IMG/VR virus record: IMGVR_UViG_2703718821_000005
Reading direction: 5' to 3' (one strand)
From: a virus
Lineage: Duplodnaviria > Heunggongvirae > Uroviricota > Caudoviricetes
Length of the DNA stretch: 4,216 nucleotides
Shown here piece after piece: positions 1 to 4,216 of this stretch. The position numbers were made by a program, and so were the translations under genes. The notes under the pieces were generated by a model. The model was not told where the DNA came from and did not search any database. It worked only from the letters and a program-made list of their open reading frames with translations. Position 1 is the first letter of the stretch. The number at the start of each line of letters is the position of its first letter.

Positions 1-83
1 AAACCAGAATGCCAGGAAAAAACAAAGCCTGCCGAAACGGGGTAAGTGCGGGTGCGTTGAGGATGCCTGACACATCTGAGGTG

Positions 84-105
84 GCGAGGGATTTCTCCCT
101 CGCCT
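84..105. other. Perfect 9-bp stem / 4-nt loop hairpin (GGCGAGGGA-tttc-TCCCTCGCC) just 3' of the hok stop; possible hok mRNA 3' structural element
   Basis: Seen in sequence: arms at 84-92 and 97-105 are exact reverse complements. No U-run follows on either strand, so not a canonical intrinsic terminator. Confidence 0.3.
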
Positions 106-113
106 GGTCACTC

Positions 114-269
114 TTACTTCTCAGATTCGTAGTCTACGAAGACAGCAACCTCCGTCTGGCCGGTTCGGATTCGTACCTCGCAGAGGTCTTTCCTCGTTAC
201 CAGTGCCGTCACTATGACGGTTAAACAGATGACGATCAGGGCGATTAGCATCGCCTTTTGCTGCTTCAT
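114..269 (-). CDS. hok: Hok/Gef-family type I toxin (small membrane-depolarising peptide), 51 aa
   Basis: Internal Met of the 114..326 ORF gives MKQQKAMLIALIVICLTVIVTALVTRKDLCEVRIRTGQTEVAVFVDYESEK: hydrophobic N-terminal helix, conserved RKDLCEV and TGQTEVA motifs of the Hok/Gef family. ATG at 269-267 is preceded by AAGGAG about 9 nt upstream. Closest by memory to E. coli HokC/HokD; exact paralog not certain. Confidence 0.85.
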   Translation of the reverse strand: MKQQKAMLIALIVICLTVIVTALVTRKDLCEVRIRTGQTEVAVFVDYESEK

Positions 270-326
270 AGCCTGCTGCTCCTTGCCTTTCGGCGCATAA
301 GAGGCTAATCTAAGTGTGCAAGTCAT
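114..326 (-). CDS. mok: mok-like overlapping reading frame (in-frame 19-codon N-terminal extension of hok; translational coupling ORF)
   Basis: ORF track 70-aa ORF begins MTCTLRLASYAPKGKEQQA and continues in frame into Hok, as in chromosomal mokC/hokC-type loci. ATG at 326-324 is preceded by GAGG about 8 nt upstream. Confidence 0.55.
   Translation of the reverse strand: MTCTLRLASYAPKGKEQQAMKQQKAMLIALIVICLTVIVTALVTRKDLCEVRIRTGQTEVAVFVDYESEK
283..311 (+). promoter_or_regulatory. Putative sigma70 promoter for Sok-like antisense RNA (TTGCCT -17 bp- TAATCT)
   Basis: -35 TTGCCT at 283-288, 17-bp spacer, -10 TAATCT at 306-311, inside the mok/hok coding region on the opposite strand. Predicted start near 318. 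Confidence 0.35.
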
Positions 327-389
327 AGATATGGCCTCAGATTAATGTTAAGCGTCTTGCCAGACGCGTAATGTTAACTGGGGCTTTTC
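318..389 (+). ncRNA. sok: Sok-like antisense RNA (type I antitoxin), about 70 nt, antisense to the mok translation-initiation region
   Basis: Predicted start about 318 from the promoter above. Covers the complement of the mok start codon (324-326) and its SD. Ends in a compound stem-loop: outer stem 334-340 / 378-384 (one G-U pair) enclosing a 6-bp hairpin GCGTCT-tgcc-AGACGC (352-367), followed by TTTT at 385-388. Geometry matches plasmid R1 hok/sok. Boundaries approximate. Confidence 0.4.
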
Positions 390-445
390 TCTATCTGCCT
401 TTTGGTGTTCATGCCTGAGACCGATAGCCTCAAGCACCCGCAGCA

Positions 446-473
446 ATTTTACTTAACTCCCCTTTTCCCACAA
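446..473 (-). promoter_or_regulatory. Putative hok/mok mRNA promoter (minus strand: TTGTGG -16 bp- TAAAAT)
   Basis: On the minus strand, -35 TTGTGG (plus 468-473) and -10 TAAAAT (plus 446-451). Predicted start near 439 gives about 110 nt of leader before mok and a roughly 350-400-nt transcript, as expected for hok mRNAs. Motif-based only. Confidence 0.25.
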
Positions 474-506
474 ATCGTTTTTATCCCTATTGGTAATGTT
501 CTCCCG

Positions 507-523
507 ATGTGGGATTCCCACAT
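507..523. promoter_or_regulatory. Perfect inverted repeat ATGTGGGA-t-TCCCACAT; candidate operator between divergent hok and kinase promoters
   Basis: Seen in sequence: 8-bp arms at 507-514 and 516-523 are exact reverse complements with a 1-bp spacer. The half-site TTCCCACA recurs at 465-472 (overlapping the putative hok -35) and GCCCACA at 575-581 (just upstream of the putative kinase -35). Confidence 0.3.
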
Positions 524-590
524 TGGAACGAATTCAATCAGTTAAAGACTCATCAGAATCTCACCTTTCTAAGTGCCCACAGGTGAGGCA

Positions 591-619
591 TTGCAATAAA
601 AATAGCAAACGTGTATAAA
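591..619 (+). promoter_or_regulatory. Putative sigma70 promoter for the uORF-kinase-phosphatase operon (TTGCAA -17 bp- TATAAA)
   Basis: -35 TTGCAA at 591-596, 17-bp spacer, -10 TATAAA at 614-619 with TG at 612-613. Caveat: the -10 abuts the uORF SD (619-625), so this promoter and SD-dependent uORF translation cannot both be right. Confidence 0.25.
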
Positions 620-631
620 AGGAGGTAATGC

Positions 632-670
632 ATGTTTTTCCAGTCTTATCAATCCATTACTGAGAGTTAA
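632..670 (+). CDS. 12-codon upstream ORF (MFFQSYQSITES) with strong SD; possible leader peptide coupled to kinase translation
   Basis: AAGGAGG at 619-625, 6-nt spacer, ATG at 632. Stop TAA at 668-670 sits inside the kinase SD (AAGGGGG at 669-675). Below the ORF-track size cutoff; found by reading the sequence. Confidence 0.25.
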   Translation: MFFQSYQSITES

Positions 671-679
671 GGGGGCGCC

Positions 680-1474
680 GTGGATCGGTGCGGTAATTAT
701 TTACTTAAAGATGGTCGCAGTTTAGGACAAGGGAGTTTTGGCGAAGTATTTAAGGTTGATGTCTATAACTTAACCCAGACCCACATGACCACATATGCTC
801 GCAAATACTTTTCACCTTGCCCGGACTTTGACAAGACCGCTATAAAAGAGTTGACTGATTTAAGACAGCGTTTTTTAGTTGAGATCAAAACACAATGCAC
901 TCTCAATAGAATAAACTATGATTCAATAGCGCCAATAGTTTTATTTAATACAAATGGTGATAAACCTTATTTTGTTATGGAATTGGCAGAGTGTAACTTA
1001 TATGAAGCCATCCGCAATGGTATGAACTACGCGGAGAGGAAGTCTGCTGTTACTCAGATTTTAAAAGGAATTATCACCATACATGAAAACAACTATATAC
1101 ATCGTGATTTAAAACCAGGAAACATACTTTATTATGCCGATGGAAAGTATAAAATATCTGATTTTGGTCTAGTAAAAGACAGAGATACCTTACGGGCCGA
1201 AATCAAAACAAAATTTAAGCCTAATCACATGGGCACAGATGGATATCGAGCGCCCGAAATACATGATAGCGGTCTTTTTTCTTTTCAAAGTGACATATTT
1301 GCAGCAGGTAAAATTATCACTGATATATATCCCACAGAAAGAAGTGAAAAATTAAAAAGATTGATTGCAAAATGTTGCGCACATTGGCCTGAAGAACGAT
1401 ATCAAAGCACACGGGAGTTACTGGAAGATTTTTTAAAAGTGACGGGGGAGGTAAATCATGAAGAACATAATTGA
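680..1474 (+). CDS. Hanks-type (eukaryotic-like) Ser/Thr protein kinase, kinase domain only, 264 aa, GTG start
   Basis: Glycine loop LGQGSFGEV; candidate beta3 Lys in YARKYF; catalytic loop HRDLKPGN; DFG in ISDFGL; activation segment GTDGYRAPE. GTG at 680 with AAGGGGG 4 nt upstream. AT-rich codon usage. No recognisable sensor or transmembrane domain. Confidence 0.85.
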   Translation: MDRCGNYLLKDGRSLGQGSFGEVFKVDVYNLTQTHMTTYARKYFSPCPDFDKTAIKELTDLRQRFLVEIKTQCTLNRINYDSIAPIVLFNTNGDKPYFVMELAECNLYEAIRNGMNYAERKSAVTQILKGIITIHENNYIHRDLKPGNILYYADGKYKISDFGLVKDRDTLRAEIKTKFKPNHMGTDGYRAPEIHDSGLFSFQSDIFAAGKIITDIYPTERSEKLKRLIAKCCAHWPEERYQSTRELLEDFLKVTGEVNHEEHN

Positions 1475-2174
1475 AATGGCATGTTTTAGCCTAAAACAAC
1501 CCCAAAAAAAAGAAAATGAAGACTTTTATTTACCGCCATCTTTTGATAGCGATTTTAACATTGTCTTTGCAGTAGCTGATGGGGTTGGTTCCTCTGAACA
1601 TTCAATGCTTGCATCTCATGCAGCCATTCGTGGCATTAGACACACGCTAGGCACTTCCTTTTTCTCAATTGAAAGTGCATTTCATTCAGCTAAAAAAGAA
1701 ATTGACAATTTAGATATTAGCACTGCCACAACCTTAACAATTGTTCAGATCAAAAAAAATGAAGTGTTAATTGGTCATTCCGGTGATTGCCGAGTATACT
1801 TCAATAAAAACAATAAACTAAATCAGTTAACCACTGATCAAACGAGATATCAAGAACTCCTTGATTCTGGTGAACATAAATTACGTAATTTAAGAAATCA
1901 TAAAGAACGGCTATCTTCAGTCCTAACGAATGCTTTATCAAATACAACGGATTTGAATTTTGAGTTAATGTCTTTTCCGATTAGCCAGCTAATTTATAAT
2001 GGCTATCTTCAACTCTATGCAATGACTGATGGTGCCTATAAGCATTGGGATGTCAGACCAAGGTTTTCTGAGAAGACAATGCTCTCACCAACAGCTTTTG
2101 CGAGTAGTTTAAGAAAAAGGATTGAGAAAAACATAATGGATGATTACACCTTTATAGGCGTAAAAGTAACCTAA
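1458..2174 (+). CDS. PP2C/PPM-family Ser/Thr protein phosphatase, 238 aa
   Basis: PPM-like motifs: KKENEDFY (RxxNED-like), VADGVGSS (DGxGG-like), GHSGDCRVY (GDSR-like), MTDGAY, C-terminal DDYTFIGV (DN-I/V-T-like). ATG at 1458 with GGGGGAGG 6 nt upstream; overlaps the kinase 3' end by 17 nt. Confidence 0.8.
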   Translation: MKNIIEMACFSLKQPQKKENEDFYLPPSFDSDFNIVFAVADGVGSSEHSMLASHAAIRGIRHTLGTSFFSIESAFHSAKKEIDNLDISTATTLTIVQIKKNEVLIGHSGDCRVYFNKNNKLNQLTTDQTRYQELLDSGEHKLRNLRNHKERLSSVLTNALSNTTDLNFELMSFPISQLIYNGYLQLYAMTDGAYKHWDVRPRFSEKTMLSPTAFASSLRKRIEKNIMDDYTFIGVKVT

Positions 2175-2217
2175 TTTTAGATATCCAAGATATTTACTCT
2201 AATTTAACCATAGCATT

Positions 2218-2244
2218 CCCAACCTCTTTTTATTGGGGGTTGGG
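2218..2244. other. Inverted repeat CCCAACC-(13 nt)-GGTTGGG in the convergent junction after the phosphatase gene; weak candidate bidirectional terminator
   Basis: Arms at 2218-2224 and 2238-2244 are exact reverse complements. Loop is long and T-rich (TCTTTTTATTGGG); no clean downstream U-run. Confidence 0.15.
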
Positions 2245-2327
2245 TTCATTAAAGTCACCATTTTCTATTTCTTTCCCGTTAGAGGATATATTATTTCCAG
2301 ATAAAGAAAGCAACTTCTTATGCAATT

Positions 2328-2432
2328 TCATATCACGCCATGCTTCCACCGCGGTAACTCTACATAGTCCATTAACAGTTCATGCCATTCTTCAAAACTG
2401 ACGTTGTATTTAGTTGAACCAAAATCAGCCAT
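2328..2432 (-). CDS. Small ORF, 34 aa (MADFGSTKYNVSFEEWHELLMDYVELPRWKHGVI), hypothetical
   Basis: ATG at 2432-2430 lies 2 nt past the stop of the 60-aa ORF in a different frame; stop TGA at 2330-2328. No convincing SD. Found by manual translation; may be spurious. Confidence 0.15.
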   Translation of the reverse strand: MADFGSTKYNVSFEEWHELLMDYVELPRWKHGVI

Positions 2433-2607
2433 TTTGTTCTTCCTCTTCGTCTTTTATTTCGTGATATGAGTAATTGCAGTAGTTAAAGAAAATTTCTTTT
2501 GCTTCGTTATGAATTTCATCAGGCGTCGCATCATCATTCACTTCGAATTCATCCTCGAAATCTCCACCGGCGATTCCCGTTTCAATAATTATTTTGAACT
2601 TTCGCAT
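2425..2607 (-). CDS. Small, highly acidic hypothetical protein, 60 aa
   Basis: ORF track: MRKFKIIIETGIAGGDFEDEFEVNDDATPDEIHNEAKEIFFNYCNYSYHEIKDEEEEQNG, rich in Asp/Glu with a poly-Glu C-terminus. AT-rich like the kinase operon. Possible split SD (AGGAG at 2636-2632 separated from the ATG by a hairpin). Confidence 0.4.
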   Translation of the reverse strand: MRKFKIIIETGIAGGDFEDEFEVNDDATPDEIHNEAKEIFFNYCNYSYHEIKDEEEEQNG

Positions 2608-2613
2608 TTCACT

Positions 2614-2631
2614 ACCGCCCTGCCGGGCGGT
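2614..2631 (-). other. GC-rich perfect hairpin (ACCGCCC-GGCA-GGGCGGT on the minus strand) between the SD-like AGGAG and the ATG of the 60-aa ORF, at the right edge of the AT-rich insert
   Basis: 7-bp exact stem (6 G-C pairs), 4-nt loop. Not followed by a U-run on either strand, so not a canonical terminator. Confidence 0.3.
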
Positions 2632-2754
2632 CTCCTGATGTTCTGAGGGTGCAGGAATCCCTCCGGTTAAGGATTAAATTTTATTTACAGTGCTGATTTT
2701 AATTATTCAGTTCTGGATTATGCTTTCTCTTTCACCTGCCGTAGTTCCTGGTAA

Positions 2755-3060
2755 TTAATTTCGCTCACTGGTTGCCTCCTGGAAAATAACTGCATGCCCC
2801 AGTTTCTCCGCCAGTGCCAGCTCTGCCTTAGCGCCTGCCGACCGCTGCCAGCCTTCCAGCATATAAACCGCATCCACACAACGAATCATTGCCATGCAAA
2901 TATCCATGTAATGTGGCTGAGTCAGCCCGTCCGGAAGTACTGCGGGATTTAATACGGTATGCCCTTCCTGTTTCAGTGCTTCTTCCGCCTTGTGAAACGC
3001 CTCACGGTTGAAATTTTCATATCCCGTCATCGGACCGGCGATATAAATTCTCACCCTCAC
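2755..3060 (-). CDS. DUF4406-like (nucleoside 2-deoxyribosyltransferase-like fold) phage-associated protein, 101 aa
   Basis: N-terminal RIYIAGPMTG motif resembles the IY(L/I)AGP signature of this fold; size typical of DUF4406 proteins as I recall. GTG start at 3060-3058 preceded by AGGAGG 8 nt upstream, and overlapping the upstream stop as GTGA. Confidence 0.7.
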   Translation of the reverse strand: MRVRIYIAGPMTGYENFNREAFHKAEEALKQEGHTVLNPAVLPDGLTQPHYMDICMAMIRCVDAVYMLEGWQRSAGAKAELALAEKLGHAVIFQEATSERN

Positions 3061-3338
3061 GCCTGAACCCTCCTGTCGAAATAAACGTAGTTATTCACTG
3101 CGCCCAACTTCATCCCAAACTTTTCGGCAATTTCCCGTCGGGGTACGCCACGCTGATGCAGTTGCCGCGCCAGCTCAATATCACGCTGTGAACATTTGGC
3201 TGACTGGTGATAATCACCCCGTAACATCATGCAGATACCCAGTTCCCGCGCTTTCGTCCTGACGGCAGCCCCACTACGGCCAATCAGACTGCCGATGCTT
3301 TCGACTGTCATCGTTCCCGCACACTGCCGGAGTATCAT
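3057..3338 (-). CDS. Small putative DNA-binding protein with two HTH-like segments, 93 aa from ATG at 3338 (ORF track extends to 3461, 134 aa)
   Basis: HTH-like segments MTVESIGSLIGRSGAAVRTKARELGI and RDIELARQLHQRGVPRREIAEKFGMKLGAVNNYV. Start is ambiguous: the track start at 3461 overlaps the upstream gene by 91 nt out of frame; internal ATGs at 3338 and 3311 avoid this. Stop TGA at 3059-3057. Confidence 0.55.
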   Translation of the reverse strand: MILRQCAGTMTVESIGSLIGRSGAAVRTKARELGICMMLRGDYHQSAKCSQRDIELARQLHQRGVPRREIAEKFGMKLGAVNNYVYFDRRVQA

Positions 3339-3370
3339 AATTTCCGCCCAGCGCCACTTCTTCCAGCCAC

Positions 3371-4087
3371 TCACCGCAGCAGCTCTCTGGTGGCGGTAAT
3401 ATCCCGGAGAATATCCCTGTGTTTGTTCAGTTCCCGCAGCGCGGCGCAGACACGCTCCCACTTCTGAACCTGACCTTTTGCCCGGCGCAGCTCGCGGTTA
3501 GCCACATGCAGCGATGGTAGAATCAGGTCATCTGCTTTCGTTTCGGTGACCGATGGCTGTAACTTCACAATGTCTTCCACGATTTCTGTTTTCATTTCTT
3601 CCTGTGTCGTCGTTTCCCGGACTGGTAACGCAACACCTGCTGGCTGAGGAAAGGCTTTACCATCTGTTTCCGCTACGGATGCAGCTTCCGGCTCTGCCGG
3701 TAAATCAGCGCCCGGTATGCAGTAACGAAATTTACCGCCCTGATTCACGCGAATCAGACGCCCTTTGCTGATTGCCATGGCCAGCGATGAATTCGCCCGG
3801 CGGGAGGTAATCCCGAACATCAGTGCCAGCTCATCTGCCGTTTGTGGGCCATGTTGTTCAATCGCCTTAATCAGCATTTGCGCTGTCACTTTCGGTACCG
3901 GTGACACCGGTTCACTTTCACCAGCCTGAATCAGCCACCACATCGAACCCTTGTTATCCGCTTCACCGCGGCGCTTCAGTTTCCACAGTTCGTTGACCGC
4001 ATCTTCACGGCTGATTCCAAGGCGGGCCGCCACTACCTGTGAAGAGGCTCTTTTCAGTGCTTTCAGTGCGTCAAATACAGTTTCCAT
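3371..4087 (-). CDS. Phage-like hypothetical protein with two tandem winged-helix-like N-terminal repeats and a charged, likely coiled-coil C-terminus, 238 aa
   Basis: ORF track frame 3371..4105, re-started here at ATG 4087-4085 (METVFDALK...) because GGAGG lies about 9 nt upstream, whereas the track's TTG at 4105 overlaps that SD. Repeats [41 protein letters not shown] and [43 protein letters not shown] align by eye. Confidence 0.7.
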
Positions 4088-4120
4088 TAAAATTTCCTCC
4101 GACAAAATCGTTTCTCAGAT

Positions 4121-4216
4121 TCAAATAAAACCAGCTGCCTTCCGGCGTTCGTATTCCTGTTTCAGCCGTTCAATTGGCGTTGGCCCTTGCGGGTGTTTCG
4201 CCCCTTCCAGTTGTCG
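4121..4216 (-). CDS. 3' end of an upstream minus-strand gene running off the window (C-terminus ...RQLEGAKHPQGPTPIERLKQEYERRKAAGFI)
   Basis: Only minus-strand frame open from the window edge; ends at TGA (4123-4121) 33 nt before the SD and ATG of the next gene, consistent with an operon. No start within the window; product unknown. Confidence 0.3.
   Translation of the reverse strand, partial: RQLEGAKHPQGPTPIERLKQEYERRKAAGFI

Follow-up and report, generated by a model that had tools for sequence, protein, structure and literature searches.

The hok/mok/sok cassette is a textbook type I toxin-antitoxin system, and its closest described versions include those of a Stx prophage and of plasmid R1. 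HokW is toxic, SokW expressed from its own promoter neutralises HokW, and mutation of the sokW -10 element removes this protection (Takada et al. 2021, PMC8621323). In the promoter-less construct TAACCT was changed to GAGCCG with primer YO-421, which resulted in loss of antitoxin activity, while the effect of SokW was found to depend partly on RNase III and Hfq (PMC8621323). In R1, whose model supplied the definitions of the ucb and dcb elements, substitutions in the mok Shine-Dalgarno (SD) abolish toxicity and the truncated mRNA requires the 3' stem-loop to be stable (PMC9841398). Here we analysed a 4,216-nucleotide stretch of viral DNA (the window), which very probably carries, as judged from its sequence, an intact hok/mok/sok cassette that belongs to the hokD/hokW subtype and is housed in a lambdoid Stx-type prophage, within the nin region. 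The locus is already known and represents no new system, since its toxin has the same sequence as HokW, which has been characterised experimentally.

A first-pass annotation had described a complete hok/mok/sok architecture at positions 84-473. Every element that it named was recovered within at most 1-2 nt, and the Rfam hok leader model RF01794 matched over its full length (model positions 1-157) with 109.7 bits and an E-value of 3.3e-25, against a gathering score of 59. This 'sok' match falls on the hok-sense strand and therefore marks the hok leader rather than the Sok transcript itself. The extent of the unit required revision, as the functional cassette is larger and includes an fbi element (50-62) and a decayed terminator (approximately 17-42) beyond the annotated boundary. 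The tac, fbi, ucb and dcb elements and the 3' hairpin, all present in the window, were absent from that first reading.

The toxin gene lies on the minus strand at 114-269, as originally read, and encodes 51 amino acids. Its assignment is based on the open reading frame list, on Pfam PF01848 (HOK_GEF; 79.9 bits, E 1e-22, cut-off 22 bits) and on its 100% peptide identity to HokW of phage 933W/Sp5; the four nucleotide differences from 933W hokW are all synonymous. The NCBIfam Hok models scored below their cut-off with this peptide (53.6 against 73) and the PADLOC models gave no match to it. A Shine-Dalgarno sequence, AAGGAG, can be read at 279-284 (minus), where it overlaps the sok -35 element on the opposite strand, and the motif CAAGGAG is nearly invariant in an alignment of 35 loci from Escherichia, Kluyvera, Photorhabdus, Pantoea, Erwinia and an R1-type plasmid. 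The proposed in-frame mok extension to position 326 was borne out: mok occupies 114-326 (minus) with 70 codons in frame with hok, appears in the open reading frame list, and maps onto the annotated mokW of 933W. Its ATG (324-326) is kept in nearly all of the 35 loci. The mok SD, GAGG (335-338, minus), read from the sequence 8 nt upstream of that ATG, corresponds to the GAGG motif of R1. In some relatives an extra T shifts mok out of frame.

Within mok and on the opposite strand, the predicted sok promoter (283-311, plus) consists of a -35 element TTGCCT (283-288), a 17-nt spacer and a -10 element TAATCT (306-311), in agreement with the sigma-70-like promoter originally proposed there. It matches the sigma-70 consensus at 7 of 12 positions and is positionally homologous to the sokW and R1 promoters; its -10 aligns with TAACCT of sokW and, read by eye, with TATCCT of the R1-type locus. 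Positions 1-700 gave no site at threshold in generic sigma-70 and intrinsic-terminator scans. The two promoters of the cassette match the consensus weakly (7/12 and 8/12) and Sok has a compound hairpin; positional homology was used instead. In alignment with functional loci, the sok promoter and the mok start are both free of disruption.

The antisense RNA of roughly 70 nt predicted by the first-pass annotation corresponds to a putative Sok of about 71 nt (318-388, plus), onto which the sokW feature of 933W maps. It would comprise a single-stranded 5' tail (318-332) that covers the mok ATG, a compound terminator hairpin (333-385) that covers the mok SD, and a terminal CUUUU. The predicted fold is unusually stable (-29.7 kcal/mol, z -4.95, with none of 200 shuffles as good). 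The defining parts of a Sok gene, a promoter in mok, an RNA over the mok initiation region and a hairpin with a U run, are thus all present at the level of sequence. The segment that contains the Sok 5' tail and its target (310-333) is the most variable part of the locus, with a mean pairwise identity of 65% among 16 hokD-type loci compared to 87-92% in the flanks, and is likely the specificity determinant of Sok/target pairing.

On the mRNA strand the same region folds into the ucb/mok-SD hairpin (334-384, minus). A direct repeat had been reported around its inner hairpin at 343-350 and 370-377. The repeat exists, while its length and first copy had to be corrected: it is the 9-nt TAATGTTAA at 343-351 and 369-377, the first copy having been placed off by one. 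Together the copies build a single quasi-palindromic helix, one in each arm, pairing through U.G/G.U wobbles on the Sok strand and forming C.A mismatches on the mRNA strand. We also considered TAATGTTAA as a target-site duplication around an inserted hairpin and rejected it, as the copies are arms of one helix and the arrangement is common to all hokD-type loci. The hairpin is more stable on the Sok strand (-28.1 kcal/mol) than on the mRNA strand (-20.2 kcal/mol). It carries an apical extension of about 21 nt, made up of a GC-rich inner hairpin (GCGUCU-GGCA-AGACGC) and UUAACAUUA arms, which is present in the window and in all 16 Escherichia/Kluyvera-type (hokD-type) loci, is absent from the R1, hokC, Photorhabdus, Pantoea and Erwinia loci, and shows compensatory changes in one locus (L035). 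This extension defines the hokD/hokW subtype and places the window within it; the extended ucb/SD hairpin doubles as the Sok terminator hairpin. In the 35-locus alignment the hairpin (helix 5) is 90.7% paired, with GC/AU swaps at three pairs. At its base the ucb or anti-SD box AAAGCCCC (380-387, minus) pairs with the mok SD in the full-length fold, GCCCC (380-384) against GAGGC (334-338), and GCCCC is nearly invariant across the 35 loci. The dcb box AGCCUC (301-306, minus), with which the mok SD would pair instead in the open form, coincides in part with the sok -10 region. Its UAGCCUCUUA is likewise nearly invariant in those loci, and SD/dcb pairing is sterically possible in the window RNA.

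A putative hok promoter had been placed at 446-473 (minus), and the elements expected of one can be read there: a -35 TTGTGG (473-468), a 16-nt spacer and a -10 TAAAAT (451-446). This predicted hok/mok promoter matches 8 of 12 consensus positions, below the threshold of the generic scan. The -10 sits 6 nt upstream of the conserved mRNA start GGGUGCUUGAGG, and in loci of five genera a TAnnnT hexamer lies 6-7 nt upstream of a conserved GGG(U/C)GC start while the flanks diverge. We infer from these sequence features that hok mRNA starts near 439 with the tac element GGGUGCUUGAGG (428-439, minus). The Rfam model begins (position 1) at tac, which aligns with the R1-type start GGCGCUUGAGG and is paired to fbi in the minimum free energy (MFE) fold. 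Downstream of tac is a leader hairpin, CUAUCGGUCU...AGGCAGAUAG (391-427, minus; helix 2), with 92.4% of cells paired and AU/UA/GC swaps among the 35 loci. Its 5' arm can alternatively pair with tac to give a metastable hairpin, and the truncated RNA folds with a tac-local hairpin. Position 422 of the window (leader position 18) is a G, which breaks one pair in the leader hairpin; at least 90% of the 35 loci have T (U) at this position.

At the other end of the mRNA is a stem-loop, GGCGAGGGA-GAAA-UCCCUCGCC (83-104, minus), with a perfect 9-bp inverted repeat. Across the 35 loci this helix 22 is 95.9% paired with four pairs changed on both sides, and by analogy with its R1 equivalent it is expected to protect the truncated, translatable mRNA. 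It is followed by the fbi element CCUCAACGCACCC (50-62, minus), the partner of tac, identified from the MFE fold and from covariation. The MFE fold of 41-439 (minus) pairs 428-439 with 50-62 (z -5.99); folding of the hok leader, together with that of Sok a check proposed in the first-pass annotation, thereby brings the two mRNA ends together in the full-length form. The tac-fbi helix (helix 1) is 89.5% paired in the 35 loci and covaries at columns 4-427 (UA in 20, CG in 12), and in Photorhabdus the pair GGGCGC/GCGCCC compensates for GGGUGC/GCACCC. Beyond fbi, an intrinsic-terminator remnant (17-42, minus) has a decayed stem compared to its relatives. The relatives' terminator, ACCCGC-UUCG-GCGGGU with a U run, folds at -13.8 kcal/mol (z -3.26), whereas the window version, whose four substitutions all fall within the stem, reaches -6.4 kcal/mol (z +1.14). 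This decay leaves the 3' end of the window hok mRNA uncertain. Phage 933W is also without the post-fbi terminator hairpin found in most relatives.

Covariation over the 35 loci backs the tac-fbi, ucb/SD, leader and 3' hairpin helices. Pairs changed on both sides numbered 47 compared to 30.7 +/- 2.8 in shuffles, and 81% of cells were paired compared to 36-42% when the partner was slid. All of the sequence elements of the cassette, their conservation and their covariation are direct observations. [quoted passage not shown] In the MFE fold of the truncated RNA a tac-local hairpin of the metastable type forms and the mok SD is still sequestered, while the published open form would have been expected. 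Constrained folds indicate that the open form, with its tac/ucb and SD/dcb stems, can be drawn at 12.3 kcal/mol above the truncated-RNA MFE, and 3' truncation makes tac/ucb pairing cheaper, at 6.9 kcal/mol compared to 14.3 kcal/mol before. The open form is thus possible rather than favoured, and for the opening step we rely on the published model.

We infer the transcription, processing, toxicity and biological role of the window cassette by homology with R1 hok/sok and Sp5 hokW-sokW. In this model, the weak promoter at 446-473 (minus) would make a stable hok mRNA of about 390-420 nt, in which tac would pair with the 3' fbi and ucb would sequester the mok SD. Because of that sequestration the full-length mRNA would be neither translated nor bound by Sok. 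Slow 3' trimming to the hairpin at 83-104 would remove fbi, after which tac could take ucb and free the mok SD; translation of hok would need translation of the overlapping mok. The stronger promoter inside mok (283-311, plus) would make the unstable Sok RNA of about 71 nt (318-388), which would base-pair through its complementary 5' tail and hairpin with the mok start codon and SD. The resulting duplex would block mok and therefore hok, and RNase III would cleave it. A drop in the supply of Sok, by loss of the element or by prophage induction, would allow the stored mRNA to be translated and Hok to depolarise the inner membrane.

Matches to the locus were found in 4722 of 5426 complete E. coli genomes, where it is annotated hokD, the name that PGAP gives these genes in thousands of genomes. 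In the window hok adjoins a kinase/PP2C pair in the nin region of the prophage. Genes for DUF1627, DNA-binding, DUF4406 and DUF7167 proteins lie upstream on the same strand, and the 99%-identical OkiPb01682 prophage has RusA and DUF1133 genes downstream on that strand, DUF1133 being annotated as Q, prophage antiterminator, in phage Rac. The leader resembles that of OkiPb01682 and the hok coding sequence that of 933W, so the locus looks like a recombinant. The module shared with 933W ends near window position 485, and hok is joined to this kinase in only 32 of the 5426 genomes. Two ideas on this neighbourhood were dropped. The kinase is not Stk of 933W, as it has no 933W match and its best phage match is 39% identical. 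An operator shared by hok and the kinase (TTCCCACA at 465-472 and 515-522) was set aside since two-copy 8-mers often arise by chance and 933W, which is without the kinase, has an almost unchanged hok -35 region.

The first-pass annotation had reasoned that an apparently intact mok and sok suggests a functional locus. The elements are intact, and the inference from intactness to function is unsafe by itself, for intact chromosomal hokA, hokB and hokC reportedly show no post-segregational killing and are unresponsive to rifampicin (bioRxiv 10.1101/2025.08.07.668861). The decayed terminator after fbi and the one unusual leader substitution are additional cautions for the window copy. If the cassette works as a toxin-antitoxin system, it is quite possible that its main role is in lysis and phage release after induction, as proposed for Sp5 hokW-sokW, rather than in stabilisation of the prophage. 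In Sp5, SokW vanishes after mitomycin C, HokW appears about 1 h before endolysin, and the deletion halves phage yield (PMC8621323), an effect that is modest at about two-fold. The window hok is co-oriented with the early-right genes (replication to Q), and N-antiterminated read-through could conceivably collide with sok transcription and deliver extra hok-containing RNA. Position cannot explain the Sp5 result, however, because hokW of 933W lies near attR and opposite to the adjacent late gene.

The same orientation enters a more tentative idea, namely that the HokW-type allele is a doubly gated toxin. A-to-I editing of hokC, hokD and hokE at the corresponding tyrosine has been published (PMC5630033). 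In the window the Tyr47 codon (UAC, 129-131) lies within UACG in a predicted 7-nt loop, CUACGAA (126-132, minus), which is an exact 7/7 copy of the anticodon loop of argQ tRNA-Arg(ACG) and hence a candidate TadA site (Tyr to Cys). The hairpin itself is weak (-5.9 kcal/mol, z -0.44). As a first gate, TadA might edit Tyr47 to Cys efficiently and so control disulfide-dependent toxicity, because this allele, unlike K-12 hokC and hokD, has the codon in an exact copy of the anticodon loop that is closed by a stem. As a second gate, co-orientation with early-right transcription in the nin region might link prophage induction to the release of Hok by way of read-through that would collide with sok transcription. 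From sequence and analogy, we regard the combination as rather doubtful.

It is unlikely that the cassette is intact but physiologically quiet, being transcribed without ever killing on loss of the element and being kept by mosaic phage recombination instead of selection as a toxin-antitoxin system. The behaviour of hokA, hokB and hokC, the decayed terminator, the G at near-invariant position 422 and the recombinant look of the locus would all suit such a state. The distribution of differences from 933W, synonymous throughout hok and with 11 clustered in the first 49 nt of mok, points to purifying selection on the toxin; in addition, compensatory changes keep the structural helices and the near-identical hokW-sokW has measurable phenotypes.

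More improbable still is a cassette whose main job is abortive infection or phage exclusion, perhaps in concert with the kinase/phosphatase pair, so that lysogens are shielded from other phages. The adjacent kinase matches PADLOC defence-kinase models (mad6, 1.1e-37; PD-T4-6, 1.2e-32) and the literature discusses Hok in phage defence, but in a large survey hok was not enriched near defence systems, and PADLOC returned no match for Hok. The module boundary near 485 and the occurrence of the hok-kinase junction in 32 of 5426 genomes make the adjacency look like mosaic chance.

As an apparently intact hok/mok/sok cassette of known type, this copy matters little as a discovery. Its practical use is in annotation. 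Automatic pipelines name the 51-aa reading frame alone, as hokD or 'Hok/Gef family protein', and leave mok, Sok, tac and fbi unlabelled; with an element-level map, intact cassettes can be told from truncations of the K-12 hokD kind. We regard the tRNA-Arg loop mimic, the kinase/phosphatase neighbours, the hypervariability of the Sok tail and the decay of the terminator as modest leads rather than findings.

Comparison with known systems sets the window against hokD (relF) of the K-12 Qin cryptic prophage, which is of the same subtype and lies at a comparable site, in a lambdoid prophage and upstream of rem. It is highly improbable that the window locus is a decayed remnant of that sort, with its toxin frame kept and its regulation lost: the PGAP name hokD and the 93.8% identity from hok start to fbi might suggest this, but the alignment, which begins just upstream of the hok start and ends at fbi, refutes it, as promoter, tac, ucb, mok start and sok are missing from K-12 hokD, where relBE lies instead, while the window keeps its mok start, Sok region and promoter. 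The two also differ at the Hok C-terminus (FTAYEPEE in K-12, FVDYESEK in the window) and in the Tyr loop (UUACGAA and CUACGAA, respectively). The hokC/mokC/sokC (gef) locus of K-12 resembles the window in having an annotated mok in frame with hok, a Sok that overlaps the mok start, and an identical tac. Its identity is about 74%, it is without the apical hairpin extension, and its 3' end including fbi is cut off by IS186.

The hok/mok/sok (parB) locus of R1 has the same order and nearly the same spacing as the window, namely tac, ucb, mok SD, mok AUG, dcb, sok promoter, hok SD, hok, 3' hairpin and fbi. The mok AUG, SD, hok AUG and 3' stem of the window lie 2-10 nt from their R1 positions, R1 mok is likewise 70 codons and in frame with hok, and in both loci the hairpin is more stable when formed by the Sok strand than by the mRNA strand. 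The Hok proteins, by contrast, share only about 44% identity; R1 has a 5' hairpin loop about 16 nt longer and is without the apical extension of about 21 nt, and the window hairpins are about 10 kcal/mol more stable. The R1 locus is plasmid-borne and its post-segregational killing has been demonstrated.

The hokW-mokW-sokW locus of 933W / Sakai prophage 5 (AF125520, Plunkett annotation) is 92% identical in nucleotide sequence over window 41-485, and the alignment of Hok and leader with known loci, proposed at the outset as a check, yields an identical peptide. The differences are a TAATCT sok -10 in the window in place of TAACCT, a divergent Sok 5' tail and mok N-terminus (11 of 15 coding differences fall in the first 49 nt of mok), a nin-region position rather than one near attR, and unrelated sequence downstream of fbi. 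The annotated hokW, mokW and sokW map to window 114-269, 114-326 and 318-388, and the two loci share mok length, the 71-nt extent of Sok, the extended Sok hairpin, tac, fbi and the 3' hairpin.

The 51-codon frame at 114-269 on the minus strand encodes MKQQKAMLIALIVICLTVIVTALVTRKDLCEVRIRTGQTEVAVFVDYESEK, which matched Pfam HOK_GEF at 79.9 bits (cut-off 22) and is identical to HokW of the Stx2 phage 933W (Sakai prophage 5, Sp5), all four nucleotide differences inside hok being synonymous. In the six-frame ORF list this frame starts at 269, within and in frame with the 70-codon mok frame (114-326, minus), which shows 15 differences from 933W, 11 of them within its first 49 nt. Alignment of the hok part only (41-485) with the annotated hokW, mokW and sokW of 933W gave 92% identity and placed hokW at 114-269, mokW at 114-326 and the 71-nt sokW RNA at 318-388, bearing out the coordinates that the first-pass annotation had assigned to hok, mok and the Sok RNA. 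The observation is confirmed and its interpretation as a hok/mok/sok system is supported. A single strong Rfam match was obtained, to RF01794 'sok' (439 to 264, minus, model positions 1-157; 109.7 bits, E 3.3e-25, gathering score 59). Because its consensus starts with GGGUGCUUGAGG and ends at the hok AUG, RF01794 recognises the sense-strand hok mRNA leader and not the Sok transcript. On this evidence the family named 'sok antitoxin' seems to model the hok leader, and strand calls based on it would mis-orient Sok.

In the RNA folding that had been proposed as a check, the predicted hok mRNA (41-439, minus) folded at -149.9 kcal/mol (z -5.99) with tac, its first 12 nt (428-439), paired to fbi, CCUCAACGCACCC (50-62). 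At the foot of a long hairpin, GAGGC of the mok SD region (334-338) is base-paired with GCCCC from the ucb box, AAAGCCCC (380-387), and a stem-loop with a perfect 9-bp stem (83-104) directly follows the hok stop. These pairings and the 3' stem are elements of the plasmid R1 model, in which tac/fbi forms a lock, ucb sequesters the SD and the terminal stem is required for stability of the truncated mRNA (PMC9841398). In mRNA numbering from the 5' end, the mok AUG is at 114 for the window and 116 for R1; the positions of the mok AUG, SD and hok AUG differ from R1 by no more than about 3 nt, and that of the 3' stem (336-357 versus G345-C358 in R1) by as much as about 9 nt. The first-pass annotation had not named tac, fbi, ucb or the 3' stem. 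The fbi element falls outside the originally proposed 84-473, and about 17-473 is the better extent for the functional unit.

Covariation was evaluated on 35 distinct loci (the window, 933W, the OkiPb01682 prophage, a Rac phage, 30 genome-scan loci and an R1-type plasmid locus), with pairs counted on the alignment for the window's full-length structure. Across these loci 81.3% of cells were paired, compared with 36-42% when partners were slid by 1-3 columns; the 81.3% is biased upward since the structure was taken from the window itself. Compensatory counts are the stronger evidence: in 47 pairs both partners had changed, as against 30.7 +/- 2.8 pairs in shuffles, and none of 500 shuffles reached 47. 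At tac/fbi column 4-427, 20 loci have U-A and 12 have C-G, and the Photorhabdus tac/fbi combination GGGCGC/GCGCCC compensates for GGGUGC/GCACCC. G-C/A-U swaps occur at three pairs of the ucb/SD hairpin, and the 3' hairpin has four compensatory pairs.

The Sok region (318-392, plus) folded into a mostly single-stranded tail of about 15 nt and a compound hairpin followed by CUUUU (-29.7 kcal/mol, z -4.95). The direct repeat noticed earlier is present; it is 9 nt long (TAATGTTAA, 343-351 and 369-377), and the two copies form opposite arms of a single helix. Where UUAAUGUUA pairs with UAAUGUUAA on the Sok strand, the two central pairs are U.G/G.U wobbles, whereas the same positions are C.A mismatches on the mRNA strand, making the hairpin more stable in Sok (-28.1 kcal/mol) than in the mRNA (-20.2 kcal/mol). 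A like asymmetry is found in R1 (-17.6 and -10.3) and hokC (-18.8 and -8.3). Together the inner GC hairpin and the repeat arms make up an apical extension, about 21 nt long, that is lacking in the R1, hokC, Photorhabdus, Pantoea and Erwinia loci. Its presence in all 16 hokD-type loci marks it as a subtype feature, and a reading as an insertion scar was dropped. The extension is already part of annotated SokW, and in one Enterobacteriaceae locus it carries a compensatory G-C to A-U change. Among the 16 hokD-type loci the most variable segment is 310-333, recognised by the Sok 5' tail and comprising the mok SD-to-ATG spacer and first mok codons, with a mean pairwise identity of 65% versus 87-92% in the flanks. 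This variability would fit a role in preventing cross-reaction between co-resident hok/sok pairs and suggests that Sok specificity may have diversified among co-resident copies.

The putative sok promoter (TTGCCT at 283-288, 17-nt spacer, TAATCT at 306-311, plus) and hok promoter (TTGTGG, 16-nt spacer, TAAAAT; 473 to 446, minus), both read from sequence, match the consensus at 7 and 8 of 12 positions, respectively. A generic promoter scan placed both under threshold; positional homology supports the two assignments of the first-pass annotation. TAATCT aligns with TAACCT, the sokW hexamer, which the published mutagenic primer changes to GAGCCG on the Sok strand (PMC8621323). The sok promoter region is nearly invariant across the aligned loci, in part because the hok SD and dcb box overlap it. 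For hok, a TAnnnT hexamer lies 6-7 nt upstream of the conserved GGG(U/C)GC start in Escherichia, Kluyvera, Photorhabdus, Pantoea and Erwinia, with divergent flanks.

Several features bear on whether the locus is fully intact. Most relatives have a clean terminator directly after fbi (ACCCGC-UUCG-GCGGGU and a U run; -13.8 kcal/mol, z -3.26). At the corresponding 17-42 (minus), the window and OkiPb01682 retain a decayed remnant with four substitutions, all in the stem, that folds no better than shuffles (-6.4 kcal/mol, z +1.14). This leaves the hok mRNA 3' end, and possible read-through to the downstream Q-region genes, uncertain. The decay is probably tolerated, since 933W carries unrelated sequence after fbi and is yet functional. 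At leader position 18 the window has G (422, minus) where at least 90% of the 35 aligned loci have U, breaking one leader-hairpin pair and gaining one G.U pair in the tac-local hairpin. In the R1 model, 3' trimming leads to tac/ucb and SD/dcb stems (PMC9841398). When the RNA was truncated at 76, its 5' end self-folded into the hairpin termed metastable in R1 with the SD still paired, and the published open form was not obtained. Forcing tac/ucb and SD/dcb cost +12.3 kcal/mol in the truncated RNA; tac/ucb alone cost 6.9 kcal/mol, compared with 14.3 in the full-length RNA. The cost trend is in the expected direction, but the activation step itself is inferred.

The mok frame is in frame with hok in the window, 933W, hokC and R1. 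One extra T (AAAGGTCAAGGAG, alignment column ~177) puts it out of frame in several relatives' loci (L003 1597-1803, L016-L018, L032, L034 and L035), and the Rac phage record annotates mok in a shifted, out-of-frame reading. In-frame mok is consequently not a family constant, which agrees with the published view that what counts is the translation of mok and not the protein made from it.

A predicted 7-nt loop, CUACGAA (126-132, minus, local fold), contains the Tyr47 codon (129-131) and has exactly the sequence of the E. coli tRNA-Arg(ACG) anticodon loop, the natural substrate of TadA. K-12 hokC, K-12 hokD and OkiPb01682 instead have UUACGAA, with no such hairpin in the MFE. TadA editing of the same Tyr to Cys has been reported at 6-40% in hokC, hokD and hokE (PMC5630033, PMC12214031). 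The window's hairpin has little local stability (z -0.44), so it is only predicted that the HokW-type allele is edited (A-to-I, Tyr to Cys) more efficiently.

The stretch 680-2174 (plus) holds two genes, one for a Ser/Thr protein kinase (264 aa, Pfam Pkinase 110 bits) and one for a PP2C phosphatase (238 aa), which share 17 nt and run against the direction of the phage early genes around them. The kinase matches the PADLOC defence-kinase models mad6 (1.1e-37) and PD-T4-6 (1.2e-32); identity with Stk of 933W was ruled out, the best phage-collection match being 39% identical. Among the 5426 complete E. coli genomes, hok was joined to the kinase in only 32. The interval from the hok promoter to the kinase gene contains a near-perfect palindrome, CCGATGTGGGA-T-TCCCACATTGG (504-526), which may serve the kinase module as an operator or may have arisen by chance. 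Its half-site TTCCCACA (515-522) recurs at 465-472, overlapping the hok -35; the corresponding -35 region of 933W, a phage without the kinase, is almost identical.

The entire window is 99.1% identical to the Stx2a prophage of bovine E. coli OkiPb01682, where the matching stretch has the replication genes on one side and the RusA/Q region on the other and so belongs to the nin region. Within 41-485 the locus looks mosaic on alignment: the leader, Sok region and mok N-terminus match OkiPb01682 almost exactly, while the hok coding part agrees with 933W, giving the same protein, and departs from OkiPb01682 in the transmembrane segment and C-terminus. Near-identical E. coli-type loci (L012, L015, L036, L044 and L048) were also found on contigs labelled Veillonella parvula MAG, Xanthomonas pisi, Acinetobacter idrijaensis, 'Candidatus Scatousia' and uncultured Haemophilus MAG. 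Three of these five contigs are at most 3 kb (the Veillonella contig is 22.9 kb), and they most likely reflect contamination or mis-binning and no real host range. Photorhabdus genomes carry numerous hok/sok paralogues (among L020-L043), two of them in tandem on a single contig, roughly 630 nt apart (L029, 1413-1768 and 2042-2386); all have the compensated tac/fbi pair and a short Sok hairpin.

Experiments on the 933W/Sp5 homologue have been published. Induced HokW caused growth arrest, the native locus with sokW under its own promoter was harmless, mutation of the sokW -10 restored toxicity and SokW in trans gave partial rescue, with RNase III and Hfq partly required for protection (Takada et al., PMC8621323). 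In an Sp5 lysogen treated with mitomycin C, SokW vanished and HokW then appeared in the inner membrane; deletion of hokW-sokW halved Sp5 phage yield (PMC8621323). Intactness is no proof of a role in post-segregational killing, as chromosomal hokA/B/C, though intact, are reported without it (bioRxiv 10.1101/2025.08.07.668861). Related copies occur in most E. coli genomes: window 1-700 was matched in 4722 of 5426 complete genomes, at a median of two places per genome and usually annotated hokD. Alignment with hok/sok, hokC and hokD loci, also proposed originally, showed that the window keeps a leader that K-12 hokD lacks. In K-12 hokD the alignable part is limited to a stretch that begins just ahead of the hok start and runs to the 3' end, with relBE in the leader's place, so the window represents the intact form of the truncated K-12 hokD locus and is an allele of an already known, experimentally characterised system.

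Follow-up and report, generated by a model that had tools for sequence, protein, structure and literature searches.

We analyzed a stretch of 4,216 nucleotides of viral DNA (IMGVR_UViG_2703718821_000005), which we will call the window. Its backbone is that of an E. coli lambdoid prophage of the Stx2a type, which bears out the initial annotation's suggestion of a prophage backbone. In the nin region, between the replication genes and Q, the window contains an AT-rich island that carries a predicted serine/threonine protein kinase and a predicted PP2C phosphatase. These two genes run counter to the early rightward transcript of the phage, on the other strand, and occupy a slot between a hok/sok locus and a DUF7167 module (Table 1). 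The hok/sok assignment is confirmed by a match of the sok RNA to Rfam RF01794 at 264-439 (109.7 bits; the gathering score is 59). This locus is the left landing pad of the slot and is kept, up to 456-487, in related phages that lack the kinase.

Table 1. Features of the window, with positions counted from its first nucleotide
Feature	Position	Strand	Evidence or remarks
hok/mok/sok type I toxin-antitoxin locus	114..439	-	Pfam HOK_GEF, E = 1e-22; backbone
Kinase-PP2C cargo cassette (moron)	488..2330	+	1843 bp, 36.1% GC; bounded by comparison with kinase-less phages
23-bp near-perfect palindrome	504..526		Left arm of the cassette; fold -16.8 kcal/mol, z = -2.98
Sigma-70-like promoter candidate, TTGCAA-17 nt-TATAAA	591..619	+	Read from the sequence
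Putative Hanks-type Ser/Thr protein kinase, 264 aa, GTG start	680..1474	+	Pfam Pkinase (PF00069), E = 1.4e-31, 110.3 bits (cut-off 31.7)
Putative PP2C (PPM) Ser/Thr phosphatase, 238 aa	1458..2174	+	Pfam PP2C_2 (PF13672), E = 1.4e-10, 41.5 bits (cut-off 24)
10-bp GC-rich hairpin, weak intrinsic-terminator candidate for the operon	2218..2244	+	Downstream of the PP2C gene
34-aa remnant of a 58-aa backbone ORF	2328..2432	-	Cut by the right cassette junction; 16-nt deletion
DUF7167 gene, 60 aa	2425..2607	-	Pfam DUF7167, E = 1e-13; PHROG 1997, E = 1.4e-29; 36.6% GC
GC-rich hairpin	2614..2631	-	a/CCGCCC, loop TGCC, GGGCGG/t; between AGGAG (2632-2636, minus strand) and the DUF7167 start codon
Second mosaic boundary, end of the DUF7167 module	2710..2722		Homology to L002, L003, L004, and L008 ends there
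nin-region genes: DUF4406 (2755-3060), HTH DNA-binding (3057-3338), DUF1627 (3371-4087)	2755..4087	-	Pfam; RefSeq annotation of L001/L105

Given its score against the Pfam threshold and its catalytic motifs, the kinase belongs to the Hanks-type (eukaryotic-like) Ser/Thr kinases. Across 33 members of its family, the following residues are invariant: G18 and G21 (in the glycine loop), K42, E68, H141-R142-D143, N148, D161-F162-G163, E193, D205, and R240. Conservation of G16 and K145 among the same 33 members is 90% or higher. The protein comprises the catalytic domain only, and its Pfam matches are solely to the kinase family. The phosphatase is likewise a member of the PPM/PP2C family, with a score above the threshold and with the conserved acidic residues that bind metal: E21-D22, D41-G42, G109-D110, D191-G192, and D228-D229 do not vary among 7 diverse members. 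Its top matches among solved structures are PstP and tPphA (E about 1e-5). The ratio dN/dS is 0.09-0.13 for the kinase and 0.02-0.08 for the phosphatase. There is an overlap of 17 nt between the two genes, and the phosphatase gene is equipped with a GGAGG ribosome-binding site and starts with ATG.

The GC content in 200-nt windows is 0.30-0.385 across 801-2600 and 0.49-0.59 from 2701 onward. A maximum-likelihood fit with two breakpoints places the low-GC segment at 445-2761, with 36.7% GC as compared to 51.6% in the left flank and 53.5% in the right flank, and gains 56.6 log-likelihood units over a uniform model. This confirms the AT-rich island of the initial annotation. Its edges had been put at about 590 and about 2700-2750. 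The right edge is indeed fairly sharp (2-unit support interval 2598-2797), but on the left the GC content changes gradually (support 296-841), and no step falls exactly at 590. Similarly, the right flank does have a higher GC content than the island, but the earlier figure of about 57% is a little high: the DUF4406, HTH, and DUF1627 genes are at 51-56% GC (GC3 0.52-0.57). The kinase gene is at 36.5% GC (GC3 0.30) and the phosphatase gene is at 35.0% (GC3 0.285). As previously noted, A/T-ending codons dominate in these two genes (70-72%, versus 41-48% in the backbone genes). Within the closest genome, no other 1.5-kb stretch of the 28-kb prophage part is as low in GC as the AT-rich island (35.3%, versus a median of 49.2%).

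The island was originally read as one insert from 590 to 2750, but comparison with kinase-less phages shows that it is a composite of the cargo cassette and an adjacent AT-rich backbone module at 2331-2722 (39.8% GC). In the kinase-less phages 640R1, Rac, and 689R5, homology to the window is confined to 1-486/487 and 2343-2722, and the comparative junctions of the cassette are at ~488-491 (left) and ~2326-2343 (right). Position 590 is not the left junction, although it does match the start of the core that is shared with cassettes from Scandinavium and Buttiauxella (600 by blastn and ~588 in an alignment). The DUF7167 gene is found in kinase-less phages at 91-94% identity, so it is AT-rich backbone and lies outside the insert.

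The GC-rich hairpin that was proposed to coincide with the right edge of the insert exists exactly where it was reported, at 2614-2631. However, because 2331-2722, hairpin included, is common to kinase-less phages, the hairpin is not an insert junction. On the minus strand, every cell of the alignment (100%) is paired, and the three one-sided changes are C-G to U-G or G-U to A-U. The pairing survives these variants only in RNA of the minus strand, which is the DUF7167 message. The hairpin, an element of the backbone, might be a split ribosome-binding site.

A near-isogenic prophage from E. coli O178:H19 (L105) shows what can occupy the slot instead. It is 99.73% identical to the window over 2343-4216, and it has the same protein accessions as the closest genome (L001) for the DUF4406, DNA-binding, and DUF1627 proteins. 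In place of the cassette, it has 302 bp at 49% GC with a full-length 58-aa ORF. At the right junction, the alignment has a homology break and a 16-nt gap in the remnant of this ORF, and the first 23-24 residues of the full-length 58-aa ORFs of L002, L003, and L105 are in common with the 34-aa remnant. The slot is filled by other DNA (300-1740 bp) in every comparator, and a truly empty slot, with the flanking genes abutting, was not found in any of them. Because every comparator has filler DNA, replacement is better supported than insertion. Parts of this alternative cargo are at 33-39% GC.

We also considered insertion by a transposon or insertion sequence. At the junctions at 488 and 2330 we found no direct repeats, no inverted repeats, and no target-site duplication such as the initial annotation had envisaged, and there is no transposase ORF within the cassette. 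We rejected transposition because target-site duplication, terminal inverted repeats, and transposase are all missing. Instead, the cassette arrived by recombination, apparently replacing about 300 bp and removing the 3' end of the 58-aa backbone ORF.

The cassette is present in 33 of 5,426 complete E. coli genomes, and 29 copies are at least 99.5% identical. The hosts of these 29 include O157:H7, O145:H28, O103:H2, O45:H2, O121, and pig ETEC, and two E. coli genomes have two copies each. Between the window and the closest prophage (L001), the cassette has 0 mismatches in 1,843 bp, while the adjacent flanks have 32 mismatches in 879 bp (~4%; Fisher p = 1.3e-16). The rarity of the kinase and phosphatase genes, their absence from the matching phages, and the 302 bp at their place in the near-isogenic prophage all support the earlier proposal that they were acquired horizontally, as ~1.84 kb of foreign DNA in a variable slot.

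Could the AT-rich stretch be native instead? Low GC might be a compositional habit of the small genes of the nin region, with kinase genes that were ancestral and were lost elsewhere, and the neighboring DNA is indeed AT-rich too, both in the DUF7167 module and in parts of the alternative cargo. Nevertheless, we consider this highly improbable, given how few genomes have the cassette, the near-isogenic prophage without it, the backbone ORF that is truncated at the junction, the identity of the cassette between prophages with differing flanks, and the presence of homologous pairs in unrelated elements and genera.

The morons of lambdoid phages, a concept due to Hendrix and Juhala, include bor and lom of phage lambda and stx of the Stx phages. 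The cassette resembles them in being present in some phages but missing from closely related ones (640R1, Rac, 689R5, and L105), in its distinct composition (36.1% GC versus 50-53% in the flanks), and in lying in the variable nin region. With a candidate promoter and a candidate terminator, it may also be an autonomous transcription unit as they are. It differs from them in that it is not located between genes that are adjacent in related phages: the slot is always filled and a backbone ORF is cut. This indicates replacement of a cassette at a hot spot rather than a clean insertion between genes.

The cassette is a member of a portable two-gene family, with a minimal Hanks kinase that is followed by a tightly coupled PP2C. 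The kinase gene is followed by the PP2C gene in 19 of 19 loci. The spacing between the genes is -17 to +10 nt in all 14 of 14 loci, and the start codon is GTG for the kinase in 9 of the 14 and ATG for the phosphatase in 13. The family is scattered over the Gammaproteobacteria in prophages, plasmids, integrative elements, and small islets. More specifically, the pair is found in prophage moron slots (Flotzy, phiES15, Providencia, and Xenorhabdus), in an integrative mobilisable element of Vibrio, on a small Acinetobacter plasmid adjoining Septu PtuA/PtuB and a type II methyltransferase, in a Dickeya island adjoining RmrA and PDC-S51, in Enterobacter adjoining TacA/TacT, and within phage-free chromosomal islets. 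These are the kinds of site where cargo for defense or toxin-antitoxin activity is typically carried, but recognized defense or toxin-antitoxin genes are nearby in only ~3 of 8 non-prophage contexts. Our search of the literature for a two-gene kinase-PP2C family found no paper.

Across the 19 loci, the GC content of the cassette is 35.5 ± 3.4% (range 27-44%) and that of the flanks is 33-60%; in every one of the 19, the cassette has the lower value (Wilcoxon p = 3.8e-6). Because the pair is low in GC whatever the GC content of its flanks, its AT-richness belongs to the cassette family, or to a mobile gene pool, and is not the fingerprint of one low-GC donor. The initial annotation had proposed such a donor, but composition cannot show one. 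In its fullest form, this proposal is that a single recent 2.2-kb insertion (590-2750) came from a low-GC donor, that the low GC content is a fading relic, and that the hairpin is the right end. The GC step is real, and there are relatives in low-GC hosts with a similar cassette GC (32.3% versus 32.9% for the Acinetobacter plasmid; 27% versus 35% for a Legionella genome), so the ultimate origin of the family could lie in a low-GC lineage. However, the block is composite, with its right part and the hairpin common to kinase-less phages, and the hairpin varies as a backbone RNA from the minus strand would. The nearest relatives outside of E. coli are in the Enterobacteriaceae, namely in Scandinavium and Buttiauxella (80-83% protein identity). 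Furthermore, the cassettes stay within 33-38% GC where the host is at 51-60%, and GC3 persists at ~0.3 even though dS is at least 1 relative to the Scandinavium copy, so no drift towards the composition of the host is visible. We therefore view a single insertion from a low-GC donor as unlikely. Overall, the initial interpretation is partly supported.

Among characterized systems, the closest is KKP (PfkA/PfkB/PfpC), a kinase-kinase-phosphatase set from prophages that is both a toxin-antitoxin and a defense system; it is triggered when a phage protein inhibits the phosphatase (PMC11341870). In KKP, it is proven that the kinase is the toxin and the phosphatase is the antitoxin, and the system is horizontally mobile among temperate phages of Gram-negative bacteria and other mobile elements (PMC11341870). 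[quoted passage not shown] Like KKP, our cassette is a mobile, prophage-borne set of a Hanks Ser/Thr kinase and a PP2C. Compared by architecture, it differs in that there are two genes (795 and 717 bp), that the kinase always comes before the PP2C, and that only catalytic domains are encoded; the 264-aa kinase matches kinase families of Pfam alone and has neither a cold-shock nor an FHA domain.

Kinases are also known to act in defense as single genes: Stk2 of Staphylococcus, PD-T4-6 of E. coli, and Stk of 933W, which excludes HK97. These are Hanks-type kinases that are encoded on a mobile element or a prophage and are used against an infecting phage. In contrast to our cassette, they have no dedicated phosphatase partner, and they are larger proteins with extra domains (the profiles have 327-500 positions). 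The PADLOC models that our kinase matched were mad6, PD-T4-6, and Stk2, but these matches are to the generic kinase domain only and are weak evidence: the match to PD-T4-6 (E = 1.2e-32) covers just positions 16-202 of 327, which is the kinase domain, and the match to Stk2 (E = 2.6e-25) covers just positions 162-360 of 500 and hence is not full-length. The PP2C had no match to the PADLOC models at E ≤ 0.01. PADLOC reports PD-T4-6 in all of the Streptococcus thermophilus strains that were surveyed, with a very mild effect on phage resistance (PMC11514479). When we compared our kinase to a phage collection that includes 933W (AF125520) by using tblastn (E ≤ 1e-3), 35 records were found, and none of them was 933W.

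Two other arrangements also combine these activities. The TerY-P triad of Gao et al. (2020) is reportedly a defense system with a vWA protein (TerY), a PP2C, and a Ser/Thr kinase. It resembles our cassette in combining a PP2C phosphatase with a Ser/Thr kinase, but no vWA/TerY gene adjoins the pair in any of the 19 loci. Stk1/Stp1 (PknB/PstP) of Gram-positive bacteria are an adjacent and co-transcribed Hanks kinase and PP2C. Indeed, the best NCBIfam matches are PknB_PASTA_kin (E = 4e-25) and Stp1_PP2C (E = 8.6e-19), both of which are far below the curated cut-off (89 bits versus 450 and 68 bits versus 230, respectively). Unlike Stk1, the cassette's kinase has no transmembrane segment or PASTA sensor, and the gene order is reversed. 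Also, the cassette pair is accessory, rare, and found on mobile elements, while Stk1/Stp1 are core housekeeping genes.

The explanation that we favor, and that we consider probable as a whole, is that a composite island contains a recombined cassette whose low GC content is a family trait and whose products would work by a phosphorylation-based mechanism. The cassette most likely acts as an anti-phage module in the style of a toxin and its antidote, by phosphorylation-based toxin-antitoxin activity or abortive infection. In the lysogen, a promoter of its own would drive the operon. By phosphorylating serine or threonine in host or phage proteins, the kinase would act as a potentially toxic effector, and the co-translated PP2C would restrain it; a GTG start for the kinase, versus an ATG and a good ribosome-binding site for the phosphatase, would favor an excess of phosphatase. 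An infecting phage might upset this balance, for instance if it inhibited the phosphatase, which is what T4 Gp59 does in KKP. Arrest of the infected cell would follow, and the population of lysogens would be protected. When the prophage that carries the cassette is induced, antiterminated early transcription, which would traverse the cassette in the antisense direction, could switch it off. Antisense silencing cannot apply throughout the family, since the pair is co-oriented with late genes in phiES15, Flotzy, Providencia, and Xenorhabdus, where it might be expressed during lytic growth. More tentatively, the pair could be a minimal two-gene system of toxin-antitoxin and abortive infection, with a kinase effector and a PP2C antidote, that is distinct from KKP, Stk2, PD-T4-6, and TerY-P, is mobile across the Gammaproteobacteria, and is silenced by antisense transcription upon induction of its carrier here.

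Alternatively, the pair might mainly regulate the prophage, by setting the phosphorylation of a host or phage regulator (such as a nucleoid silencer) for lysogeny or induction, with defense being secondary or absent. There is a precedent, as KKP controls the production of Pf prophage by phosphorylating MvaU (PMC11341870). Many members of the family are in temperate phages, and some are co-oriented with late genes, directly behind Q or behind the lysis genes. However, the pair is also found on the Acinetobacter plasmid, in the Vibrio element, and in phage-free islets, where no phage-specific target is obvious, and a mainly regulatory role seems unlikely to us.

The presence of the pair on plasmids and integrative elements, its proximity to hok/sok in the window and to TacAT in Enterobacter, and the tight coupling of the two genes would also suit a pure addiction module, in which a stable kinase toxin and a labile PP2C antidote stabilize the element that carries them and have no anti-phage role. 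This presumes that the kinase and the PP2C differ in stability; it is unusual for the toxin to come first in a classical type II system; and the prophage is already equipped with relBE as well as hok/sok. We doubt that addiction is the sole role of the pair and give it little weight. As many toxin-antitoxin systems also defend against phages, this idea overlaps with the anti-phage module that we favor.

We identified candidate signals for expression at both ends of the operon, both of them weak and called at the level of the consensus. The promoter-like site is at the start of the core that is common to the cassettes of E. coli, Scandinavium, and Buttiauxella. The sequence GCATTGC..AAATAGyAAAsGTGTATAAAA is conserved among these cassettes, which otherwise have no upstream DNA in common. 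The -10 hexamer ends in A, which is why a scan for strict consensus promoters did not call the site. The palindrome in the left arm of the cassette is missing from Scandinavium and Buttiauxella and is confined to the E. coli copies. Downstream of the operon, a scan for terminators did not call the hairpin at 2218-2244 because its T-run is weak. Nevertheless, the 91 nt that contain it (2175-2265) have a folding energy of -20.3 kcal/mol when read as the + strand (z = -2.93, as compared to z = -0.98 for the minus strand), and the stem is maintained in alleles of 90% identity, with one G.U pair changed to G-C.

The initial annotation described a single AT-rich island at 590-2750 that ended at a hairpin (2614-2631), and suggested that it had been acquired from a low-GC donor. 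We confirmed the island and its step in composition, and the interpretation proved to be partly right. In 200-nt windows, the GC content is 0.48-0.54 at the left end, 0.30-0.385 across 801-2600, and 0.49-0.59 from 2701 on. A maximum-likelihood model with two breakpoints places the low-GC segment at 445-2761 (36.7% GC, with flanks of 51.6% and 53.5%) and gains 56.6 units of log likelihood over a uniform composition. The right edge of this segment is fairly sharp (support interval 2598-2797) and the left edge is a gradient (296-841). The GC and GC3 values of individual genes show the step as well (see the table). An island defined by its composition is not necessarily one insert, and here the edges of the island and of the insert are about 400 bp apart.

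The window is 99.1% identical to the prophage of E. coli OkiPb01682, which is integrated beside potC. On one side, this prophage has stx2a, Q, the lysis genes, and terminase; on the other side, it has the replication genes, a cI/cro-like pair, dicB, an exonuclease, and the integrase. The window corresponds to the nin region, from the replication genes to Q. Within the 28-kb prophage part of this closest complete genome, the AT-rich stretch contains the 1.5 kb with the lowest GC content (35.3%, versus a median of 49.2%). All of the backbone genes (hok/mok, DUF7167, DUF4406, a helix-turn-helix (HTH) protein, and DUF1627) are on the minus strand, and the kinase and PP2C phosphatase genes are on the plus strand. 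When called mechanically at maximum length, the ORFs of the HTH protein (3057-3461) and DUF1627 (3371-4105) share about 90 nt. With the RefSeq starts (at 3338 and 4087), they no longer overlap, and the longer calls are therefore probably over-extended.

The limits of the insert come from relatives that lack the kinase. The phages vB_EcoS-640R1, Rac, and vB_EcoS-689R5 match the window at 1-486/487 and at 2343-2722, with no matches in between (for Rac, the matches are shorter, to 456 on the left and to 2710 on the right). The left junction of the cassette lies just upstream of hok/mok/sok, and this homology stops at 456-487. When we inspected the alignments by hand, the right-hand homology reached about 2326-2331 across a 16-nt deletion. 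We also searched E. coli genomes with a chimeric query that joined the two flanks, and found the flanks close together in 87 genomes. One of these prophages, from E. coli O178:H19 2012C-4431, is 99.73% identical to 2343-4216 of the window, and its DUF4406, DNA-binding, and DUF1627 proteins have the same accessions as those of the OkiPb01682 prophage. Its slot (equivalent to 488-2342) contains just 302 bp, at 49% GC. This was the smallest filler among the comparators, including those from the chimeric search, and none of them had a truly empty slot.

In the 2012C-4431 prophage and in the kinase-less phages, a 58-amino-acid ORF (MADFGSTKYNVSFEEWHELLMDYAELRGGSAADAEAWRDDYEAGKTPVEAYCDEWGDE) lies downstream of DUF7167, and the window retains a remnant of it. 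The 16-nt deletion at this remnant is present in the clade of cassettes with 99% identity and absent from the clade with 90% identity. Together, the 302-bp filler and the remnant imply that the cassette took the place of about 300 bp and truncated a backbone gene. We rejected transposition because the junctions have no target-site duplications and no terminal, direct, or inverted repeats. Horizontal acquisition into a prophage, as originally proposed, is borne out by the kinase-less phages and the 2012C-4431 prophage, whose slots lack the cassette.

The rest of the island is another matter. The segment at 2331-2722, which spans the ORF remnant, DUF7167, and the hairpin, has a GC content of 39.8%; its identity is 91-94% to the kinase-less phages and 99.7% to the 2012C-4431 prophage. 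From these comparisons we infer that it is AT-rich backbone and that the island is composite rather than one block. The mosaic has a second boundary at 2710-2722. We have high confidence in this structural account.

The hairpin at 2614-2631 is not an edge of the island or of the insert. It is conserved in 8 of 8 comparators, including kinase-less phages. This conservation, together with the pairing of its variants, led us to reject it as a junction or as the terminator of the kinase operon. Three of its pairs vary, and on the minus strand each change preserves pairing (C-G to U-G, or G-U to A-U; 100% of cells are paired), whereas on the plus strand the variants would be C.A mismatches. (The variants in Rac and in O103 pair as U.G, on the minus strand only.) On the minus strand, an AGGAG precedes the hairpin and the AUG of DUF7167 follows it, 7 nt past the stem (region 2605-2636). 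We assign the hairpin to the DUF7167 message. If folded, it would set the ribosome-binding site at normal spacing from the start codon, so it is possibly a split ribosome-binding site.

Features of the window, with composition and basis
Feature	Position	Strand	GC	GC3	A/T-ending codons	Basis or remark
hok/mok/sok type I toxin-antitoxin locus, complete	114-439	minus				HOK_GEF E=1e-22; Rfam sok 109.7 bits
23-bp near-perfect palindrome, CCGATGTGGGA-T-TCCCACATTGG	504-526					upstream of the promoter-like site
Promoter-like site TTGCAA-17-TATAAA, conserved	591-619	plus				opens the core common with Scandinavium and Buttiauxella
Kinase gene	680-1474	plus	36.5%	0.30	70%	
PP2C gene	1458-2174	plus	35.0%	0.285	72%	
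10-bp hairpin after the operon	2218-2244	plus				fold of the containing stretch z=-2.9, good on the plus strand only
34-aa frameshifted remnant of the conserved 58-aa nin-region ORF	2328-2432	minus				comparison with the full-length ORF
DUF4406, HTH, and DUF1627 genes		minus	51-56%	0.52-0.57	41-48%	

We searched 5426 complete E. coli genomes for the cassette (query 560-2330) and found it in 33 of them, always on the chromosome. There are 29 copies that are at least 99.5% identical, from hosts that include O157:H7, O145:H28, O103:H2, O45:H2, O121, pig ETEC, and bovine isolates, and four copies at about 90%. The strictly conserved kinase-PP2C pair is found in Shiga-toxin-type prophages of O157, O145, O103, O45, and O121 strains, among others. 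The gene order (hok, kinase-PP2C, DUF7167 region) was the same in all four of the kinase-bearing loci that we fetched; in E423, the DUF7167 gene is degraded and unannotated. Two genomes, E. coli SJ7 (NZ_CP044315) and FWSEC0003 (NZ_CP031916), have two copies each, which suggests transfer between co-resident lambdoid prophages. Furthermore, the cassette is identical to that of OkiPb01682 (0 mismatches in 1843 bp), whereas the adjoining flanks (1-487 and 2331-2722) are about 4% divergent (32 mismatches in 879 bp; p=1.3e-16, Fisher exact test) and the far right flank has 2 mismatches in 1494 bp. This implies that the cassette moves between divergent backbones by recombination in conserved flanks, with breakpoints in the hok/sok and DUF7167 modules.

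Homologs at 53-92% identity are found in E. coli, Scandinavium, Buttiauxella, Xenorhabdus, Photorhabdus, Enterobacter, Dickeya, Providencia, Pantoea, Kosakonia, Vibrio, Photobacterium, Aeromonas, Shewanella, and Acinetobacter. Pairs of lower identity (33-39%) also occur in another Vibrio, in Legionella, and in two phages, Flotzy and phiES15. At all 19 loci that we examined, PP2C directly follows the kinase. Among species-representative genomes, this arrangement was present at only seven loci; at an eighth, in Rhodocyclus, a weak match to PP2C lies some 600 bp beyond the kinase, and the other loci encode generic kinases. A plasmid search matched only Acinetobacter plasmids (about 69% nucleotide identity). 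The carriers are varied: prophage moron slots in the lysis/terminase interval (Xenorhabdus, Providencia, and Flotzy), a site between Q and the lysis genes (phiES15), an integrative element that encodes an integrase and a Mob relaxase (Vibrio), an AlpA-type island (Dickeya), an integrase islet (Pantoea), an island adjoining smpB (Scandinavium), small chromosomal islets (Aeromonas, Enterobacter, and A. baumannii), and a plasmid (Acinetobacter).

Across 19 loci, the GC content of the cassette averages 35.5% (standard deviation 3.4, range 27-44%) while the flanks span 33-60%, and so the composition does not show the proposed low-GC donor: low GC is no guide to the donor when the family is equally low in hosts of 33-60% GC. 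The cassette is below its flanks at every locus (p=3.8e-6, Wilcoxon test), and regressing its GC on that of the flanks gives a slope of 0.24. GC3 remains at about 0.3 despite saturated synonymous divergence (dS of at least 1 relative to Scandinavium), which implies that low GC is a property of the family or of its mobile gene pool and not the fingerprint of a donor. Lambdoid phages are well known to have low-GC morons in their variable regions, and by its composition the cassette is an unremarkable one. Its cargo is an uncharacterised variant, with two genes, of the known prophage kinase-phosphatase modules.

Both genes are already annotated in RefSeq. The kinase (264 amino acids) has a kinase domain only (Pkinase, E=1.4e-31), with core catalytic motifs that are invariant or at least 90% conserved across 33 family members. 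The phosphatase (238 amino acids; PP2C_2, E=1.4e-10) has metal-binding acidic motifs that are invariant in seven diverse members, and its nearest solved relatives are bacterial PstP and tPphA. These motifs and profiles settle the predicted folds, and NCBIfam has no model that matches either protein at its cut-off. Both genes are under purifying selection (dN/dS of 0.02-0.13). In all 14 of the loci compared, they overlap or are at most 10 nt apart; the start codon is GTG for the kinase in 9 of these loci and ATG for PP2C in 13. Their 504 codons (680-2174) include 10 AGA and 14 ATA. Upstream of stx (10764-11015 of locus L001), the OkiPb01682 prophage encodes three tRNAs: two are tRNA-Arg(TCT), and the third has a CAT anticodon and is annotated as tRNA-Ile. 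Given those codons, phage-borne tRNAs may aid the expression of the AT-rich cargo.

The core that the window shares with the cassettes of Scandinavium and Buttiauxella runs from 600 (by blastn) or about 588 (by alignment) to 2177. An automatic scan for promoters and terminators made no useful call in 488-679 or after the PP2C gene. The palindrome, which is found only in E. coli copies, may act as an operator or form a hairpin in RNA. Before the kinase is a 12-codon ORF (633-671; MFFQSYQSITES) with a strong AAGGAGG ribosome-binding site. We rejected this ORF as a leader peptide because the peptide is not maintained in the Kylling, Scandinavium, and Buttiauxella copies. Although relatives retain the nucleotides of 629-671, they keep neither the reading frame nor the ribosome-binding site, so the region is more likely a structured 5' UTR.

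We found no paper on the two-gene kinase-PP2C family in our literature search. The closest characterised system is KKP (kinase-kinase-phosphatase, or PfkA/PfkB/PfpC), a prophage-borne module that is both a toxin-antitoxin and a defence system; the Gp59 protein of T4 inhibits its phosphatase, which releases the toxicity of the kinases (PMC11341870). In contrast to the two-gene cassette, KKP has three genes, with the phosphatase first, and its kinases have cold-shock and FHA domains as fusion partners. The window kinase matches the PADLOC models for the mad6, PD-T4-6, and Stk2 kinases over the generic catalytic domain only, and PP2C has no PADLOC match. PADLOC called PD-T4-6 in every strain of S. 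thermophilus in one survey, with a very mild phenotype (PMC11514479). We consider the PADLOC kinase matches to be weak evidence of a role in defence. In a tblastn search of a phage collection that included 933W (E<=1e-3), we found no homology between the 933W Stk and the window kinase. Some copies outside of phages adjoin genes of established or candidate systems for defence or toxin-antitoxin function. On the Acinetobacter plasmid, these are Septu PtuA/PtuB and a type II methyltransferase; in Dickeya, RmrA and PDC-S51; and in Enterobacter, TacAT.

We propose that the kinase would be the effector, and PP2C its brake, in a small conflict or addiction module. This would fit the portability of the pair across kinds of mobile elements, the strict pairing and tight translational coupling of the genes, the weak start codon of the kinase and the strong one of the phosphatase, and the apparently autonomous promoter on the strand opposite the lytic transcripts. 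Overall, a function in defence or as a toxin-antitoxin is a real possibility, but we stop short of calling it probable. If true, no simpler kinase-phosphatase immunity system would be known, and the cassette could affect which phages, including other Stx phages, superinfect these pathogens. Scandinavium hiltneri has an ORF 1.4 kb upstream of its kinase-PP2C pair (8098-8589 of locus L019) whose N-terminus is cold-shock-like (GTITTWFEDKGFGFIKDENG...); perhaps by coincidence, this recalls the kinase-cold-shock fusion of PfkA.

Follow-up and report, generated by a model that had tools for sequence, protein, structure and literature searches.

A Two-Gene Hanks Kinase and PP2C Phosphatase Cassette of Temperate Phages and Satellites, With a Possible Role in Phage Defence

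Kinase-based systems and the locus under study

The closest characterised analogue of the locus described here is KKP, a prophage kinase-kinase-phosphatase module acting as a toxin/antitoxin in defence. Carried by Pf6 as well as by other prophages and satellites, KKP is made up of the phosphatase PfpC and the kinases PfkB and PfkA (Guo et al., 2024, PMC11341870). Its PP2C enzyme is the antitoxin to the toxic Hanks kinases, the module defends against phage, and this defence is triggered when Gp59 of phage T4 inhibits the phosphatase (PMC11341870). The module also regulates lysogeny and controls production of the Pf prophage through phosphorylation of MvaU (PMC11341870), so a kinase-phosphatase pair residing in a prophage need not be primarily defensive. 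This precedent lowers the conceptual novelty of the pair presented below. KKP was absent from the initial annotation of the locus.

Other kinases have been linked to phage defence. PD-T4-6 is an E. coli defence made of one Ser/Thr kinase, validated against T4 (Vassallo et al., 2022, PMC9519451), whose gene of 1,311 bp (~436 aa) encodes a kinase domain at residues 9–284 and a C-terminal region (supplement to PMC9519451). Stk2 of Staphylococcus is a Hanks kinase that is activated by a phage protein and leads to abortive infection (Depardieu et al., 2016, as cited in PMC9122126 and PMC11341870). Stk of the Stx phage 933W reportedly leads to abortive infection of a heterologous phage (Friedman et al., 2011, as cited in PMC9122126) and, according to the title cited there, is a tyrosine kinase. 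As for TerY-P, it associates the vWA protein TerY with a PP2C and a Ser/Thr kinase, and is a reported defence system (Gao et al., 2020, as summarised in PMC7699616).

The window analysed here, a stretch of 4,216 nucleotides from IMG/VR record IMGVR_UViG_2703718821_000005, is the nin region of a Stx2a lambdoid prophage of E. coli. It encodes on its plus strand a minimal Hanks-type kinase of 264 aa without accessory domain (680–1474) and a PP2C/PPM phosphatase of 238 aa (1458–2174), and the RefSeq annotation of a 99.1%-identical E. coli locus gives the same two genes. The pair is distinct from TerY-P, KKP, PD-T4-6, Stk2, and 933W Stk. Like KKP, it joins Hanks-type kinase and PP2C (PF13672) in one operon, and both are borne by mobile DNA: KKP by P2, P4, Mu-like, and other Gram-negative prophages, the pair by prophages, satellites, and mobile elements. 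However, KKP consists of three genes ordered phosphatase-kinase-kinase, whereas the pair has two, kinase then phosphatase, and no second kinase adjoins it in the window or in the homologous loci. PfkA is fused to a C-terminal cold-shock domain (CSD) and PfkB to a C-terminal FHA domain; both domains are required for toxicity, and both are missing from the kinase of the pair. The KKP phosphatase is described with an N-terminal phosphatase domain, in genes of 900–1300 bp, whereas both proteins of the pair (264 and 238 aa) are catalytic domains alone; a KKP-like size or architecture is seen in none of the 100 homologues listed for the phosphatase.

PD-T4-6 is another Hanks kinase of the E. coli accessory genome, and the kinase of the pair matches its PADLOC profile (1.2e-32), as well as those of mad6 (1e-37) and Stk2 (2.6e-25). 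It covers, however, just 16–202 of the 327 PD-T4-6 positions, without the C-terminal region, and unlike PD-T4-6 it is coupled to a phosphatase. For Stk2, also a Hanks kinase but a single, longer, and host-encoded one with no dedicated phosphatase, coverage is limited to positions 162–360 of 500. The mad6 match is to the kinase core only (positions 54–246 of 659, full-length MAD6 being ~610–660 aa), the NCBIfam MAD6 model gives 70.6 bits where its cut-off is 460, and no mad gene lies among the window ORFs or in the prophage annotation. The PADLOC search returned no match for the phosphatase, and PADLOC holds no model for it or for the pair as a system.

Like the pair's kinase, 933W Stk is a eukaryotic-like kinase from a Stx prophage, and it had been put forward as a precedent from the outset; the shared source stands, but close kinship does not. 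Stk is a protein of 348 aa with HFD replacing HRD and no phosphatase partner; identity with the present kinase is 27% over 197 residues, in the C-lobe only, and a tblastn search at 1e-3 did not return Stk. The annotation of 933W puts stk within the cI/pM operon, ahead of the putative terminator tM, whereas the window pair sits in the nin region; it is the pair homologues of Glaesserella that hold the equivalent post-cI position. TerY-P likewise encodes a PP2C and a Hanks kinase together, but it needs the TerY/vWA gene. Since no vWA gene is found among the window ORFs (Pfam) or in the 44-kb prophage annotation, the pair is not a TerY-P triad, as had been proposed.

The same two folds also make up the housekeeping pairs PknB/PstP, PrkC/PrpC, and Stk1/Stp1, in which the cognate PP2C dephosphorylates the activation loop of the kinase along with its substrates. 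Contrary to the present pair, which lacks such domains and is both mobile and rare, these comprise kinases with transmembrane and PASTA sensor domains, encoded in conserved core-genome operons.

The two enzymes

Translation of the kinase starts at a GTG codon. The locus had first been drawn at 618–2174: the pair is indeed there but the start is not, as 618 falls in the 5′ leader and coding begins at 680. The description of a 264-aa kinase with the full Hanks motif set and without sensor or membrane domain is borne out by the ORF, by Pfam, and by the motifs, as is that of a 238-aa protein with PP2C/PPM motifs overlapping it by 17 nt. The profile-HMM check suggested for both proteins supports Pkinase (PF00069, E = 1.4e-31) for the first and PP2C_2 (PF13672, E = 1.4e-10) for the second, both above cut-off.

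The kinase also matches phrog_2361 (2.6e-51). It possesses the residues G16xG18xxG21, K42, E68, H141-R142-D143, N148, D161-F162-G163, E193, D205, and R240, and among 86 distinct full-length homologous pairs, in which kinase identity falls to 27%, the catalytic residues are invariant in 86/86, save E193 (74/86). Residue 177 of the activation loop, a threonine here, is Thr or Ser in all 86 homologues. The motifs HRDLKPGN and GT(D)GYxAPE are signatures of the Ser/Thr type. The AlphaFold model (pLDDT 88, pTM 0.87) has a bilobal kinase fold, with TM scores of 0.7–0.78 to solved protein kinases over its full length (Foldseek); the top matches are tyrosine kinases at ~22% identity, which was not taken as evidence of Tyr specificity. 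Family members span 241–295 aa, and in the 264-aa kinase Pfam finds no PASTA, transmembrane, sensor, DNA-binding, FHA, or CSD domain.

The phosphatase begins with an ATG preceded by a Shine-Dalgarno sequence (GGAGG, 1447–1451) within the kinase gene; given this site and the 17-nt overlap, its translation is probably coupled to that of the kinase. Its best models include an NCBIfam Stp1-type family (E = 8.6e-19) and phrog_5650 (3.9e-31), a profile of 565 positions of which it covers 273–517 only; the kinase-phosphatase fusions that this profile hints at were not found in ~180 loci or in the homologue lists. Its metal-binding aspartates (D22, D41-G42, G109-D110, D191-G192, and D228-D229) are invariant in 86/86 homologues, across which identity drops to 31%. 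The AlphaFold model (pLDDT 93.9) adopts a beta-sandwich PPM fold, and the nearest solved structures are M. tuberculosis PstP (1txo, TM 0.78), tPphA (0.77), and Stp1 (0.74), chains that are also reached by profile matches at E ~1e-19. Each of the two models is confident and shows the canonical fold over the full length. Both enzymes are thus intact, and from their motifs and models both look catalytically competent.

A mobile cassette and its inheritance

Kinase and phosphatase are read opposite to the phage early operon, antisense within the nin region. The GC content is 0.32–0.39 over ~750–2550, 0.48–0.57 further right, and 0.50–0.53 at the left end of the window, so that the AT-rich insert between hok/sok and phage genes proposed from the start is well founded: the neighbour on one side is hok (Pfam HOK_GEF, 1e-22) with sok (Rfam RF01794, 109.7 bits, 264–439 on the minus strand), and on the right Pfam recognises the nin-region genes DUF7167, DUF4406, an HTH protein, and DUF1627. 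The AT-rich segment (487–2342, plus strand) stands where Escherichia phage vB_EcoS-640R1, a lambdoid phage that lacks the cassette, has 793 bp of unrelated sequence; the homology of this phage to the window is limited to 1–486 and 2343–2722 (blastn). A smaller core is conserved between genera: cassettes from Pantoea (in a P4-like satellite), Scandinavium, Buttiauxella, and an IMG/VR contig show 76–80% nucleotide identity over window positions 600/607–2172/2179, with flanks unrelated to those of the window (blastn), and the alignment carries this conservation as far as a −35 element. The mobile core, made of promoter, 5′ leader, kinase, and phosphatase, is accordingly placed at 590–2179 (plus strand).

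The putative sigma-70 promoter (591–619, plus strand) consists of a −35 TTGCAA (591–596), a 17-nt spacer, and a −10 TATAAA (614–619); ATTGC and GTGTATAAAA are unchanged across 7 cassettes that represent 4 genera and differing genomic contexts. It was found by cross-genus alignment alone. A generic promoter and terminator scan left the region ahead of the kinase empty and called no terminator behind the phosphatase, the promoter being missed because its −10 lacks the final T. Since cross-genus homology is confined to ~590–2179 and includes these −35 and −10 elements, the pair is, as judged from the alignment, a mobile cassette that brings along a conserved promoter of its own. The leader (620–679, plus strand) is conserved at the nucleotide level and contains a ribosome-binding site for the kinase (GGGGG, 671–675). 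A leader peptide at 629–664 with a strong Shine-Dalgarno was considered and rejected: this small uORF is not conserved beyond the E. coli lineage, its start codon, Shine-Dalgarno, and frame not being kept in Pantoea, Scandinavium, or Buttiauxella. Downstream, between the convergent transcription units, a GC-rich hairpin (2218–2244, plus strand; 10-bp stem CCCAACCUCU/GGGGGUUGGG by RNA folding) is terminator-like with a weak T tail, and may serve as a terminator; the cassettes of other genera have a different, clearer hairpin with a T-run directly 3′ of the phosphatase stop. The pair is set apart from its neighbours by intergenic spacers with medians of 149 nt (upstream) and 173 nt (downstream).

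The pair is rare, being present in 33 of 5,426 complete E. coli genomes and in ~40 of 185,579 species representatives. It has 134 relatives in IMG/VR, the exact proteins on at least 1,000 public contigs, and hosts ranging from Escherichia to Acinetobacter, Haemophilus, and Xanthomonas. Strains carrying it include Stx-prophage-bearing O157:H7, O145:H28, O103, O121, and O45. Phages, satellites, and a small integrative element accommodate it in seven or more different accessory slots. In the E. coli Stx2a prophage of the window it is antisense within the nin region; in phiES15 and Yersinia it separates Q from the holin; in phage Flotzy and Xenorhabdus it comes between Rz and the small terminase, which neighbour counts show to be the most frequent slot; in Glaesserella prophages it immediately follows a cI-type repressor gene and overlaps it; in Pantoea it occupies the psu-int hotspot of P4; in Enterobacter it lies at the end of a P2-like prophage beside ogr; and in Vibrio it belongs to a small element with integrase and Mob. 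All contexts examined are phages, satellites, a small integrative element, or integrase-adjacent islets, and none is a housekeeping operon; the conserved housekeeping settings that had been named at the outset as counter-evidence are not seen. This agrees with the initial view of the pair as accessory prophage cargo, and the recurrence in prophage slots and in a P4 psu-int defence hotspot, which that view had put forward as a check, is observed as well. The hok/sok locus, which had been pointed out beside the pair, is only a neighbour: hok adjoins the pair only in the E. coli nin-region lineage and is absent from all other contexts, hence a functional link was rejected because no other homologous pair adjoins it.

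Pairing of the two genes is obligate. Starting from the phosphatase, 103 distinct pairs were found, of which 100 have the kinase directly upstream on the same strand; starting from the kinase, 78 loci were found, and 74 of them have a full phosphatase directly downstream, the remaining 4 being contig ends or frameshifts. Overlap by 4 nt is the mode (56/100 junctions), and 98/100 junctions fall between −28 and +9 nt. The pair is also co-inherited, kinase and phosphatase distance matrices being correlated (r = 0.88, Mantel p = 0.001). There is no third conserved partner gene, the flanking Pfam families being heterogeneous phage or mobile-element genes. When the pair decays, an intact phosphatase stands beside a deleted or absent kinase in at least six distinct loci, and in another three the kinase has a nonsense mutation or frameshift. 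The sole candidate for the reverse, an intact kinase without phosphatase (L091/L165), is explained by one missing A in two A8 runs, so that the break in its phosphatase is probably a sequencing error. Such an asymmetry is toxin/antidote-like, although the cases are few and come partly from draft assemblies.

A possible defence role and its alternatives

What could two bare enzymes bring to so many mobile elements? The locus is a self-contained two-gene cassette, which in Gammaproteobacteria travels as accessory cargo with temperate phages, P4-like satellites, and small integrative elements. Its most likely function, to which we would give even chances, is that of a phosphorylation-based toxin and antidote, expressed in the lysogen and protecting it from other phages. 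The kinase would autophosphorylate on its activation loop, with T177 as candidate site, and once active would phosphorylate many host and/or phage proteins, leading to growth arrest. In the uninfected lysogen, the co-translated PP2C would continuously undo this phosphorylation and leave the cell unharmed. An infecting phage might then shift the balance to the kinase, whether by inhibition or titration of the phosphatase, by activation of the kinase, or by shut-off of host expression, and phage production would be aborted. This toxin/antidote logic is modelled on KKP, and by analogy with KKP and with cognate Hanks kinase/PP2C pairs the phosphatase may be seen as a type VII-like enzymatic antitoxin whose predicted target is Thr/Ser177 of the kinase.

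A defence or abortive-infection role is plausible. The psu-int locus of P4 is a documented reservoir of antiviral systems (Rousset, 2022, PMC9122126), and some neighbours of the pair are homologues of PD-T7-1 (1.9e-147), HEC-04 (9e-47), and PD-Lambda-1 (4.7e-85). Co-localisation with known defence genes is modest, strong matches being a handful among 273 neighbouring ORFs from ~100 distinct loci sampled. The defence idea is strengthened by the occupancy of psu-int, the post-cI position in Glaesserella, and this occasional adjacency. A literature search on the protein accessions and on phiES15 found no functional study, and the main texts of the DefensePredictor (PMC13092281) and P2/P4 hotspot (PMC9122126) papers do not describe a Hanks kinase and PP2C pair.

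The cassette could also be a regulatory module of prophage or host, in which reversible phosphorylation of host regulators, for example H-NS-type nucleoid proteins, tunes lysogeny, induction, or host physiology, exclusion being secondary or absent. This reading has a minor share of the probability. It has its precedent in KKP, which governs Pf prophage production via MvaU (PMC11341870), and it suits a reversible kinase/phosphatase logic, a cassette borne by temperate elements, and the lineage in which the pair comes directly behind the cI repressor gene. But the same cassette occurs in lambdoid, P2-like, P4-like, and non-phage integrative elements with different regulatory circuits, and in hosts as varied as Escherichia, Acinetobacter, Haemophilus, and Xanthomonas, which argues against a role tailored to one phage type; neither does Pfam find any DNA-binding or sensor domain.

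Many copies of the pair share the orientation of late phage genes and follow Q or the lysis genes, which leaves room for expression in lytic growth and for a role that serves the phage. The gp0.7 protein of T7 modifies host proteins during phage development, and the kinase might do the same while the phosphatase limits or times its activity. Read-through from the late promoter is indeed expected for copies downstream of Q or the lysis genes, but expression from a late operon would come too late for host takeover. The window pair is antisense to the early operon with a conserved promoter of its own, other copies follow cI or belong to P4-like satellites or a non-phage element, and in the phage collection Flotzy and the UV-induced phiES15, both lambdoid, are the sole source of family-level matches (32–39% identity). 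Takeover of the host in the lytic cycle is therefore improbable.

An equally low probability goes to pure addiction, that is, stabilisation of the prophage or satellite by post-segregational killing with no role against other phages. The decay asymmetry would suit it, and the prophage also encodes hok/sok, relBE, and a YdaT-family toxin. An antidote that is an enzyme and would need lower stability than its toxin is however no obvious fit, post-segregational killing is of little benefit to integrated prophages, and occupancy of the psu-int hotspot favours defence (PMC9122126). Addiction and defence roles can coexist. Lastly, an ordinary pair for cellular signalling, akin to PknB/PstP or PrkC/PrpC and near a prophage by chance, has next to no likelihood: the enzyme families and adjacency are those of housekeeping pairs and the best NCBIfam matches are Stk1 and Stp1, but these score well under their cut-offs (89 vs. 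450 and 68 vs. 230 bits), PASTA, transmembrane, and sensor domains are missing, and the reading is refuted by distribution and context, the pair being rare, always on mobile elements or islets, and foreign to its flanks in GC.

Returning to protection of the lysogen, and with a confidence that stays just short of even, the pair may be ranked as a distinct minimal "KP" immunity family, with the bare Hanks kinase as its presumed effector and the PP2C, bare as well, as a guard or antidote that would sense infection, on a promoter-bearing cassette hopping among at least seven lambdoid, P2-like, and P4-like slots, including those of the Stx phages of STEC. Should the pair act in defence, no known kinase-based phage immunity module would be simpler, its two proteins being bare catalytic domains that lack any adaptor or sensor domain. 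This simplicity would make it a tractable model both for the trigger of a phosphorylation toxin/antidote switch and for the phospho-targets that stop a phage, with ~86 diverse orthologous pairs as a resource and mutable sites at K42, D143, and T177 of the kinase and D41 and D191 of the phosphatase. If true, its presence in the Stx phages of STEC could shape which phages superinfect Shiga-toxin lysogens and, given its abundance (at least 1,000 contigs) and the STEC serotypes concerned, the module could influence superinfection, the ecology of Stx phages, and phage-based control of STEC.

The cassette in the nin region of an Stx2a prophage

The 4,216-bp window has a full-length counterpart (99.1% identity) in the chromosome of the bovine E. 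coli strain OkiPb01682. The matching locus belongs to a lambdoid prophage inserted beside potC and lies in its nin region. According to its annotation, this prophage has stx2a, relBE and dicB as well as an entire late region of the lambda type. Its 44-kb context (L001) also includes three tRNA genes, a YdaT-family toxin and a DNA methyltransferase besides these cargo genes, hok/sok and the kinase pair, making it a cargo-rich Stx2a phage of a bovine strain.

The flanking phage genes belong to the P-to-Q early-right operon and all lie on the minus strand; the kinase-phosphatase operon is the sole unit on the plus strand. To its right come the nin-region genes DUF7167 (2425–2607; phrog_1997) and DUF4406 (2755–3060; weakly similar to nucleoside 2-deoxyribosyltransferase), an HTH protein gene and the nin-region gene DUF1627 (3371–4105), with the end of replication gene P at the window's right end; all three DUF genes are known from Stx and lambdoid phages. 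To its left, hok (114–269, minus strand; Pfam HOK_GEF, 1e-22) and the sok/mok regulatory region (264–439, minus strand; Rfam RF01794, 109.7 bits) form a complete type I toxin-antitoxin locus (114–439), about 92% identical to hokW of the Stx phage 933W. All elements named in the initial annotation are there, and the position it gave, between this locus and phage genes, is correct. The connection it drew to hok/sok falls away: hok/mok/sok is a usual component of lambdoid nin regions, and in no other lineage is it tied to the kinase pair.

The kinase gene (680–1474, plus strand) begins with GTG, as in the RefSeq annotation; position 618, initially taken as the operon start, falls in the leader. 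The phosphatase gene (1458–2174, plus strand) starts with ATG behind GGAGG, and the two reading frames overlap by 17 nt, as first described. GC content is 0.32–0.39 over the pair versus 0.48–0.57 in the phage genes to the right. The AT-rich insert noticed earlier can also be delimited by comparison with vB_EcoS-640R1, an Escherichia lambdoid phage lacking the cassette: it aligns to the window at 1–486 and 2343–2722 only, so that 487–2342 takes the place of an unrelated 793-bp stretch in that phage. The match of a 34-aa ORF (2328–2432, minus strand) to phrog_519 is limited to the C-terminal end (profile positions 76–101 of 143). Homology with the cassette-less phage restarts inside this ORF, at 2343, and the ORF has the appearance of a nin-region gene cut short, left as a scar of recombination where the insert ends on the right.

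Cassettes from Pantoea, Scandinavium, Buttiauxella and one IMG/VR contig match the window at about 600–2179 only, with 76–80% nucleotide identity. Alignment of the upstream ends brings out a putative sigma-70-like promoter, with a -35 element TTGCAA (591–596), a 17-nt spacer and a -10 element TATAAA (614–619); ATTGC and GTGTATAAAA are unchanged in seven cassettes from differing contexts. Downstream, the cassettes of other genera have a clear hairpin followed by a T-run, unlike the GC-rich hairpin of the window (2218–2244). Given the shared homology, the conserved putative promoter and the hairpins, the mobile unit would therefore comprise promoter, leader, kinase and phosphatase, plus a terminator in most versions. 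Such a predicted make-up bears the hallmarks of a phage moron, one of the two roles first suggested. The leader further contains an 11-codon upstream ORF (629–664, plus strand; MHVFPVLSIHY) with a near-perfect Shine-Dalgarno sequence (AAGGAGGT). It is confined to the E. coli lineage, and since its Shine-Dalgarno sequence and start codon are missing in other genera, it is probably non-functional.

Two enzymes encoded as a pair

The kinase has the full Hanks motif set, and a Pfam search for a second domain detected none, in agreement with the initial reading. In its AlphaFold model (pLDDT 88) both kinase lobes are complete, and confidence is low only in the activation loop (172–176) and the final six residues. 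At the activation-loop position T177 all 86 homologues have Thr or Ser, and its spacing to the GT of the P+1 loop resembles that of the known PknB phosphosites T171/T173. The phosphatase matches Pfam PP2C_2 over residues 16–129 only. Its assignment to PP2C/PPM is nevertheless borne out by the C-terminal metal-binding aspartates D191, D228 and D229, seen in the family alignment, and by a model (pLDDT 93.9) whose entire length can be superposed on PstP, tPphA and Stp1 (TM 0.74–0.78). The gene contains two A8 homopolymer runs (1504–1511 and 1752–1759), which would also be prone to slippage and could in that way turn off the putative antidote.

For each protein, homologue searches returned a compact family, with phosphatases of 234–263 aa and kinases of 242–298 aa, and the named homologues of both are from Gammaproteobacteria throughout. 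When 1.84 billion representative proteins were searched by profile, about 20 clusters (50% identity) scored as family members, below which scores drop to the generic PP2C level. Loci were retrieved from species-representative genomes and IMG/VR via either protein and analysed with family HMMs. Starting from the phosphatase, an adjacent same-strand kinase was found in 100 of 103 distinct pairs (88 with both genes full length); the junction is a 4-nt overlap in 56/100 and lies between -28 and +9 nt in 98/100. Starting from the kinase, a full phosphatase is directly adjacent on the same strand in 74 of 78 loci, the other four being contig ends or frameshifts.

Among 86 distinct full-length pairs, identity between two members can be as low as 27% for the kinase and 31% for the phosphatase. 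The catalytic residues of both are invariant, except for the APE Glu (74/86), and the two distance matrices are correlated (r=0.88, Mantel p=0.001). These alignments show both predicted enzymes to be catalytically intact and under strong purifying selection. The families are phrog_2361 (kinase) and phrog_5650 (phosphatase). The phrog_5650 profile has 565 positions, of which the phosphatase covers 273–517 only; the family may include proteins in which kinase and phosphatase are fused, or gene calls that were merged, and no fusion was seen among the approximately 180 loci examined.

Mobile contexts and distribution

All the contexts studied closely are mobile elements, with a slot that varies by lineage. 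The cassette is antisense in the nin region in E. coli, between antiterminator Q and holin (the stx position of Stx phages) in Cronobacter phage phiES15 and Yersinia pseudotuberculosis, and between Rz and the small terminase in Escherichia phage Flotzy and Xenorhabdus. In Glaesserella parasuis it directly follows and overlaps a cI-type repressor gene, comparable to 933W stk, downstream of cI in the pM operon. Other copies sit at the end of a P2-like prophage beside ogr (Enterobacter hormaechei), in a small element with integrase and Mob_Pre (Vibrio vulnificus), and, in a P4-like satellite (Pantoea ananatis), at the psu-int locus, the P4 hotspot that Rousset et al. (PMC9122126) showed to be a reservoir of antiviral systems. 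Homologous pairs recur in prophage slots and in this hotspot, a check that the initial annotation had proposed.

Pfam families counted in the two ORFs closest to distinct loci, on either side, were lysozyme (13), Rz (8), HTH_3 (8), Peptidase_S24 (5) and Q-type antiterminators (5) upstream, and integrase (6), terminase subunits, KilA-N, Bro-N and holin downstream; no third gene recurs among them. In a few cases the pair adjoins a strong homologue of a defence gene, either validated or candidate: PD-T7-1 in Rouxiella (locus L039, 6497–7855; 1.9e-147), HEC-04 in Xanthomonas (locus L057, 10925–12562; 9e-47) and, in one member of the neighbouring-ORF set, PD-Lambda-1 (4.7e-85).

The cassette is rare in E. 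coli (33 of 5,426 complete genomes, chromosomal in all). There, 29 of 33 copies are at least 99% identical, in O157:H7, O145:H28, O103, O121, O45 and porcine ETEC strains; identical copies of the kinase and phosphatase proteins are found on at least 1,000 public contigs. Taken across loci, the comparison shows a pair inherited and moved as one unit with its putative promoter, on mobile elements only.

Known systems and the proposed role

The pair is a member of none of the named systems tested (KKP, TerY-P, PD-T4-6, Stk2, MAD6 and 933W Stk). KKP, a prophage kinase-kinase-phosphatase module, most resembles it in proposed mechanism, but is defined by a phosphatase gene followed by two kinase genes and by CSD and FHA fusions; neither this three-gene layout nor either fusion is found here. 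TerY-P needs a vWA gene; as initially noted, the pair lacks one, and none is present in the window or in the prophage annotation. PD-T4-6 consists of one gene, coding for about 436 aa that include a C-terminal region; the window kinase aligns with its profiles over the kinase core only, and the same holds for Stk2 and MAD6. Finally, 933W Stk is 27% identical over the C-lobe and has no phosphatase partner. Judged by membership, the pair is a family of its own, phrog_2361 with phrog_5650, and we found no paper testing this pair.

In the cognate pairs PknB/PstP, PrkC/PrpC and Stk1/Stp1, the phosphatase dephosphorylates the activation loop of the kinase and the substrates of the kinase, and by analogy the same is expected here. 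In KKP, a prophage PP2C can serve as antitoxin to toxic Hanks kinases, and T4 Gp59 inhibits this phosphatase, leading to growth arrest and blocked phage production (PMC11341870). On the strength of the cognate pairs and this precedent, the same logic is proposed for the minimal pair: coupling of the two genes would set the kinase:phosphatase ratio, the active phosphatase would make the kinase tolerable to the cell, and infection would tip the balance so that the kinase arrests the infected cell. The trigger, the kinase targets and expression in the lysogen are parts of this scheme that we infer. The kinase is lost and the phosphatase intact in at least six distinct loci (5′ deletions in L025 and L136-138; orphan phosphatases in L033 and L052), and three further loci have a kinase nonsense or frameshift mutation beside an intact phosphatase (L107, L022 and L045 complete the set of kinase-defective loci). 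The converse was not convincingly seen: in the sole candidate, L091/L165, an IMG/VR copy derived from a draft, each of the two A8 runs is one A short (A7), which breaks the phosphatase and leaves the kinase intact, a pattern typical of sequencing error, which it probably is. This one-sided loss fits a toxin/antidote relation, and is only suggestive because the numbers are small.

The initial observation holds, and the reading placed on it is supported in part: the pair is a prophage moron, plausibly a defence module, distinct from TerY-P and detached from hok/sok. The main rival to the defence role, compatible with it and rather unlikely as the whole account, is that the pair regulates lysogeny or host physiology: KKP does both (PMC11341870), but the occurrence of one cassette in unrelated elements and distant hosts speaks against a circuit fitted to a single phage. 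Host takeover in the lytic cycle would suit the many phage copies co-oriented with late genes; the antisense arrangement of the window with its own putative promoter, and the copies in satellites, behind cI and in a non-phage element, make it improbable. We consider a pure addiction module just as improbable, its rationale being weaker where the element is integrated. The pair's distribution and composition, the absence of any sensor domain and NCBIfam scores far under cut-offs exclude a housekeeping signalling pair.

The pair would then be a two-gene minimal version of prophage kinase-phosphatase modules. The concept is already established by KKP, Stk2 and PD-T4-6; what the pair offers is a simple, testable system for which the comparative case is clean.

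Follow-up and report, generated by a model that had tools for sequence, protein, structure and literature searches.

The bicistronic design (BCD) attributed to Mutalik et al. 2013 reportedly joins a short leader ORF to a gene through the stop/start overlap TAATG, and is said to aim at dependable, high-level expression. Toxin translation at the type I toxin-antitoxin loci hok/sok depends upon an overlapping reading frame (mok-hok coupling). Adjacent ORFs are coupled through termination-reinitiation or RNA unfolding at trpE-trpD, at galT-galK and between the coat and lysis genes of fr and MS2 (reviewed in PMC12548453), and in reported cases an increase in the stop-start distance of less than 20 nt can already cut coupling substantially (PMC12548453). 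For Sinorhizobium meliloti, the study that describes upstream ribosome-binding sites (RBSs) itself cautions that some of those predicted are probably upstream of the transcription start (PMC13285730). In the kinase-kinase-phosphatase prophage module KKP (PfkA/PfkB/PfpC), a PP2C gene is followed by two kinase genes of 900-1300 bp; the kinases act as toxins with the phosphatase as their antidote, and together they confer phage defence (PMC11341870).

Here we analyze a 4,216-nt stretch of caudoviricete DNA (the window) in which a Ser/Thr kinase gene is preceded by a 12-codon upstream ORF (uORF) with a strong Shine-Dalgarno (SD)-like sequence. A preliminary description of this DNA had proposed that the uORF controls the kinase, either by termination-reinitiation coupling or as a leader peptide. 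Because the uORF is confined to one young Escherichia coli lineage and its SD overlaps a conserved promoter, the chief control of kinase levels probably lies elsewhere. Our preferred reading, to which we assign a probability of roughly 0.55, is that the kinase is translated autonomously from its own promoter and SD, and that the uORF is not what sets the basal kinase level.

The kinase and phosphatase genes

The kinase gene (680..1474, + strand) starts with GTG and encodes a Ser/Thr protein kinase of 264 aa (Pfam Pkinase, 1.4e-31), in agreement with the PGAP annotation (WP_000373318.1). Its catalytic residues (K42, HRD 141-143, N148 and DFG 161-163) are invariant in the alignment, homologous kinases are 255-265 aa long, and the best PADLOC matches are mad6 (1e-37), PD-T4-6 (1.2e-32) and Stk2 (2.6e-25). 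Like PD-T4-6, Stk2 and the 933W Stk, this is a prophage-carried, eukaryotic-like kinase domain with intact catalytic motifs; unlike the single-gene systems PD-T4-6 and Stk2, it is a bare kinase domain (264 aa) that is always paired with a PP2C. The partner gene (1458..2174, + strand) encodes a PP2C-family phosphatase of 238 aa with an ATG start (Pfam PP2C_2, 1.4e-10), overlaps the kinase stop by 17 nt, and has its SD, GGAGG (1447..1451, + strand; duplex -12.6 kcal/mol), inside the end of the kinase ORF. No PADLOC model matched the PP2C.

A PP2C gene lies 3' of the kinase gene in every related locus, down to 33% identity. The phosphatase always starts with ATG (28 of 28 distinct loci) and has a good SD abutting or overlapping the kinase stop. 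The kinase starts with GTG in 17 of 19 loci at >=55% identity, and across the family loci the mean SD energy is -6.5 for the kinase versus -8.8 for the PP2C. A toxin/antidote defence module would be expected to show an asymmetry of this kind between its two starts. The locus resembles KKP in that a Ser/Thr kinase and a PP2C phosphatase are borne by prophages and satellites, and differs from it in having one 795-bp kinase gene followed by one 717-bp PP2C gene, both here and in all related loci examined. From this context and the GTG/ATG asymmetry, we infer that the kinase may be toxic, that the phosphatase may neutralize it, and that the pair may have an anti-phage role.

Promoter and predicted transcription start

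The module carries its own putative promoter, which consists of a -35-like TTGCAA (591..596, + strand) and a -10-like TATAAA (614..619, + strand) separated by 17 nt, with a predicted start at ~625-628. A promoter with this -10 had been named in the preliminary description as the best match, and a rough PWM scan of 430-700 found it again as the top + strand match. Two observations weigh against it, and with it against our preferred reading. Its score of 7.8 does not exceed the best scores reached by shuffled sequence, which average 9.1, and its -10 is without the final T, a base that is usually critical and whose absence hides the promoter from a stricter consensus scan. The same PWM scan placed the start of the neighboring hok at 439, the exact beginning of the Rfam model.

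The promoter is nevertheless favored by its conservation. TTGC is invariant in all haplotypes and TATAAA in every enterobacterial-clade haplotype, including L195, a locus with a kinase 70% identical and an unrelated leader that keeps both elements at the 17-nt spacing. Homology between lineages begins at the -35, and the indels of 1-9 nt that separate haplotypes begin only downstream of the -10. TTGC and TATAAA at 17-nt spacing thus form the conserved left edge of the cargo.

The SD-like AAGGAGG of the uORF (619..625, + strand) overlaps this promoter at the final base of its -10 and throughout its discriminator (-6 to -1). That conflict had been noted at the outset, and the invariant -35 and -10, their spacing, their place at the edge of the module and their retention in L195 tip it in favor of the promoter, for which the start itself is a prediction. 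Counted from a start near 626, GGAGG would occupy about -5 to -1 and would not be transcribed. If transcription does begin there, the GGAGG of the apparent uORF SD would be promoter DNA (discriminator) and not mRNA, and the AUG of the uORF would lie only ~5-7 nt from the 5' end, with no SD, so that it would be weakly translated if at all. It is thus most likely that the RBS of the uORF lies upstream of the transcription start, as cautioned in S. meliloti (PMC13285730), with whose upstream RBSs and uORFs it shares an SD and start codon within 100 nt upstream of a gene, and possible coupling or occlusion. A strong SD and ATG upstream of a gene should therefore be labeled a uORF only once the transcription start is known.

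Inclusion of the uORF SD in the mRNA requires a start further upstream. Above 591, neither PWM nor consensus scans found a promoter comparably good or conserved; the runner-up, TTGGAA (523-528) with AAGACT (545-550), which scores 6.3, was rejected, since L002 carries a mutation in the -35 and the site falls outside the conserved module. Some transcripts could even so take in the uORF SD, through read-through or from a weak promoter further upstream, which counts against our preferred reading. Literature searches returned no published start-site or ribosome-profiling data for the kinase locus.

The start region of the kinase gene

The kinase SD, AAGGGGG (669..675, + strand), is strong, with a predicted duplex energy of -11.2 kcal/mol, and is followed by the spacer CGCC (676-679), which bears out the earlier account of a GTG start 4 nt behind it. 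GTG 680 is the sole usable start, because the TAA at 668 closes the frame and the next in-frame Met is residue 36, past the glycine-rich loop. Kinase homologues begin with M/V-D/E-x-C-G-N-Y at the position aligned with this codon. A predicted hairpin at 675..691 (+ strand; GCGCCG-UGGAU-CGGUGC, -10.5 kcal/mol) encloses the spacer between SD and start together with the G of GUG, while the SD itself has a mean predicted unpaired probability of 0.60. The hairpin sequence is invariant in the enterobacterial clade, with no covariation, and is absent from all other clades; the G-rich SD (a run of 5-7 G) is retained throughout the same clade. The enterobacterial clade is thus fixed for GTG as the start codon, for a strong SD and for the -10.5 kcal/mol hairpin over the start.

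The GTG start and start hairpin, together with the ATG and strong SD of the phosphatase, fit weak translation of a toxin-like kinase. According to the reading that we prefer, the kinase would be translated weakly from its own SD, because of its GTG start and hairpin, and the phosphatase would be translated well; the outcome would be a toxin-low, antidote-high balance, as in other prophage kinase/phosphatase defence modules. The preliminary description had instead suggested that coupling to the uORF keeps the basal kinase level low. Coupling would more likely raise translation, by opening the start hairpin, and the GTG start together with the hairpin accounts better than the uORF for a low basal level.

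The upstream reading frame and its relatives

Every base of the arrangement that had drawn attention to this region was verified in the sequence. The uORF (632..670, + strand), as read directly from the DNA, consists of 12 sense codons, MFFQSYQSITES, followed by TAA; its ATG (632-634) lies 6 nt from AAGGAGG, and its TAA (668-670) shares 2 nt with the kinase SD, ends 9 nt before the kinase start and lies 5 nt before the hairpin. The uORF and the kinase share a reading frame (positions 632 and 680 each give 2 mod 3), a point that the preliminary description did not make. The SD:anti-SD duplex of the uORF is predicted at -12.9 kcal/mol, and its AUG has a predicted unpaired probability of 0.82. 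When 440-679 was shuffled with dinucleotides preserved, 1 of 1000 shuffles produced an ATG with an equally good SD, so that this is no trivial chance match within the intergenic region, although the motif was selected post hoc out of a many-window scan. The rarity of this match by chance counts against our preferred reading.

A coupled leader would be expected to have its own SD and start codon and a stop within ~20 nt of the next start (PMC12548453 for the distance), and the uORF has these (9 nt in the window, 15-16 nt in the other E. coli haplotypes). Maintenance among homologous loci, which would lend further support, is not seen among the ~45 distinct loci compared, in which the SD-led uORF occurs only in the window, L184, L107 and L185 and is restricted to the E. 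coli lambdoid-prophage lineage. Within this lineage the SD varies (AAGGAGG, AAGGAGA and AAGGAAA), L002 and L013 having weakened forms. In sister lineages the AAGGAGG site reads AAAAGAAA or AAAAAGCT, and there is no SD. Outgroups have a GTG aligned with ATG 632, a 1-nt indel that breaks the frame and no ATG in the uORF frame, and the peptide would differ from that of the window at 3-4 of 10 residues.

Among the E. coli haplotypes, the ATG and first 10 codons are retained in all five, and the sole variant within the type is a synonymous CAA>CAG in L184. The uORF has 12 codons in the window; in the four other haplotypes it ends after 10 codons at a TAG, without the last two residues, and the stop accordingly lies 6 nt further upstream. 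This TAG, at 662, is ancestral and the GAG of the window is derived. In L185 an extra G shifts the uORF frame relative to that of the kinase. The haplotype of the window is the commonest (29 of 35 E. coli genomes), a point against our preferred reading; its difference from L002 in 620-680, ~8%, is in line with the module-wide divergence, which favors that reading. Of nine substitutions in the uORF frame, five are at third positions (counted by eye), a share that by rough estimate is not significant, the sites being too few to carry a conclusion. As the E. coli haplotypes are close relatives, the features that they share represent one evolutionary event.

What the uORF might do if translated

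Functional coupling through the uORF to the kinase is tentative at best, with somewhat less on its side than against it. Its most explicit form, an SD-led functional leader, we regard as unlikely. In this form the transcript would start upstream of 619, the 12 codons would be translated with termination at UAA 668-670, the helicase reach of the terminating ribosome would melt the 5' arm of the hairpin at 675-691, and the same ribosome, or a fresh 30S held by AAGGGGG, would initiate at GUG 680. Kinase synthesis would then depend upon leader translation, in a natural counterpart of the synthetic bicistronic design. The RBS is ideal for such a device, the hairpin begins just past the stop, and the stop precedes the start by a distance, with an overlapping SD, in the efficient-coupling range (PMC12548453). 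In addition, the ATG and first ten codons persist in all five E. coli haplotypes, and the substitutions derived in the E. coli lineage would all improve the device. These are A-to-G changes creating the SD, GTG>ATG at the start, TAG>GAG (by which the stop comes to lie 5 nt short of the hairpin) and TAG>TAA. Their common direction, toward a canonical coupled leader ORF, could reflect selection, and it is a further point against the reading that we prefer.

A functional leader needs a transcription start further upstream, and no good one presents itself: the conserved promoter would leave GGAGG outside the mRNA, and the sole upstream promoter candidate is weak and not conserved. The rest of the family (~40 members, the nearest sister lineages among them) also lacks the arrangement, and within the E. 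coli lineage the SD is weakened in two loci and four haplotypes stop at a point beyond hairpin reach; persistence of the ten codons among such close relatives is again a single event. Of the coupling that had been proposed, therefore, the geometry stands, with a stop 9 nt from the start and an overlapping SD, and what tells against it is the lack of conservation and the promoter that overlaps the SD.

Comparison with described couplings yields a similarly mixed result. As at trpE-trpD, there is a stop 9 nt before the start, an SD at the junction and a start hairpin that a terminating ribosome could open; unlike there, the upstream ORF is a 12-codon leader and not a gene, its RBS lies at a predicted promoter, the SD of the kinase is mostly open and could suffice by itself, and the arrangement is unconserved in homologues. 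The BCD layout is matched by a first SD, a short leader ORF with a second SD in its 3' end and a stop beside the gene start, whereas a 9-nt gap takes the place of the TAATG overlap and a GTG start, apparently tuned for low expression, the place of high expression. The likeness to mok-hok is that translation of a toxic product would depend on an upstream frame; the kinase leader has neither an antisense RNA nor a long-range fold-back, and the uORF does not overlap the kinase ORF.

Were the SD-led leader functional, it would be a natural, very young leader cistron gating the translation of a toxic defence kinase, and a clean system for the origin of regulatory uORFs. More doubtful still is a recent conversion of the kinase leader, in the E. 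coli lambdoid lineage, into a gate resembling a natural bicistronic design. Ribosome traffic through the leader would in that case govern kinase synthesis and therefore the kinase:phosphatase balance of a toxin-like defence module, both of which could respond to the shut-off of translation in phage infection; the stepwise derived changes would be the birth of a regulatory uORF caught in the act.

A second alternative accepts the predicted promoter and is, in our judgment, improbable. The mRNA would run from ~626-628, with AUG 628 or 632 at 0-6 nt from its 5' end and read at a low level with no SD, and an occasional terminating ribosome would modulate opening of the hairpin or transiently occlude the kinase SD. 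The predicted start (626±2) allows this, as a start at A628 would give an RNA beginning with AUG, and the AUG of the uORF is predicted to be mostly unpaired. Initiation of the leaderless type in E. coli, however, suffers strongly from a few extra 5' nucleotides. Depending on the haplotype, 11 to 17 nt separate the -10 from the first AUG, and the frames differ, so that no 5'-terminal AUG is conserved, which speaks against a conserved leaderless AUG.

The proposal of leader-peptide control found no support, and a sensor acting through attenuation or ribosome arrest (in response to a metabolite, tRNA charging or an antibiotic) is largely refuted and highly improbable. What speaks for it is a short ORF 5' of a hairpin that was flagged as terminator-like. 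That hairpin, at 675-691, covers the kinase start codon and is followed by GGUAAUUAUUU, a poor U-tract that is no true one, and terminator-like matches (2 found versus 2.3 expected from shuffles) are not above chance; we rejected it as an attenuator. Neither the 626-730 nor the 560-730 fold of the leader is more stable than shuffles (z = -0.4 and -0.6), and no alternative antiterminator fold was found in the leader (z = -0.4), so that the terminator and mutually exclusive antiterminator of trpL-type attenuation were not found between uORF and kinase. A weak inverted repeat at 625-633/652-660 (-3.1 kcal/mol) lacks conservation and was set aside as a leader structure. MFFQSYQSITES has no regulatory codon run beyond two Phe codons, and an Rfam scan of the whole window at E<=1 gave no leader match, the only real match being sok (264-439, minus strand). 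The peptide is unconserved outside one lineage and two residues shorter within it, and there is no conserved arrest peptide of the SecM/TnaC/ErmCL type among haplotypes and outgroups.

Weakest of all, the uORF as the N-terminus of a once longer kinase, from which a nonsense mutation severed it or to which stop-codon read-through still joins it, would explain the shared frame in the window and is rejected because homologues (255-265 aa) start at an aligned M/V-D-x-C-G-N-Y, the 1-nt indel of the outgroups and the extra G of L185 both break the frame, and the other E. coli haplotypes have two in-frame stops.

Distribution of the cargo

The more useful result is the context: a widespread, uncharacterized kinase-then-PP2C cargo of prophages and P4 satellites, with its own conserved promoter and a recurrent asymmetry between a weak (GTG) kinase start and a strong (ATG) phosphatase start. 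According to our preferred reading, the 12-codon ORF would be a young, lineage-restricted part of the leader of this cargo. The two-gene unit spans ~590-2180 and comprises the promoter, a leader of ~54 nt, the Ser/Thr kinase gene and then the PP2C phosphatase gene. Identity to the copies in Scandinavium, in Buttiauxella and of the P4 type rises from ~0.3-0.4 to ~0.7-0.8 at 590-600 and drops again after 2180. The module is present on many IMG/VR contigs, and a phage collection searched in near and distant modes gave no match to it. In the window the cargo lies within an E. coli lambdoid prophage, where it occupies the nin region, runs antisense to the early-right operon and adjoins the hokD/sok locus (114-439, minus strand). 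In P4 satellites the interval between psu and int is a defence hotspot (PMC9122126); the L186 copy is situated between psu and int, and the P0002-type copy lies directly downstream of psu in seven of the seven places examined.

A short leader ORF upstream of the kinase start codon

Re-reading of the plus strand upstream of the Ser/Thr kinase gene (680–1474) showed that the preliminary description of this region was exact. A Shine-Dalgarno sequence (SD), AAGGAGG (619–625), is followed after a 6-nt spacer by ATG 632, which opens an upstream ORF (uORF) of 12 sense codons (632–670; product MFFQSYQSITES); its TAA stop (668–670) shares two bases with the kinase SD, AAGGGGG (669–675), which a 4-nt spacer (CGCC) separates from GTG 680. 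A point absent from that description is that the uORF and the kinase lie in the same reading frame. With a stop at 668 in this frame and the following in-frame methionine only at residue 36, past the glycine-rich loop, GTG 680 is the sole possible kinase start. The PGAP annotation of the 264-aa protein is identical, and kinase homologues carry an M/V-D/E-x-C-G-N-Y opening at the aligned position. Predicted SD:anti-SD energies are −12.9 kcal/mol for the uORF, −11.2 for the kinase and −12.6 for the PP2C phosphatase gene downstream (1458–2174). An ATG with an SD as good as that of the uORF occurred in 1 of 1000 dinucleotide-preserving shuffles of the 440–679 intergenic region; the combination is beyond a trivial chance match, albeit one picked after the fact.

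A conserved promoter-like block overlaps the uORF SD

Predicted upstream ribosome binding sites may fall upstream of the transcription start (PMC13285730). In the window, the predicted promoter (TTGCAA 591–596, 17 nt, TATAAA 614–619) would place the start at about 625–628 and hence GGAGG (621–625) at −5 to −1, within untranscribed DNA. TTGC, TATAAA and their spacing in the block GCATTGC..(17-nt spacer)..GTGTATAAAA are invariant in every haplotype, with indels among haplotypes found only downstream of the block, which forms the left edge of the mobile unit. The most telling evidence for a promoter at this position is the retention of the block, with the same 17-nt spacing (GCATTGCGCGC...GGTGTATAAAAA), in L195, a P4-like copy with just 70% identity in its kinase and, apart from the block, an unrelated leader. 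A rough PWM scan ranked the block as the top plus-strand site in 430–700 and put the start of the neighboring hok gene at 439, exactly at the beginning of the Rfam model, which lends the scan some confidence. The argument rests on conservation, not motif strength: in absolute terms the promoter's PWM score does not exceed that of shuffled sequence, and the last T of the −10 is missing. The only upstream alternative, TTGGAA 523–528/AAGACT 545–550, is a weaker site that falls outside the module and whose −35 is mutated in the L002 haplotype. As for sok, the only known plus-strand transcript upstream, a terminator-like hairpin near 390 seems by eye (unscored) to mark its end. The conflict between promoter and uORF SD that the preliminary description raised thus leans, on the evidence of the conserved block, toward the promoter and exclusion of the SD from the transcript; judged from sequence, the uORF "SD" is probably promoter DNA. 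A weak inverted repeat (625–633/652–660, GTAATGCAT / ATCCATTAC; −3.1 kcal/mol), not kept in outgroups, could allow mid-uORF to base-pair with the very start of the predicted transcript, AUG 632 included.

The uORF is restricted to E. coli lambdoid haplotypes

We compared the kinase upstream regions of ~45 distinct loci. The E. coli lambdoid lineage contains five haplotypes of this region. The window haplotype (AAGGAGGTAATGC-ATG from SD to start, stop TAA) has 12 codons, as does L184, which is the same from SD to start and carries one synonymous CAA>CAG. Ten codons are found in L002/L013 (AAGGAAATATGC-ATG) and L107 (AAGGAGATATAT-ATG), all with a TAG stop, and in L185/L187 (AAGGAGATATGC-ATG); in L185 an additional G within the kinase SD run shifts the uORF frame relative to the kinase. 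This G-run (671–675, aligned in L002, L107 and L185) comprises 5, 6 or 7 G among E. coli haplotypes, altering the SD-to-start spacing.

The sister lineages (P4-type E. coli, Scandinavium and Buttiauxella; kinases 80–84% identical) have AAAAAGAAA or AAAAAGCT at the uORF SD position, a GTG aligned to ATG 632, indels of 1–9 nt right after the −10 and a 1-nt deletion ahead of the kinase SD. The single ATG available to them is 2 nt upstream, in a different frame, and opens a 21-codon ORF overlapping the kinase start; both this ATG and the GTG are missing from the L015 type. By parsimony, TAG at 662 and GTG at 632 are ancestral, and the GAG, ATG and full SD of the window derived. Scanning the collected loci for starts ahead of the kinase whose SD reaches −6 kcal/mol or lower, we found them only in E. 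coli lambdoid haplotypes; SD-led uORFs were absent from the short, unrelated leaders of distant clades (Xenorhabdus/Photorhabdus-like, Vibrio, Aeromonas, Acinetobacter, Providencia and others). Over 620–680, L002 departs from the window by ~8%, equal to the module-wide divergence, with no sign of special constraint or acceleration. The discriminator sequence affects open-complex stability, and the A-to-G changes that created the SD may be neutral or, more speculatively, may act on promoter kinetics.

Conserved signals point to weak kinase initiation

The kinase starts with GTG in 17 of the 19 distinct loci at 55% identity or above, and with ATG in the Enterobacter, Dickeya, Photobacterium and Pantoea copies and the whole clade at 40% identity or below. 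The PP2C start, which abuts or overlaps the kinase stop, is ATG in all loci (28/28), and mean SD energies are −8.8 kcal/mol for PP2C versus −6.5 for the kinase. Within the enterobacterial clade the kinase SD is strong and G-rich, and a predicted hairpin, GCGCCG-UGGAU-CGGUGC (675–691, −10.5 kcal/mol), locks the spacer between SD and start together with the initial G of the GUG; the hairpin is sequence-invariant in this clade and absent from all others, whose SDs are weak. The 30 nt after the start (690–719) are the most conserved stretch of the module (0.90–0.97 identity). Together, the GTG/ATG asymmetry, SD energies, start hairpin and conserved 690–719 stretch indicate that weaker initiation on the kinase than on the phosphatase has been selected for. 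By analogy with KKP, an experimentally studied, toxin/antitoxin-like defense module of a PP2C and two kinases (PMC11341870), this would be the balance expected if the kinase were toxic and the phosphatase its antidote.

We favor, with a probability of roughly 0.55, a reading in which the module would be transcribed from its own promoter, starting near 626, and the kinase translated autonomously and weakly through its own SD, hairpin and GTG start. The uORF AUG, lacking an SD, would then sit within a few nucleotides of the 5′ end, and the 12-codon ORF, a young, lineage-restricted leader sequence, would contribute little. Leader ORFs coupled to a downstream gene are of a well-known kind (PMC12548453, PMC13285730), and the uORF/kinase geometry resembles the synthetic bicistronic design. 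It is possible, if doubtful, that a longer transcript carries the full uORF ribosome binding site and that a ribosome terminating at 668–670 reaches the hairpin and reinitiates or permits GUG initiation: the 5′ arm of the hairpin begins 5 nt past the uORF stop, the stop/start geometry is within published coupling distances and the derived mutations all run in this direction, but in four haplotypes the stop lies 6 nt further upstream, leaving the hairpin out of reach. Such coupling would raise kinase translation, contrary to the earlier proposal that the uORF keeps basal kinase low. That interpretation is supported in part: the sequence arrangement stands, the uORF is not conserved, and its SD is likelier promoter DNA. 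Low-level, SD-independent translation of the 5′-proximal AUG is improbable, and the tests run contradict both attenuation or an arrest peptide, which is very improbable, and the least probable reading, a kinase N-terminal remnant or read-through. A functional uORF would be a new, very young coupled leader ORF on an uncharacterized defense-type kinase/PP2C pair; if the uORF is non-functional, the motif is misleading and the leader unremarkable.

The kinase/PP2C pair is a mobile two-gene cargo

The kinase consists of a kinase domain alone (Pfam Pkinase, 1.4e-31) and is overlapped by 17 nt by the 238-aa PP2C phosphatase. Lambdoid-type kinases (264 aa) are 7 residues longer than the P4-type (257 aa), and the 17-nt overlap (1458–1474) of lambdoid-type copies is a few-nt gap in P4-type junctions (L004/L186). 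The site belongs to the nin region of a lambdoid prophage, where the neighboring phage genes, including replication P, DUF1627, DUF4406, RusA and the Q antiterminator, are all encoded on the other strand from the pair. The minus-strand nin-region set (2425–4105) comprises DUF7167 (2425–2607), DUF4406 (2755–3060), a small HTH protein within 3057–3461 and DUF1627 (3371–4105); the mechanical 134-aa ORF at 3057–3461 overlaps the DUF1627 gene by ~90 nt, and its true start is probably further downstream.

The module was present in 35 of 5426 complete E. coli genomes, 29 of them with the window haplotype (at least 99% identity), including STEC O145:H28, O103:H2, O45:H2, O121, some O157:H7 strains and ETEC. 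In sliding-window comparisons with Scandinavium, Buttiauxella and other E. coli copies, homology starts at ~590–600 and ends just past the PP2C stop, at ~2180, which delimits a mobile two-gene unit bringing its own upstream region. The kinase-then-PP2C order held throughout the related loci recovered, which reach down to 33% identity and are mostly on IMG/VR prophage contigs. An 84%-identical E. coli version (P0002) lies directly downstream of psu in 7/7 places examined, and a copy of this type sits between psu and int in strain Z1323PEC0011, the P4-satellite defense hotspot of Rousset et al. (PMC9122126), whose supplement lists Pkinase+PP2C cargo, untested there. Copies 70–84% identical occupy this hotspot in other E. 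coli and relatives (L186, 3082–4575; L188–L194; L195, 1501–3009). In PADLOC the kinase best matches mad6, PD-T4-6 and Stk2, and the PP2C has no match among the models. PD-T4-6 and Stk2 are stand-alone systems, whereas this kinase is always paired with a PP2C and is thus neither; KKP is a relative in concept, but its gene number and order differ, so the module is not a member. It looks like an uncharacterized two-gene defense or toxin-antidote cargo.

The module adjoins a hokD/sok type I toxin-antitoxin locus (Pfam HOK_GEF; Rfam sok 264–439, minus strand). This locus, divergent from the kinase module, is complete at 114–439 on the minus strand (Hok/Gef ORF, Pfam 1e-22; sok, Rfam 3e-25), with a predicted hok promoter (TTGTGG-16-TAAAAT) giving a start at 439. 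A near-perfect palindrome (504–526, CCGATGTGGGA-T-TCCCACATTGG, 11-nt arms), a possible operator or junction remnant, is partly degraded in L002; the spacer in which it lies (486–590) is exclusive to E. coli prophages that carry the kinase (34 genomes). Further neighbors of the module include lysis genes (Providencia, L180), an integrase (Pantoea, L182) and TacAT/ParE toxin-antitoxin genes (Enterobacter, L177/L178).
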